From NCBI GenBank assembly GCA_963422205.2, contig CAXMWX010000003.1, positions 1-64,000 of the forward strand: a DNA stretch of 64,000 bases, given 5' to 3'. The notes under the pieces are model-generated. The model was not told the origin of the DNA. It was given only the letters and a program-made list of their open reading frames with translations, and did not search any database. Position 1 is the stretch's first letter; every line of letters starts with the position of its first letter. Shown here piece by piece: positions 1 through 64,000 of this stretch. The translations under genes and the position numbers were made by a program. The DNA comes from Gammaproteobacteria bacterium (GTDB taxonomy: Bacteria > Pseudomonadota > Gammaproteobacteria > Eutrophobiales > Eutrophobiaceae).

Positions 1-2
1 TG

Positions 3-1328
3 GCTACCCTGGCGCAACTCAAGGCCGAGCTGGATGGCCTGGAAACTGATGCGCGGGACAGGTTGCTACAGGAGGTGTTCGACACCGAGGGCAAGCGGGC
101 GATCGTGCCCTTGATTGACAAGCTGGATGCGCTAAAAGACAGCTATCAAGAGGTGGCCCGTGCCGGGCAATCCAATCTGGTGGATGAGGAGTATGAGCGC
201 TTTTTAGAGAGTGCCTCAGGGCAATGGACGACACTGAAACAGAACATTGGCCAGGTGGGGGTAGTGTTTGCCAATACCCTGCTACCTGTCGTGGGACGGC
301 TGTCATCCGGCGCAGCTATAGCTGCTGGGTGGGTGTCCACCCTCATTGAGCGTTTCCCGATCATTGGCAAGGCCCTTGGCACGATTGGTGTGGCCTTTGC
401 AAGTGTGGGGGCGGTGATGGCGGGATGGACAGCGGGCATCTGGGCTGTCAATGCTGCGATGCTGGCCAACCCCATCGGCTTGGTCATTGCGGGCGTGGCG
501 GGGCTGGGCGCTGTCCTCTATACCCTGCTTAGCCGAGCAGAGCCGGTCAAGACCTTCCTGGGCGGCATGTGGGAGGGCTTCATGGACGGTATCTCACCCG
601 TCCTGAATGCCTTCGGCCAGGTCTTTGGCTGGTTAGGGAGCCTGGCAGGTGGCTTGGCCGAGGCCACGGGCGGCCTGGGCGACTTCTCCAATGCCGGTCG
701 CCTGGTCGGGGAAGTCATCGGTCGGTCTTTTGGCATCCTGGGCACGATTATCGGCCTGCTCTTACGGGCTCTGGCCGGTCTTGGCACCGTGCTCATCGGC
801 GTGGGGAAACTGGTCGGGCGCGCCCTCTGGTTTCCCTTTCAGGCCATTCTCAAAACGGTCGGCCTGCTCTTTCGAGGTGTGGCCGGTTTGGGCAAGGTCA
901 TTATCGGTATTGGCAAGCTGATAGGGAGCGCTTTGTCAGTCCCCTTGAAGGCCGCAGCAGTACCGCTCAAGGCCATCGGCTCGGTCGTCGGGTTCTTCAA
1001 GGGCGGTGAAGATGACGAACAGGCCGCCCCGGGGAAACCGAAGCCGACAGTCAGCATCAAGCCCGTGGCACTGGCCGCCACCGTCGCGGCCGCACCCGTC
1101 GCCGCGCAGCCCGTCGATGTGCCCCTGCCTGCGGTGCCAGCCCCGCAAGCCCGGCAGGTGCCACACACCGATAATCGCCAGCACCACGACCACAGCACCC
1201 ACAGCTACCAACTCACCATTGCTCAACAGCCCGGCGAAGATGCCGCCGCCCTGACCGAGCGCATCCTGACCGAGCTCGAACAGCGCCGGCAACAGAGCCA
1301 GCGGGAAGGACTGCACGATGCCCTCTAG
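3..1328 (+). CDS. Phage tail tape measure protein (5' partial)
   Basis: Frame open from window start; Gly/Ala-rich amphipathic repeats, 'NAAMLANPIGLVIAGVA' motif; lies directly upstream of GpU. Confidence 0.9.
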   Translation, partial: ATLAQLKAELDGLETDARDRLLQEVFDTEGKRAIVPLIDKLDALKDSYQEVARAGQSNLVDEEYERFLESASGQWTTLKQNIGQVGVVFANTLLPVVGRLSSGAAIAAGWVSTLIERFPIIGKALGTIGVAFASVGAVMAGWTAGIWAVNAAMLANPIGLVIAGVAGLGAVLYTLLSRAEPVKTFLGGMWEGFMDGISPVLNAFGQVFGWLGSLAGGLAEATGGLGDFSNAGRLVGEVIGRSFGILGTIIGLLLRALAGLGTVLIGVGKLVGRALWFPFQAILKTVGLLFRGVAGLGKVIIGIGKLIGSALSVPLKAAAVPLKAIGSVVGFFKGGEDDEQAAPGKPKPTVSIKPVALAATVAAAPVAAQPVDVPLPAVPAPQARQVPHTDNRQHHDHSTHSYQLTIAQQPGEDAAALTERILTELEQRRQQSQREGLHDAL

Positions 1329-1740
1329 CTATCTGATGAAACTGGGGGACTATCTGTTCTCTATCGATACGGCCGCCTACCAGCAGCTACAGAAGCGCAG
1401 TACCTACCGCTGGCAAGCACAAGCCCGACTCGGCCGTCTGCCTGCCCAGCAATACCTGGGGCCGGGAGAAGAGACCTTGAGCCTGGAAGGCATCCTCTAT
1501 CCGCACCACAAGGGCGGCCTTGACCAGCTTGAGGCCATGCGTCTTGAAGCAGACAAGGGGCAACCCTTGCTGCTCACCGATGGGATGGGGCACATCTGGC
1601 AGCAATGGGTGATTAGGCAGATAGAGGAGACCCATACTGTGCTGTTTGAGGACGGCACCCCCCGCAAGCTAACGTTCCGCCTGCAACTCACCCGCTACGG
1701 CACGGAAAAGGAGGGCAGCCTTGCGCTACCGAAGCCGTGA
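1318..1740 (+). CDS. Phage tail protein, P2 GpU family
   Basis: 'LMKLGDYLFSIDTAAYQ...RWQAQARLGRLPAQQYLGPGEETLSLEG' GpU signature. Confidence 0.9.
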   Translation: MPSSYLMKLGDYLFSIDTAAYQQLQKRSTYRWQAQARLGRLPAQQYLGPGEETLSLEGILYPHHKGGLDQLEAMRLEADKGQPLLLTDGMGHIWQQWVIRQIEETHTVLFEDGTPRKLTFRLQLTRYGTEKEGSLALPKP

Positions 1741-1927
1741 CGGCGATGTCCTGGATGCCATCTGCCAAGCGCATTATGGCCAGCAGGCCGGGACTGTGGA
1801 AGCCGTGCTCACCGCCAATCCGGGTCTGGCAGGACAAGGCCCCGTGCTGCCTGCCGGAATCGTCATTGTCCTGCCGTCTCTGCCGGCGTCCGACAAGACC
1901 ATGCAAACTATCAGGCTGTGGGATTGA
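1721..1927 (+). CDS. Phage tail protein X (P2 GpX, LysM-like)
   Basis: 'YRSRDGDVLDAIC...VEAVLTANPGLA...IRLWD'; TTG start after GAGG. Confidence 0.9.
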   Translation: MRYRSRDGDVLDAICQAHYGQQAGTVEAVLTANPGLAGQGPVLPAGIVIVLPSLPASDKTMQTIRLWD

Positions 1928-1957
1928 TGTCTGTCTTCCGTCCTCTGTCCTCTGATA

Positions 1958-2929
1958 ATGACCCCCGCCTATAACATCCTCGCCGACCATCAGGACATCA
2001 CATCTGCCATACGGGACAGACTGCTGTCTCTTACACTGACCGATAAGGCCGGTATGAAAAGTGATACGGTAGAACTGCGCCTCGATGATCGGGACGGACA
2101 TGTCGCACTGCCCAGAAAAGGGGCTGAGCTGAACGTCTCCCTCGGCTATGAGCAGGCGCTGGTCAAGATGGGTTTGTATGTGGTGGATGAGCTGGAACTC
2201 AGCTCACCCCCGGCGACAATGGTTATCCGTGCCAAGGCCGCCAATATGCGTGCCAGCCTGAAAGCACACAAGACCCGCGCCTTCGATAAGACGACCTTAG
2301 GCACAGTGGTCAAGACCCTCGCCGCCGAGCATGGCTTGGAAGCCCGGGTGGGCGATGCCCTTGCCGACATGAGCCTTAGCCATCTCGACCAGACCGAAGA
2401 GTCCGACTTGCACCTCTTAACCCGTCTGGCCAGGCAATATGACGCCGTGGCCAAGCCTGCCGGTGGGTACCTCTTGTTCGTGCCCAGGGGCGAAGCCAAA
2501 AGCGCCAGCGGTAAGACCCTGCCGGACATTGCCTTAGGCCCCCACCAGGTAAGCGACTACCGCGTGACCCTGGCCGATAGAGACAAGTATGGGGCCGTGA
2601 TTGCCAAGTGGCATAACACGACCAGCGGTGAACATACCGAGATCAAAACAGGTGAGGGCAAGCCCATCTACACCCTGCGCCACACCTACCCGGATGCCGA
2701 GACTGCCAGCGCCGCTGCCAGGGCCAGGCTGGACACCTTAAACCGAGGCCAGGCAAAGATCAGCCTGACCGTGACCCCCGGCAATCCGTATCTGGCCGCC
2801 GAAGCCAAACTCACCCTGACCGGCTTTCGGGATGGCATCAATGGCCACTGGATAGCGACCCAGGTTGACCATGCACTCAGCAACAATGGCTATGCCACCC
2901 GCGTACAGGCCGAGATACCCAAACGATAA
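1958..2929 (+). CDS. Phage late control D (GpD) baseplate hub protein
   Basis: 'DRLLSLTLTD...SDTVELRLDDRDG', 'DQTEESDLHLLTRLA' motifs; canonical position. Confidence 0.92.
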   Translation: MTPAYNILADHQDITSAIRDRLLSLTLTDKAGMKSDTVELRLDDRDGHVALPRKGAELNVSLGYEQALVKMGLYVVDELELSSPPATMVIRAKAANMRASLKAHKTRAFDKTTLGTVVKTLAAEHGLEARVGDALADMSLSHLDQTEESDLHLLTRLARQYDAVAKPAGGYLLFVPRGEAKSASGKTLPDIALGPHQVSDYRVTLADRDKYGAVIAKWHNTTSGEHTEIKTGEGKPIYTLRHTYPDAETASAAARARLDTLNRGQAKISLTVTPGNPYLAAEAKLTLTGFRDGINGHWIATQVDHALSNNGYATRVQAEIPKR

Positions 2930-2975
2930 GGGAGGGAAGGCACATGACAACATAAACAAGATAGCACAAAGATAA

Positions 2976-3090
2976 AGAGGAGCGACCGGCAAGGTGTTAG
3001 CCCACCCCACCGGCCAGCGAATCACTGATAAGACCAGTGAGCCACCTAAAGCCCCCCTGCCACGTACGCGGCGAGGGGGAGCGTAACAGA
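2976..3090 (+). promoter_or_regulatory. Candidate structured leader RNA upstream of the phage methylase
   Basis: Three hairpins: ccgg/ggtg..cacc/ccgg (2986-3013), tcactg/cagtga (3022-3040), ccccct-gcc..ggc-aggggg (3053-3079). Confidence 0.5.
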
Positions 3091-3222
3091 AAGTAGACAA
3101 GAGGATAAGCTCACATGAACACAACCGCCGAAGCCGTCAAACCCGTTGCCCCCTATGTGGGCGGCAAAATACTACTGGCCAAGACCATCATCAGTCGCAT
3201 TGAGGCCATCCCCCACACCTGC

Positions 3223-3270
3223 TCGGCTCTGGCTTCCTGCTTCGCTCTACCGATGACATCCCTGTCATCG
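3223..3270 (+). repeat. 48-nt palindromic insertion element (in frame)
   Basis: Separates PHTC from YAEPF; ends in perfect hairpin CGATGACA-tccc-TGTCATCG; TCG at both ends. Confidence 0.7.
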
Positions 3271-3291
3271 TATGCTGAACCCTTTATCGGC

Positions 3292-3340
3292 ACCGGTTTT
3301 TGCTGCTGCAAAATCGGCATACCGTACATCCCTGTACATA
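3292..3340 (+). repeat. 49-nt palindromic insertion element (frameshifting)
   Basis: Separates FIG from MGG; hairpins ccggtttttgc/gcaaaatcgg and GTACA-tccc-TGTAC; shares ACATCCCTGT with the first insertion. Confidence 0.7.
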
Positions 3341-4065
3341 ATGGGCGGGATATTCTTAAGACGACCTGAGCGAGCAAAAAGTGAAGTCATCAACGACTAC
3401 AACCGGGAGGTATCGAACTTCTTTCGTATCCTGCAACGCCATTATGTCGCCTTTATGGAGATGATGCGCTTCCAGATCACCACAAGAGCCGAGTTCGAAC
3501 GCTTAACCCGAACAGCCCCTGAGACCCTGACCGACCTGGAACGTGCTGCTCGCTTCCTGTACTTACAGCGCACCGCCTTCAGTGGTAAACCCTCCGGACA
3601 GAATTTTGCTACAGATAAAGTCCACCCCGCCCGCTTTGACATCACCAAGCTGGCGCCCATGCTCGAAGATCTCCATAGCCGCTTAACCCGTGTCGTGATT
3701 GAATGCCTGCCCTACCAGGACTTCATAAGACGCTATGATGGCGATGAGACCCTGTTCTACCTTGACCCACCGTATTACCGCTGTGAACACTACTATGGCA
3801 AAGACCTGTTCCACCGGGACGACTTCGTCACCTTGAGTGAACTGCTGGGCGAGATAAAAGGCCGGTTCATCCTCTCACTGAACGATGTGCCGGAGATAAG
3901 AGAGCTGTTCAAGAGCTTCCACATCGAGGCCATCAAGACCCACTACTCAGTGAATAAAGGCAAACGGAAAGAAGCAGGCGAAGTGCTGATCAGCAACTGA
4001 TTCAGGCCGCATTTAACGGCTATTTAATAACCGATTTTAAGGGCTATTAAACCGGTAATAAATTC

Positions 4066-4149
4066 CTGACTCAAAATGAGCGTTAATCGGCAATAAAATG
4101 CTGACTCAAAATGATTGTTATTTTGTCTCGAAATGAACGTCACGCTACA
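4066..4149. repeat. Putative transposase-binding repeats and terminus of the element's right end
   Basis: CTGACTCAAAATGA at 4066 and 4101, TTGTCTCGAAATGA at 4123, terminal CA at 4148-4149 (TGT on the minus strand). Confidence 0.7.
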
Positions 4150-4899
4150 CGCATTGTATTAATTACCGGAGGAATGGGGGCCATCGGGCGTATTATGGCT
4201 CATGCTTTTTTGCGACATGGTGCGAAAGTTGCAATCAATGATGTAAATGATATAAAAAATGCTGGGAAGGAAGTTTTATTTGATCAAAAAATAAAATACT
4301 TCCAGGCTGACATAACAGATGAACAGGAAGTTATCCGTTTGTTTGATAACGTGACTGAGGAGTTTGGTGTCCCTAACGTGGTTTGTTGTCATGCTGGCAT
4401 TGTTGAGGTATTTGCTTACCATGACTATCCGTTGGCATCGTTTAATAAGGTCATGGATGTTAATCTGAAGGGATCCTTTATTGTCAGTCGTGAAGCCGCA
4501 AGAAGGTTGCAGGGAAAATGCCGAGAGAATAATCTTGGTCGTATTATTTTTACATCATCCTGGGTTCAGGATGTCCCCTGGCCGAGCATCTCCGCATACA
4601 GCGCAAGCAAGAGTGCGATCAACATGCTGATGCGCTCGCTTGCCCGCGAAATTGCAGATCAACATATACGAGTAAACAGTATTGCCCCCGGCATTGTAGC
4701 AGTGGGCATGGCCAAGCACCAATGGGATACAGAAGAGGATTATCGCACACGCGCAGAGAAAGCTATTCCCCTTGGCTTTATGCAGCCGCCTGAAACTGTT
4801 GCAGACGCTATGATTTTTCTGGCCAGCGATGCATCCGCATATATCACAGGTTCAACCCTGCTCGTGGATGGGGGCTGTAGTCTGTATCCTATGGATTAG
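4111..4899 (+). CDS. SDR-family oxidoreductase (native 5' end probably displaced by the prophage)
   Basis: 'VLITGGMGAIG', 'YSASK', 'IRVNSIAPG', 'YITGSTLLVDGG'; first 13 codons lie inside the prophage end. Confidence 0.85.
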   Translation: MIVILSRNERHATRIVLITGGMGAIGRIMAHAFLRHGAKVAINDVNDIKNAGKEVLFDQKIKYFQADITDEQEVIRLFDNVTEEFGVPNVVCCHAGIVEVFAYHDYPLASFNKVMDVNLKGSFIVSREAARRLQGKCRENNLGRIIFTSSWVQDVPWPSISAYSASKSAINMLMRSLAREIADQHIRVNSIAPGIVAVGMAKHQWDTEEDYRTRAEKAIPLGFMQPPETVADAMIFLASDASAYITGSTLLVDGGCSLYPMD

Positions 4900-4925
4900 T
4901 CAAGCTGAACACATGGGCGAGCAAA

Positions 4926-5063
4926 ATGATCTCCCCGACAGGCAATCATGCGGTGGTTCGTATGGATACGGAGGCGGGCATCAGTGGTTGGGGTAATTCA
5001 GCAGTTCACGCCCAAGACCTGCTAGGCCATTGTGGGGACATTCGTCTTTCAAGTAGTAGATAA
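4926..5063 (+). pseudogene. Possible remnant of an enolase-superfamily (mandelate racemase/dehydratase) gene
   Basis: 45-aa frame containing 'VVRMDTEAGISGWG', like the N-terminal 'VKIETDxGIxGWGE' motif; follows the SDR. Confidence 0.4.
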
Positions 5064-5237
5064 GGCAAAGCGAAGGGTCAACTTGAGCATTAACTACTCA
5101 CCTTAATTGCAGGCCAAGATTCAACGGCTCGTAAATTATTCATGCCTTCACCAGTCGCACACCCGCCAGGCCACCTCACCAATCAGGGCAAATATCGTAC
5201 TAACGGAATTGAGAAAGCATGAGCAGAAACGTGGTGC

Positions 5238-6869
5238 TTAACTGCTACAGTCCGGCAATACGTAGCCCTCAAATTGCTCTCGCAGTTGTGATTTCTGTAT
5301 CTTGCCGGTGGCGGTGTGGGGGATGCGGTCGACAAAGATCACCGCATCAGGCAGCCACCACTTCGCCACCTTGTCTGTCAGAAAATCCAGCAGGTCAGCT
5401 TGAGTCAATGCCGCCTCTGCCACCACGATGAGCAGGGGGCGCTCTCCCCATTGCGGATGATGCACACCGATAACGGCGGCCTCAAGCACATCGGGATGCG
5501 CCACCGCGGCGTTCTCCAGCGCAATGGAGCTGATCCATTCGCCGCCAGACTTGATAACATCTTTCGCCCGGTCGGTGAGTTGCAAATACCCTTCCGCATC
5601 AATATGTCCGACATCGCCCGTGCAAAACCAGCCCGCCGCATCGTGCGCCTCACTCGCCTCCTGCTTGTAGTAGCCACAGCAAACCGTCGGCCCGCGCACT
5701 TTCAACAGCCCGGTCGAGCGGCCATCGCGCGGCAGGGTATTATCATCCTCATCGACAATCTTCATGCTCACGCCATACATCGCCCGGCCCTGCTTGATGC
5801 GGATGGCGTCCTGCTCGGCCTGCGCCAAGCGGCGCATGGACGGCTTTAAGGTGTTGGTCGTGCCGAGCGGGCTCATCTCCGTCATGCCCCAGGCGTGCGC
5901 CACGACTACCCCATATCGCTGCTCGAACTCGTGCATCATGGACAGCGGGCAGGCCGAACCGCCCACCATGACTTTTTTCAGGCTGGGCACTTGCTCGTTG
6001 TTATTGGCCAGGTAGCGCAGCAAACCCGCCCAGATAGTTGGCACGCCAGCACAGAGGCTCACCCCTTCCTCCTGTATCAGCCTGCACAGGGTCTGCCCAT
6101 CGCCCATCTTCGGCCCCGGCATGACCAGCTTCGCCCCGCACATCGGCGCGCTGTAACTCAATCCCCAGGCATTGACATGAAACATGGGCACGACCGGCAT
6201 CACCACATCACTGGCGGATAAGCCAAAGACATCGGCGCTGGCTGAGGCCAGGCTGTGCAGCACGGTGGAGCGGTGATGGTAGAGTACGCCTTTGGGATCG
6301 CCAGTGGTGCCAGAGGTATAACACAGACTGGAGGCGGCTCTCTCATCCAGCGCTGGCCAGTCAAACTCCACGGCCTGATCGTGGATGAATGCTTCATACG
6401 AGCAGGTGTTTGCCAGCGTGGTTTCAGGCAGATGGGCATCATCGGTCAGGATGATATACATCTCAACGCTGTCAAGCTGTTGCTGCAATGGGGCTATCAC
6501 CGGAACAATCAGGGGATCAACGAACACCAGGCGATCCTCGGCATGATTGATAATGTAGCTGATCTGCTCCGGGAACAAACGGGGATTGACCGTATGGATG
6601 ATGGCGCCCAGGCAGGATATGGCATAGTACAACTCGATATGACGGTAATCATTCCAGGCCAGTGTGCATAGCCTGTCACCGGGCTGAATACCGTAGTGCA
6701 TCAGCGCATTGGCTAACTGCCGGGTACGTTTGAAGGCATCCTGGTAGCGGTAGCGATGCCAGCGCTCAGCCGCCGTGACAGAGACGATCTCGGCATTCGG
6801 ATGATTGGCATCCGCATGTTGCATGATAGATGTGATAGTCAAGGGGTTATCCATCATTAAGCCGTACAT
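5238..6869 (-). CDS. Medium/long-chain acyl-CoA ligase (AlkK/DmdB-like)
   Basis: '[11 protein letters not shown]', 'AWGMTE', 'TGD', '[16 protein letters not shown]'. Confidence 0.92.
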
Positions 6870-7201
6870 ACTTATCCCCCGGTTGCTTTTCTTGCGTATT
6901 GTACAGGCAAATACCCGCTGAGGGTGTGATCTTTGTGGGTTGCAGGCAGGTACAGTATTGGGGATAAGGACAGCTGTTATGCCAACTGTCGCCTGACTGG
7001 CTTAACTGGTGCGCCAGTCATAATTCATTAACATGAGGCCAGCAACATGAGCAGAGTCATCATGAAACGGCATAACCTGAGTAAAAACCTGTCCATGACC
7101 GCCGCCCTGGTGCTGTTGGTCTTTGCATGACATCTGGATAAAGCAGCAAGATAAAGCCACACTGCGGTGGCCTACGTAAAGCGAAGAATAAATTCATGCA
7201 G

Positions 7202-7564
7202 TTATTTCGTTGTTGGCGTATCGGCATTTTCCATTGGTGCTTCACCTGTGGCCCCCTCACCCTGTATTCGCAACTCAAGCTCTTTGAGCGCATCGCTAAT
7301 TGCATCGTAACGTTCTGTTAATTTTTTCCTTTCACTCTTCAATGATTCCTTGTCCTCCTCGTCTAGACCAGGCTGACTTATTTCCATATTTTTCTGCCCT
7401 ATCTGTAACGAGACCATGGTCAGTCTACGAGTTAATTTAGCAATATCAGCCTCTGTCGTATCTTGTATGCCCTCTTGCAGCGCCTTGTTCAGGCCGTACA
7501 TAAATGAACATGTGTTGTGGTATTGAACAACATCGGCCAATGCAGTTGGCAGTGTATATTCCAT
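7202..7564 (-). CDS. Hypothetical coiled-coil protein, possibly a C-terminal fragment
   Basis: 120-aa ORF, lower GC than flanks, heptad-like charged C-terminus; in-frame TGA shortly upstream. Confidence 0.45.
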   Translation of the reverse strand: MEYTLPTALADVVQYHNTCSFMYGLNKALQEGIQDTTEADIAKLTRRLTMVSLQIGQKNMEISQPGLDEEDKESLKSERKKLTERYDAISDALKELELRIQGEGATGEAPMENADTPTTK

Positions 7565-7808
7565 GTATTGCCTGTCATCTCTGGTGCTGTTTCAATCCGA
7601 TACGCATAATTTACTCGCCTTGCCGCCCATGTTGTATATCACGCCAACGTCCACACCACCTTACCCATCACATCCACTTTCCTGGCATATTGACCTCACT
7701 TCTCTAGGCGTAGGCGAACATAATCGGTTTTTCAGTATGATCAGCAATCCGCATCTGCATCCAACACCCCATCTCTTGCCGATGAGGGCGACACGCTGAA
7801 TGGTTTAT

Positions 7809-7893
7809 ATGGACAGCGGGCAGGTCGAGCTGCCCACCATGACTTTTTTCAGGCTCGGCATCTGCTCGTTGTTATCGGCCAGGTAGCGCAGCA
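7809..7893 (-). repeat. 85-nt diverged copy of an internal segment (5938-6022) of the acyl-CoA ligase gene
   Basis: Direct alignment gives 78/85 identical, no gaps. Confidence 0.9.
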
Positions 7894-7907
7894 GTTCAGT
7901 CTCGCCG

Positions 7908-8828
7908 CTACAACTGCCCGAAACGCGTGTAGTAGCTGTGCCTGGGCGCCGACAAGGGGCCGGCTATCGTCTGCATTTCGCTGCTGATGTAGGCCACCGC
8001 CGCCTGCTGCACTGTGCGGTAAATCGTGGCCGTGAGATTGGCCGCTGCTCTGCCTGACCAGTTGACCGGTAGCAATTCATCGGGGAGATCAGTGGCATGC
8101 AGCAGGATGCGTCTGTACTCATGTATCAACAGGGTACGCAGGAGAAAACTCTGCAAAGGCGGCGGCTGTTTTCCGGTGTCAAGGGCACGGGCCACGGGCA
8201 GAAAGCGCTGCATAAACGCCTGATAGCGCTGTTCAATTTGCGGCAGGTTCCAACACTGTCCGGCGAGATTTTGCATGCCCTCCCTGGTTGTCAGTGCGGC
8301 TGTCTTTGCTTCAAAGACAACGACTGTATCGGCTATATCCATCTGCTGCAAGGTAGCATCAACCGACTTCTGATCAGCCGCCGGATGCACATAAACAGAC
8401 GATGACAGGCTGCCAAAGCCCTGCCAGTTAAGCGCTTTTTTTAATGCTTCCCGCTTCTTAACCGGCACGCTGGCGGTGATCAACATCGTCCATTTTTTGT
8501 TCCAGGGCTTTGCACCTGCCGAATAGATACGTCTGGCGGCCTGTTCATAGTGACGGTGGCCTGAGTCGGTCAAACTGTAATAGCTTTTTCGACCGATCTG
8601 CCTGCCCATCAACCAGTCCTCCTGCACCAGGCGATAGACCGCCGTGCGTATTTGTCTTGCATTTATGCCGAAGGGCTGTAGCACAGTAATCAGGTTGCCC
8701 AGCCAGACCGAGTTACCCTGTTGACAGATAGAATCCCCGAATACGCTGATGATCAAAGAGCCAGCACGGAGCGGTTTTCGGTTGGCAAACTCAGCAATCA
8801 GTTTTTCAATCTGCCCGCTGATCGACAT
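7908..8828 (-). CDS. paaX: Phenylacetate catabolism repressor PaaX
   Basis: 'RAGSLIISVFGDSI...VWLGNLI', 'RTLLIHEYRRILL..LPDELLP..W'. Confidence 0.93.
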   Translation of the reverse strand: MSISGQIEKLIAEFANRKPLRAGSLIISVFGDSICQQGNSVWLGNLITVLQPFGINARQIRTAVYRLVQEDWLMGRQIGRKSYYSLTDSGHRHYEQAARRIYSAGAKPWNKKWTMLITASVPVKKREALKKALNWQGFGSLSSSVYVHPAADQKSVDATLQQMDIADTVVVFEAKTAALTTREGMQNLAGQCWNLPQIEQRYQAFMQRFLPVARALDTGKQPPPLQSFLLRTLLIHEYRRILLHATDLPDELLPVNWSGRAAANLTATIYRTVQQAAVAYISSEMQTIAGPLSAPRHSYYTRFGQL

Positions 8829-8840
8829 GGCAGGGACAAG

Positions 8841-9929
8841 CTACTGATCAAAGTCGACAACGACCTTGTCGGCCACAGGATGCGCCTGACACGTCAGGAT
8901 ATAACCTGCTGCCACCTCATCCGGCTCAAGGCCGTGGCTCAAGTCCATATCCACCTCGCCAGCAAGCAGTTTGGCCTTGCAGGTGGCGCAAATACCGCCT
9001 TTGCAGGCAAACGGCAGATCAAGGCCAAGATCAAGCCCGCCATCGAGAATATTTTCCCCATCGGCTGCCAGCTCGAAGGTGTTTTCTCTGCCGCCGATAA
9101 TGATGGTCACTTCGGTCACCTTGCCGGCCAGCGTGGTCGCCCTGGCATGATGCTTGGCCAGAGCCGCCTCGGCATCGGCGGCTGATGAGGCAAATAATTC
9201 ATAGTGAATGTTGGTCTCAGTAATACCGGCTGCCCGCAATCCCCGGGAGACCTCTGAAATCATCGCTTCCGGGCCGCATAAAAAAAACTCATCGACTGCC
9301 TCCAGCACCAGTAAGTGCTCGCACAATTCAGCCCCTTTTTTGTTGTTAATGCGGCCGGTGAGAATCTCGACATCCTGTTTTTCCCGGCTGAGAATATTCA
9401 GCCATTGAAAGCGCGCCATGTGGGTATTTTTCAAGGCTTCCAACTCCTCTTTGAACATAATCGTGGCGACTTTTTGATTACCGAACAGCAGCGTAACATG
9501 GCTGTTGCTCTCCACGGTCAGGATCGTTTTAATAATAGACAAGACCGGGGTGATGCCGCTGCCAGCGGCAATGCAGAGATAATTTTTATCATTGTCGGGC
9601 GTCACCTCAGTATAAAAATTACCCTGTGCGGGCATGACCTCAATGACATCGCCGGCGTTGATTTGCTGATTGATAAAGGTGGAAAACAAGCCGCCTTCAA
9701 TGTGCTTGACGGCAATACGCAAGTCTGGGTCGGTCACAGCCGAACAAATTGAATAGGAGCGCCGCACTTCCACCCCGTCAAACTCCTTTCTCAAGGTGAG
9801 GTATTGCCCCTGCTTGTAGGCAAACTTGTCCTGGTATTTGGCAGGGATGGCAAACGTCAGACAGACGGCCGCCTCCGTCTGCTGTTCAATACGGGCGACC
9901 GTCAACGAATAAAAATCATTCACAGGCAT
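8841..9929 (-). CDS. paaE: Phenylacetyl-CoA epoxidase reductase subunit
   Basis: 'RRSYSI', 'AAGSGITP', C-terminal 2Fe-2S 'PFACKGGICATC'. Confidence 0.93.
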   Translation of the reverse strand: MPVNDFYSLTVARIEQQTEAAVCLTFAIPAKYQDKFAYKQGQYLTLRKEFDGVEVRRSYSICSAVTDPDLRIAVKHIEGGLFSTFINQQINAGDVIEVMPAQGNFYTEVTPDNDKNYLCIAAGSGITPVLSIIKTILTVESNSHVTLLFGNQKVATIMFKEELEALKNTHMARFQWLNILSREKQDVEILTGRINNKKGAELCEHLLVLEAVDEFFLCGPEAMISEVSRGLRAAGITETNIHYELFASSAADAEAALAKHHARATTLAGKVTEVTIIIGGRENTFELAADGENILDGGLDLGLDLPFACKGGICATCKAKLLAGEVDMDLSHGLEPDEVAAGYILTCQAHPVADKVVVDFDQ

Positions 9930-10489
9930 TTGAAATGATCAAAAGGCTCCAGACAGGCATGACACTGATACAATGCCTTGCAGGCGGTGGAGCCGAACTC
10001 ACTCAGCATGACCGTATCGGTTGAGCGACACTGCGGACAAGGTACGGGGGCTGCTGGTTTGCACAAGCGGCGTTTGTCGCTGGCCTTGCCGACCGGCGGG
10101 GCAATGCCGAAGGCGAGTAATTTCTCCCGTCCCTGCCGGGTCAGCCGGTCGGTACTCCAGGCGGGCGTGAGTTGTGTAATCAGCGTGTAGTTTTCGATCG
10201 CATTGACGGCCAGCACCGCATGTATATCCTCGGCAATACTCTGCATGGCAGGGCAACCGGTATAGGTCGGCGTGATGGTGATGATGTAGCCGCCCTCCCG
10301 TTCATCGACGGTACGCAGAATCCCCAGATCCACAATACTGAGAACGGGGATTTCAGGATCCGCCACACTCGCCAGGATTTTCCTTATCCGGTCGATGCCG
10401 GTAGCCGTCCCGGTGTCGATCTTTACCGGCGGCCGGACTGTTTCATTCAGCAGCGGTGCAAGCACCAGGTGTGTCGGCGGGGCTACCAT
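9920..10489 (-). CDS. paaD: Phenylacetyl-CoA epoxidase subunit D
   Basis: 'DPEIPVLSIVDLG', 'TPTYTGCPA', 'CPQC...FGSTACKALYQC..CLEPFDHFKC'. Confidence 0.93.
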   Translation of the reverse strand: MVAPPTHLVLAPLLNETVRPPVKIDTGTATGIDRIRKILASVADPEIPVLSIVDLGILRTVDEREGGYIITITPTYTGCPAMQSIAEDIHAVLAVNAIENYTLITQLTPAWSTDRLTRQGREKLLAFGIAPPVGKASDKRRLCKPAAPVPCPQCRSTDTVMLSEFGSTACKALYQCHACLEPFDHFKCL

Positions 10490-11247
10490 TGCAACCCCGG
10501 ATAGGCCCTCGGCACGGCCTGCATCTCGGCCAGCAGATAACCCATGTGCTCGGTGTGCAGGCCCTGACGTCCGCCATCCGGGGAGTGTGCTTGTGCCGGT
10601 TCATGCAGGCCCGTCTGTGCCAGTATCCGGTTCAACGCCGAGCGCCAGTGCTGTGCTGCTGTGGTCAAGCCGGGGGCGATCCCGCATGCCTGCATTTCCT
10701 CATCCACCGCATCAAAGCGGAAAAACTCGGTCGCATAAGGCCACACCTCATCCAGGCCAGCCTGTATGCGTACCTGGCTCTCGGCCGTGCCCGCCGCCAG
10801 CCGTATGGTCCAGTTACGGCTGCGTCTTAAATGGTAGTCACATTCTTTTATGGTCTTGGCGGCAATGCCGGCCAGGGTCTGGTCGGTTGAATGCAGTAGC
10901 TGCTGATAAAGCTGATAGTCATAGACATCAACCAGCAACTGCCGGGCGATAGTAAAGCCAAAATCGCCGCGGGGTAATTCCATGATCAAAAAATTACGCC
11001 AGTCGCGCACATCGCGGTAATAGGCAAAGTCATCCTCCGTCCTGCCCTCACCTTCCACCTCACCGGCATAGCTTAACAGCAGCCGGGCACGGCCAATCAA
11101 ATCCAGCGCAGTGTTCGCCATGGCGATATCCTCTTCCAGAAATGGCGCATGACCACACCACTCGGACAGGCGCTGGGCGTTGATGAGGGCGTTATCGCCC
11201 AGCCGCAGGATGAACTCAAGACATGCGGTTTGGCGCATCGTCAGCAC
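10483..11247 (-). CDS. paaC: Phenylacetyl-CoA epoxidase subunit C
   Basis: 'LRLGDNALI..QRLSEWCGHAP.LEED', 'HTEHMGYLLAEMQ'. Confidence 0.95.
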   Translation of the reverse strand: MLTMRQTACLEFILRLGDNALINAQRLSEWCGHAPFLEEDIAMANTALDLIGRARLLLSYAGEVEGEGRTEDDFAYYRDVRDWRNFLIMELPRGDFGFTIARQLLVDVYDYQLYQQLLHSTDQTLAGIAAKTIKECDYHLRRSRNWTIRLAAGTAESQVRIQAGLDEVWPYATEFFRFDAVDEEMQACGIAPGLTTAAQHWRSALNRILAQTGLHEPAQAHSPDGGRQGLHTEHMGYLLAEMQAVPRAYPGLQW

Positions 11248-11534
11248 TACAGCTTCAGATCATCCGGCACAGCATAGAACGTGGGATGGCGGTAAACCTT
11301 GTCGTCCGCCGGTTCAAACAGGCTGTCGGCCTCATCAAACTGACTGGCAACAATATCGGCTGAGCGCACCACCCAAATACTGCAACCCTCGCTGCGCCGG
11401 GTGTAGGTATCACGTGCATACTGCATGGCTTGTTCGCCATCGACCGCATGGATGCTGCCAACATGCTTGTGATTCAGCCCACGCTTGCTGCGAATGAAGA
11501 CCTCCCACAACGGCAGATGGCGGCTGTTACTCAA
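11247..11534 (-). CDS. paaB: Phenylacetyl-CoA epoxidase subunit B
   Basis: 'PLWEVFIRSKRGLNHKHVGS', 'YTRRSEG.SIWVV'. Confidence 0.95.
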   Translation of the reverse strand: MSNSRHLPLWEVFIRSKRGLNHKHVGSIHAVDGEQAMQYARDTYTRRSEGCSIWVVRSADIVASQFDEADSLFEPADDKVYRHPTFYAVPDDLKL

Positions 11535-11548
11535 CGATACGCCCCTTG

Positions 11549-12490
11549 TCAGGCCGCCTGTGCCTCTGGCGATCGATCAGCATGGGCGAGCACGGCCTCA
11601 CGCACCCAGGCACCTTCCTCATGTGCCTTGATGCGTGCCTTCATGCGCTCCTGGTTACACGGCCCATCGCCGGCGATAACGCGAAAAAACTCATTCCAGT
11701 CAATCGACCCAAAATCATAATGCTGCCGCTCTTCATTCCAGGCCAATTCGGAATCCGGGATGCTCAGCCCAAGGTACTCCGCCTGCGGCACCGATTGATC
11801 GACAAACTTCTGCCGCAACTCATCATTGCTGTTGCGTTTTATCTTCCACTTCATCGACTGCGCCGAATGGGTGGATGTGGCATCGCTGGGGCCGAACATC
11901 ATCAACGATGGCCACCACCACCGGTTCAGCGCATCCTGTGCCATCGCTTTTTGCTCTGCTGCGCCCTGGCATAATGTCATCAATAATTCATAGCCCTGCC
12001 GCTGATGAAAGCTCTCCTCCTTGCAGACACGCACCATCGCCCGGGCATAGGGGCCGTAGGAGGTCCTGCACAGCGGCACCTGGTTCATGATCGCCGCCCC
12101 ATCCACCAGCCAGCCAATCGCACCCACATCCGCCCAGGTCAGGGTAGGATAATTAAAGATGCTGGAATACTTCGCCTTGCCTGTGTGCAACTGCTCGATC
12201 ATCTCCTCGCGCGAGACCCCCAAGGTTTCCGCCGCACTGTAGAGATACAAACCATGCCCGGCCTCATCCTGCACCTTGGCCAGCAGGATGGCCTTGCGGC
12301 GCAGGGAGGGCGCGCGGGTAATCCAGTTGCCTTCGGGTAATTGTCCGACCACCTCGGAGTGGGCGTGCTGCGATATCTGGCGGATCAGGGTCTTGCGGTA
12401 AGCCTCCGGCATCCAGTCGCGCGGCTCTATCCTTTGCTCGGCATCAATCCTGGCCTGAAAGGTTTGCTGTTGTTTCTCTGTATCGCTCAT
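11549..12490 (-). CDS. paaA: Phenylacetyl-CoA epoxidase subunit A
   Basis: '[26 protein letters not shown]'; start reassigned to ATG 12490 after GAGG. Confidence 0.96.
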
Positions 12491-12533
12491 CGTCGCCTCG
12501 TTGCACGCCATCTGATGTGCTGTTTGATTATTT

Positions 12534-12575
12534 ATGATACAAAATATCCTCATAAATTTTAGATTTTTGTATCAT
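12534..12575. promoter_or_regulatory. PaaX operator (GATACA-N26-TGTATC)
   Basis: GATACA 12536-12541, 26-nt spacer, TGTATC 12568-12573; extends to an 11-bp perfect inverted repeat; upstream of paaA; matches the recalled Pseudomonas-type PaaX site. Confidence 0.85.
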
Positions 12576-12588
12576 TTTATGCAAGGCG

Positions 12589-14259
12589 TTATTGGTGAGA
12601 CTCGCTGGCACCTGCGGCTCCCAGCCCGGTTTGTGAACGCACGTATTGGTATGTGAAGCTGCTCGCTTCTTTGTTTGCCGACTCGCTCCCATCCAGCAAT
12701 GAGATAACGATGATGCTGATAAAAGCAGCCGACATGGAAAACAAGGCCGGATGTTTGTACGGGAAGATCGCCTCGGCATGGCCTAATATGTCCACCCAGA
12801 TAGTCGGCCCCAGCAACATGCAGATCACCGCCGTCAACAGGCCGACAGCACCACCAATGAAGGCGCCACGGGTTGACAGGCGCTGCCAGTACATGGATAA
12901 AAACAGGATGGGAAAATTCACGCTGGCGGCAATAGCGAATGCAAGCCCCACCATATACGCCACGTTTTGTTGCTCAAACAAAATCCCTGACAGAATGGCG
13001 ACCAGCCCAAGGCCGAATGTGGCAATGCGTGAGATGAGTAACTCCTCTGCCTCATCGGTCAGGCCATGACGCAGCACACTGGCGTAGAGATCATGCGAGA
13101 TGGCCGATGCGCCGGATAAGGTCAGGCCGGAGACCACCGCCAGGATGGTGGCAAATGCCACGGCGGAGATAAACCCAAGAAAGACTTCGCCGCCCACGGC
13201 TGCCGATAAATGCACCGCCGCCATGTTATTGCCGCCGATAATGCCGCCGTTGCCTGCATCCAGAAATTGTGGATTGGTCGTCAACATGACGATCGCCCCA
13301 AACCCGATGATGAAGGTTAAGAGATAAAAGTAACCGATAAAACCGGTGGCGTAACATACCGATTTCCGCGCCTCATCGGCATCGGGCACGGTAAAAAAAC
13401 GCATGAGGATATGCGGCAGCCCGGCGGTGCCGAACATCAGCGCCAGCCCCAGGGAAATCGCCGATATGGGATCAGAGACCAGCCCGCCGGGCGCCAGGAT
13501 ATCCAGCCCCCGATCATGCACTTCGACAGCACGCACAAACAGATTGTGCAGAGAGAAATCCATCGCCTGCATGACAGCAATCGCCATGAAGGTCGCCCCG
13601 GATAATAACAACACCGCCTTGATGATCTGCACCCAGGTGGTCGCCAACATGCCGCCAAGGCTCACATACGAGATCATCAGCACACCGACGATCACCACGG
13701 CATACTGGTATTCAAGCCCAAACAACACCTGAATCAATTTGCCTGCGCCGACCATTTGCGCTATCAGGTATAACAACACGACAGTCAACGTGCCGCAAGC
13801 CGACAAGCTGCGTATGGGCAGTGCCTGCAAGCGGTAACTGACGGCATCGGCGAAGGTGTATTTGCCGAGGTTTCGGAGGCGCTCGGCCAGCAGGAATAAA
13901 ATGATCGGCCAGCCAACCAGGAAGCCGATGGCGTAGATCAGACCATCAAAGCCGGAGGCAAACACCAGGCCGGAAATACCCAGAAATGAGGCCGCCGACA
14001 TGTAATCACCGGCAATCGCCAGGCCGTTTTGCAGGCCACTGATACCGCCGCCAGCCGAATAAAAATCCTTTGTCGTGCGAGTCCGGCGTGCTGCCCACCA
14101 GGTAATACCCAAGGTGGCACTGACAAACAGCAGGAACATGACAATGGCCGTCGGGTTTACTGGCGGGCGGGAGGCGGCAGCCGCTGGCACAGCCGCCAGC
14201 ACGGTTAAGGTCAGGACGCTACCGGCAGATACAACCAACCCCCTTGACAGCCCTGCCAT
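12589..14259 (-). CDS. actP: Cation/acetate symporter ActP (SSS family; likely phenylacetate/acetate uptake)
   Basis: '[18 protein letters not shown]', '[16 protein letters not shown]'. Confidence 0.93.
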
Positions 14260-14261
14260 AA

Positions 14262-14576
14262 TCAGTGGCTCTTCTGGTTGCGCCTGATGATACGATCCCG
14301 CAATTTATCGAACTCGGCATTCGCCCGGTAGACATAAACACCGGTCAAGAGAAAACTCAACACGATGATCGCCACACCCACCGGGATCCCCCAGGTGATG
14401 ATGTGATCGGAAAAGACCGGGCGGGCGAGAACCTCGGGCGCAAAGGCGATGATGAGGATAAAACTGAAATAGGCACTGAAGACGATGCCCGCCAACAGCC
14501 AGCTGAACCGGCCGCGCTTTCTCTCCAGTGCATGAAATTCAGGATCGGCATGGATGCGCTCGTATACATCCTGCAT
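14262..14576 (-). CDS. yjcH: DUF485 membrane protein (YjcH-like)
   Basis: '[16 protein letters not shown]', '[12 protein letters not shown]'; start reassigned to MQDVY after GGAGAG. Confidence 0.9.
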
Positions 14577-14708
14577 GTCTCTCTCCGGTGGCGCGCAAGG
14601 TGTCGCCAGCGACTTACAGACCGACAAATGCATCATTCTACGCCACATGGTGGTAACGGTTCAAGAGCGCGTAGTTCAGCGCCGTATATCCTCTCCCGAG
14701 TCGCATTC

Positions 14709-14828
14709 CTAGAAATGCGCCAGGCCCAGCGAGGCACCGAAGGCAAACTCACGCTCACCCGCCTGTGCCGATAACAGACCAAAGGACAACAGCGTCAAGA
14801 CAGCAGCCAGATGTTTGTATTGTTTCAT
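14709..14828 (-). pseudogene. Truncated outer-membrane beta-barrel gene (signal peptide plus first strand)
   Basis: AGGAG RBS, then 'MKQYKHLAAVLTLLSFGLLSAQA|GEREFAFGASLG' and a premature TAG. Confidence 0.55.
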
Positions 14829-15059
14829 TATCGATCTCCTTAAATTTTCAGATGAGTCGTATTGGAATACGCCGACCGGGTCTGCCCTTAGATAACATCT
14901 CCCTAAAATAACCCGTCCTGCCAATGCAAGCCTGCTTATGATGACAACGGTCCAGCCCTTGCCAAGCCTTGCATCAGGGGCCCGCCAGTAGTCAGGTAAA
15001 GGAATAGTGGAGCATAGTGGAATTGTCGTCCGATGGCACCTTCGTTATGCCCTGTTTGC

Positions 15060-15105
15060 TTGACTTCGATTCGACTGATGTTATATTACATGTGTTACAT
15101 GACAT
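15060..15105 (+). promoter_or_regulatory. Sigma70-like promoter with tandem operator
   Basis: TTGACT (15060) -16 nt- TATATT (15082); direct repeats TGTTATATTACAT (15079) and TGTTACATGACAT (15093). Confidence 0.55.
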
Positions 15106-15120
15106 AATTGTGAGCATCTG

Positions 15121-15327
15121 ATGGCACGAGGAAAATCAGGCAGAGTGGTGCTGGAAATAGACCCGGAATTGAAGCGTCAACTCTATGCCACGTTAGAAAA
15201 TAAGCAGCAAACCATGAAGGAATGGTTTATTCGAGAGGCTGAGGGTTTGGTCTACGGTGAAAAACAGTCCTCCCTTTTTGATACGCCAGAAGAACGTCAA
15301 ACCAGAAAAACTGGTGATGAGAAATGA
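15121..15327 (+). CDS. Small DNA-binding (ribbon-helix-helix-like) regulator of the R-M module
   Basis: 'GRVVLEIDPELKRQLYATL...TMKEWF' beta-alpha-alpha pattern; ATGA overlap with the methylase. Confidence 0.7.
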   Translation: MARGKSGRVVLEIDPELKRQLYATLENKQQTMKEWFIREAEGLVYGEKQSSLFDTPEERQTRKTGDEK

Positions 15328-16964
15328 ATTTCAAGGAAAATGAATCTGCCCAGAAGCTAAGAGGGGGTTACTACACTCCATATGATTTAGCTCACTATTT
15401 ATCTCAATGGGTTGCTGAAACAAACCCTAAAACCCTACTGGAACCCAGCTGCGGCGATGGGATATTTCTTGAATCTTTATCGGCTTCGCTTCTGGCACCT
15501 GCCTCAATTACTGCAATAGAGCTTGATAGCGAAGAAGCTAAACTCGCGGCAGAGAGAGCAAGCGCCCTCAAAAATTCGAAGGTCAATGTTTTATGTGCCA
15601 ATTTTTTGGAATGGCATTTAAATTCAGAACAGAAAAACGCCCAATATGACGCCATAGTCGGTAATCCTCCATTCATTAGATATCAATACTTATCAAAGAA
15701 AGACCAAGAATTAGCAGAGCGGATTTTTAGGCAGCATAATCTCCGCTTTACCAAGCATACTAACTCTTGGGTTCCTTTCGTTATTGCATCGTTGTCAATG
15801 CTTTGTCCTGGCGGACGACTGGCAATGGTTCTGCCGTCTGAAATATTGCATGTTCTTCACGCGCAATCCCTTCGATTTTATATCGGGCAACAATGCAAGA
15901 AGCTCATCATTATTGATCCAGAGGAAATCTGGTTTGATGGCACTTTACAGGGAGCCGTTTTATTACTTGCAGAGAAGAAGAAAAATAGTCAGGAACATAC
16001 CACCGGACTAGGCATTATCCAGACTAAAGGGAAGTCGTTTTTAGATCAAAGTCCTAGCCACTATTTCAATAAAACCAACTTTATCAATGGCAAAACCGTT
16101 GAGGGAAAATGGACAAGAGCATTATTAACTAAGAAAGAACTGGATATATTCGATGAGGTTATTAACAGTGAAAATGTTTATCAATTCACAGACATTGCCG
16201 ATGTTGATGTTGGCCTTGTAACCGGGGCGAACAAGTTTTTTTTGGTTAATGATGAGACTGTACATAACTATAATTTAGAAGAATGGTCACACCCCATGTT
16301 TGGCAGAAGTGAGCATTGCCCCGGCATCCTCTATGACGAGAAACAGCATCAAAATAATTCTGATGCTGGTCTTCCATCTAACTTCCTATGGTTTGATGTA
16401 AACGATGTTTCTGAGCTATCTAATAGTGCCCGTGAATATATTCGCTTGGGAGAGAATGAAAACTTGCATACACGCTACAAATGCAGAATACGTAAGCCAT
16501 GGTTCAAAGTTCCGTCTGTATATGCCACTCAAGTTGGTATGCTCAAACGTGCCCATGATATGCCTCGACTCATATTAAATGAGGTTGGCGCTTACACTAC
16601 CGATACGGCATATCGCGTTACAACCAAAAATTTTGACGCAAAGAAACTTGTCTACAGTTTTATTAATTCTCTTACAGCGCTTAGTTCAGAACTTGAGGGC
16701 AGATATTATGGTGGAGGCGTACTGGAACTTGTGCCCTCAGAAATTGAAAAGCTATATGTACCCATTCCGACACAGATTCGTCCTGCAATGAAAACGCTTG
16801 ATCAGATGATGAGAAAAGCCTCATCAAGTGAGGTGTTAGCTTATCAGGATAACAGAGTATTAAGAGACTTGGGCTTAACCATGAATGAGATCGCATGCCT
16901 CCATACGGCATGGGACAAACTGCGTAACAGACGGCAACGGACATCCAGCACCATCAATCAATAA
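15324..16964 (+). CDS. N6-adenine DNA methyltransferase (gamma class)
   Basis: 'GGYYTP', 'LLEPSCGDGIF', 'VGNPPF'; low GC. Confidence 0.92.
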   Translation: MNFKENESAQKLRGGYYTPYDLAHYLSQWVAETNPKTLLEPSCGDGIFLESLSASLLAPASITAIELDSEEAKLAAERASALKNSKVNVLCANFLEWHLNSEQKNAQYDAIVGNPPFIRYQYLSKKDQELAERIFRQHNLRFTKHTNSWVPFVIASLSMLCPGGRLAMVLPSEILHVLHAQSLRFYIGQQCKKLIIIDPEEIWFDGTLQGAVLLLAEKKKNSQEHTTGLGIIQTKGKSFLDQSPSHYFNKTNFINGKTVEGKWTRALLTKKELDIFDEVINSENVYQFTDIADVDVGLVTGANKFFLVNDETVHNYNLEEWSHPMFGRSEHCPGILYDEKQHQNNSDAGLPSNFLWFDVNDVSELSNSAREYIRLGENENLHTRYKCRIRKPWFKVPSVYATQVGMLKRAHDMPRLILNEVGAYTTDTAYRVTTKNFDAKKLVYSFINSLTALSSELEGRYYGGGVLELVPSEIEKLYVPIPTQIRPAMKTLDQMMRKASSSEVLAYQDNRVLRDLGLTMNEIACLHTAWDKLRNRRQRTSSTINQ

Positions 16965-18087
16965 CAATCATAAAATCAGTCGAATTTTTCCTGTACAATC
17001 GCAAAGTGCGATCCAGCAGATCGCGCCTTGCGATTAGAGCCCTTGCTTCGCCCCACTTTATTTTGGTCATGCTATTTCTCTGCTTATAACTGCTTGTATC
17101 CGTTCTGGGATCATGGGTAACTTCCAGTTCATACATCCCGTAAGAGTGATTTTTGATCACGATTTCAGTATGGATTGTTGCACGTTCAAGATGAGGGCTG
17201 CTTGAGGCAGGGTTTGTACCCCAGTTCAAATCAGAGAACACCACTTCCCGGAAATAATGTTGGAAATCTATATCCTCCATTAAACCTTGCCCCAGGTTGG
17301 TATCCCCTGTGATGTTGGTTGTCTCTCCTCGGGGAATATTCAGGCTTCTTTCGGTAAGCGGCTTGCTTTCCCACACTAAAATACTCGTGTTAGCAACTAT
17401 TTTGGCTTTGCGAACCTTTATTGCTGGATTTGGACTTGGCTTTCTTTTTTCAAATGTCGGTATTGGCTTTAACCGGTCTCTAACCTTGTTGCTCTGTGTT
17501 TTATTGGTTGCAGGTAATCTTGTTAAGCGTTCATCCTCTAATCGGCCTTCGTGTAGTAGTTCAACGGCTTGTCTAGGGCCAGTAATTTGAAATACATGAT
17601 CGGGGTATGTTGCTGGGAGATGAGTAATAGTCGTAACCAGCTTTTGAAGATAATCGTTGTCTGACTGTTGGCTTCTATTTAGCTTGATAAATGAACTCGC
17701 TTCTATGTTCTGGCTCAAGCCTCCAAATGTCAAATTGGCACTACCCAATACGACAAAGGCGCCAGTGTCACTATAGGCTGCATATATTTTTGGATGAAAT
17801 ATCTTTTTATTTGAAGCTGTATCTACAACATATGGATTGATCCCGATTTCTAATAACGAAAAAACACTTTGCACAGAGGTAATTCCGTTCCTGATGCCAA
17901 TAAATATCTGAGATTTATCTGCTACATTTCCCAAATTGTCCTTAATTCCATCCACCCCATTTTTTCTCACGAAGGCGAGGCTGAATAAATAGTTATCCAT
18001 AGCAGGGGCTGTTAGCAACTTATTGACCGCTGTTTCATGATCATCGTTTTGACTTAATCCCTGAAGGATAATCTCAACTTCTGCCAT
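16954..18087 (-). CDS. Phospholipase D-family restriction endonuclease
   Basis: Single HKD-type motif 'FHPKIY...GSANLT..GLSQNIEAS' as in BfiI/NgoFVII-type nucleases; convergent with the methylase. Confidence 0.85.
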   Translation of the reverse strand: MAEVEIILQGLSQNDDHETAVNKLLTAPAMDNYLFSLAFVRKNGVDGIKDNLGNVADKSQIFIGIRNGITSVQSVFSLLEIGINPYVVDTASNKKIFHPKIYAAYSDTGAFVVLGSANLTFGGLSQNIEASSFIKLNRSQQSDNDYLQKLVTTITHLPATYPDHVFQITGPRQAVELLHEGRLEDERLTRLPATNKTQSNKVRDRLKPIPTFEKRKPSPNPAIKVRKAKIVANTSILVWESKPLTERSLNIPRGETTNITGDTNLGQGLMEDIDFQHYFREVVFSDLNWGTNPASSSPHLERATIHTEIVIKNHSYGMYELEVTHDPRTDTSSYKQRNSMTKIKWGEARALIARRDLLDRTLRLYRKNSTDFMIVID

Positions 18088-18122
18088 TTGTCTGCCAGCG
18101 GCTCCAGTCTATGTTTACTGGG

Positions 18123-18198
18123 GCATAACGCCGTGGTAAGCCGCCGAAGCGCAGCGTAGGAAACAAAACGCGCAAGCGGTTTAACCATCTTGTTAGCT
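18123..18198 (-). other. attC recombination site
   Basis: Minus strand AGCTAAC aagatgg TTAAACcg ... cgGCTTA ccacggc GTTATGC; R''/L''/L'/R' layout with central imperfect palindrome. Confidence 0.75.
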
Positions 18199-18504
18199 AT
18201 AGATACTCTTCATAACGCACTGCTTTTTTATTATTTGATTTACTCTCATTATCCATAAAAAACACCCTGTATGAATCCGACACCTATTGCCCCTTTGTGT
18301 GCCTGCCGGTGCGGTGAAACCTTTAATCCGATAACCTACATGCTGATATTTCGCTCGCTTTCTCCCTCTGAACAGCGCAATAGATTTTTGAGCTTATACA
18401 GCCCCTGTAAAGCCTTGCATCAGGCGAACAGCGCAACCAGCCGCAGCATGCATGGCCTTGTTGCATCGCCCTGTTAGCCTGTTCCGATATCCCGCCGGAT
18501 GGGC

Positions 18505-18939
18505 CTAGTCCGCCAGCACTTCTCCCCTTATCTCACAGGACTGACCATAAAAACAGGCGATGATGGCATCATCCTGGTCTTTCACAGTGACCTTGTATTG
18601 CCCATAGCGCCCGTCCTGTGACTGGTGTTCGGCGACCGCTGTCAGCCGGTCATCCGCTTTTGCCGGTTGTTTAAACTCAATCCGACACTGTTGTGCCACC
18701 GTAGCCCGGTTACGGCTGTTGCAGGCAAAGGCAAAGGCACTGTCTGCCAGGGTAAAAATAAACCCGCCGTGGCAGATGGCATGGCCGTTCAACATGCTGG
18801 CCGTAATCGGCATGCTGAGCTCGGCATAGCCTGCACCTGCCTTCTCAATCACCATGCCAAGCTGCTGCGATGCCTTATCCCGGGCATACATGGCCCTGGC
18901 ACAAGCCGCTGCCAGTGCATCACCGGTTAACTTGCTCAT
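18505..18939 (-). CDS. paaI: Acyl-CoA thioesterase PaaI
   Basis: 'MLNGHAICHGGFIFTLADSAFAFACNS'; start reassigned to MSKLTG. Confidence 0.92.
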   Translation of the reverse strand: MSKLTGDALAAACARAMYARDKASQQLGMVIEKAGAGYAELSMPITASMLNGHAICHGGFIFTLADSAFAFACNSRNRATVAQQCRIEFKQPAKADDRLTAVAEHQSQDGRYGQYKVTVKDQDDAIIACFYGQSCEIRGEVLAD

Positions 18940-19148
18940 GCTGAAATCAGACTCATACCGGGACTGAATAGCCACTTGTTTTTTGGCGAACAGCCCGAAC
19001 AAGGGCGTCTCTTTTTTCGCCTCCGGTGCGGCGGCCGTGGCCTGCTTGCAGCTTCTCTCTGAGCTGGGCCCTCATCTCTGCCGGCATCGTATTCAGCCGC
19101 CTGGCGCATCAGATAATGAGTCAGTGCATCAAATAATTTATCTGTCAT
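18936..19148 (-). CDS. Hypothetical 70-aa protein
   Basis: ATGA start/stop overlaps at both ends. Confidence 0.45.
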   Translation of the reverse strand: MTDKLFDALTHYLMRQAAEYDAGRDEGPAQREAASRPRPPHRRRKKRRPCSGCSPKNKWLFSPGMSLISA

Positions 19149-19276
19149 CTGCGCCTTGCTGAAGTGATTTTTTCATGCTTAACATCAGCAGCGAACCGGT
19201 ATCTGGTATGCACAACCGGCCCGATCGTAAACCGATGAAATTTGTCATTATCGATCAGCCGCTTCAGCGTAGACAT
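19145..19276 (-). CDS. Hypothetical 43-aa protein
   Basis: AGGAGG RBS before ATG 19276; stop overlaps the next start. Confidence 0.45.
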   Translation of the reverse strand: MSTLKRLIDNDKFHRFTIGPVVHTRYRFAADVKHEKITSARRR

Positions 19277-19394
19277 ATCGCCCTCCTGTTGATTTTTCGC
19301 GCCGATTTTTACTACTTTAAAAAAAATTACCATCCCGTTTGATTGTAAAGCCACGCCTTTATTTTGCAATTCGTCTGGCGGGCGGTGGGGGCTT

Positions 19395-20177
19395 TTAACG
19401 ATCAAACACCGCCACGACCGGCGCATGATCGGAGGGGCGCTCCAGCGCACGGGGGGCGGTATCGATCAGGGCAGCCTGGCAGCGCTGTGCCAGCCCATCA
19501 CTGGCGAGAATCAGATCGATGCGAAGCCCATGATTGCGACGAAAACCCGCCGCCCGGTAATCCCACCATGAGAAGCTCGCCGGCGGCTGCTCAAACAGAC
19601 GGTAAGTATCGCACAATCCCTTTGCCAGCAAACGAGCCAAGGCTTCACGTTCGGGACGGCTGCATAGAATCTTCTCATGCCATGCTGTCGGGTCATGCAC
19701 GTCCGCATCGGCCGGGGCGATATTAAAATCCCCCAGCAGAATGATCCCCGGGTAGTGTTGCATAAGGTGCTCGGTGTAGTTGTTCAGCCTCGCCAGCCAG
19801 TCCAGCTTGTAGGCATATTTCTCTGAGCCGACCTCAGCACCGTTCGGCACATACAGATTCAACACGCAGATGGTGTCAATCTCAACGGCCAGCAGCCGCC
19901 TTTGCGGATCATCAAACCCGGGCAGGCCGGTGGCCAACACCCGGGCCTTGTTTTTGCTCAACACGGCAACACCGTTGTAGGTTCTCTGGCCGCTGAACAC
20001 CGCCTCATAACCACAGCGACTGATCGCCTCCACCGGAAACTGCTCATCCTGCTGCTTGGTTTCCTGCAAGGCGAGCACATCGGGTTGATGGGTTGCCAGC
20101 CAGTCCTCTACCTGTGGCAGCCGGACGTTCAACGAGTTGACATTCCAACTGGCTATTTTCCACATCACATGCACCAC
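19395..20177 (-). CDS. xth: Exodeoxyribonuclease III
   Basis: 'IASWNVNS', 'LQETK', 'GDFN', 'SDHAPV'; true start may be a few codons downstream. Confidence 0.95.
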   Translation of the reverse strand: MVHVMWKIASWNVNSLNVRLPQVEDWLATHQPDVLALQETKQQDEQFPVEAISRCGYEAVFSGQRTYNGVAVLSKNKARVLATGLPGFDDPQRRLLAVEIDTICVLNLYVPNGAEVGSEKYAYKLDWLARLNNYTEHLMQHYPGIILLGDFNIAPADADVHDPTAWHEKILCSRPEREALARLLAKGLCDTYRLFEQPPASFSWWDYRAAGFRRNHGLRIDLILASDGLAQRCQAALIDTAPRALERPSDHAPVVAVFDR

Positions 20178-20942
20178 TCAAACACGAAAACCCCCATGCC
20201 GACGGCGCGCCAGCATATCCATCAGATACAAACCCAGGCCAAGACCGATGACAAAAACCAGCAGCAGATAGAACAGCAGGTCTGCCCGTGAGATGGTTCG
20301 CTCGCCCGCATTCAATTCCGGCAGCTTGCCGCTGCCTGTCTGCGTCATCTCCATCGCCCTGGCGAGTTCAATCTCCAGTGTCTTGTTGTCTTGTTGCAGC
20401 TGCTCCAACTCATCATACAGGGCCACATTGTCATTGTTTTGCCCGATGCGTTTTCGCAGACTGGCGAGTTCCACGGTCAGCCGACCGGTCTTCATACGCT
20501 CGGCCTTAAACTCCTGGCGTAATGTTTTATTCTCAGCGCGCAGTGCTTGCAGCGGCGGGTTACTCTCACCGCCGCCCGCCCCGGTCAGCTCACCTTGCAG
20601 TTGCCTGATCCGGGTTTCAGCGTCCGCCAGCCGCATCCTGAGCTGTTTCTCTGCCCCCGCTGCGGCCGTGCCGGGCTGGCGCACGAGATAGGAATTATCC
20701 ACCCAGCCGGCGGCCCCATCGGCGGTGCTGACATACGACATGGTCTCATCCTGCTTGATGAGGTCAAGCGCAGTGTTGCTGGAGACCATCTGGATAATCG
20801 GGCTGTTGATGGACTTATCCTGATGCAGACCAACCTGTAGCTCGCTGGTGATATACCGGGTCTCGGCCGCAAGCCCCATAAACCACGGCGGCAGGTGCAG
20901 ACAGAGGATGAGCAGCGTCTTGCAAAACGGCCGGGGCTTCAT
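20178..20942 (-). CDS. SH3-domain membrane protein (YgiM-like)
   Basis: Signal peptide, 'ETRYIT', 'GWV' SH3b, coiled coil, C-terminal TM and RRR tail. Confidence 0.75.
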   Translation of the reverse strand: MKPRPFCKTLLILCLHLPPWFMGLAAETRYITSELQVGLHQDKSINSPIIQMVSSNTALDLIKQDETMSYVSTADGAAGWVDNSYLVRQPGTAAAGAEKQLRMRLADAETRIRQLQGELTGAGGGESNPPLQALRAENKTLRQEFKAERMKTGRLTVELASLRKRIGQNNDNVALYDELEQLQQDNKTLEIELARAMEMTQTGSGKLPELNAGERTISRADLLFYLLLVFVIGLGLGLYLMDMLARRRHGGFRV

Positions 20943-23005
20943 GCGGCGGCCGGGGTGTCTTCTGTCAGCAGGCCGGCGTGTCTGAGCAAGGCATCTGTGG
21001 CAGGCCGCCGACCACGAAATTTAACAAACAAGTCCATCGGATCATACGCACCGCCCTGCTCCAGGATACAGCCAAGGAATTGTTTGCCGGTCTCCTGATT
21101 GAAAATACCGGTCTCTTCAAAGCGCGAAAACGCATCGGCTGACAGCACTTCGGCCCATTTGTAACTGTAATAACCGGCATCATAACCGCCAGCGAAGATA
21201 TGCGTAAAGCCATAGTGAAAGCGGTTGCTTGCTGGCAGGTGAATGACGGCAACCTGCTCTCGTACAGCATCCAGCAGCGCCTGAATATCGGCGGTGTCAT
21301 GGCCGCGCTTCTCCGCATGCAGGCGAAAATCGAACAGCGCCAGCTCCAACTGCCGCACCATCTGCATACCGGCCTGGAAGGTGCGCGCCTTGTCCATTTT
21401 CCTAAACAACGCCTCCGGCAGGGGGGCGCCGGTGTCATGATGGCGGGCAATAAGATCAAGTGCGGTGCGCTGCCAGCACCAGTTCTCCATAAACTGGCTG
21501 GGCAATTCCACCGCATCCCAGGGCACGCCGTTGATACCGGCGATGGCCGGATAATCGATGCAGGTCAGCAGGTGATGCAGGCCGTGGCCGAACTCATGAA
21601 ACAAGGTAATCACCTCATCATGGGTCAGCAGCGATGGCTTGTCGGCCACTGGCGGGGTAAAATTACAGTTCAGGTAGGCGACCGGGGTTTGCACGCCATC
21701 CGCGGTTTTTTTGCGTACCACGCATTCATCCATCCAGGCACCGCCACGTTTGCCCGGGCGGGCATACAGATCGAGATAAAAACTGCCGCGCAACTCGCCC
21801 GCATCATCCCTCATCTGAAAAAACTGCACGTCCTCATGCCAGGTATCGACACCGGCCACCGGCTCAATGCTCACGCCATAGAGCCGCTGCACAACGGTAA
21901 ACATGCCGCTGATGACCTGTGGCACCGGCAACCACGGCCGCAGCTCTTCCTGGCTGAAGGCAAAGCGTTTTTGCCGCAGTTTTTCCGAGTACCAGGGAAT
22001 ATCCCAGGCATTGAGCGCCGCCACACCGTACTCGCTGCGGGCAAATTCCTCTAACTCGGCATAGTCATTCATCGCCGCTGGCTTGCTGCGGGCGGCCAAG
22101 TCGCCCAGGAACTCCAGCACCTCGGCCGGAGTTCTCGCCATCTTCCTTGCCAGCGAGTAGTCAGCATGACTGTCAAAGCCCAGCAGGGCGGCCTGCTGCC
22201 GGCGCAATGCAAGTATCTCGGTCATGATCGGCCCGTTATCCCAGGTACCGGCATTCGGGCCGGTGTCCGATGCCCGGCTGTTGTAGGCCGCATACACCTC
22301 CTGGCGCAGAGCAGCATCATCGGCATAGGTCATCACCGGATGATATAAAGGAAACTCCAGCGTCACCACCCAGCCGTCAAGCTGTTTTTGTCGGGCCGCT
22401 TCAGCGGCCAGCACCTGCACCGATTCTGGCAGGCCCAGCAGGTATTTGGCATCGGTGATGTGTTTATACCAGCCCTCTGTGGCATCCATGATGTTCTCTT
22501 CGAACTGTGTCTGTAACCTGGCCAGGCGCTGGCGGATGGCCTTGAATTGCTGGCGTTGCCTGGCCCCCAGCGCCACACCGGACAGGCGAAATTCCCGCCG
22601 GGCGTTGTTCACGACTTTTCTCTGGGCGGGCGTTAATTGGTGCCACTGCGGGCCCTCTGCCAGGGCAGTATAGGCATCAAACAAGGCCGCATTCTGCCCC
22701 ATCTCGGTGGCATGATCGGTCAGCTTCGCCAGACAGCGATTGTGCGCCTCACGCAAGGCCGGGGTATCCGCCACGGCGTGCAGGTGGCTGACGGGCGAGA
22801 AGCAGCGGTACAGGCGCTCATCTGCATCCTGCAAGGGAACGATGAGACTCTCCCAGGTGTGCTGGCCGTTGCCAAGCACCTGCTTAACCACTGCCCGGCT
22901 CTCGGCCAGCAGGTGGTCAATCGCCGGTTCAATGTGTTCTGGCCTTATCTCGCTAAAGGGCGGCGTGTGGGCATCCGTCAGTAAGGGATTGTGCATGTCG
23001 TTCAC
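20939..23005 (-). CDS. prlC: Oligopeptidase A (M3 family)
   Basis: 'TLFHEFGHGLHH', 'WDAVELPSQFMENW', 'GYYSYKWAEVLSAD'. Confidence 0.96.
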   Translation of the reverse strand: MNDMHNPLLTDAHTPPFSEIRPEHIEPAIDHLLAESRAVVKQVLGNGQHTWESLIVPLQDADERLYRCFSPVSHLHAVADTPALREAHNRCLAKLTDHATEMGQNAALFDAYTALAEGPQWHQLTPAQRKVVNNARREFRLSGVALGARQRQQFKAIRQRLARLQTQFEENIMDATEGWYKHITDAKYLLGLPESVQVLAAEAARQKQLDGWVVTLEFPLYHPVMTYADDAALRQEVYAAYNSRASDTGPNAGTWDNGPIMTEILALRRQQAALLGFDSHADYSLARKMARTPAEVLEFLGDLAARSKPAAMNDYAELEEFARSEYGVAALNAWDIPWYSEKLRQKRFAFSQEELRPWLPVPQVISGMFTVVQRLYGVSIEPVAGVDTWHEDVQFFQMRDDAGELRGSFYLDLYARPGKRGGAWMDECVVRKKTADGVQTPVAYLNCNFTPPVADKPSLLTHDEVITLFHEFGHGLHHLLTCIDYPAIAGINGVPWDAVELPSQFMENWCWQRTALDLIARHHDTGAPLPEALFRKMDKARTFQAGMQMVRQLELALFDFRLHAEKRGHDTADIQALLDAVREQVAVIHLPASNRFHYGFTHIFAGGYDAGYYSYKWAEVLSADAFSRFEETGIFNQETGKQFLGCILEQGGAYDPMDLFVKFRGRRPATDALLRHAGLLTEDTPAAA

Positions 23006-23317
23006 AGGTGATGATTTAAGCTCAGAGAACAGCGACTATGGTAGCGAACAGACGGGGCAGATACCAGCCATGCCATACTGGCCAGGGCAAGGCGAAGGCA
23101 CATTGCCCATGGCAGCCGATCAAGTGATGGCAGCCGGGGTATCGGGGCGATGAGGCGCCAGCCAGCACACGAAATTCGCCCAGGCCGCTCAATAAAGTGA
23201 AAATAAAAATAATTATCATTTAATATCAATAAGTTATGTGTTGACAAGCGTCCGGTTTGCCTTATCCTTGGATACAACCATTCACCACAAGACAGAACAA
23301 CCGACAGAGAGGCCGAC

Positions 23318-23782
23318 ATGCAAGGCGACGATAAAATTATTGACTACCTCAATCAGGCGCTGAAGAACGAACTTACCGTTATCAATCAATACTTCCTGCA
23401 TGCGCGTATGTGGAAAGACTGGGGCCTGAATAAGCTGGGCGAGTATGAGCATGATGAGTCCATTGATGAGATGAAACATGCCGACCAGATTATTGAGCGG
23501 ATTTTGTTTCTGGAGGGGCTGCCGAACCTGCAAGAGTTGGGCAAGCTGTTTATCGGTGAGAACACGCAAGAGATGCTGCAATGTGACTTAAAGCAGGAAC
23601 ATATCGCCATTCCTCTGTTACGTGAGGCCATTGACCATGCAGAATCGGTCAAGGATTATGTCAGCCGTGCGTTGTTTGCGAAGATACTGGCCGATGAGGA
23701 GGACCATGTCGACTGGCTGGAGACACAGCTGGGCCTCATCGAAAAAGTCGGGCTGGAGAATTATCAACAATCCATGATGTAG
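23318..23782 (+). CDS. bfr: Bacterioferritin
   Basis: '[15 protein letters not shown]', '[10 protein letters not shown]', '[12 protein letters not shown]'. Confidence 0.97.
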
Positions 23783-24260
23783 ATCGCCGTACCCGCAAGG
23801 GCGGTTAGTGTTTGCCCGCCCACTTGCCTGCCCACTTGCTTGGGCGGAACACGCCCTGCCTGTATTCATCAACCATTGCCTTGCGCCAGTTGGATGATCA
23901 GCATCAAAAACATCCCGCCGGCTTCTTAAAGCAGCAACCCGCTGTTTTCATTGATTTTTTCTCTTACATCTCCAAAATTTCGCCAGCACAAGGCCATCCC
24001 TGCCCGCCTTAATCTCATCGCTCGCCCGCCGTTGCCCCCATCCGGCAACTGCCAGGCCGAACCTGTACGCCAGATGCCACCAATATTGATAAAAAACTGG
24101 AACTATTGACAATAAACTTTTGTTTCAGCTAGTATTATTCTGTACATAGTGTATGGTATACCCAGGCCAAGGGGGAGCAGACCCGGTCAGCAGACTTAAA
24201 ATCGCTCCTGAATTGCTGGCGTGCCATGACTGTAATTTTACGATGATGAGGAGAAAACCA

Positions 24261-25004
24261 ATGACGTTGCATGATGATCTTAAAACCCGCTGTGCGCTCG
24301 CCGTTCTGGTATTTTTGGGCGTATCCGCCCTTGCCCCGCCAACGGTGCAGGCCGCCCGGAGCAAAAATGACCACCAGTTCACCCTCGGCGGCGTAATCGG
24401 CCTGTCAAAGTTGACGATAAACCCCCTGTCTGCCGCCGTATCCAAGGAGAAATTCAAGGAGCACTACGGCGTGCTGGCACGCTATAAGCGCCGGGGCCAA
24501 GGCGGCATCTTCACTGGCGTGGATGTCAGCGGCTCTACCGGTTCGGGCAGGCTGACGCTCAATGCCATGCTGGCCCCCGCTACCGCTGCACAGGAGACGT
24601 ACAATACCTTGAGAACCACCACCTTCAAGACCTTCTGGAATGCCGATATTCAGGGTCGGATTGGGCGTGAATTCAACACCGGCATAGGCAGTTTCTCTCC
24701 CTATGCTGCCTTTGGTGCGGCCTTCATCTCCGCCAAGGTGCAGGGCGAGCGCCTCTCTGTGAGCGGTGGTGAGAGACGGATGATTGAGTCGACTGGTGGC
24801 TTTAATTCAACCAAGACATTCATCGGCTGGAAGGCATCATTTGGCCTTGACTACGATATTACCGAGCAGATACAACTGTTTGTGCAAGGCGAGTATGCCG
24901 ACTATGGCGAGCAGAGCTTCGGCAGCGTCAGCCCGGAGGTGGGTGATTTGAATATCGAACTGGACAGCCTCGGCGGCCGGGCCGGGGTGTTGTTTAAATA
25001 CTGA
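24261..25004 (+). CDS. Outer-membrane beta-barrel protein (OmpA/Omp25-like, 8-stranded type)
   Basis: AGGAG RBS, signal peptide, 'SPYAAFG', 'GLDYDIT', 'EYADYG', terminal 'GVLFKY'. Confidence 0.8.
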   Translation: MTLHDDLKTRCALAVLVFLGVSALAPPTVQAARSKNDHQFTLGGVIGLSKLTINPLSAAVSKEKFKEHYGVLARYKRRGQGGIFTGVDVSGSTGSGRLTLNAMLAPATAAQETYNTLRTTTFKTFWNADIQGRIGREFNTGIGSFSPYAAFGAAFISAKVQGERLSVSGGERRMIESTGGFNSTKTFIGWKASFGLDYDITEQIQLFVQGEYADYGEQSFGSVSPEVGDLNIELDSLGGRAGVLFKY

Positions 25005-25021
25005 TGCACACATGCTGATGA

Positions 25022-25060
25022 AGACTGCCGGGGCAGGGCGATGTTCCGCCCCGGCAGTCT
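25022..25060 (+). terminator. GC-rich hairpin after the OMP gene
   Basis: 13-bp perfect inverted repeat AGACTGCCGGGGC/GCCCCGGCAGTCT; no clear U tract. Confidence 0.5.
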
Positions 25061-25391
25061 CACCCGCCCGCCGAATCCGGTCGATGGTGCTGTTTCGTTT
25101 CTGCCATTTCCCCCTGGCTGCTGTCTCTGCTAATCATGGTTGCTTAACCCCCCAGGCTCATGCCGATACTTATACCAAGCCTTGAGTCATCGAGGCGATT
25201 GCGCCAACTGGCCGGGCTGTGGGCAGGCGGCGACGTTTGCGTATGTTCAGCGTAAGACAAGGAGGCCAGGCCAGCGATGGCATTTGAAATCTGGCCCAAA
25301 TGTAAACACATGTAAGCCCTGGGCGTACATCTTACCGGTGAACTGGCGGGACAAGGTGTCCAGTGCCAGCATTGACAGCAACGGACGATTT

Positions 25392-25410
25392 GCAAATAAT
25401 TCTCATTTGC
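25392..25410. promoter_or_regulatory. Fur box upstream of bfd
   Basis: GCAAATAATTCTCATTTGC, 19-bp Fur-like palindrome. Confidence 0.75.
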
Positions 25411-25462
25411 GCTAGACTTCTTATTCGTCTGTATCCTATCGGCCAAGAAGGGGGGATGTTTG

Positions 25463-25672
25463 ATGTATGTTTGCATCTGCAATGCGGTAACGGAAACGCA
25501 ACTGGAAGAGGCTATCGTGCAGGGGGCCGTGACGGTGCCGCTGCTGCGGCAGCAGTTAAACGTGGGCAGTCAATGCGGCACCTGCACTGAGTGCCTGGAA
25601 TCGTACCTTGAGTCCCGCCTTGCCCACCTGTCACTCGCCAATACCCCCGCCGAACTCGGACTTGCTACCTAA
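25463..25672 (+). CDS. bfd: Bacterioferritin-associated ferredoxin
   Basis: 'MYVCICNAVT...GSQCGTC'. Confidence 0.93.
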   Translation: MYVCICNAVTETQLEEAIVQGAVTVPLLRQQLNVGSQCGTCTECLESYLESRLAHLSLANTPAELGLAT

Positions 25673-25945
25673 CCTGTAGTGCAAATACGGGTTCAGACGG
25701 CCATTCTCAGCCGCGGCCTCTGCCTTGAGTTCAGTCATGCAGGCCAGCAGGAACAGGTGCTTGAGCAACAATTTCATGCCGTATTTTTCCGGTTGCAGGA
25801 ACTGCCCCTCCGGTATGTCGCCGTTTTCAATCAGGGCTTGCACCTGGTGTAACTCCCATTGCAACAGGGGGCGGCGGGATTCGGCATCCACTATGCTAAG
25901 GCAGGGCTGGTGGTTGATGTAACGGGCTTCGATGAGATAGCGCAT
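25631..25945 (-). CDS. Hypothetical 104-aa protein, probably Fur-regulated
   Basis: AGGAGG RBS; Fur-like box 15 nt upstream; 3' end overlaps bfd. Confidence 0.65.
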   Translation of the reverse strand: MRYLIEARYINHQPCLSIVDAESRRPLLQWELHQVQALIENGDIPEGQFLQPEKYGMKLLLKHLFLLACMTELKAEAAAENGRLNPYLHYRLGSKSEFGGGIGE

Positions 25946-25959
25946 ACGACCTCCTGAAT

Positions 25960-26022
25960 GATAATGCTTCTCATTTAAGCGCAGAAAAACAGCATTTGCA
26001 AATATAAATGAGAATCATTATT
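25960..26022. promoter_or_regulatory. Two Fur boxes in the divergent promoter region
   Basis: GATAATGCTTCTCATTTAA (25960-25978) and ATAAATGAGAATCATTATT (26004-26022). Confidence 0.8.
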
Positions 26023-26140
26023 GTTATTGGATGTTGGCAACATGTCAGTGGCGTATAGCCCTTATAACGTGCCTTGTGCCTGTCCGGTATGTGGCTGATG
26101 GCCGTGCAGGCGGTCACGTGATCTTGCAAGGAGGGATCGC

Positions 26141-27145
26141 ATGAAAAATTTCAGCGTGGTGTTGGTACTGGTGCTGGTGCTACAAACCGCAAGTGCCGCC
26201 GAGGTGAATGTCTACTCCGCAAGAAAAGAGGCGTTGATAAAACCGCTGTTTGATCGCTTTACTGCCGAGACAGGTATTGTGGTGAATCTGGTGACCGGGA
26301 AGGCCGATGCCTTGATCAAACGGCTGGAACTTGAGGGGGAGAACTCGCCTGCTGATCTGTTGATCACCGTCGATGCCGGACGTTTGCACCGCGCCCGACA
26401 GGCCGGGGTGCTGCAAGCCGTGGAATCCGAGGTATTAAACGCCAGCATACCGGCCAGCTACAGGGATCCGGCGGGTTACTGGTATGGCCTGTCTCTGCGC
26501 GCGCGCATAATCGTCTATAACCGTGAGCAAATCAACCCGGAGGCGCTGAATGACTATGAACAGCTGGCAGACAGCCGCTGGCGAGGGCAACTCTGCGTGC
26601 GCTCCTCATCAAATATTTATAACCAGTCACTGGTGGCCTCGCTGATCGCCCACCACGGGCCAGCGAAAACCGAGCACTGGGCTAGGGGACTGATCGCCAA
26701 TCTTGCCAGAGCGCCCAAGGGCGGGGATCGGGATCAGATCAAGGCGGTGGCAGTCGGGCAATGCCAGCTTGCGCTGGTGAACAGTTATTACCTGGCCGGC
26801 ATGTTACACTCCAGGCGGCCAGGTGAGGCGGATGCCGCCGGGCGGGTTGGGCTGTTCTGGCCGAATCAGACAGGGCGCGGGGCGCATGTCAATATCAGTG
26901 GGGCGGGGGTGGTGGCGGCGGCAAAAAATCCATCGGCAGCGGTGCATCTTCTGGAGTATCTTGTCAGCGATGCCGCCCAAAAATGGTATGCCGACAGCAA
27001 CCATGAGCTACCGATTACGCCCGGCCTTAAACACAACGACCGGCTGGCATGGGGGACATTCAAAGCCGATGATCTCAACATGGCCGCCCTGGGGGAATTC
27101 AATGCCGAGGCGGTCAGGATCATGGATCGAGCGGGTTGGAAATAA
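26141..27145 (+). CDS. fbpA: Fe(III) ABC transporter substrate-binding protein (FutA/FbpA)
   Basis: 'VNVYSAR', 'SPADLLITVDAG', 'NSYYL', 'HVNISG'. Confidence 0.92.
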   Translation: MKNFSVVLVLVLVLQTASAAEVNVYSARKEALIKPLFDRFTAETGIVVNLVTGKADALIKRLELEGENSPADLLITVDAGRLHRARQAGVLQAVESEVLNASIPASYRDPAGYWYGLSLRARIIVYNREQINPEALNDYEQLADSRWRGQLCVRSSSNIYNQSLVASLIAHHGPAKTEHWARGLIANLARAPKGGDRDQIKAVAVGQCQLALVNSYYLAGMLHSRRPGEADAAGRVGLFWPNQTGRGAHVNISGAGVVAAAKNPSAAVHLLEYLVSDAAQKWYADSNHELPITPGLKHNDRLAWGTFKADDLNMAALGEFNAEAVRIMDRAGWK

Positions 27146-27163
27146 TCTCATAAACCCGATGCG

Positions 27164-28846
27164 ATGAGTGCCCACATGTCGGTCATGCCGGTTGGCTGGC
27201 GGCCGCATCTTCACGCACAGCCAGTGCTGATCGGGCTGAACATCCTGCTGTCCTGCATCTTCAGCCTGCCGATGCTGGCCATTGTCTCATCCTTATTCCT
27301 CTCCAGCGGGGATATCTGGCAACATCTTTATGCTACGGTATTGGGCGATTATATCGTCAACTCGGTTATCCTGATGCTCGGCGTCAGCCTGCTGGTGTTG
27401 CCCGCCGGTGTGCTGCCAGCCTGGCTGCTGACCATGTACCAGCTGCCGATGCGGCGGCAGTTACACTGGCTGATGTTATTACCGATGGCCATGCCAGCGT
27501 ATATCATCGCCTATACCTATACCGGTATGCTGGATGCTGCCGGGCCGGTACAGACGGCCCTGCGTTCGCTGTTTGCGCTGGAATACGGCGAGTACTGGTT
27601 TCCGGAAGTTCGCTCCCGGGGCGGGGCGATCGTGATGTTATCGCTGGTGTTGTATCCCTACGTCTATCTGCTGGCACGGGCGGCCTTTATTGAACAGTCC
27701 ATCTGCGTACTGGAAGTGGCCCGGACACTGGGCTGTAATGCAACGGCGGCGTTTTACCGGGTGGCGCTGCCGCTGGCACGACCGGCGATTTTTGCCGGGC
27801 TGTCACTGGTGTTGATGGAGACCCTGGCCGATTATGGCACGGTGCAATACTTCGGTGTGGCAACATTGACCACCGGCATTTTTCGCACCTGGTTTGGCCT
27901 AGGCAGCAGCATTGCCGCCGCTCAACTTGCGACTGTGTTGATGGGATTTATGCTCATCCTGGTGTTGCTTGAGAACCACGCCAGAGGGCAGGCAAAATAT
28001 TATCATACCAGCAGCCGTTACAGCGAGCTGAAAGCAAGGCCGCTGCGCCCGATGTATCGTTATCTTGCCTGGTCTTTTTGTATGCTGCCGGTGTTATTGG
28101 GATTTATCATACCGGCACTACAGCTTTGCCTGTGGCTGCGGCAGACTTTTGCTTACACCATCGACAAAACCTTCATGCGGCTGGTCTATCACAGCATTGA
28201 ACTGGCCCTGATAAGCTCAGCGATAGCCGGCGGCCTGGCCGTGTTGATTGCCTATACCCAGCGTATCCACAAGACGCTGCTGACCCTGCTCACCGGACGC
28301 ATCCTGAGCCTGGGCTATGCCATACCGGGGACGGTGATTGCCGTTGGCGTATTATTACCCTTTGCCTGGCTGGATAACGCCCTGTCGAGGCTTATCCATG
28401 AGGTATTCTCCGTTGAGCTGACATACTCTCTGACGGGGAGTTTATTTGTGCTGGTCTTTGCCTACCTGGTGCGGTTTTTACCCATCTCATTGAACACCGT
28501 GAATGCCGGCCTGAGTAAAATCAAACCCGCCATGGAAGAGGCGGGGCGCTCCATCGGCCACAGTGCGTTTGCCTTGCTGCATCGCCTGCACATACCCCTG
28601 ATGCGTGGCAGCCTGCTGACAGCGATGTTACTGGTGTTTGTCGATGTCTTGAAAGAGTTACCGGCCACCTTGATCCTGCGGCCGTTTAATTTTAATACCC
28701 TGGCCGTGCGCGCCTATGAGCTGGCGAATGAAGAGCGGCTGGCCGAGGTCGCCCTGCCCGCACTGGCGATTGTGATGACCGGGTTGATACCGGTGATCAT
28801 ACTCAGCCAATCCATTGCCAGGGCCCGGCCCGGGCACAACAGATAA
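27164..28846 (+). CDS. fbpB: Fe(III) ABC transporter permease
   Basis: Two EAA-loop halves, 'METLADYG', 'KELPATLILRPFNF'. Confidence 0.92.
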   Translation: MSAHMSVMPVGWRPHLHAQPVLIGLNILLSCIFSLPMLAIVSSLFLSSGDIWQHLYATVLGDYIVNSVILMLGVSLLVLPAGVLPAWLLTMYQLPMRRQLHWLMLLPMAMPAYIIAYTYTGMLDAAGPVQTALRSLFALEYGEYWFPEVRSRGGAIVMLSLVLYPYVYLLARAAFIEQSICVLEVARTLGCNATAAFYRVALPLARPAIFAGLSLVLMETLADYGTVQYFGVATLTTGIFRTWFGLGSSIAAAQLATVLMGFMLILVLLENHARGQAKYYHTSSRYSELKARPLRPMYRYLAWSFCMLPVLLGFIIPALQLCLWLRQTFAYTIDKTFMRLVYHSIELALISSAIAGGLAVLIAYTQRIHKTLLTLLTGRILSLGYAIPGTVIAVGVLLPFAWLDNALSRLIHEVFSVELTYSLTGSLFVLVFAYLVRFLPISLNTVNAGLSKIKPAMEEAGRSIGHSAFALLHRLHIPLMRGSLLTAMLLVFVDVLKELPATLILRPFNFNTLAVRAYELANEERLAEVALPALAIVMTGLIPVIILSQSIARARPGHNR

Positions 28847-28849
28847 GCG

Positions 28850-29893
28850 ATGACCGGAAAGCTCACCCTGCATCAACTCTCGGTGGTCATAGATGAGCAA
28901 CAGATTGTTGATGCCGTCTCGTTTTCCTTAAAAGAAGGCGATATCGGCTGTCTGCTGGGCGCCAGCGGCTGTGGCAAGACCACCTTGCTGCGTACCATCG
29001 CCGGTTTTGAGAAGCCCGCTAATGGCGAGATTTATATTAACCGGCAACGGGTCAGTGATCGCCAGGCCGTGACGGCGGTGGAGCAACGTCATGTCGGCAT
29101 GGTGTTTCAGGACTATGCCTTGTTTCCTCATTTATCGGTCAGAGATAACATTGCCTTTGGCCTGCATAACCAAACCCGGACAGCAGCAGAGCAACGCATA
29201 GAAGAGCTGGCGCACCTGCTGGAGATCGACCGCCTGCTGGACAGCTACCCGCACCGGCTCTCTGGCGGGCAACAACAGCGGGTTGCCCTCGCCCGTGCCA
29301 TGGCCCCCCGTCCGGAGATTTTACTGCTGGATGAACCATTCTCCAGCATGGACATTGAACTGCGCGAGCAGATCGCAAAACAGATGCGCCGGGCATTAAA
29401 ACAAGACGGGGTGACTGCCGTGCTGGTGACCCACAACCAACTGGAGGCATTTGCCATGGCCGATCAGATTGGCGTCATGAAAGACGGCGCCCTGCTCCAG
29501 TGGGATCATGCCTTTACGCTTTATCATAAACCAGCCACGGTGTATGTGGCGGACTTTATCGGCGAAGGGGTGTTTATCACGGCTAACGTGATCAGCGAAT
29601 ATGAAGTCGATACCTGTCTGGGGAAGATCACCGCACCGGAAAAACTGATGCTGGCAGCAGGTGAGCAGGTCAGGCTGCTGATCCGCCCGGATGATATTTT
29701 ACACGATGATGCCAGTGACATGCTGGCACGGGTGGTGGATAAAAATTTTCGCGGGGCTGAATTTTTATACACCCTGCAGATGCCAGACAGCGGCGAGACA
29801 TTATTAAGCCTGGTACCCAGCCATCACGATCATGCAATCAACGAGGAGATTGGCATCCGGCTTGACATCGATCACTTTGTCACCTTTCGCTAG
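28850..29893 (+). CDS. fbpC: Fe(III) ABC transporter ATP-binding protein
   Basis: 'GASGCGKT', 'LSGGQQQR', 'LLLDEP'. Confidence 0.92.
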   Translation: MTGKLTLHQLSVVIDEQQIVDAVSFSLKEGDIGCLLGASGCGKTTLLRTIAGFEKPANGEIYINRQRVSDRQAVTAVEQRHVGMVFQDYALFPHLSVRDNIAFGLHNQTRTAAEQRIEELAHLLEIDRLLDSYPHRLSGGQQQRVALARAMAPRPEILLLDEPFSSMDIELREQIAKQMRRALKQDGVTAVLVTHNQLEAFAMADQIGVMKDGALLQWDHAFTLYHKPATVYVADFIGEGVFITANVISEYEVDTCLGKITAPEKLMLAAGEQVRLLIRPDDILHDDASDMLARVVDKNFRGAEFLYTLQMPDSGETLLSLVPSHHDHAINEEIGIRLDIDHFVTFR

Positions 29894-29964
29894 TATTTGA
29901 CTATGACAATCCTTGAGTCTGATGGCCATCAGCGGGACGATCAGCGGCTTGACAAGGCCGGATA

Positions 29965-30005
29965 ATCATTGAATATTTAAAATTATAATTTAAATATTCA
30001 ATGAT
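29965..30005. promoter_or_regulatory. 17-bp perfect inverted repeat (candidate operator)
   Basis: ATCATTGAATATTTAAA-7 nt-TTTAAATATTCAATGAT just before ATG 30012. Confidence 0.55.
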
Positions 30006-30011
30006 AAATAA

Positions 30012-31079
30012 ATGCGGCGAACGGCTTTTTAGAGCAAATTGAGGTTTTTTTTTCAGAGTCATCCCATGGTCGGGATCCTGGGGTCGCATCAGTGTGGCAA
30101 GACGACCCTGGCACGGCATTACATTGCAACCCTGACGGGCGAGCCGGTGCACTACTTTGATCTGGAAGACCCGGAACATCTGAATCGCCTGTCAGATCCG
30201 GGCCTCGCCCTGGGTTCGCTGGAGGGGTTGATTGTTATTGACGAAGTCCAGCGCCTGCCGGAATTGTTCCCCCTGTTGCGGGTATTGATCGATCGGCGAC
30301 CGAGCAAACAACACTACCTGATTCTGGGCAGTGCTTCCCGCGATTTGTTAAGGCAAACTTCCGAATCACTGGCTGGCCGCATCATCTATCTTGAGTTACC
30401 CCCGTTTACTCTGTTCGAAGCAGATAATCTGCAACGGCTGTGGCTGCGTGGTGGTTTCCCGCCCTCGTATCTGGCCAAAACCCATGCCAACAGCCTGGCC
30501 TGGCGCAAAGCCTACCTGACGACTTTCCTGGAGCGGGAGCTGCCGGCCCTGGGAGTCGATTTTGCCGCGGCGATCATGCGACGCTTCTGGATGATGCTGG
30601 CCCACTGGCACGGCAACTTATTCAATGCTTCCGAGCTTGCCCGCTCACTGGATGCCAGTTCGCCGACAATCAAACGCTACCTGGATATTCTTTCAGGCAG
30701 CTTCATGATTCGAACATTACAGCCCTGGTACGCCAATATCCACAAACGGCAGATAAAATCTCCCAAGCTCGGCGCATCATGGGAGGGCTTTGCCCTGGAG
30801 CAAGTGATACATCTCTACCGGGCGGCGGCGGAATGTTTCTTCTGGGGTACTTACACCAATGCAGAGTTGGATTTATTATTGGTTCAGGGCGATAAAAAAA
30901 CGGCGTTTGAATTCAAGTATACATCAACGCCCAAAGTCACCCGCTCCATGCACTCGGCCATTGATGATCTGGAGTTGGATGAAATCACCCTGGTTTATCC
31001 GGGCAGGGATACGTATAAACTCTCTGACACTGTCCGTGTAGCACATCTTCAGTATTTGACAGTAGAAAGATTTGGCTAA
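30012..31079 (+). pseudogene. AAA_14/DUF4143 ATPase, degraded
   Basis: 'GSHQCGKTT', 'IDEVQR', 'GGFP'; early TAG between two T-runs; apparent in-frame deletion at 'KSPK|LGASWEGF'. Confidence 0.75.
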
Positions 31080-31135
31080 TGTGGCCCGGGTGAGCGCATC
31101 TCATTATGGCACGCTGGTCTCGCCGTTGGTTTATA

Positions 31136-31879
31136 TCAGCTTGCACAGACCGGGCAATGCCTGTCACGCGGCAGGCGGGCTGTTTGCCATTCCATCGCCA
31201 GGGCGTCAAACAACAGCAGCCGGCCTTCCAGCGGCTGACCAATCCCCATGATGACCTTCATGGCCTCCAGTGCCTGCATGCTGCCAACAATACCCAGCAA
31301 AGGGGCGATTACGCCATTAGCCGTGCAGGTCTCTTCAACGGCTGAGGCGTTCGTATACAAACAGCGATAGCAGGGCGATAGATCATTGTTCGGGTTAAAG
31401 ACGCTGATCTGTGCTTCAAAGCGAATCGCCGCCGCGGTGATGAGCGGGGTTTTATGGGTGACACACGCACGGTTGATGGCAAAGCGGGTCGCAAAGTTAT
31501 CGCTGGCATCCACCACCACCGAGGCTGTGGCGACCTGGTGAGCTAGTGCCTCATCGCCTAATGCCTGACCGATGGTGGTCAGTTGCAAATCAGAATTTAA
31601 GGCGTGCAGATGCTCCCGTGCCGAGTCCACCTTCAGCCGCCCTATGTCTTTTTCCTGATGCAGGATCTGGCGTTGCAGATTGGACAGATCGACTGTATCA
31701 AAATCGACCAGAATCATGCGCCCAATCCCGGCGGCGGCCAGATAGATAGCGGCCGCTGAGCCAAGCCCGCCCGCCCCGATCACCAGCACAGTTGCCTCGG
31801 CCAGCTTCAGTTGCCCGGCCGCATCGATCTGCGGCAGCATCATCTGTCGGCTGTATCTGAGTAGTTGCTCATCGTGCAT
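31136..31879 (-). CDS. moeB: Molybdopterin-synthase adenylyltransferase (MoeB/ThiF)
   Basis: 'RYSRQ', 'GAGGLGS', 'SNLQRQ', CYRC/CPVC; position after prmC. Confidence 0.9.
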   Translation of the reverse strand: MHDEQLLRYSRQMMLPQIDAAGQLKLAEATVLVIGAGGLGSAAAIYLAAAGIGRMILVDFDTVDLSNLQRQILHQEKDIGRLKVDSAREHLHALNSDLQLTTIGQALGDEALAHQVATASVVVDASDNFATRFAINRACVTHKTPLITAAAIRFEAQISVFNPNNDLSPCYRCLYTNASAVEETCTANGVIAPLLGIVGSMQALEAMKVIMGIGQPLEGRLLLFDALAMEWQTARLPRDRHCPVCAS

Positions 31880-31921
31880 GGTGGGTATGGAAGCGGGGCG
31901 GTAATGGGCGGCTGGCTGTCT

Positions 31922-32098
31922 TTATGTGCGCTTATCTTCGCCGGACTTGCCTTCGCAGTTCCGCCAGCGCCGTTTGTCCTCCGGCACGGCGATATCATCC
32001 TGCTGATAACAGGCATACAAGTGCTGCAACATGGTGTGCCAGGTATAGATAGCTGGCCTCTCATGCCCTGCTGCTGGTGCGTTTTTTTGCTCGGTCAT
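31922..32098 (-). CDS. Hypothetical 58-aa protein between prmC and moeB
   Basis: ATG overlaps the prmC TGA; fills the gap; below the ORF-track length cutoff. Confidence 0.4.
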   Translation of the reverse strand: MTEQKNAPAAGHERPAIYTWHTMLQHLYACYQQDDIAVPEDKRRWRNCEGKSGEDKRT

Positions 32099-32928
32099 TG
32101 CTTACCCGTGGTCACTCGCTCATGGCCTGCATAGTCATCTATCGTCTGGATATGGGTATACTGATACCGCCGCATACACGCCCTCACGCTGCCCGCCTGT
32201 GTACTGCCATGTTCAAGCAGCAACACGCCACCTGTATGCAGATGCTGCCGTGCCTGTTTGATGATCGCAAACAGACAATCCAGGCCATGGTGTCCGCCGT
32301 CCAGGGCTAATCTCGGCTCATGACATAGTTCAGCGGTCGCCAGGCACGGATCATCCGAGCGGATATAAGGCGGATTAGCGGTGATGTAATGAAATTCTCT
32401 CCCGGCCAGTCCGGCAAATAAATCCGACTGTACCATGCTGACATTATGCACGGCCAGATGGTGGCGATTCTGCGCTGCCATGACCAGGGCCGCCGTACTG
32501 ATATCGCTGGCGATGACGTCAAGCCCGGGCCTGGATTGGCCTATGGATATGGCAATAATGCCGCTGCCTGTGCAGAGATCCAGCAGATTGCCATTGCTGG
32601 CTGTCGGGATGATCGCCAGTGCGGTTTCAACCAACACCTCGGTCTCCGGTCGGGGTATCAGGGTGGCCCGGTTGACCTTGAACGGCAGTGATAAAAATTC
32701 CTTTTTGCCGGTAAGGTAGGCGATGGGCAGGCCCCGTTGCCGGGCGGCAATCATGCGCTGATAGTCGGCGATAATTTTTCCGGTCGGCTGAAACTCAGGA
32801 TGGGCATAAATAAAGCAGCGATCCTGTTGCAATAATTCAGCCAGTAACACCTCACAGTCAAGCCGTGCGCTGGCGATATTCACCAGCTGCTGGCTGGCCT
32901 TGTAAATCAGATCGGCGATCGTCTCCAT
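32095..32928 (-). CDS. prmC: Release factor glutamine methyltransferase
   Basis: 'LIPRPETE', 'LDLCTGSG', 'NPPY'. Confidence 0.95.
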   Translation of the reverse strand: METIADLIYKASQQLVNIASARLDCEVLLAELLQQDRCFIYAHPEFQPTGKIIADYQRMIAARQRGLPIAYLTGKKEFLSLPFKVNRATLIPRPETEVLVETALAIIPTASNGNLLDLCTGSGIIAISIGQSRPGLDVIASDISTAALVMAAQNRHHLAVHNVSMVQSDLFAGLAGREFHYITANPPYIRSDDPCLATAELCHEPRLALDGGHHGLDCLFAIIKQARQHLHTGGVLLLEHGSTQAGSVRACMRRYQYTHIQTIDDYAGHERVTTGKQ

Positions 32929-32949
32929 CAGCTTGCCAGTGCGTGTTTG

Positions 32950-34032
32950 TCAATCGGCCAGGGCAGCCAGCTGATCTGCCTGATACTCATTATTCAACGG
33001 CTCTATCACCATGCTCAAGTCACCCCGCAGAAAGTCTTCCAGTTTATACAAGGTCAGGTTAATCCGGTGATCAGTTACCCGCCCCTGGGGAAAGTTATAG
33101 GTGCGAATGCGCTCAGAGCGATCGCCAGAGCCCACCAGATTGCGGCGATTCTGCGCCATCTCGCTGGTTTGTTTTTGCTGTTCGGCGGCCAGCAGCTTGG
33201 CCTGCAATAACGACCTGGCACGAGCACGGTTTTTATGTTGCGAGCGCTCATCCTGACATTCCACCACGATGCCGCTGGGCAGGTGCGTAAGGCGCACGGC
33301 AGAGTCGGTCTTGTTGACATGCTGCCCGCCCGCACCGGAGGCGCGGTAGGTATCGACTCTGACATCTGCCGGATTGATCTTGACCTCATTGATCGCATCT
33401 GCTTCCGGCAGCACGGCCACGGTGCAGGCGGAGGTGTGGATTCGTCCCTGCGATTCAGTCTCTGGCACACGCTGTACCCGGTGAGCGCCCGATTCAAACT
33501 TCAGCTTTGAATACGCCCCCTCGCCGATAATGCGTAAAATAATCTCTTTGAACCCTTCCAGATCACTTTCGGCCCGGCTGATGATCTCAACCTGCCAGCC
33601 CAGGGTCTCGGCATAACGACTGTACATACGCATCAGATCAGCAGCAAACAAGGCGGCCTCCTCGCCACCCGTACCGGCCCTGATCTCCAGAAAAATATTG
33701 CTGTTATCTGCCGGGTCCGCAGGCAGAAGCAAGCCTTGCAGCTTGTTCTGAAGATGTGTGTTTTCCGCCTCTGCCGCCGTTAATTCTTCCTGTGCTAATT
33801 GTTGTATGTCCTCATCATCATCCGCCAGCATCTGTTTTATGTTTTGTATGGATTCAAGGCTCGCCTGGCAGCGATAAAAGCAATCCACCACCGGCTTGAT
33901 ATCGGCCAGCTCTTTGCTGAGCGCACGAAAGCGATTTTGATCGTTAATCACCTCGGTGCTGGCTAACAAGGCATGCAATTCGTCCTGCCGCTGTGTCAGT
34001 TTTTCCAGTTTATCCAGCAGGCGTTGTTGCAT
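32950..34032 (-). CDS. prfA: Peptide chain release factor 1
   Basis: 'VPET' anticodon loop, 'GAGGQHVN'. Confidence 0.98.
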
Positions 34033-34093
34033 TTAACAGGGAGTCGGTTATGCAAATGGACAAGGTATCAGTCGATAGCCGCAGCCAGAAAGG

Positions 34094-35374
34094 CTAGTGC
34101 TGATCTTTAGCAGGCGTATCGGCGGCCGACAGGTCAAATAGCTCTCGTGCTGCCTGTAACAGGGCCTCATCGCCGGCTGCACCGAACTCGTTCAGTTTGG
34201 TGCTGGGTCTGTGCAGCAGCTTGTTGGTGAGCGAACGGGTAACTTCCCGCAGCAACCTTTCCGGGTCTTGCCCCTGCTGCAATTTTTTCAAGGCAAGCTG
34301 TAACACCTGTTGTTGAATCTCGGTGGCCTGATCACGAACAGCGCGGATGGTCGCCACCGCTTGCAGGGAGTTTATCCAGTGCATAAACTCATCTGCCTGC
34401 CGAACAATGATCTGCTCCGCCTCCAGGGCAGCTTTCTTACGCAAGTGCAGATTCTCATCGACGAGGGTCTTCAGATCATCCACCGTATACAGATAAGCAT
34501 CTTCAAGCTCCTCTACCTCGGGTTCAATATCGCGCGGCACTGCTATATCGACGATAAACATGGGGCAATGTTTACGTCTCTTCAGTGCCGTCTCAATCGC
34601 ACCTTTACCCAGGACGGGCAGCGGGCTGGCGGTACCGCTGATAATCACGTCAACCTCATCCAAGTATCTGGGGATATCGTGCAGCGTGATGGCAACAGCC
34701 CCGTACTGTGCTGCCAGCACCTGCGAGCGTTCCAGCGTGCGGTTGGCAATGATCATTTTTCTTAAACCGCTGTTGTGCAGATGTTTGATGGTCAACTCGA
34801 TCATCTCACCTGCACCTATAAGCAGTGCACGAGAGGCCGATAAATCACCAAAGATCTGTTGTGCCAGCCGCACGGCCGCATAGGCGACCGAGACCGGATG
34901 CTCACTGATGCTGGTATGGCTGCGAATCTGCTTGGCGACTTTGAATGAATATTGAAACAGCCGGCCCAGCAGCTTGCCGATGCTGCCGGTCTGCATGGCA
35001 ACTTCATAAGCCTGCTTTAACTGCCCTAAGACCTGTGGCTCCCCCACCACCAGCGAATCCAGGCCGCTGGCCACCCGTAATATATGTTTGACCGCATGAT
35101 CGTCCGGGTGCTGGTAGATAAATTGCGCCAGTTCCTCTGGCTGATAGCCATGAAAATCCGAGAACCAGTGCAGCGGCCAATCGCTGTGATTAGCCGCCAC
35201 ATCACAATAGATTTCGGTACGGTTGCAGGTGGATAAAATAGCGGCCTCTTGTACAATGTTATCCTGCGTTAGCTCGCCCAATGCCGCTGGCAGCACCTGA
35301 CTGGGAAACGTGACCTTTTCACGGATCTCAAGCGGTGCCGTGTTATGGTTTAACCCTAAAGCTAATAAAGTCAT
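34094..35374 (-). CDS. hemA: Glutamyl-tRNA reductase
   Basis: 'LSTCNRTE', 'GEPQVLGQ', 'DIAVPRD'. Confidence 0.97.
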   Translation of the reverse strand: MTLLALGLNHNTAPLEIREKVTFPSQVLPAALGELTQDNIVQEAAILSTCNRTEIYCDVAANHSDWPLHWFSDFHGYQPEELAQFIYQHPDDHAVKHILRVASGLDSLVVGEPQVLGQLKQAYEVAMQTGSIGKLLGRLFQYSFKVAKQIRSHTSISEHPVSVAYAAVRLAQQIFGDLSASRALLIGAGEMIELTIKHLHNSGLRKMIIANRTLERSQVLAAQYGAVAITLHDIPRYLDEVDVIISGTASPLPVLGKGAIETALKRRKHCPMFIVDIAVPRDIEPEVEELEDAYLYTVDDLKTLVDENLHLRKKAALEAEQIIVRQADEFMHWINSLQAVATIRAVRDQATEIQQQVLQLALKKLQQGQDPERLLREVTRSLTNKLLHRPSTKLNEFGAAGDEALLQAARELFDLSAADTPAKDQH

Positions 35375-35628
35375 TGTACTTGGGCTGCCAGGGACAGCGT
35401 ATCGGCAATAGCGGTATTTGCATGTGCTATTTTAGCAGCTGATTGTCGGTGAATCTGCATAATGAAACAAGCCGTTTTAGCGGGTATAATACAGACTACT
35501 ATGCCGATAAATAAAACGAAATTCCGTCTCTTTCACATAAAGCCGGCGTTGACCTGGCTGGCCGGTGTGCTTGCCGTTTGCATCAAAAGGCCATGCGTTG
35601 ACCGCATCTGGTCTCCCATGCTGCATGT

Positions 35629-35644
35629 CCCCCCCCCCCCCCCC
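35629..35644. repeat. Poly-C tract (16 nt)
   Basis: Seen directly, about 40 nt upstream of the GT25 start. Confidence 0.9.
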
Positions 35645-35683
35645 GAAAATCGGTGATAGCGGCGATAAATCACAACAGCAAAG

Positions 35684-36532
35684 ATGCCGCAAATCGCGCT
35701 ATTCGTTATTAACCTAAAGAGATGCGCCGAGCGCCGGGCCCACATGGAAGACCTGCTTGGCCGAATGGGCCTGCACTATGAGTTTATCGAGGCGGTCGAT
35801 GGCAATACGGTAAGCGAGAGTGCATACCTTGAAATGCGGCAGAGCAGCATCGACTGGGCAAGAAAATACTCTCGCAAGCCGCTCAGCAGGGGCGAGGTTG
35901 GCTGTCTGCTCAGTCATTTGCAAGCCTATGAAAAAATCCTGGCAGATAACATCGATTACGCCTGCATCATGGAAGATGATGTGGTGATCCATCACCCGGA
36001 CAACCTGCGCTGGGTCTTGCAAGCAGAGCACCTGTCGGCCTTGAATGAGCGCACGCCTTTTGATCTTATTTATCTGTATCTGGGTTTTCAACGTTTCAAG
36101 CGCTTCAATCGTTGGCGCCAGGCACTGTTCCCCCATGTGACCGATGCCGATTTGTTTTCCAGATGGCCGAAGATAAAAGCCAAACCCGGGCTGTATTTGA
36201 GCAAACCCTGCCATAATTTCTGGGGGGCGGTTGCTTATCTGGTCAATCGAGATGCCTGTAGTGCGCTGTTGCAGCAAGGGCGGGCTGTACACCGGCCAGT
36301 CGATGTGCTGACAGCTTGCGCTACATTACTTGGCCTACGGCAATACTACCTCAATCCGCTGCCGGTCGGCGTGCTGAATACCATGCCAAGCACCATTATC
36401 GATGAGGGCCGATTTTTCGAGCACGTGAAATTTGATACATCATACTGGCGCACTGCGATTGCATTTGCATGCCAGAAGGCTGGGATCATCAGCCTGCACC
36501 ACATGCTGAAAAAGCTGACACATTACGATTAG
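35684..36532 (+). CDS. Glycosyltransferase family 25 (LPS/LOS biosynthesis)
   Basis: 'FVINL...ERR', 'EAVDG', 'GEVGCLLSH', 'IMEDD'. Confidence 0.92.
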   Translation: MPQIALFVINLKRCAERRAHMEDLLGRMGLHYEFIEAVDGNTVSESAYLEMRQSSIDWARKYSRKPLSRGEVGCLLSHLQAYEKILADNIDYACIMEDDVVIHHPDNLRWVLQAEHLSALNERTPFDLIYLYLGFQRFKRFNRWRQALFPHVTDADLFSRWPKIKAKPGLYLSKPCHNFWGAVAYLVNRDACSALLQQGRAVHRPVDVLTACATLLGLRQYYLNPLPVGVLNTMPSTIIDEGRFFEHVKFDTSYWRTAIAFACQKAGIISLHHMLKKLTHYD

Positions 36533-36847
36533 CGGCCAGGTTGACCAGATGCAGGCATAACCGCCCTGTTCGGCCCTTGGCAGCCGTCTTGCCGAGGATG
36601 ATGATTTGCCAGGCCGGTTGTCTTAAAAACATGACATCAACTGCCCCGCACCATTTAACAGGCGTGCCATTGATCTGCTTTTAAGCTACTGATATTTATA
36701 TAAAAATTTATCTTATCGCCAGGCAATGACAGCGGGCGTATATCCGAGGTGCAGTTATTGAATGCGAAATTCTCTCGCAAAAACGCTACTATGCGGCATA
36801 TCGTTGATATTGCCCTGCTGGTGCAGGCGGTTAAAATACTTAACAAG

Positions 36848-38653
36848 ATGATGAGAAAATCAGCCCCCATATACCGTGCTCTGCCGGTGCTCGCCCCGGT
36901 TCTTGCCTTGACCTTGGGCTTGACTGCCTGTACCACCTTGCCCCCCGTTGATAAGCAGGCCGAGCCAGCCGCTGCCCCCGCCATGCCTGAACAGACAGCC
37001 GCCCCACAGGAAGCGAGAGAAATTGAAGCGGCAAAAGCTGTCCAGATTGCCCCCGTCAGACCGAAGATAGAACTCAGCGAGGCACTGCTGTATGAATTGC
37101 TATTAGCTGAATTTGCCGGCCATAACGGTGAGCTGGCTACGGCGGCTGAAACGTACCTGTCGCTGGCACAAAGTATCCAGGACCACAAGCTGGCCGAGCG
37201 CGCCACCCGCATTGCGGTCTATGCCAGAGAAGATCAGGCGGCGGCAGAGGCCGCAACGCTATGGGCTGATCTTGACCCGCTCAACCCGGATCCTCATCAG
37301 GTGCTGGCGGTGATGGAACTGCGCCAGGGCAATATGGAAAAAACAGTCATGCACTTGCAGAGCATACTGGATTACTCGCATGGTGAGTTGGATCAGAAAT
37401 TATGGATGATCGCCAACATGCTTGGCCGAGAGCGGGATGCAGAGCTGGTGCTGGATGTCATGGAAGAGTTGGTCGCCACGCATCACAGCTCAGCAGATGC
37501 CTTGTATGCTTTTGCCCATGTTGCTGCCCGTCTGGGCGATCTTGAAAGGTCAAGGCAGCTGTTCGCTGAAACGCTGGTGCTGGCTCCGGGGAACGATAAT
37601 GCGGCCTTGAGCTATATCTCCGTGCTGCAAAAACTGGGCGAGGTGCAACCGGCATTGCAATGGCTTGAGCAAAGACTGGCAAACGAAGCGAGGGATAATT
37701 TCAATCTGCGTATGGCTTATGCCAGGCTGCTTGCCGAGACCAGACGCTATGATGATGCCCGCCAGCAATTTGAGTTGTTAGCCGTGCAATCGCCGGCCAA
37801 TAATGAAGTGCTGTATGCCCTGGGCCTGCTGTATTTGCAATCCAACCGGCTGGATGATGCCCGGGTTTATTTTGAGCGGCTGACTGAAAAGAGCGCACAA
37901 ACTGACAATGCTAACTATTATCTGGGGCGCATCAGCGAGGAGGAAAAAAATTATCCGGCGGCAAGTGGCTGGTATGAAGGCGTGCATAAAGGTGAAAACT
38001 ATTTTGATGCACGAATCAGGCTGGCCTTGTTGCAGGCAAAGCTGGGCGATGTTGAAAAAGCCCGACAGGCGTTGCGTTTGATAACGACCGCCAATGAGCA
38101 GCAGATGGTTATCTTGGTGCAGGCTGAGGCTGAATTGCTGCTTGAGGAGAAGCGTTATCATGAGGCGCTGGAGGTGTATAACCGGGCCTTAACCGATAAC
38201 GACAATACGGATCTGCTGTATGCCCGGGCGATGGTCGCTGAGAAGCTGGACCGGCTGGATATCGTTGAGGCCGATTTACGCCGAATCTTGGCACAGGAGC
38301 CGGATCATGCCAGTGCCTTGAATGCGCTGGGCTATACGCTGGCAGACAGAACGGCACGCTATGACGAAGCCTATGGCCTGATCAAGCAGGCGCTGGCGCT
38401 TAATCCGGCTGATTTTTATATCCTCGACAGCATGGGCTGGGTGCTGTATCGGCTGGGCCGACTGGATGAGGCCATCACGTACTTAAAACAGGCGATGGCC
38501 TTGCGCCAAGACCCGGAAATTGCCGCCCACTTGGGCGAGGTGTTGTGGGTTAAAGGCGACAAGGAGGCCGCCCGGGCAGTGTGGGAAAGTGCCTTGAAGC
38601 TGACGCCGGACGATGCTGTGTTGCTGGATGTCATCAAGCGGTTTCAAAATTAA
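36848..38653 (+). CDS. TPR-repeat lipoprotein (conserved gene upstream of lolB)
   Basis: Lipobox LTAC, 'LYELLLAEFA', 'ALNALGYTLAD', 'DSMGW'. Confidence 0.9.
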   Translation: MMRKSAPIYRALPVLAPVLALTLGLTACTTLPPVDKQAEPAAAPAMPEQTAAPQEAREIEAAKAVQIAPVRPKIELSEALLYELLLAEFAGHNGELATAAETYLSLAQSIQDHKLAERATRIAVYAREDQAAAEAATLWADLDPLNPDPHQVLAVMELRQGNMEKTVMHLQSILDYSHGELDQKLWMIANMLGRERDAELVLDVMEELVATHHSSADALYAFAHVAARLGDLERSRQLFAETLVLAPGNDNAALSYISVLQKLGEVQPALQWLEQRLANEARDNFNLRMAYARLLAETRRYDDARQQFELLAVQSPANNEVLYALGLLYLQSNRLDDARVYFERLTEKSAQTDNANYYLGRISEEEKNYPAASGWYEGVHKGENYFDARIRLALLQAKLGDVEKARQALRLITTANEQQMVILVQAEAELLLEEKRYHEALEVYNRALTDNDNTDLLYARAMVAEKLDRLDIVEADLRRILAQEPDHASALNALGYTLADRTARYDEAYGLIKQALALNPADFYILDSMGWVLYRLGRLDEAITYLKQAMALRQDPEIAAHLGEVLWVKGDKEAARAVWESALKLTPDDAVLLDVIKRFQN

Positions 38654-38728
38654 CGCTACCCAGGCCGCCGCCCTGATGCCTTCGCTGGCCGCTGCCAAGC
38701 AGTGAAATAATCTCACCCGCCTCGCCGC

Positions 38729-39352
38729 TTGCATACCGTGCCTGTCTATCTCCTGCTGGTTTTATCAGGCGCTCTGCTGCTGTCTGCCTGTGCCGATTTG
38801 CCCTTGGTGAAACAGCAAGAGACCGCCAGCACGGAGGACTGGCGGGCAAAACAGGTACGCCTGCTGGCATTGCAGGACTGGGACTTGACCGGTCGTATGG
38901 GCTTGAAGCTGGCGGGCATCTATGGGCGGGGCTTCAGCGCCACGTTAAAATGGACGCAGCAGCAGCAGGACTACCGCGTGTTGTTGATAGCCCCCTTCGG
39001 CCGAGGCACAGCCATGCTGTACACCAACGATAACGGCGTGACCCTGCATACCCATGATAATCAACAGCTAAGTGCCGCCTCGCCGGAAGAGTTATTACAA
39101 CACCACTTTGGCTGGACGCTGCCGGTTAAGGGCTTAGCTTACTGGATCAGGGGGATCCCGCAGCCGGGAATCCCGGTGCATGAGTTGCTGCTGGATGGGC
39201 AGCAGCGACTTAAACGCCTGCAACAATCCGGCTGGCAGATCCGCTATGGGCAGTATGGGCAGGCAGGCCAGTATGAATTGCCCACCCGGCTGCACCTTGA
39301 CCATGATGAGATCAGCGTAAGGCTGGCGGTAACACAATGGCTGTTAGAGTAA
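38729..39352 (+). CDS. lolB: Outer-membrane lipoprotein LolB
   Basis: Lipobox LSAC, 'GWTLPV..L.YWIRG'; synteny with ispE. Confidence 0.9.
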   Translation: MHTVPVYLLLVLSGALLLSACADLPLVKQQETASTEDWRAKQVRLLALQDWDLTGRMGLKLAGIYGRGFSATLKWTQQQQDYRVLLIAPFGRGTAMLYTNDNGVTLHTHDNQQLSAASPEELLQHHFGWTLPVKGLAYWIRGIPQPGIPVHELLLDGQQRLKRLQQSGWQIRYGQYGQAGQYELPTRLHLDHDEISVRLAVTQWLLE

Positions 39353-40224
39353 TCGAAGATTACTGGCCGGCACCGGCGAAGATCAATTTATTCCTGCATA
39401 TCACCGGCCAGCGCGAAGATGGCTATCACTGCCTGCAAACTGTGTTTCAATTTCTCAAGCAGCATGACCGACTGTATTTCTCGCCGCGCAAGGATGGCCG
39501 GCTGACCAGGCAGGCGAACTACTCGCCGGTTGATGAGCAGCAGGACCTGGTGATAAGAGCGGCCAGGGCCTTGCAGCAACACAGCACCTGCGGGCAGGGC
39601 GCCGATATCAGGATCGAGAAATCATTGCCCGTGGGCGGCGGGCTGGGCGGTGGCAGCTCCAATGCCGCCACCACCTTGCATGCCTTGAATGCCCTCTGGG
39701 GCCTGGGCTTGTCGGTTGATAAGCTGGCCGGGATTGGCCTGTCTTTAGGGGCGGATGTGCCGGTATTCGTGCGGGGGCGTGCTGCCTGGGCGGAGGGCGT
39801 GGGTGAGATTTTGCGCCCGATTGCGCCGCCTGAGCGGTATTATGTGATCATCTGCCCCAACTGCCATGTGATGACAGCACAGGTCTTTGCCGATCCTGAT
39901 TTGACACGTAACACACCGCCAATCACAATATGCGACTTTCTCTCAGGCAAAGGTCATAATGACTGCGAGCCGGTTGTGCGCCGTGCCTATGCACAAGTAG
40001 ACCAGGCCATGAACTGGCTGGCGCGGCGGGCCGAGGCCAGGCTCACCGGCACCGGGGCCTGTGTCTTTGCCGGTTTTAACAGCCAGCACAAGGCCGAGGA
40101 GGTACTCACCGATTTGCCGGAGAAATGGGAGGGATTTGTCACCCGGGGGCTGAATACCTCGCCTTTGCTGGAAAAGGCAGCAGGATGCCAGCACAAGACA
40201 GAGCAGATTGACGATGGGGTATAG
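39337..40224 (+). CDS. ispE: 4-diphosphocytidyl-2-C-methyl-D-erythritol kinase
   Basis: 'PAPAKINLFL', 'GGGLGGGSSNAA'. Confidence 0.97.
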   Translation: MAVRVIEDYWPAPAKINLFLHITGQREDGYHCLQTVFQFLKQHDRLYFSPRKDGRLTRQANYSPVDEQQDLVIRAARALQQHSTCGQGADIRIEKSLPVGGGLGGGSSNAATTLHALNALWGLGLSVDKLAGIGLSLGADVPVFVRGRAAWAEGVGEILRPIAPPERYYVIICPNCHVMTAQVFADPDLTRNTPPITICDFLSGKGHNDCEPVVRRAYAQVDQAMNWLARRAEARLTGTGACVFAGFNSQHKAEEVLTDLPEKWEGFVTRGLNTSPLLEKAAGCQHKTEQIDDGV

Positions 40225-40290
40225 CCAAGCTGGTAAGGCACAGGGTTTTGATCCCTGCATTCCCAGGTTCGAGTCCTGGTACCCCAGCCA
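40215..40290 (+). tRNA. tRNA-Gln (TTG)
   Basis: Cloverleaf, anticodon arm caggg-tt TTG at-ccctg, GTTCGAG T-loop, encoded CCA. Confidence 0.97.
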
Positions 40291-40315
40291 TTTAATCAGC
40301 AAGCTGAGTTAAGCC

Positions 40316-41269
40316 ATGTCACTAGCCAATCTCATGCTGTTCAGCGGCAGCGCCAACCGGCATCTGGCAGGACAGATTGCCAGCTATTTGAACCTGCCCG
40401 CCGGCAAGATCAATCTGGGGCGTTTCAGCGATGGCGAGGTGATGGTGGAGATCGCTGAGAATGTCCGGGGCCGGGATGCCTATATCCTGCAATCCCTGTG
40501 TGCCCCGACGGATGCACATTTGATCGAATTGCTGGTGATCGCCGATGCCTTGAAACGGGCATCAGCAGCCTGTATCACCGCGGTGATCCCCTATATGGGC
40601 TATGCCCGCCAGGACCGCCGGCCGCGCTCCGCCCGGGTGCCTATCACCGCCAAGGTGGTGGCGAACATGATTGGCTCGATAGGCATTAATCGGGTGCTGA
40701 CCGTGGATTTACATGCCGATCAAATCCAGGGCTTTTTTGAGATGCCGCTGGATAACGTCTATGCCTCTCCGGTGTTGCTGGGCGATATCTGGAAACATAA
40801 ATATGCCAACCAGATTGTGGTCTCGCCCGATGTAGGCGGGGTGGTACGGGCACGGGCGATTGCGAAACGGCTGGATGATACGGATCTCGCCATTATTGAT
40901 AAACGTCGGCCCAATCCGAATGAATCGGAAGTGGTAAATATCATTGGCGATATCAGCGGCAGAACCTGTGTCATTGTGGATGATCTTGTCGACACGGCGG
41001 GCACGCTTTGCAATGCGGCGGCAGCGCTCAAGGAATACGGGGCAGAGAAAGTGGTCGCTTATTGCACGCATCCGGTGTTGTCGGGTAAGGCGATTGCTAA
41101 CATCAGGCAGTCAGAACTGGACGAGTTGGTGGTCACCGATACCATTCCCCTGCAAAGCGATGCGGCCGAATGCGGCCAGGTGAGGCAGCTTAGTGTGGCA
41201 GCGATGCTGGCTGAGAGTATCCGGCGCATTTCCGAAGGGGAATCGTTAAGCTCAATGTTCGTTGATTGA
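40316..41269 (+). CDS. prs: Ribose-phosphate pyrophosphokinase
   Basis: 'FSDGE', 'YARQDRR', '[10 protein letters not shown]'. Confidence 0.98.
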
Positions 41270-41385
41270 AGGCTGGTCAGTTGCCTTGCGATTATCCCAC
41301 AATCACCGGGGCTGGCTGAACGGCGCCCTACGTCCTTGTCTGCTCGCAGGCAAGGGATTTTTAACGACAAAACAGGAGTGGTTTC
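41270..41385 (+). promoter_or_regulatory. Structured leader or terminator upstream of rplY
   Basis: Hairpin ccttgtctgc/gcaggcaagg followed by ATTTTT; rplY leaders are autoregulatory in Gammaproteobacteria. Confidence 0.35.
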
Positions 41386-42048
41386 ATGCAGCAATTTGAA
41401 TTAAGCGCCGAGCGGCGTTCAGAGACCGGCAAAGGGGCAAGCCGCCGCTTGCGCCGGGCCGGTAAACTACCCGGGGTCATCTATGGGGCCGGCAAAGGCG
41501 CACAGTCTCTCACGCTGGATCATAATGCGATCGCCCACCAGCTGGAAAACGAAGCATTTTATTCCCATATCCTGACCATTAACGTGGGCGATGGCCATGA
41601 AAAAGTGGTGCTGAAAGACTTGCAACGCCACCCCTATAAACCCAGCCTGCTGCACATTGATTTCCAGCGCATTGATGAGAAGGAAAAACTCACCCTGCGC
41701 GTACCGCTGCATTTTATCAATGAAGATCAATGTATCGGCGTGAAGCAAAGCGGCGGGGTGATCAGCCATATCATGACAGAGCTGGAAGTGAATTGTCTGC
41801 CAAAGGATTTGCCGGAATATATTGACGTTGATCTGCTGCAAACCGATGTGGGCGAGAGCATTCATCTGGCCGACCTGATACTGCCAGAGGGCGTGACAAT
41901 CCATGCCTTGACACATGGCGGCGATGCTTCCCTGCCCGTTGTTGCCGTCAATCTGCCACGGGTGGTGGAGGAGGCGGCTGCCCCGGCCGCAATCGATGAG
42001 GGTGAGGCGGCGGCAGATGCAGCGGCTGATACCGGCACAAAATCATAG
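41386..42048 (+). CDS. rplY: 50S ribosomal protein L25/Ctc
   Basis: 'GKGASRRLRR', 'QRHPYK..LLHIDFQR'. Confidence 0.97.
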   Translation: MQQFELSAERRSETGKGASRRLRRAGKLPGVIYGAGKGAQSLTLDHNAIAHQLENEAFYSHILTINVGDGHEKVVLKDLQRHPYKPSLLHIDFQRIDEKEKLTLRVPLHFINEDQCIGVKQSGGVISHIMTELEVNCLPKDLPEYIDVDLLQTDVGESIHLADLILPEGVTIHALTHGGDASLPVVAVNLPRVVEEAAAPAAIDEGEAAADAAADTGTKS

Positions 42049-42114
42049 TCCAGGGATCATACTCTAAGGTGTTTAACAGCTGTTGCACTTGATTTAAATT
42101 GCAGCGCCGGGCAC

Positions 42115-42705
42115 GTGCCATCCAGGATCACATTAATCGCCGGTCTCGGTAACCCGGGTCTTGAGTATGCCAACACCCGGCATAATGCTGGCTTTTGGCT
42201 GGCTGACCGGCTTGTGCATCGCTTTCATGCCTGTTTCTCTATGGAAAAAAAATTATTCAGCGAGCTTGCCCGAATACAGACGGACGACCATGATTTACGG
42301 GTGATCAAACCACAAACATTCATGAATGAGAGCGGGCGGGCGGTAGCGGCAGCAGCAGATTATTATGCGATAAACAGCGATGAGATCCTTATCGTCCATG
42401 ATGAGATTGATCTGCCCGCAGGCATCATCAAGCTCAAACACGGCGGGGGTCACGGCGGCCATAATGGTCTTCGAAGTATCAGCCAGCATCTGCCTGATTG
42501 TGATTACTGCCGCCTGCGTATCGGTGTCAGTCATCCGGGCAGCAAACAGGACGTGACCTCACATGTGCTGGGGCGCCCGACAGCGCAGGATAAAAAACGG
42601 ATCGACTCGGCCATTCAGCGCGGGCTTGACTGCATGGATAGGATCTTGGCCGGCGACATCAGCCAGGCCATGTGCCTGCTGCACGCTGAGAAGCCCGCCG
42701 GGTAG
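42115..42705 (+). CDS. pth: Peptidyl-tRNA hydrolase
   Basis: 'GLGNPG..Y..TRHNAG', 'GGHNGLRS'. Confidence 0.97.
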   Translation: MPSRITLIAGLGNPGLEYANTRHNAGFWLADRLVHRFHACFSMEKKLFSELARIQTDDHDLRVIKPQTFMNESGRAVAAAADYYAINSDEILIVHDEIDLPAGIIKLKHGGGHGGHNGLRSISQHLPDCDYCRLRIGVSHPGSKQDVTSHVLGRPTAQDKKRIDSAIQRGLDCMDRILAGDISQAMCLLHAEKPAG

Positions 42706-42752
42706 ACCTAAGGTACGCGCCTGCCTGTACACCAATGGACAGATAGAGCGTC

Positions 42753-43844
42753 ATGGGATTTAAGTGCGGCATCGTCGGCCTGCCCAATGTGGGTAAATCC
42801 ACCTTGTTCAATGCCTTGACCAATTCCGGGATCAGCGCTGAAAATTATCCTTTTTGTACGATTGATCCGAATGTGGGCATTGTGCCGGTGCCTGATCCTC
42901 GGCTGCAACACATTGCTGATCTGGTAAACCCCGGGCAGGTCATCGCCGCACAGATGGAGTTTGTTGATATTGCCGGCCTGGTCAAGGGAGCATCGACGGG
43001 CGAGGGGCTGGGCAATCAGTTTCTGGCGCATATCCGTGAAACACAGGCCATAGCCCAGGTGGTGCGCTGTTTTACCGATGAGGATATTGTGCATGTCAGT
43101 GGCCGGGTGGATCCGCTGGCAGATGTGGAGGTAGTCAATACGGAATTATGCCTGGCCGATCAGCAGAGCCTGGAAAAAGCACAGGCGAAGGCGATAAAAC
43201 TTGCCAGGGGCGGCAGTAAAGCAGCCCGATCAAAAGCAGCAATGCTGGAGAAGGCGCTGCTGCATATTGATACCGGCAGCCCGATCCGGGCGCTGCGCTT
43301 GCCGCCGGATGAGTTAAGCCTGTTACATGATTTACAGCTATTAACAGCAAAGCCCACCCTCTACATCGCCAATGTGGATGAGGCAGAGGTTGAAGATAAC
43401 CCATGGCTGACGGCATTGCAGGACTATGCCAGGGCCGAGGGCGCCCAGGTGGTGCGTGTCTGTGCGGCGATAGAGGCGGAAATCGCCGAGTTGGAGGAGG
43501 CGGATAAAACCGATTTTCTGGCAGAGTTAGGCGTGACTGAGCCGGGTTTACACCGCATCATCCGGGCGGGGTATGACTTGCTGGGGCTACAGACTTTTTT
43601 TACCGCCGGGCCAAAGGAAGTGCGCGCCTGGACGATCAAACAAGGCGCCCGTGCGCCACAGGCGGCCAGTGCCATACACACGGATTTTGAAAAAGGGTTT
43701 ATCCGCGCAGAGGTGATCGCCTTTGCTGATTACCTGAAGTTCAAGGGCGAGCAAGGCGCCAGGGATGCCGGTCGATGGCGGCTGGAAGGCAAAGACTACC
43801 CGGTGGCCGATGGCGATGTGATGTTATTCCGTTTTAATGTATGA
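42753..43844 (+). CDS. ychF: Redox-regulated ATPase YchF
   Basis: 'GLPNVGKST', 'YPFCTIDPN', 'DIAGLV'. Confidence 0.98.
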
Positions 43845-43925
43845 GCGTACAGACCGGCCGGGTTGCAGATTAATGCGGCCATAAGGCCGTGAGTTGATTG
43901 ATCTGTAATACGATTCGCCCTAAAC

Positions 43926-43964
43926 AGATCACCTGAGTAGATCACCTGGGCAAATCACCAGAGC
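43926..43964. repeat. Three tandem 13-bp repeats
   Basis: agatcacctgagt / agatcacctgggc / aaatcaccagagc. Confidence 0.7.
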
Positions 43965-43971
43965 AGACCAG

Positions 43972-44616
43972 ATGCAAATAAAAACAGACATTATTCGATT
44001 CGCCCAGTCGCTGCATGACAGCGGGCTGGGGGTTGGCAAGGCTGGCAATGTCAGCGGTCGAGGCGGGGCGGGTTATTTTATTACGCCGACTGGCATCGCC
44101 TATGAATTACTGGATGTGAACACGCTGGTGGAAATGGACTTCCAGGGGCAGCGCATCAACAGTGATTTGCTGCCTTCCAGTGAATGGCGGCTGCATCAGG
44201 ACATATACCGAGCACGATCCGAGGTGCATGGTATCGTACACACACATTCACCTTATGCCACCGCCGTTGCCTGCACCGGCCAGGACATCCCCGCCTTTCA
44301 TTACATGGTAGCGATAGCCGGCGGGAATTCCATCCGCTGTGCCGATTATGCCACGTTCGGCACCCAGACCTTGTCCGATCATGCCATGCAGGCATTGCAG
44401 GACCGGCGCGCCTGCCTGCTTGCCAACCACGGCGTGATTGCTGTCGGCCCGGATGTGGCAACGGCTTTTTATCTCGCCCGGCAAGTGGAAGAGCTGGCAA
44501 AACAGTATGTGCTCAGCCGCCAAATCGGCGAGCCGGTGTTGTTGGATGAGCAGGAGATGGCGCGTAACCTGGAGAAGTTCGCCAGCTACGGCAGGCAGAG
44601 TGCCGATGGCAGTTGA
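43972..44616 (+). CDS. Class II aldolase (FucA-like)
   Basis: 'AGNVS', 'PSSEWRLH', 'VHTHS', 'LANHG'. Confidence 0.9.
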   Translation: MQIKTDIIRFAQSLHDSGLGVGKAGNVSGRGGAGYFITPTGIAYELLDVNTLVEMDFQGQRINSDLLPSSEWRLHQDIYRARSEVHGIVHTHSPYATAVACTGQDIPAFHYMVAIAGGNSIRCADYATFGTQTLSDHAMQALQDRRACLLANHGVIAVGPDVATAFYLARQVEELAKQYVLSRQIGEPVLLDEQEMARNLEKFASYGRQSADGS

Positions 44617-45358
44617 GTTTGGACTGTGGCAGGCGGTGACCTTATTTTTAGTCGGGATCGCTGCTGGCTTTGTTAATGTGACGGCGGCCGGGGGGTCGAT
44701 GTTGAGCGTGCCGGTCATGGTGTTTATGGGCGTACCCGGGCCGGTTGCCAACGGCACCAATCGTATCGCTATCCTGGCACAGAACATCACCGCCGTTTTT
44801 ACCTTCGCCCGCCAGGGGTATGCTGATTTCAGGCTGAGCGCGCATCTGGCGCTGGCGGCCTTGCCGGGTGCTATCATCGGCGCCATGATCGGCGCCCATC
44901 TGGAGGGGGTATGGTTTAATCGCCTGCTTGCCATGATCATGATCCTTATGATGCTGTTGATGTCGATGAGGCCAACAGACCGGCAAAGCAGGCAGCGGCC
45001 AGTACGCAAACGGCTGGCGTATTTTTGTATGTTCCTTGCCGGCCTGTACGGCGGCTTCATACAAATCGGCGTGGGGTTTATCATCATGCCGGCATTGCAG
45101 CGCTGCCTGGTGCTGGATCTGGTGCGTGTGAATATGCACAAGACCTTCATCATAGGTACATACAGCATGGCCGCATTGCTGGTCTTTCACTCCCAGGTGC
45201 AGTTGCTGTGGGCCTTGGGCTTATCTCTGGCGGCGGGTAATTCGGTTGGCGCCTGGCTGAGCGCACATACACAGATAAAAAAAGGCGAGGGTTATATCCG
45301 CATCATCTTAAACAGCGTGTTGGTCGCATTTATCATCAAGCTGTTGTTTTTCAGCTAG
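44606..45358 (+). CDS. TauE/SafE-family membrane protein
   Basis: 'AGFVNVTAAGGSM', 'ANGTNR', 'GLYGGFIQIGVG'; start reassigned to MAVEF. Confidence 0.88.
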   Translation: MAVEFGLWQAVTLFLVGIAAGFVNVTAAGGSMLSVPVMVFMGVPGPVANGTNRIAILAQNITAVFTFARQGYADFRLSAHLALAALPGAIIGAMIGAHLEGVWFNRLLAMIMILMMLLMSMRPTDRQSRQRPVRKRLAYFCMFLAGLYGGFIQIGVGFIIMPALQRCLVLDLVRVNMHKTFIIGTYSMAALLVFHSQVQLLWALGLSLAAGNSVGAWLSAHTQIKKGEGYIRIILNSVLVAFIIKLLFFS

Positions 45359-45489
45359 GCGATGCTAGGGGGACAGGCACAGGCAGTAAAGCAGATGATC
45401 TGACATGCAGCCATCGGCGGCACATTATCCCGCCCTTCATGATGTATCTCATCGGCGGCATTGAATATGACGATCTGGCGAGCAGCAAC

Positions 45490-46362
45490 TCAATACCTTT
45501 TGGGTACAAACGTCTGGGTGTGCATGGCGGCGCGCTTATACCCCTTGCCCTCTTTTAATGGCGGAATCTTCGGCACCACAGGCCTTAAATCTTTATACGG
45601 GATCATGCTCAGCAGATGTGCAATGCAGTTCAGCCGGGCGCGCTTTTTATCATCCGAGGGCACCACATACCAGGGCGCCTGCGGGATGTCGGTGTGGAAG
45701 AACATTTCATCTTTGCACTTGGAATAATCCTGCCAGCGCGAGCGGGATTCCATGTCCATCGGGCTGAGTTTCCAGAATTTATGCCGCTCCAGCGCACGCG
45801 CCTTGAAGCGCCGCTCCTGCTCTATGTTACTGACTGAGAACCAGTACTTGATCAGGATGATGCCAGAGCGTATCAGGCTGCATTCAAACTCCGGACAAAA
45901 GCGCAGAAACTCCTGGCTCTCCGCATCAGTGCAAAACCCCATCACCTTCTCCACCCCGGCGCGGTTATACCAGCTTCTGTCAAACAACACGATCTCGCCG
46001 GCCGCCGGCAGATGAGTGATATAGCGCTGAAAATACCACTGCGTTTTTTCTTTTTCGGTCGGGGCCGGCAGCGCCACGACCGTACATATTCGGGGGCTCA
46101 TGTGTTGCACGATACGCTTGATAACGCCGCCTTTGCCGGCGGCATCCCGGCCCTCAAACACGACTACGATTCTGAGCCCTTTCTCTTTCACCCATTCCTG
46201 CAACTTGACCAGCTCAACCTGCAACCGAAACATCTCTTTCTCATAGAACTTCTTCGGCAGCTGCTTCTCCTGCTCGCCCCGAAGCCTGGGGTCATTCTCA
46301 TGATAGGCATCCAGTATATCGGGCATGCCATCGTTTGATTCGGTGGTTTTTTTAGTCATCAT
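45490..46362 (-). CDS. ppk2: Polyphosphate kinase 2
   Basis: 'FEGRDAAGKGG', 'FDRSWYNR', 'WKLSPMD'. Confidence 0.96.
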   Translation of the reverse strand: MMTKKTTESNDGMPDILDAYHENDPRLRGEQEKQLPKKFYEKEMFRLQVELVKLQEWVKEKGLRIVVVFEGRDAAGKGGVIKRIVQHMSPRICTVVALPAPTEKEKTQWYFQRYITHLPAAGEIVLFDRSWYNRAGVEKVMGFCTDAESQEFLRFCPEFECSLIRSGIILIKYWFSVSNIEQERRFKARALERHKFWKLSPMDMESRSRWQDYSKCKDEMFFHTDIPQAPWYVVPSDDKKRARLNCIAHLLSMIPYKDLRPVVPKIPPLKEGKGYKRAAMHTQTFVPKRY

Positions 46363-46518
46363 ACGTCTCTTTTCTATGTCGTTGTGTTGCGATCTTCAAC
46401 TGTGGCGCCCACATAGTATAGCCTAATGCCAATATATATCTCATGCCGGTGTCCAGGCGGGTTAAATGTCCATGCGGCAACATGAAGGCGATTCTCGCCG
46501 TTGTCCTTTAACTCTGGC

Positions 46519-47328
46519 TTAACTCTGGCCGAGTAGCTGCTGTAAGCACCGGCCCGGATCATCCGCCCGCATCAGTACCTCGCCGATGAGAAATACATGC
46601 ACACCATGTTTTCGCATCATCTCAATGTCCGTCCGGCGGTGAATACCGCTCTCCGTGACCACGGTGCGATCAGGATAGACATCGATTAGCAAGTCCAGCG
46701 TCCTCTGCAAAGAGGTTTCAAATGTATGCAGGTTGCGATTATTGATGCCGATCAGGGGCGAGCGCAGCATCATCGCCCGTTCCAGCTCTTCACGATCATG
46801 CACCTCCAGCAACACATCCAGCCCCAGCGCCTCGGCCAGGCCGTGCAACTCCTGCATCTGCCCATCGGTCAGCGCGGCAACGATCAGCAGGATAGCATCG
46901 GCACCCATCACCCGGGCCTCATACACCTGATAGGGATCGATGATAAAATCCTTGCGTAATACGGGCAGCCCCGCCGCTTGCTTGGCTTGGGTTAAATACG
47001 CATCGCTGCCCTGGAAAAATTTCTCATCCGTCAAGACAGACAGGCAGACAGCCCCGCCCTTATGATAAGAGTTGGCGATGGCAACAGGGTCGAAATTCTC
47101 CCTGATGATCCCCCTGCTGGGAGAGGCTTTTTTAAGCTCGGCTATCACGGCGACATGCCCCTGCCGCACCTGGCCGCTGATCGCCCGATAAAAGCCCAAG
47201 GTCGGCTCGGCATCCGCCGACTGCTGTTTTATATCTTGCAAGCTGATGTTTAACTGCCTGGCGGCGATCACTTCTTTTTTGCAGACCAGGATATCCTGCA
47301 ACATGTCATGGCTTGCAGATGTGGGCAT
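46519..47328 (-). CDS. trpC: Indole-3-glycerol phosphate synthase
   Basis: '[10 protein letters not shown]', 'LRKDF', 'GINNRNL'. Confidence 0.97.
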
Positions 47329-47344
47329 GATGATTCCAGTTCGA

Positions 47345-48382
47345 TTATTCTAAAGCCAGGGTATTTGACAGTGTCACCAGCTGCTGCAACCTGGCCTTGG
47401 CCGCACCTGAGGCAAGTACCTCATCGGCCAGCACCACACCGGCATTAAGGTCATCACACAGCCCGGCCAGATAGATCGCCGCCGCGGCGTTCAACACGAC
47501 GATGTCGCGGCAGGGGCCGGGATCGTTATTCAGCACAGCCTGCATCACGCTATGACTGTGCTCGGCACCATCAACGATCAGAGCCTGCCTGATTATCTTC
47601 CTGTCCGTCAGGCCAAAGCCAAACCGGGCGGGATCGAGCGCATACTCGCTGATGGTATCATCTTTTAATTCAGCCACCCTGGTCGTCGCACACACACTGA
47701 TCTCATCCATGCCATCGGCAGCGCATACCACCATGGCATGACAACTGCCCAGTTGTTGTAATACTTCGGCCAGCGGGCGCACCAGTTCCTCACTGTAGAC
47801 GCCAACGAGTTGACGCTTGACCCGCGCCGGATTGGTCAGCGGGCCGAGTACATTAAAGATCGTGCGTATGGCCAACTCGGCGCGCGGGCCGGCGGCATGG
47901 CGCATCGCCGGATGATGCTTGGGCGCGAAGATGAAGCCGATGCCCAACTCCACAATGCAACGGGCGATGCCCTCCGGCGGCAGGTCTATGTTGACGCCGG
48001 CCTGTTGCAATACATCGGCGCTGCCGGAGCGGCTGGAGACAGCGCGGTTGTTATGCTTGGCGATGCGACCACCGGCTGCGGCAATGACAAACGCTGCTGT
48101 GGTGGAGATATTAAACGACTGGCTGCCATCACCGCCGGTGCCAACGATGTCCACCAGATTCGTATCGGCCACGCTGACCGGGGTGGCAAAGTCACGCATG
48201 ACAGCAGCAGCAGCAGCAATCTCCGTCACTGTCTCGCCCTTCATCCGCAAGGCGATCAGGAAACCAGCAATCTGCGCCTCGGTCGCCTCGCCCGACATGA
48301 TCGCCCGCATAACGGCCTGCATCTGCCCCTGTTGCAGATCATAACCATCGACAAGCAGCGCTATGGCCTGTTGTATGTTCAT
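47345..48382 (-). CDS. trpD: Anthranilate phosphoribosyltransferase
   Basis: 'DIVGTGGDG', 'FNIST', 'SGSADVL'. Confidence 0.97.
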
Positions 48383-50061
48383 GCCAGGGTCGGTTGGGGT
48401 GAGCGAAGATTATCAGCAGGCATTTTCCCGGCCCGATACGTTCCATCTATTGCCTCCAACCCAAGATACGCCAGCAGGGACGGGTTTGACGGCTGTTTGA
48501 TATTGTTAAGGTAATCCAGATAAATCGGTATGCACTCCAGATGGGAGCGCAGTATCTTGTGTGTATTGAATAATTTTTTATGCAGCCAGTTGATCACATC
48601 CAGATTAAAGTATTCCACCAGCTTGCGGGTTTTCACCAAACGCTGCTCATCAATAATGAGCATGTTGGCACTGTTTAAGATAAACCGCTGTTGCTCATCA
48701 CAGAAGAACACAAGATCAGAAGAGATGAAGCGGTAGATGATTTTGCAGGGTGCCTGATACAGCGTGAGCGGTGCCACCTGTTGGTATAGGGAAAAATCTG
48801 GCTGGAGGTAATGCGTGGGCTTTTTGATTCTGCCTTTGCCAATATCCGCCCCCTTAAACACGGGGACAAAGCCTGCTTGCGGATGCTCGACAAGATGTTT
48901 TTTATTGTTGCCGGTCACAATGCCCAGTCCCCATCTGGCCTTGTCTTTAAGCGTGGTGTGTGGTTGTTTGAGCATGAGCGCCAGCGCATCGGCTTCCGTT
49001 TCCCTGATGTCGAAATTGATAATCGAGAAGGGGTTGTTTGCAAAAGTTGTTTGTCTGTGGGCGGTTGATTTTTCCCCTGAAAGACAATTTATTTTGTTCC
49101 CGAAGGCGGCCACCTTTTTGGAAAAAACAATAGCACTCGCCTTGGTCACGAGGCCCTCAAATGCTTTGCCAAAGTCAATCAACCATGCGATGTTCTGGGC
49201 TAATACGATGTTGCGAATCTCGTGAAATGACTTCACGTTAAAAAATGATTCGGGCAACAACAGCCCTATCTTTCCGTTTTCCTGGACAGATTTTAACATG
49301 GCCATCGTAAATAACGCACAAGAATCAAACGACTGCTGCAAGCCAAACCTTTTGGACAAGACCTGCCTTTGATTCTTAAAATATTTTTTACCCCAGGGCG
49401 GGTTGGTGATAAGCACATCGTATCTTGCAGCATCGGTCAGGGACAGGAAATCAGCAACCCGCAAATTTTCCCCCTTGTACCCGCTGCGATCAAACAGGCG
49501 CCGCCTAGCGATTTCCAGTGCTACCGTATCCACCTCATAGCCGGTGAGATGGCGAGGCGACACACCGGCTTCCAGGGCAGCGATTAAAAAATTACCGCTG
49601 CCGCAACACGGATCACAAAATCGGGTTTTTTGATTTAAATCCGCCTTTGCAATCAAGTCCCGACATAATGCCATGGGCGTGTAGTAGACGCCTTGCTTGT
49701 TTTTATACGTATTTGAAAGCACATCCTCATACGCCTGTGCCAGTCGGTCGCCATGGTTTTTATCCGCCGGATTGTGCCAGACCTTGTTAAAAATTTCCGC
49801 CGCCAGCGGTGCATGATCGTGCATTTGAGCATGCTGTTTATTGGCCCTGGCGATGAGCTTCTCATGACCGACAATGTCCTGACAGAATTTCTCGAATGAT
49901 TGTTTTTTCAGGTAGCCTTTGTATTCCGATTTCTCCAGATACCCGGCTTTTATCCAGTTGACTATCGAGGCATGAGAGACGTTGAGCAATGCAGTCGCCT
50001 CGGTATAAGAAAGCAGATCAGCATGGGCGATGGGATGCTTAAAAAAAAATTTCTGCTGCAT
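48379..50061 (-). CDS. N6-adenine DNA methyltransferase with N-terminal HTH and TaqI-like C-terminal domain (VspI-like)
   Basis: 'GVYYTP', 'DPCCGSGNF', 'TNPPWG', 'LGIVTGNN'; resembles recalled M.VspI-type enzymes; start reassigned to 50061. Confidence 0.85.
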   Translation of the reverse strand: MQQKFFFKHPIAHADLLSYTEATALLNVSHASIVNWIKAGYLEKSEYKGYLKKQSFEKFCQDIVGHEKLIARANKQHAQMHDHAPLAAEIFNKVWHNPADKNHGDRLAQAYEDVLSNTYKNKQGVYYTPMALCRDLIAKADLNQKTRFCDPCCGSGNFLIAALEAGVSPRHLTGYEVDTVALEIARRRLFDRSGYKGENLRVADFLSLTDAARYDVLITNPPWGKKYFKNQRQVLSKRFGLQQSFDSCALFTMAMLKSVQENGKIGLLLPESFFNVKSFHEIRNIVLAQNIAWLIDFGKAFEGLVTKASAIVFSKKVAAFGNKINCLSGEKSTAHRQTTFANNPFSIINFDIRETEADALALMLKQPHTTLKDKARWGLGIVTGNNKKHLVEHPQAGFVPVFKGADIGKGRIKKPTHYLQPDFSLYQQVAPLTLYQAPCKIIYRFISSDLVFFCDEQQRFILNSANMLIIDEQRLVKTRKLVEYFNLDVINWLHKKLFNTHKILRSHLECIPIYLDYLNNIKQPSNPSLLAYLGLEAIDGTYRAGKMPADNLRSPQPTLA

Positions 50062-50328
50062 TGATGTCTTCGGGTAAGGGGCTGGATAAACCGCCCCGGC
50101 TTGGTTGACAAGACGGCAGGATATTATCACACCAATACCGTATTTCAATGGATTAGCGTGTTGCACAGCAGCCTCCCGACGCCTTGCCTGCCATGTCGAT
50201 AAAGTCTCGCCAGTGAGTGATTGAGGATTGGGGTCGATCGCCATTTACAGGCATGACTGCGGTCGCCGGGGCTAACTCTACCATGCAGGTTTTCAAACAA
50301 AACAGGGGTGCTGGAATTTTTTATACTA

Positions 50329-51580
50329 CTAATGCGGTTGTGTAAACTCAAAGAGGGATTGGAGTAATCTCGCATTATATTTCGATATTTTATCAATCCT
50401 GGTTTGTTTTCTGGTATAAAGAGCCTCTTTGTCATTGGTGGTTTTCACTCTTTCCCGATTTTCAAAATCTGAAAAAACAGCTTCATTTGGATTAATACTT
50501 AAAACTACATTTCTGTTGCCACGACGAGATATGTCTTTGTGCTTGTACTTGTGAATATAAATCAAATTTCGATAGTCATCGATCATTTTTGCTTCCTCTT
50601 TGTTGCGGGCTGATGAGATGGGAACGATGTGATGAAGTTCAAACTTGTCTCTTTTTTTCCACTTCATGAAAGCTAAAATATTTGCGTTTTGGAATAGCAC
50701 TTCTTCTTGTCGATCTATGGAAAAATCCTGTGTTTCCAACATTGAGTCGGAAAAATCGGTTATTATCAACTTCAAAATAGACAGTCGTTTTCAGCAAACC
50801 CATAATCTGCTGCGCCTGATTCTTCCAATTATGAATATCACGTTTAGCGGTTTTGTTTCCCTCAAAATTTTGAGGATTGGCATACGCCTTTACCAATTTG
50901 ATCACCTTTCTTTGCTCATATTTTCTCAAGCTACGATATGAATCAAGGAGCTTGATTTTGTCTATACCCTCATTATCATCTGAGAAAATAAACATGAATT
51001 CATAGATGCTTATCTTATCATTCATATAATCGCTAAGATGTAACATGGTCGCCAGTTCAGAAATCCTGCTGCCAAATAGTCTATCTATGGCGTCAGTAAA
51101 TTTTTTGTACCTGTCAATCAAAATATCTGCTTCGATAAATTCAACTGCTCTTATCGTCAATCTACCATGAAAAATTGTTTTTCCCGTTTCATTTATTTTA
51201 ATTTTTTCTCTTGCCAAAAACCCCATTTTTTCCAAATCAGGAAAGAAATTCTTTTTTATGGAATTAATCGTACCACGCCCCAATCCAGAATTTATCCTGT
51301 CGACGATTGCCTGGTAATGTCTAGCGTACTCCGGCAACTCATCGTCTTTTGCGTAGTCGCCTGGAGGAATTGTGAAATAATCTGTTCCCACAACATCATA
51401 TATATTCTGTAAAATCAACCCAATGTCATTTAAATTATATCTGTTATGTTGAGAAATATGCCAACCACGATAATTATCATCAAGCAGCCGATTTATTATG
51501 TATGTTAAGAAAAGATTATTCTCTTTTATCGATAAAATCTCATCCAGAATTTGCTGTGTTTCTTTAAGGGCGATATTCAT
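50329..51580 (-). pseudogene. MboII-like Type IIS HNH restriction endonuclease, frameshifted
   Basis: 'NYRGWHISQHNRY', 'KRDIHNW', 'ELHHIVP...NLIYI' match recalled R.MboII; frames join if the A7 run at 50652-50658 is A6. Confidence 0.85.
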
Positions 51581-52347
51581 CTGACTTCCCTTAATTTTTT
51601 TCTGGCTATTGCTACATAGTCTTTTTCTATATCACAACACAGAAAATTCCTTTTTAGTTTTTTTGCGGCAACTGCTGTTGTACCAACGCCAACAAAACAA
51701 TCCAAAATCAGGTCATTTTTATTTGAACTTGCCTTGATGATTCTCCTTATCAACTCTAATGGCTTTGGCGTAGCATGTTGCATCTTTTGAACTTTACCAT
51801 TGACTTTATTTTTATGTCTCTCACTCGTAATATGCCAGACTTCGCCGCAAAGTTTTCCCTTTGGATTAGGAAACCAACGTTTGCCGTTTTTAATTATACC
51901 TTTCCTTTTTGCATGCTCAATTCTCTTCGTTGACTCATAAGGAATACGTACAGCATCATAGTTGAACGTGTGGTTTTTTCCCTTAGTGAAGAAAATTATC
52001 GTTTCCTGTCCATTGCTAAAACGCTTTCTGGCACCGCTCAATCCATCTCTTTTATCCCAGGTTATCCAGTTTTGAAAATACATACCCTTGCTGACAAGAT
52101 ATTGCAGTATGAATGCCGAATTATATGGTGTATTAAAAATATACAGGCTGCCATTGCGTTTTAGTTTTGGAATAAGAGCATCTATCCAGGAATAGGTAAA
52201 ATCAAAAAATGCTTTTCTTGATTTGAAGGTATCCCAATATGCTTTTCGCATATTGTAGGGCGGGTCAATAATAGCCAGATCAATAATGTCATCATCAACC
52301 TGTTGCAAAAATTTAAAGCAATCCATTTGATATATTTTATTTAGCAT
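51577..52347 (-). CDS. DNA methyltransferase, M1.MboII-like (m6A, beta class)
   Basis: 'IDPPYN', 'FQNWITWDKRDG', 'KNGKRWFPNP', 'TPKP', 'LDCFVGVGTT'. Confidence 0.92.
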   Translation of the reverse strand: MLNKIYQMDCFKFLQQVDDDIIDLAIIDPPYNMRKAYWDTFKSRKAFFDFTYSWIDALIPKLKRNGSLYIFNTPYNSAFILQYLVSKGMYFQNWITWDKRDGLSGARKRFSNGQETIIFFTKGKNHTFNYDAVRIPYESTKRIEHAKRKGIIKNGKRWFPNPKGKLCGEVWHITSERHKNKVNGKVQKMQHATPKPLELIRRIIKASSNKNDLILDCFVGVGTTAVAAKKLKRNFLCCDIEKDYVAIARKKLREVR

Positions 52348-53234
52348 AATTTTTTTTGATGCGATTCTTGCTCAAGGAGCATTTTAGCTAACCCTAACTT
52401 TTTATCGATTATTCTCCGGTAATTTTTCATTACTTCATAACCAATAAAATGACGTCCCTCTTCTTTTGCCACTTTTAAGGTTGTGCCGCTACCTGCAAAA
52501 GGATCAAGCACAACATCATCAATATAAGTAAATAACCTTACGCAACGATAAACAATCTCTTCTGGCATAATGGCACTATGATTACCAAAGGCAATATCAT
52601 TTTTCCCCGGAACAGGTATTCGCCAAATCTGTTTTGTGAATTTCACCCATTCCTCTTCGGTTAGTTTACTTTGTTCTCTGATTTTCCTAGGCTTATTATT
52701 TACTGTTTTACCGTCTTTCACATAGACAGTTATAAATTCACTGGTATTTTGTGCGTAAAAATTTCTTGGATAAGGATAACTTCCAAACATCAGTTTTTTA
52801 CTTGGATTAGTTCGATCCCAAATATAAACATCATATAAAAACATATCCGTTTTTTCCTGATATAAAATCGAATGCTGTATGTCAGCATTAAGATCAAAAA
52901 TGTGTCTATTATAGTGCGTTGAGTAATCCGCCTTCTTCATTGGCACAAGTGGAGTATTGATTATCAGTTTTCCATTTGGTTTTAATACCCGCTCACACTC
53001 TTGCCAAACTTTCAATAGCCCTTTAATGAATAACTCATAATCATTTATATCGCCAAGCTGCTCTTTATGTTTTTTGTCATTACTGTTTTTTTGATAGCCA
53101 TCCTTGGCATAATCTTTAATATTAAAATAAGGCGGCGATGTAACGATCAAATGAACTGCCCTGTCTGGGACTTCACGCATATTTTGAGCGTTTTTATAAA
53201 ACACTTTATTTAGAAAATCTTTATTCTTATGCAC
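52341..53234 (-). CDS. DNA methyltransferase, M2.MboII-like (m4C, beta class)
   Basis: 'VTSPPY', 'LDPFAGSGTT'; paired with M1 and R. Confidence 0.9.
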   Translation of the reverse strand: MHKNKDFLNKVFYKNAQNMREVPDRAVHLIVTSPPYFNIKDYAKDGYQKNSNDKKHKEQLGDINDYELFIKGLLKVWQECERVLKPNGKLIINTPLVPMKKADYSTHYNRHIFDLNADIQHSILYQEKTDMFLYDVYIWDRTNPSKKLMFGSYPYPRNFYAQNTSEFITVYVKDGKTVNNKPRKIREQSKLTEEEWVKFTKQIWRIPVPGKNDIAFGNHSAIMPEEIVYRCVRLFTYIDDVVLDPFAGSGTTLKVAKEEGRHFIGYEVMKNYRRIIDKKLGLAKMLLEQESHQKKLC

Positions 53235-53361
53235 AGATCGCCTCGGGTATTGCTTTATTTAAGTTGCAAGCTGCTGATATTTGATTCCACAACGCTTGCC
53301 GACTTGCCTGTTTATCGCACATGGGTACTTAAATGATAACCTGAACGATCTCATGCCTTGA

Positions 53362-53949
53362 TTATTCCTGCCCCAGCGAGATAAAATTCTTTAACAGATC
53401 ATGGCCGCAGGTAGTCAGTATGGATTCTGGATGAAACTGCACCCCATAGACAGGATAGTCTTTATGTCGAACTCCCATGATCTCATCCATGCTGCCATCA
53501 GCATGCTGCGTCCAGGCGGTGACTTCAAGGCAGCCGGGCAAGGTATCTTTGGCTACCACCAGGGAATGGTAGCGGGTGGCGATAAGAGGCACTTCCAACC
53601 CGCTGAACACATCGCTGTCAGCATGAAAGATGGCGGAGGTCTTGCCGTGCATGACCTGTTGGGCATGTATGATGTTGCCGCCAAACACCTGGCCGATACT
53701 CTGATGCCCCAGACAAACGCCTAAGATCGGCACCTGCCCCTTGAATGCGTCAATCACTGCCATGGAAATGCCGGCCTTATCCGGCGTACACGGGCCGGGC
53801 GAGATAACCAGACGTTGCGGTGCCAGGGCGGCGATCTCATCAATACTGATAACATCATTGCGGTATACCTTGACATCCTGCCCCAGCTCGCCGAGGTACT
53901 GCACCAGGTTGTAGGTAAACGAATCGTAGTTGTCTATCATCAGCAACAT
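53362..53949 (-). CDS. trpG: Anthranilate synthase component II
   Basis: '[10 protein letters not shown]', 'GVCLGHQ', 'QFHPES'. Confidence 0.96.
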
Positions 53950-53957
53950 AAACGTCT

Positions 53958-55457
53958 CTACCGCAAGCCTTTTTCCGCCATGGATACGGCGCGGAAGATC
54001 GCCCGGCCTTTATTCATGGTCTCATCCCATTCTTTTTCCGGATCGGAATCCGCAACGATGCCGGCGCCCGCCTGAATGTGTAATGTTCCCGCCTTTATGA
54101 TGGCCGTGCGGATGGCAATCGCCGTATCCATGTTGCCCGCCCAGGAGATATAACCCACGGCGCCGGAATAGACGCCGCGCGCTACCGGTTCCAACTCATC
54201 GATGATCTGCATTGCCCGAATCTTTGGCGCACCGGCGACCGTACCGGCCGGGAAGCAGTGCATCAAGACATCAACGGCGCGGGCGCCGGCCTTTATCCTG
54301 CCAATGACATTGGAGACAATGTGCATGACATGGGAATAACGCTCGACAGTCATGTTCTCCGTCACCTTGACCGAGCCGGTCATCGCCACCCGGCCAACAT
54401 CGTTGCGCCCCAGATCGATCAGCATCAGGTGCTCGGCACGCTCCTTGGGGTCAGCCAGCAGTTCCTGCGCCAGTGCCTTGTCCTGCTCTTCATTCTCGCC
54501 TCTCGGCCGGGTACCGGCTATCGGCCTGACCGTGACCATGCCATCCTCCAGCCGCGTCAAGACCTCCGGCGAAGCACCGACCACAAAAAAATCATCGAGA
54601 TGCAGATGAAACATATATGGCGAAGGATTGGTGCAGCGCAGGGCGCGGTACAGTTGCAGCGGCGCCGCCTTGAACGGGATCGACAGACGTTGCGATAACA
54701 CCACCTGCATGGCATCGCCCGCTATGATGTAATCCTGGATACGCTTCACTGCCCGGATAAATTTTTCCTTGCTCAAGCCGGAGATAAAATGCTTCTCTTC
54801 AACCGCTATCCCGGAGGCGAAGGCATCTTTTTGCGGCAGCTCATGCTTGATGAGTTTTCTCTCCAGCGTATCCAGCGCCTGTTGCGCCCTAGCATAGGCA
54901 TCATCCTCGCTCGGATCAGCATGGACGATCAGCATCACCCTGGCGCTGATATTATCGAAGACAACGACCCGATCACACACCAGCAGCACGATGTCCGGGC
55001 AATCCAGCGGGTCGGGCTTCGGCGGACCGGAGGCCCCAGGCTCAACGTAGCGGATACACTCATAACCAAAATAACCCACCAGCCCACCGGTAAACCGCGG
55101 CAGGTTGTCCAGCTGGGGGACGCGGTAGCGTTGCCGGAATGCCTCGATCTCGGCGAACGGATCGCTGATCTGTTTTTCTGTGATAAGTCGGCTGCCGATT
55201 TCAATTTTCATGGTATGGTTTTTCACGCTGAGTTGTGCGCTCGCCGATAAACCAATGAACGAGTAATGCGCCCATTGCTCTCCGCCTTGCACAGATTCCA
55301 GCAGAAACGTGCGTTTACCGTTGGCCAGCTTCATATAGGCGCTGAGCGGCGTATCCAGATCGGCCAGCAATTCTCTGATGACCGGGATATGGTTATAGCC
55401 CTGGTCGGCGAGCGCGGCAAAACGCTCGGCGGTGACGATGTTCTGCATCTCATCCAT
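53958..55457 (-). CDS. trpE: Anthranilate synthase component I
   Basis: 'FLLES', 'NPSPYM', 'RPIAGT', 'GAPKIRAM'. Confidence 0.97.
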
Positions 55458-55478
55458 GGGCGAGTGCCAAAGGCGCAG

Positions 55479-56152
55479 CTAACGGCCGACGGATTGCAGC
55501 TTCTCCCGCATCCGCGTATGGTGGCGGCATAGTCATTGCTGCTGAAAATGGCGGAGCCAGCGACAAACGTATCCGCACCAGCGGCGGCAATGTCGGCAAT
55601 ATTATCGCTGCTTACCCCGCCATCAATTTCCAGCCGAATGTCACGGCCACTGGCGGCAATCATCCGGCGGGCAGTACGCAGCTTGTCCAGCGCCGAGGCA
55701 ATGAAGCATTGGCCGCCGAAGCCCGGATTGACCGACATCAGCAAGATCATATCAATATGCTCCAGCACATAATGCAGATGATGCAGCGGCGTGGCCGGAT
55801 TAAACACCAGCCCGGCCTTGCAGCCGGCTTCCTTGATCAGCCGCAGGGAGCGATCAATATGCTCGCTGGCCTCGGGGTGAAACGTCATATAATCAGCGCC
55901 CGCCGCCGCAAAGGCCGGGATGAGGCCATCCACCGGCTTGACCATCAGGTGTACGTCCAGCGGGGCGGTGATCCCGTAATCACGCAGGGCGGCCACCAGC
56001 ACCGGGCCGAAGGTCAGGTTGGGCACGTAATGGTTATCCATCACATCAATGTGGATCATATCAGCACCAGCGGCGAGAACGGCGGCCACCTCATCGCCCA
56101 GACGGGCAATATCGGCCGCCAGAATGGATGGGGCAATAAGGTAGTCGGTCAT
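55479..56152 (-). CDS. rpe: Ribulose-phosphate 3-epimerase (apparent -1 frameshift near the 3' end)
   Basis: 'IAPSIL', 'HIDVMD', '[10 protein letters not shown]', 'VAGSAIF'; normal-looking tail [10 protein letters not shown] lies in the adjacent frame. Confidence 0.92.
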
Positions 56153-56588
56153 CGGTGTGTGTGGGCGATCATCGTGCAGGTTATGCACTTTACCCGATCA
56201 GCGATGGTATCGCCAATGCCAGCGGTTACCGTTTATGGCTGATGGGGCTGCTGCAACAAGGCGTTTGATTTTTTCAGCCAGTTGCAAAACCCCGCAATAC
56301 CCGTGGTGCATATCTGTGATGGTCAGGGTTTTGCTGTCATAATAACCTGAGGCGGATGAGCGGAGGCGGACGGGCAAGGCATTATTAAATTTTCAGATAA
56401 AAGGGACCATGGGTTATGTTGTTTGCTCTGTTTTACTATTAAAGTTTGTCATTAATTGGTATCTTTCTGATTATTGCACTGATAATTTACAGCCTGGTCA
56501 TGATCATGATTACCGCAATAAAAACCTGTCACGGTGCAGCTTGCCGTTATCCGCTCACGTTACGATCAATAACATAAAGGGGCGTATC

Positions 56589-57524
56589 ATGCTTGAAATC
56601 GTATCAATCGGTTTGTTCATCCTCGGCATCGTCTTATTGTTTAAAATGGCGGTGGTGGTGCCGCAAGGCTATGAATACACGGTCGAGTATTTTGGCAAAT
56701 ACACCAAGACCCTGCGTCCTGGCCTGCATTTTATCATACCCATCGTTGAGTTCATTGGCTCGAAGATGAACATGATGGAGACCGTGCTGGATGTGCCAAC
56801 ACAAGAGGTGATCACCAAGGACAATGCGATGGTGGCGGTTGATGGCGTGGTCTTCTTTCAGGTGCTGGATGCTCCCAAGGCCGCCTACGAGGTCAATCAC
56901 CTGTCACATGCCATCCTGAACCTGACCATGACCAATATCAGGACGGTCATGGGCTCCATGGATTTGGATGAGTTGCTGTCAAAACGGGATCATATCAATG
57001 CCCAGTTATTGCAGGTCGTTGATGAGGCAACCGGCCCCTGGGGGGTCAAGGTGACCCGCATTGAGATCAAGGACATTACGCCGCCACGGGACCTGGTCGA
57101 TGCCATGGCGAGACAAATGAAGGCCGAACGTGACAAACGGGCACAGATCCTGGAGGCCGAGGGCGAGAAACAGGCCGAGATATTGCGCGCCGATGGGGAA
57201 AAACAGGCGGCGATCTTAGAAGCCGAGGGCCGGCGTGAAGCCGCTTTTAAGGATGCCGAGGCACGTGAGCGTCTGGCCGAGGCCGAGGCCAAGGCAACAG
57301 CCGATGTCTCTGTGGCGATTGCCAGCGGTGATATTCAGGCCATCAATTATTTTGTTGCCAATAAATATGTCGAGGCATTGAAAGAGATTGCCGTTGCGCC
57401 TAATCAGAAAGTCGTCTTGATGCCGTTGGAGGCGGGCAATGTGATCGGCGCATTGGGCGGCATAACCGAGATCGCCAAGGAGACCTTTGCCAGCAAAGGC
57501 GCTGGCAAGGCGGTCGCGAAGTAG
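56589..57524 (+). CDS. qmcA: SPFH/stomatin-like protein QmcA
   Basis: 'QEVITKDNA', '[19 protein letters not shown]', 'QMKAER'; start reassigned to MLEIV. Confidence 0.92.
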
Positions 57525-57529
57525 CAGAT

Positions 57530-57982
57530 ATGGCGGTATTAGCAATAAATGCCTGGCACTGGCTGCTGCTGGCGGTGTTGCTGTTTTGTATTGAGTTACT
57601 GGTTATACCAGCAACTTACTGCCTTTGGCTGGGGGTCGCCGCCGCCGCTGTCGGGATCATGATGTTACTGCTGCCGGAGTTGGCCTTTTTTTTCCAGATC
57701 GTTATCTTCACCTCGCTATCCGTTGCCAGCCTGGTGATACACAAGCGTTATCTCAAGCGCAACCCGCCGACCAGCGATGAGCCTGCCCTGAACAGGCGAG
57801 GCGAGCAATATATTGGCCGTGTGTTTACTCTGCAAGAAGCGATTGTCAATGGTGTTGGCAAGGTGAAAGTGGATGACAGCACCTGGAAGGTCAGGGGCGA
57901 GGATACGGCTGCCGGCGGGCGTGTCAGGATCACCGGGGCAGATGGCACGGTGTTATTGGTTCAATCGGCAGATGAGGGTTAA
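57530..57982 (+). CDS. NfeD-family protein (YbbJ-like)
   Basis: Three TMs, 'LNRRGEQYIG', 'G.GKVKVDDSTW'. Confidence 0.9.
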   Translation: MAVLAINAWHWLLLAVLLFCIELLVIPATYCLWLGVAAAAVGIMMLLLPELAFFFQIVIFTSLSVASLVIHKRYLKRNPPTSDEPALNRRGEQYIGRVFTLQEAIVNGVGKVKVDDSTWKVRGEDTAAGGRVRITGADGTVLLVQSADEG

Positions 57983-57985
57983 GCC

Positions 57986-58453
57986 ATGCTCACAGTCAAA
58001 CAGTGGTTACAGGAATACGATGCCAGTCATCAGAACCGCACCAACAAGCGCATTCACTGGGTGTGTGTGCCGGCGATCATGTTCAGTATCATCGGCCTGT
58101 TGTGGGCCATCCCCCGCCCGGCGGTATTTGCCGAATTCCCCCTGCTGCTGAATTGGGCGGTTATCATCGCCGGCCCGCTGCTGCTGTATTACTGCCTCTT
58201 GTCTCTGCGCCTGGCCTTCGGCATGACCTTGCTGCTGGCCGCCATGTTTGGCCTGATGTTTCTGCTGGCGCAAACCGCCCTGTCCATAGGCTATTTCTCC
58301 ATCGCCCTGTTTGTCAGTGCCTGGGCAGGCCAGTTTATCGGCCATGAAATTGAAGGGAAAAAACCCTCGTTCTTTAAAGACCTGCAATTTCTCCTGATTG
58401 GGCCGTTATGGATCATGGCATTTATCTATCGCCGGCTGGGCGTGGCGTATTGA
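57986..58453 (+). CDS. DUF962/Mpo1-like membrane protein
   Basis: 'SHQNRTN..IHWVCVP', 'QFIGHEIEGKKPSF'. Confidence 0.9.
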   Translation: MLTVKQWLQEYDASHQNRTNKRIHWVCVPAIMFSIIGLLWAIPRPAVFAEFPLLLNWAVIIAGPLLLYYCLLSLRLAFGMTLLLAAMFGLMFLLAQTALSIGYFSIALFVSAWAGQFIGHEIEGKKPSFFKDLQFLLIGPLWIMAFIYRRLGVAY

Positions 58454-58487
58454 ACGATTAAATCAGGGCGACTGCCGGTAACAGATG

Positions 58488-59603
58488 TCAACTCGCCTTG
58501 CGCTGCGCCAGCGCCCAGCGCACATGCTCCCTGACCAGGGCGGAGGGATGTTCCAGCCGCTCGTTAAGGGCGGCGATGATTCCCGCCGTCATCTCGACAC
58601 TCACCGCCTTGCCCGCATCATTCGCATTGCCCAGAACATTACCAAGGGCAACGGCCACATTTCTCAACCAGCGCACATAACCAATGCGCCGGATAGCACT
58701 GCCCTCGGTTTTATGCAGGAACTCCTGCTCTGTCCAACGGAAACATTGCAGCAAGGTGATGTTATCCAGGCCATGCCGGGGCTGGTAGTCCTGCTCGTCT
58801 GAATGGCGGGCGAATTGATTCCACGGGCAAACCAACTGACAGTCATCACAGCCGTAGATGCGGTTGCCGATCAGTGGTCGGTAGGCTTCAGGAATCGGGC
58901 CATGTAATTCTATGGTCAGATAAGAGATACAGCGGCGGGCATCCAGCTGGTAGGGCGCCACGATCGCCGCCGTTGGACACACATCCAGGCAGGCACGACA
59001 GCTGCCGCAGTGATCGGCGGTATAGGGGCGATCTGTGGCCAGTGGCAGATCGGTATAGATCTCGCCTAGGAAAAACCAGGAGCCGGCCTTCTCATGGATG
59101 AGGTTGGTATGCTTTCCCAACCAGCCGAGGCCAGCATTGCGCGCCAGCGGTTTTTCCATGACCGGTGCGCTGTCGGTGAACACCCGATACGCATACTCGC
59201 CAATCGCCCGTTCAATTCTCCTCGCCAGTTTCCTTAACCGCGCACGCATTATCTTGTGATAATCACGCCCCAGCGCATAGCGAGAGATATAGGCCAGCGC
59301 CGGGTCGGCCAGTACCTTCTCAGGCATTGCCCCGCCATGGGGCAGGTAGTCCATGCGGGCTGAGATGATGCGGAGCGTGCCGGGCAACAAGTCCGCTGGC
59401 CGGCTGCGCTTCGTGCCATATCTTTGCATATACGCCATCTCGCCGTGGTGCTGCACGTTCAGCCAGCTCAGCAGCCGGGCCTCATCTGCGCTCAGATCGG
59501 TGCCGGTAATGCCGATGTGCTGAAAGCCCGCCGCCAGCCCCCATGCCTTGATAGCCGCCGCCATTTGCTCGGTGTTGAGTTTCGGGGAGCGCCTGTTGGT
59601 CAC
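58488..59603 (-). CDS. queG: Epoxyqueuosine reductase
   Basis: 'SRYALGRDYH', 'CGSC..C...CP', 'IYGCDDCQLVCPWN'. Confidence 0.96.
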   Translation of the reverse strand: MTNRRSPKLNTEQMAAAIKAWGLAAGFQHIGITGTDLSADEARLLSWLNVQHHGEMAYMQRYGTKRSRPADLLPGTLRIISARMDYLPHGGAMPEKVLADPALAYISRYALGRDYHKIMRARLRKLARRIERAIGEYAYRVFTDSAPVMEKPLARNAGLGWLGKHTNLIHEKAGSWFFLGEIYTDLPLATDRPYTADHCGSCRACLDVCPTAAIVAPYQLDARRCISYLTIELHGPIPEAYRPLIGNRIYGCDDCQLVCPWNQFARHSDEQDYQPRHGLDNITLLQCFRWTEQEFLHKTEGSAIRRIGYVRWLRNVAVALGNVLGNANDAGKAVSVEMTAGIIAALNERLEHPSALVREHVRWALAQRKAS

Positions 59604-59678
59604 GATGGTTATTTACTGCTCGCCAGTTTATTTGATAGTGCTATGATCGGCCACGATACAGCAGATGGAAAGTTGAGC

Positions 59679-60749
59679 ATGTTTGAATATATCAGCAGTT
59701 GGTACAAGCGTTATTTTACTGATCCACAGGCCGCCCTGCTGGTTATTCTGCTCATGTTAAGTTTTGTCGTGATTTACTGCTTTGGCGGCATGTTGGCACC
59801 GTTGTTGGCCGCCATTATTATCGCTTATATGCTGGAGGAGCCCGTGCAGAAATTGACCCGCAAAAATATCCCTCATGTTTTTGCCGTCATCGTTGTCTTT
59901 ACGCTGTTTGTGTTATTTGCTGCCTTTATCGTCATTGGCCTGCTGCCCATTCTGTCAAGACAAACCAGCCAGTTTTTTCAGGAATTGCCCGGCATGATCA
60001 CCCGTGGCCAGGGCTTGTTATTACGCCTGCCTGAACAATATCCCGGCATCATCTCCGCTGAGCTGGTCACGGACATGAGTGCCACCTTGCGTGGCGGGCT
60101 GTCCGAGATAGGCCAGAATATCCTGTCCATTTCCGTTGCGTCTATTCCGGCCATCATCACGGTGCTGGTGTATCTCGTGCTGGTGCCATTGATGATCTTC
60201 TTTTTGCTGAAGGATAAAAACCAAATCATGACCTGGCTCAGCCGATTTTTGCCGAATGAACGCACGTTGATTAACAGGCTCTGGTATGAAATGAATGAGC
60301 AAATTGGTAATTATATTCGCGGCAAAGTCTATGAGATCATCATCGTGGGGGCCGCTGCGTATGTCTTATTCAGGATAATGGGGCTGAACTATGCCTCGTT
60401 GTTGGCCATTACTGTCGGCCTGTCCGTGCTGATCCCGTATATCGGTGCGGCGGCGGTGACGGTGCCGATCGCTCTGGTGGCGTATTTTCAATGGGGTTTT
60501 GAGTCGCATTTTATCTGGCTGATGCTGTGCTACCTCATCATCCAGTTTTTAGATGGCAACGTGCTGGTGCCGGTGCTGTTCTCTGATGTGGTGAACCTGC
60601 ATCCGGTGGCGATCATCATCGCCATTCTGATCTTCGGCGGCCTGTGGGGGTTCTGGGGGGTGTTCTTTGCCATTCCCCTTGCCACCCTGGTCAAAGCGCT
60701 GATCAACGCCTGGCCGACACAGGAAGAGGAAGCACCACAACCCGGCTGA
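59679..60749 (+). CDS. perM: AI-2E family transporter (PerM-like)
   Basis: 'GLSVLIPYIG', 'DGNVLVPVLFS..VNLHP'; start reassigned to MFEYI. Confidence 0.88.
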   Translation: MFEYISSWYKRYFTDPQAALLVILLMLSFVVIYCFGGMLAPLLAAIIIAYMLEEPVQKLTRKNIPHVFAVIVVFTLFVLFAAFIVIGLLPILSRQTSQFFQELPGMITRGQGLLLRLPEQYPGIISAELVTDMSATLRGGLSEIGQNILSISVASIPAIITVLVYLVLVPLMIFFLLKDKNQIMTWLSRFLPNERTLINRLWYEMNEQIGNYIRGKVYEIIIVGAAAYVLFRIMGLNYASLLAITVGLSVLIPYIGAAAVTVPIALVAYFQWGFESHFIWLMLCYLIIQFLDGNVLVPVLFSDVVNLHPVAIIIAILIFGGLWGFWGVFFAIPLATLVKALINAWPTQEEEAPQPG

Positions 60750-60788
60750 CACCCTGCATACAAACGAAGCGGCCTGATTTTAAGCGTG

Positions 60789-61268
60789 TCACTCCGCCGC
60801 CGCTAATGCCTTGACGGCCAGAAGCACCTCATCAACATGCCCCTTCACCTTTACCTTACGCCATTCTTTTTGCAACTTGCCCTCGCTGTCGATTAAAAAC
60901 GTACTGCGCTCTATACCGAGGCGTTTTTTGCCGTACATGTTTTTCTCTTTGATCACATCAAATAATCGGCACAATCTCTCATCTGTATCTGATAACAACT
61001 CAAACGGCAGCTTGTGTTTGCTTTTGAAATTCTCATGGGAGGCGATGGAGTCTCTGGAGACGCCCAGGATGACGGTGTTTCTGGTGCTGAATTTACGGAT
61101 GTTATCGCGAAAGTCCTGCCCTTGCCGGGTACAGCCGGGGGTGCTGTCTTTCGGGTAGAAATACAGGACAATGTGTTTGCCTTGTAAATCGGAGCACGTG
61201 ATCGTCTGCTCACCGGTTGCCGGCAGTGCAAAGTCCGGCACTTTTCTACCTACTGTTGGTGTAGTCAT
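60789..61268 (-). CDS. bcp: Peroxiredoxin Bcp
   Basis: 'YFYPKDSTPGCT', 'GIERSTFLID'. Confidence 0.93.
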   Translation of the reverse strand: MTTPTVGRKVPDFALPATGEQTITCSDLQGKHIVLYFYPKDSTPGCTRQGQDFRDNIRKFSTRNTVILGVSRDSIASHENFKSKHKLPFELLSDTDERLCRLFDVIKEKNMYGKKRLGIERSTFLIDSEGKLQKEWRKVKVKGHVDEVLLAVKALAAAE

Positions 61269-61312
61269 CGTGTTCTCTAAACTCCCGAAATGTGCATGAA
61301 TGTATTTATTTT

Positions 61313-61846
61313 TTATTTAATCGGCTCTACGATAGCATCCAGATTCCACTGCTCGCAAAAATCCATAAAATCGTTACGCAAGGCAGCAATAGCCGTATCC
61401 ACCGGGATATGGATGCTTAGATGTATGTTGATCATGGGGGTTGCCGTTTGCGATGCCTCATAGGCGGTCAAATGCAGATCATGGATATGAATATTATTGG
61501 TTGAGAAAAACCGCAGCAGCTTGCTGTGTATGCCGGCTTGATCCGCACAGATAACATCCACCGCATAGGGCAGCGAGCCGCCGGTCGAATGATTCAACTC
61601 GGTACGCTTGACCTGTATGGTCAGATCAGTGCCGCTCGCCAGATTCCCCAGGGCATCTTCCACCTTGGCGATGCCATCCCAATTCCCGGACAGCAGCATG
61701 AGCAGGGCCAGTTGCTGACCGAGCATGGTCATACGGCAGTCATGAATACGGCAGCCGCAGTCTGAGATAGTCTGCGCCAGACGCTCCGGCAGGCTGGCGG
61801 AATGATCGCCGAGTACGGTGACTGCCAGGTGCAGTGGTTTTGTCAT
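61313..61846 (-). CDS. gcvR: Glycine cleavage system regulator GcvR (two ACT domains)
   Basis: 'LSGNWDGIAKVE', 'F.DFCE..NLD'; synteny with bcp and dapA. Confidence 0.88.
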   Translation of the reverse strand: MTKPLHLAVTVLGDHSASLPERLAQTISDCGCRIHDCRMTMLGQQLALLMLLSGNWDGIAKVEDALGNLASGTDLTIQVKRTELNHSTGGSLPYAVDVICADQAGIHSKLLRFFSTNNIHIHDLHLTAYEASQTATPMINIHLSIHIPVDTAIAALRNDFMDFCEQWNLDAIVEPIK

Positions 61847-62004
61847 CAGATAAGGCGTGTTACTTGCATGATCCGACTAGGGATTGTGCAGACTCATACG
61901 GCATTATGCAAGCGGGATGTTAAGTAAAAACGTATTTTATCGGGCTGTACAGATCGCCATTCCTGGCCTAGTCTTACAGGCATACGCCAGCTGGAGATGC
62001 CCCT

Positions 62005-62592
62005 ATGCAACATGAAATCAAAACCATTCCGCTTATCCACACCCCGGCCGCTCTGCCTTGTGTGGCCTCTGCCCTGCAAGACCAACAGGTGACCGAAGAC
62101 CACCCGGCGGTTGCGGTCATGACAGACTTTGAACAGGTAAAACCCATCACTGTAGAGCCAGCATGTCATATTAATGTGGCGCTGGAGAGAATGAAAAACT
62201 GCGGCGTGCGGCTGCTGCTGGTGGCCGATGAGCAGGGCGGCATTAATGGCGTGATTACCTCCTATGATATCCAGAGCGAGAAACCGATCAACTATGCCCG
62301 GGAAAACGACATCAGCCATACTGCTATCCGGGTGTCGATGATCATGACGCCGCTGCATGAAACGCCTGCCTTTGACCTCGCCTTTGTCAAACAGTCGCTG
62401 GTGCGCCATGTCATCAACACCATGAAACAGCTCAGGCGACCGCATACCCTGGTGATTGACACAAGTGAGGAGCAGCAGCGCATCAGGGGCCTGTTCTCAA
62501 CCTCGCAGATCTCAAAAATACTGGGGCGCTCGATCTACCAGCCACTACGCAGCGCAGATTCCTTCGCCGAACTCCAGCAGGAGATAGAATAG
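62005..62592 (+). CDS. CBS-domain protein
   Basis: 'PAVAVMTDF', 'GVRLLLVAD', 'IRGLFSTSQI'. Confidence 0.85.
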   Translation: MQHEIKTIPLIHTPAALPCVASALQDQQVTEDHPAVAVMTDFEQVKPITVEPACHINVALERMKNCGVRLLLVADEQGGINGVITSYDIQSEKPINYARENDISHTAIRVSMIMTPLHETPAFDLAFVKQSLVRHVINTMKQLRRPHTLVIDTSEEQQRIRGLFSTSQISKILGRSIYQPLRSADSFAELQQEIE

Positions 62593-62830
62593 CACCCGCC
62601 AACCACGGCATACTGAAGCGACATTGCCTGGTGCTGCCCGGCTGCACCCTCATGAATCCCGACAGGCCAGAGTCCTGCAACAAAGGATCACCGGCTGGCT
62701 TGTATTAATGTGTGCAGGACAGTACCATAACGCCCCGCATGTCCGGCAGCATGGCCGATTGCAAAGTAAAGATATAGCTCAAACACGTAAAGTCATTACG
62801 CTGTCATTGTCTTAATCGCACAGGTAGAAG

Positions 62831-63718
62831 ATGTTGCAAGGTTCTCTGGTGGCTGTCATCACTCCCATGAAATCCGGCATTCAGCCCGATACGCCGCTGG
62901 ATTGGAATACCCTGGCGCATCTGGTTGAGTTTCATATCGAACAGGGCACGGCGGGGATCATCGCCGTCGGCACCACCGGGGAGTCGGCCACCTTAACGCT
63001 GCCTGAGCATTGCGAGGTCGTCAGGCAGGTGGTGGCTATGGTGGATAAGCGTATCCCGGTGATCGCCGGCACGGGTGCCAACTCCACGCTCGAGGCATTG
63101 GAACTGACGCAATGCGCCAGCGATGCCGGGGCCGATGCCTGCCTGCTGGTGACGCCATACTACAACAAGCCTACCCAGGAGGGCCTGTATCAGCATTTCA
63201 AAATGATCGCTGAACGTGTTGCTATCCCGCAGATTTTATATAATGTGCCGGGCAGAACGGCGTGTGATATGCTGCCTGAGACCATCATCAGGCTATCGAA
63301 GCTGGATAATATTATCGGCATTAAAGAAGCCACGGGGGATCTGGCACGTCTGCAACCCTTGCTGGCCGGTTGTCGGCCGGGTTTTTTATTACTCAGCGGC
63401 GATGATGAGACAGCGTGTGAATTTATGTTAGCCGGTGGTCACGGGGTCATCTCGGTCACGGCCAATGTCGCCCCGGCAGCCATGCAGCAGATGTGCATGC
63501 ACGCAGTTGCTGGCGAGCGTGAACAGGCAAAGCAGATGGATGCGGGTTTATCCGGCCTGCATCAGCAGTTATTTATTGAGGCAAATCCGATCCCGGCGAA
63601 ATGGGCGGTACACAGGCTGGGGTTGATTGAAGCAGGTATGCGCCTGCCCATGACCTGGCTGGCAGAGCAATATCATGCCGATGTTGAGGCTGCCATGAAA
63701 CAAGCAGAGGTTATCTAA
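62831..63718 (+). CDS. dapA: 4-hydroxy-tetrahydrodipicolinate synthase
   Basis: 'GTTGES', 'PYYNKP', 'YNVPGRT', 'GIKEA'. Confidence 0.97.
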   Translation: MLQGSLVAVITPMKSGIQPDTPLDWNTLAHLVEFHIEQGTAGIIAVGTTGESATLTLPEHCEVVRQVVAMVDKRIPVIAGTGANSTLEALELTQCASDAGADACLLVTPYYNKPTQEGLYQHFKMIAERVAIPQILYNVPGRTACDMLPETIIRLSKLDNIIGIKEATGDLARLQPLLAGCRPGFLLLSGDDETACEFMLAGGHGVISVTANVAPAAMQQMCMHAVAGEREQAKQMDAGLSGLHQQLFIEANPIPAKWAVHRLGLIEAGMRLPMTWLAEQYHADVEAAMKQAEVI

Positions 63719-63721
63719 GCA

Positions 63722-64000
63722 ATGAAAATACTCTCCCCCCGTGTAATGGCTACTGTGCTGTGTGTCTGTTTATTGCAGGGCTGTACCTTTATCCCGAAAC
63801 TCGACAAGGTGCTGCCTGACAGGCGCAAAGACTATGAAAAAAGCGAAGCCTTGCCCAACCTGGAACTCCCGCCTGATCTCACCAGCGAGGCGTTTAACGA
63901 TGACATGTCAATCCCCAATGAGCGCGCAACGACCTTGTCCCGTTACAAGAATGCACCAGTTGCTGGCCGGGCCGAGACCGGCATCACTGAAGATGAGGAG
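63722..64000 (+). CDS. bamC: Outer-membrane assembly lipoprotein BamC (3' partial)
   Basis: Lipobox LQGC, 'DY.KS..LP.LELPPDL'; directly after dapA. Confidence 0.85.
   Translation, partial: MKILSPRVMATVLCVCLLQGCTFIPKLDKVLPDRRKDYEKSEALPNLELPPDLTSEAFNDDMSIPNERATTLSRYKNAPVAGRAETGITEDEE

What the first reader, a model, noticed from the sequence alone, without database searches (positions are those of the whole stretch)
3223..3340. Two different 48/49-nt hairpin elements inserted 21 nt apart in the SAM-binding motif of a phage Dam gene
Seen: removing 3223-3270 and 3292-3340 restores a clean PHTC-YAEPFIG-MGGIFLRR motif I. The inserts differ in their 5' halves but both end in a hairpin with the same ACA-TCCC-TGT core, with different yet fully paired outer stems (CGATGACA/TGTCATCG and GTACA/TGTAC). 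Both read as 16-codon stop-free peptides in the same register (SALASCFALPMTSLSS; TGFAAAKSAYRTSLYI if T5 is T4). Known: Rickettsia palindromic elements insert in frame in genes, and REP elements are mobilised by HUH (RAYT) transposases recognising hairpins. Inference: a family of codon-length-preserving miniature mobile elements, or possibly removable micro-introns or a switch controlling the methylase. This is the strongest candidate for an undescribed system here.
Basis: partly seen in the sequence, partly recalled or inferred. Interest (0 to 1): 0.8.

Follow-up and report, generated by a model that had tools for sequence, protein, structure and literature searches.

The report
Tiny hairpin repeats break prophage methylase
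Two 48- and 49-base hairpin-forming mobile repeats, from a family found in many Gammaproteobacteria, sit 21 bases apart in a prophage DNA-methylase gene and have broken it; this is a new variant of the known habit of REP-like repeats to land inside genes.

Summary
An intact paralog of the Dam gene elsewhere in the genome lacks exactly 3223-3270 (48 nt, "t1") and 3292-3340 (49 nt, "t2"). Independent contigs from two sequencing runs reproduce both inserts.

The inserts are not private to this gene. t1 and t2 belong to one architectural family: a 5' hairpin module, a conserved linker, and a 3' hairpin with a CATCC(A/C)TG top. The hairpins show strong compensatory covariation. The family reaches up to 52 copies per genome in relatives. 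A t1 pattern scan found it across many Gammaproteobacteria.

In this genome the canonical copies mark four insertion events, all in P2-like prophage genes. Each is confirmed by uninterrupted homologs. Three are exactly 16 codons. The 49-nt insert shifts the frame inside the SAM-binding motif, so this Dam copy is a pseudogene.

There are no inverted ends and at most a 1-nt duplication. t1 inserts at C|T, and copies nest in other hairpin repeats. This suggests a single-strand, hairpin-guided mechanism like REP/IS200. No transposase family tracks the elements.

Nothing supports micro-introns, a switch, or designed codon preservation. In-frame intragenic REPs are already known. Verdict: a real, apparently undescribed family and a new variant of a known kind.

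The parts
3115..4000 (+). Prophage D12-class Dam methylase gene, now a pseudogene split into ORFs 3115-3369 and 3272-4000
   Evidence: ORFs. Pfam PF02086 on 3341-3997 (E 6.9e-18) and on the intact paralog (E 5.8e-28). Alignment to the paralog.
3223..3270 (+). t1 element, 48 nt, read in frame as 16 codons; inserted between codons Cys (TGC) and Tyr (TAT)
   Evidence: Absent from paralog C7. Model R1 hit of 74.1 bits. A 1-nt boundary ambiguity (T) remains.
3251..3270 (+). 3' hairpin of t1: 8-bp stem with loop TCCC
   Evidence: In the family, 7 of 8 stem pairs show changes on both sides.
3271..3291 (+). 21 nt of native Dam (YAEPFIG) left between the two inserts
   Evidence: Matches the paralog (20 of 21 bases, one synonymous change).
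3292..3340 (+). t2 element, 49 nt, inserted inside the Gly-rich FIG|MGG motif; it shifts the reading frame
   Evidence: Absent from the paralog. Model R2 hit of 75.2 bits. Frame change.
3293..3317 (+). 5' hairpin of t2 (stem CCGGTTTT/AAAAYCGG with a GC-TSCT-GC top)
   Evidence: Fold. Compensatory variants TTAT/ATAA and others in relatives.
3324..3337 (+). 3' hairpin of t2: 5-bp stem with loop TCCC
   Evidence: Covarying stems GTACA, TTACA and CTACA in relatives.
3..2929 (+). P2-like prophage tail genes upstream (tape-measure end, GpU, tail X, GpD); this places the Dam gene at the end of a prophage
   Evidence: Pfam PF06995, PF05489 and PF05954.

Best explanation
The two inserts are copies of two related families (t1, t2) of about 48-nt non-autonomous mobile DNA repeats. 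Each copy has a 5' hairpin module topped by a TCCTGC-type loop, a conserved linker ending in TAC(C), and a 3' hairpin whose top reads CATCC(A/C)TG. The elements are common in intergenic DNA of related genomes and of many Gammaproteobacteria. They occasionally land in dispensable genes such as prophage and transposase genes. Here they landed twice in a prophage Dam gene. t1 adds 16 codons just before the SAM-binding motif. t2 splits the Gly-rich loop and shifts the frame, so this Dam copy is dead. An intact paralog remains elsewhere in the genome. Shown: precise insertion, family membership, structural covariation, distribution, and gene breakage. Inferred (about 40% likely): they move as single-stranded DNA by a hairpin-recognising HUH/Y1-type (REP/IS200-like) enzyme acting in trans and cutting targets at C|T. 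Also inferred: the copies in this genome are relics acquired by the prophages, because the host chromosome has no other canonical copies and no Y1 transposase. The confidence given is for the shown core (mobile repeat family, insertional inactivation of Dam), not for the enzyme step.
For: Precise 48- and 49-nt insertions relative to the intact paralog. Further copies in the same genome: t1 reversed at C14:175070-175118 with a compensatory G>T/C>A stem change, and t2 reversed at C9:172754-172802. Both are confirmed as 16-residue insertions: 8 of 8 aligned close tail-protein-I homologs (of 12 hits at 52-62% identity) lack the segment, and 2 of 2 DUF1799 homologs lack it. Covariation: 7 of 8 stem pairs change on both sides; the score is 0.246 against 0.072 shuffled, and 0 of 500 shuffles reach it. 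Distribution: t1 in 15 of 24 other genomes of the family, up to 52 hits; t2 in 13 of 24, up to 20 hits. The named hits include Pseudomonas/Ectopseudomonas, Shewanella, Sedimenticola, Thiohalomonas, Colwelliaceae, Endozoicomonas and others. Elements in other mobile genes: t1 in Mutator-family transposase genes in L024 and L083 (48 nt, frame kept) and in a Mu-C-domain transposase gene in L079 (47 nt, frame broken), and t2 in a Y2 transposase gene in L205. No terminal inverted repeats were seen. The base before t1 is C in 70 of 81 copies and the base after is T in 75 of 81, so insertion is at C|T. E. coli TnpA-REP cleaves ssDNA at C|T (PMC3333891, passages read). Copies nest inside other palindromic repeats and inside each other's hairpin loops. 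Orientation relative to flanking genes is mixed, 14 co-oriented against 22 opposed among unidirectional contexts by crude ORF calls. This argues for a DNA-level rather than an RNA-level element.
Against: No mobilising enzyme was identified. The own genome has 0 Y1 hits at 97.97% completeness. Among the 11 family genomes with 6 or more t1 hits, 6 have a Y1 hit over cut-off; among the 13 with 2 or fewer hits, 7 do. IS110 is in 5 of 24, IS91-Y2 in 3 of 24, and GIY-YIG in 24 of 24 genomes without relation to copy number. Only 4 of 25 Y1 gene neighbourhoods hold a t1-like hit, and only 1 is adjacent. The canonical REP mark, 5' GT[AG]G at the hairpin foot, is not present; t1 has CTAC 5' of the hairpin. 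In the nearly closed genome G018, orientation is 20 plus to 8 minus on contig 1, with no flip around dnaA. This gives no support for lagging-strand targeting, although the terminus is unknown. No insertion or excision polymorphism was seen, but only contigs, not raw reads, were available. The perfect linkage of two non-pairing positions in t1 is unexplained.
Confidence: 0.72

Rival explanations
1. The elements preferentially hit replicating phage or other mobile DNA, or a host uses them to do so. They would then act as insertional mutagens of invaders rather than as neutral junk.
For: All four distinct canonical insertion events in this 2.99-Mb genome lie in two P2-like prophages. None lies in the rest of the chromosome. 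The other clear intragenic cases found elsewhere are all in transposase genes. Two hits lie 21 nt apart in one phage gene.
Against: In relatives most copies are intergenic and chromosomal. The t1 pattern occurs in only 1 of 2.9 million viral contigs, and BLAST of the inserts found no phage record. Survival only in dispensable genes is what purifying selection alone predicts. The prophages may simply have come from copy-rich hosts.
Confidence: 0.08
2. The blocks are not transposed. They are copied in by repair or recombination, for example template switching or filler-DNA capture at breaks, or gene conversion between hairpin repeats.
For: No transposase tracks the family. The elements often lie within or beside other palindromes, where replication stalls. 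The identical 1027-bp Dam cassette at C5 and C9 shows that recombination between prophages does occur.
Against: Boundaries are the same to the base in unrelated targets and taxa. The unit length is fixed at 48 nt. There is a consistent C|T target and no homology between the flanks of different copies. Filler capture would give ragged ends.
Confidence: 0.1
3. The inserts are functional parts of gene expression: removable micro-introns, ribosomal bypass elements (as in T4 gene 60), or a reversible on/off switch of the methylase.
For: Three of four insertions keep the frame, and four of six frames of t1 are open (read from the sequence). A +1 slip on the T5 run of t2 would restore the Dam frame (sequence). 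HUH-type elements excise precisely in principle.
Against: Copies lie in genes in both orientations, which an RNA signal would not tolerate. No stop codon follows a take-off codon, and the nearest matched GGC landing codon would delete two motif residues (sequence). No Rfam family matches. No joined form appears in contigs of two runs. Even if read through, 16 residues would split the Gly-rich SAM loop. No cognate enzyme is in the genome.
Confidence: 0.04
4. Assembly or sequencing artefact.
For: The Dam cassette is a repeat (C5 and C9 are 100% identical over 1027 bp), and repeats can be mis-joined.
Against: Independent contigs of two runs carry both inserts with 0 differences. Related copies with compensatory changes exist in other genes and other genomes.
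Confidence: 0.01

Closest known systems
REP/BIME elements with RAYT (TnpA-REP) Y1 transposases
   Same: Short, high-copy, mostly intergenic hairpin repeats. Stems covary. No inverted ends and no target duplication. They cluster and nest. They are occasionally found in frame inside genes, sometimes twice in one gene (PMC3733652 section 15; PMC6006769 section 12). The enzyme's C|T cleavage preference (PMC3333891) matches the C|T insertion site seen here.
   Different: There is no 5' GT[AG]G at the hairpin foot. The unit is bipartite (two hairpin modules plus a conserved linker) with a fixed length of 48 nt. The 25-nt core is nearly invariant across orders, whereas REP sequences are usually species- or genus-specific (recalled). 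No REPtron was seen, and copy number does not correlate with Y1 genes.
Rickettsia palindromic elements (RPE)
   Same: Palindromic repeats inserted in frame into protein-coding genes, adding a peptide segment.
   Different: RPEs are longer, about 100-150 bp (recalled), and are tied to Rickettsia. Some carry a CGTC tag (PMC3733652). There is no sequence likeness. Here the hits are in prophage and transposase genes, and one of them breaks the frame.
IS200/IS605 family and its ORF-less derivatives (PATEs)
   Same: Asymmetric ends with subterminal imperfect hairpins, no inverted repeats, no duplication, and insertion next to a short specific sequence. The single-strand mechanism would explain insertion into hairpin loops.
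   Different: These elements are far smaller than known PATEs (recalled). No full-length parent carrying these ends was found. No TnpA is present in this genome. The expected flip of orientation with replication direction was not seen in G018.
MITEs (Correia/NEMIS, ERIC, RUP and the like)
   Same: Small non-autonomous repeats that can sit in or next to genes.
   Different: MITEs have terminal inverted repeats and target duplications. Neither is present here.
T4 gene 60 bypass element and mitochondrial 'byps'
   Same: A roughly 50-nt hairpin-bearing insert inside a coding sequence.
   Different: There is no take-off/landing codon pair that restores the protein and no stop codon after a take-off codon. 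Copies occur in both orientations and mostly outside genes.

Membership tests
D12-class N6-adenine DNA methyltransferase (Dam) | Match to Pfam PF02086 over the whole domain | tested here: met
   Intact paralog: 98.7 bits, profile positions 1-252 of 253. Window 3341-3997: 65.7 bits, profile positions 37-252. PDB relatives are 7m6b, 2dpm and 2g1p.
D12-class N6-adenine DNA methyltransferase (Dam) | Uninterrupted Gly-rich SAM-binding motif (EPFxGxG) and one open frame | tested here: not met
   t2 splits FIG|MGG and shifts the frame, and t1 sits 7 codons upstream. The window copy is a pseudogene.
REP (RAYT-associated, GTAG-tagged) | 5' GT[AG]G tetranucleotide at the foot of the hairpin | tested here: not met
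   Consensus from 81 copies: CTAC(C) lies 5' of the 3' hairpin, so GTAG would lie 3' of it on the other strand. Definition taken from PMC6006769 section 12.
REP (RAYT-associated, GTAG-tagged) | Copies flank a tnpA-REP gene (REPtron), within about 1 kb | tested here: not met
   0 Y1 genes in the own genome. Of 25 Y1 neighbourhoods in relatives, 4 have a t1-like hit and 1 is adjacent; none is flanked on both sides.
REP (RAYT-associated, GTAG-tagged) | High-copy, mostly intergenic imperfect palindromes with covarying stems | tested here: met
   Up to 52 (t1) and 20 (t2) hits per related genome. Covariation.
IS200/IS605-derived element (PATE) | No inverted ends, no target duplication, insertion beside a short conserved sequence | tested here: met
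   Filled versus empty site in Dam. Flank consensus C|...|T. At most 1 nt is ambiguous.
IS200/IS605-derived element (PATE) | A parent IS with the same ends and a TnpA gene in the same genomes | tested here: not met
   No long element bounded by t1 ends was found among the 29 non-canonical pattern matches (120 matches with enough flank, 91 canonical). Copy number does not correlate with Y1 genes.
IS200/IS605-derived element (PATE) | Orientation tied to replication direction | tested here: inconclusive
   G018 contig 1 (2.18 Mb, dnaA at 1.735 Mb): 20 plus and 8 minus, with plus dominant on both sides of dnaA. The terminus is unknown and the genome is in 3 contigs.
MITE | Terminal inverted repeats and a target-site duplication | tested here: not met
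   The ends TCGG... and ...TCG(T) are not inverted copies of each other, and no duplication beyond a possible 1 nt is seen.
Rickettsia palindromic elements | Sequence family and host range | not tested
   No RPE sequence was at hand. Only the behaviour (in-frame intragenic insertion) is compared, from PMC3733652.
Known RNA families (ribozymes, introns, sRNAs) | Match to an Rfam covariance model | tested here: not met
   Window 3150-3420, both strands, E up to 10: only three chance-level hits, best 18.4 bits against a gathering score of 43.

The most novel reading that the evidence does not exclude
t1, t2 and their relatives form a Gammaproteobacteria-wide superfamily of the smallest discrete mobile DNA units known, at 48 nt. 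They are built from two hairpin modules whose loops and linker, not stems, are conserved. They insert at C|T in single-stranded hairpin loops, including each other's. They are moved by an enzyme that is none of the usual suspects (not RAYT in cis, IS110, IS91 or GIY-YIG). They have a bias for replicating mobile DNA such as prophages and IS elements, so they act as natural insertional mutagens of invaders.
Probability: 0.12. Interest if true: 0.8.

Novelty: new variant of a known kind. Interest (0 to 1): 0.55.

Why it matters
It shows that a 48-nt unit can behave as a discrete, precisely inserting element across bacterial orders. It provides clean filled-versus-empty sites for working out its target rule (C|T, hairpin loops).

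It also flags an open question: which enzyme moves a widespread repeat family that does not track RAYT/IS200, IS110 or IS91 genes? The same puzzle was raised for the CGTC-tagged REPs (PMC3733652, discussion passage).

For annotation, it explains short 16-residue "inserts" and frameshifts in prophage and transposase genes. It also marks this Dam copy as a pseudogene.

Tried and rejected
- Earlier findings of this scan: the tool was not open.
- Rfam: no family matched.
- Paper searches for 10-15-nt words of t1 in both strands. One search gave 0 papers. In one search none of the 20 listed papers held a 14-nt word; all their matches were to the two 10-nt words and unrelated by title. Two keyword searches found no description of this family. 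The consensus figures of the 24 GTAG and 4 CGTC families in PMC3733652 are not held, and supplements are closed, so an earlier listing under another name cannot be excluded.
- BLAST of t1 against plasmids and of both inserts against phage records: no match at that sensitivity.
- RNA evidence: no RNA holder was listed. Only contigs could be laid, so rare excision products could not be seen.
- Transposase profiling: Y1, IS110, Y2 and GIY-YIG show no association with copy number.
- REPtron test: negative.
- The six equal-scoring t2-like hits in G009 are not IS ends. They are parts of a roughly 155-nt inverted-repeat element with a nested t2-like unit.
- The t2 copy next to a Y2 hit in G026 lies inside the transposase gene, not at an IS end.
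- The 72-kb cluster of t1 hits in G018 is ordinary chromosome (parC/parE, recQ and so on) with no candidate enzyme.
- Replication-orientation test: no flip; inconclusive.
- A closer tail-protein-I homolog in 120 genomes of the family: none found with this query. It was resolved with the large protein collection instead.
- Bypass reading: rejected from the sequence.

Full report
**What is there.** The window opens in the tail module of a P2-like prophage. It holds the end of a tape-measure gene, GpU, tail protein X and GpD (Pfam PF06995, PF05489, PF05954). A D12-class adenine methylase gene follows, starting at 3115. The gene is in two frames. ORF 3115-3369 stops after 84 residues. ORF 3272-4000 carries the rest of the methylase.

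A third Dam copy in the same genome, G000:C7:1574-2365, is intact at 263 aa and matches PF02086 end to end. Aligning it with the window copy shows two clean blocks present only in the window. One is 3223-3270 (48 nt), between the Cys and Tyr codons of HTC|YAEPFIG. The other is 3292-3340 (49 nt), between FIG and MGG. The 21 nt between them is native Dam. In solved Dam/DpnM structures this stretch aligns with the Gly-rich EPxVGxG stretch; that this is the SAM-binding motif is recalled.

The first insert is read through as 16 codons. The second shifts the frame. This copy is therefore a pseudogene, even before asking whether a split Gly loop could work.

**It is not an artefact.** Contigs built independently from two runs of one study cover 2970-3251 and 3225-3996 with no differences and no joints. 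Only contigs were available, so rare excised forms could not have been seen. The 1027-bp Dam cassette with both inserts occurs twice at 100% identity (C5:2970-3996 and C9:181355-182381). It lies at the end of two otherwise different P2-like prophages.

**The inserts belong to families.** The genome holds one more copy of each type. A t1 copy lies at C14:175070-175118 and a t2 copy at C9:172754-172802, both in the reverse orientation.

- The t1 copy carries a G>T change in one stem arm matched by C>A in the other. It lies near the 3' end of a DUF1799 phage gene. The two closest homologs in the large protein collection (65-69% identity) lack exactly 16 residues there.
- The t2 copy is 48 nt and lies in the tail-protein-I gene (PF09684, hit in two stretches). 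All eight close homologs that I aligned, from 12 hits at 52-62% identity, lack the segment. So do three distant phage homologs.

The genome thus has four distinct insertion events of 48, 49, 48 and 48 nt. Two lie on the coding strand and two on the other. All are in prophage genes.

Covariance models of t1 (R1) and t2 (R2) find no other canonical copy in the 2.99-Mb genome. R1 finds degenerate relatives next to a repeated autotransporter gene end (five identical hits at 27.7 bits). R2 finds one weak t2-like hit at C7:637590.

**Architecture.** Both types share one plan.

- The 5' module is a hairpin whose top reads GC-(W)TCCT-GC. In t2 the stem below it is perfect and covaries (TTTT/AAAA to TTAT/ATAA and others). 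In t1 the flanks of this module are almost invariant in sequence.
- The linker ends in TAC(C).
- The 3' hairpin has the top CATCC(A/C)TG. Its stem varies freely but stays paired. In 65 t1 copies, 7 of 8 pairs change on both sides. The covariation score is 0.246 against 0.072 in shuffles (0 of 500 reach it) and at most 0.08 when the partner column is slid.
- About two thirds of t1 copies keep two mismatches (T.C and C.T) low in this stem. Conserved loops, linkers and mismatches with free stems are what a structure-reading protein would select.

One oddity remains. Two t1 positions 12 nt apart are perfectly linked in 121 distinct copies from many taxa. T..G occurs 70 times and C..T 51 times; the other two combinations never occur. 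A third variable position between them is free. These are not Watson-Crick partners. They may mark two old subfamilies or a non-canonical contact.

**Distribution.** In 24 other genomes of the same family, t1 is found in 15, at 1 to 52 hits. t2 is found in 13, at 1 to 20 hits. The one genome of the same genus (92% complete) has neither. Of 16 genomes from other families of the class, 2 have t1 and 2 have t2.

Of the 80 rows shown, almost all are titled Gammaproteobacteria. They include Pseudomonas/Ectopseudomonas, Shewanella, Sedimenticola, Thiohalomonas, Thalassotalea, Colwelliaceae, Endozoicomonas and sulfur-oxidising symbionts. Two are odd MAG bins labelled Flavobacteriales and Anaerolineales.

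The same pattern occurs in only 1 of 2.9 million viral contigs. BLAST of the inserts found nothing in phage or plasmid collections. The normal home of these elements is therefore chromosomal intergenic DNA. They often sit inside or beside other palindromic repeats, and t2 often sits next to terminator-like hairpins.

By crude ORF calling, their orientation relative to neighbouring genes is mixed: 14 co-oriented, 22 opposed, 11 convergent and 7 divergent contexts. This speaks for a DNA-level element.

**How they insert.** The filled and empty Dam sites show no inverted ends and no duplication beyond a possible single base. Across 81 distinct t1 copies, the base before the unit is C in 70 and the base after it is T in 75. 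The Dam site, the Mutator-transposase site and the sites inside two other repeat families all fit insertion between C and T. The empty forms of those two repeat families are recalled consensus sequences, not call output. The DUF1799 copy is an exception, at C|C.

Copies nest. t1 lies in what appear to be the loops of other hairpin repeats. A t2-like unit lies in the loop of t1's own 3' hairpin (L031, L035). Several R1 hits span about 100 nt, most simply explained as a nested unit; this was not inspected. A target that is a short motif in a hairpin loop points to single-stranded DNA.

The closest known chemistry is that of HUH Y1 enzymes. IS200/IS605 transposases act on subterminal hairpins without duplications. 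E. coli TnpA-REP cuts single strands at C|T (PMC3333891, passages read).

**What does not fit.**

- The genome has no Y1 transposase at 97.97% completeness.
- Within the family, Y1 genes are about as frequent in copy-rich genomes (6 of 11) as in copy-poor ones (7 of 13).
- G015 (100% complete, 6 t1 and 2 t2 hits) has no Y1, IS110 or Y2 hit.
- Of 25 Y1 neighbourhoods, 4 contain a t1-like hit. Only one is adjacent, 13 nt after the stop of a 305-aa Y1 protein in L142. None shows the flanked REPtron layout.
- The REP hallmark, 5' GT[AG]G, is missing.
- GIY-YIG nucleases do not track the elements either.
- In the nearly closed genome G018, orientation does not flip around dnaA.

The HUH model is the best analogy, but it is an inference. 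I put it at about 40%.

**Why only prophages here.** Intragenic copies elsewhere are also in dispensable mobile genes.

- Two Mutator-family transposase genes carry the same 48-nt in-frame t1 (L024, L083).
- A transposase gene with a Mu C-terminal domain carries a 47-nt t1 that breaks the frame (L079).
- A Y2 transposase gene carries a t2 (L205).

The simplest reading is that insertions into genes persist only where selection is weak. On this reading these prophages collected their copies in, or arrived from, copy-rich hosts. A real bias for replicating mobile DNA is not excluded, and I carry it as the novel case.

**Against the other readings.** A micro-intron, bypass or switch model would need a strand-specific RNA signal. 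Copies sit in genes in both orientations and mostly outside genes. Nothing matches Rfam. There is no take-off/landing pair that restores the protein, and no joined form is seen.

"Codon-length-preserving" is not a designed property. t1 is simply 48 nt long in nearly all copies. t2 is 48 or 49 nt, and shorter decayed copies occur.

**Comparison with what is known.** In-frame REP insertions in genes, including two in one gene, are documented for GTAG and CGTC repeats and for Rickettsia RPEs (PMC3733652 abstract, sections 5 and 15, and passages). They are also documented for REPs inside tnpA-REP genes (PMC6006769 section 12).

The phenomenon is therefore known. The family appears new. I found no printed match to its sequence, although the figure with the published consensus sequences and all supplements were not available to me. 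It departs from canonical REPs in four ways:

- the unit is bipartite with a fixed length;
- the GTAG tag is missing;
- the core is conserved across orders;
- there is no visible partner enzyme.

**Verdict.** This is a new variant of a known kind, of moderate interest, with a well-posed open question about the enzyme.

Noticed in passing
whole genome G000 (k-mer count): A 35-nt CRISPR-like repeat ending in ...ATTGAAG occurs about 162 times. Long poly-C runs are also over-represented.
   Followed up: no
G000:C7:337525-339456 and 4-6 further places (C3, C8, C9, C11, part of C5): A roughly 1.9-kb repeat holds the 3' end of an autotransporter-like gene. A cluster of small hairpin modules follows it, including degenerate t1-like units (27.7 bits with R1) and GTCATTCTGAGCG-type palindromes. 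One copy lies about 180 nt after the C9 Dam cassette.
   Followed up: partly
L007 (G021:C1) around 2085-2100, minus strand: A Dam homolog (74% aa identity) is truncated at its 5' side exactly at the Cys-Tyr codons where t1 sits in the window's gene. Unrelated sequence lies upstream.
   Followed up: partly
t1 family, positions 5 and 17 of the 25-nt core (window 3229 and 3241): Two non-pairing positions are perfectly linked in 121 copies (T..G 70, C..T 51, other combinations 0), while the variable base between them is free.
   Followed up: partly
L031, L035, L087; L180-L185 (G009): Further small structured units are inserted into the loop of t1's 3' hairpin. In G009, a roughly 155-nt element with long inverted ends carries a nested t2-like unit and is present in at least 7 copies.
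   Followed up: partly
L024, L083, L079, L205: Transposase genes (Mutator family, Mu C-domain type, IS91 Y2) are interrupted by t1 or t2. The two Mutator-family genes keep an open frame with 16 extra residues after a conserved CW(V/M)H motif.
   Followed up: yes
L151, L157, L160, L162, L164, L172, L173, L178: t2 copies commonly end in ...ATAA followed by an A run and a GC-rich hairpin, that is, just beside terminator-like structures. Some long ORFs run into the element and stop in or just after it.
   Followed up: no
window 4040-4125: Just after the Dam stop codon, the 14-mer CTGACTCAAAATGA occurs twice about 44 nt apart in an AT-rich stretch before the next (SDR-family) gene. It may be the prophage end or attachment region.
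   Followed up: no
G018:C1:399000-472000: 16 of the 28 t1-like hits on this 2.18-Mb contig fall within 72 kb of ordinary housekeeping genes (parC/parE, recQ). This is a local hot region of unknown cause.
   Followed up: partly
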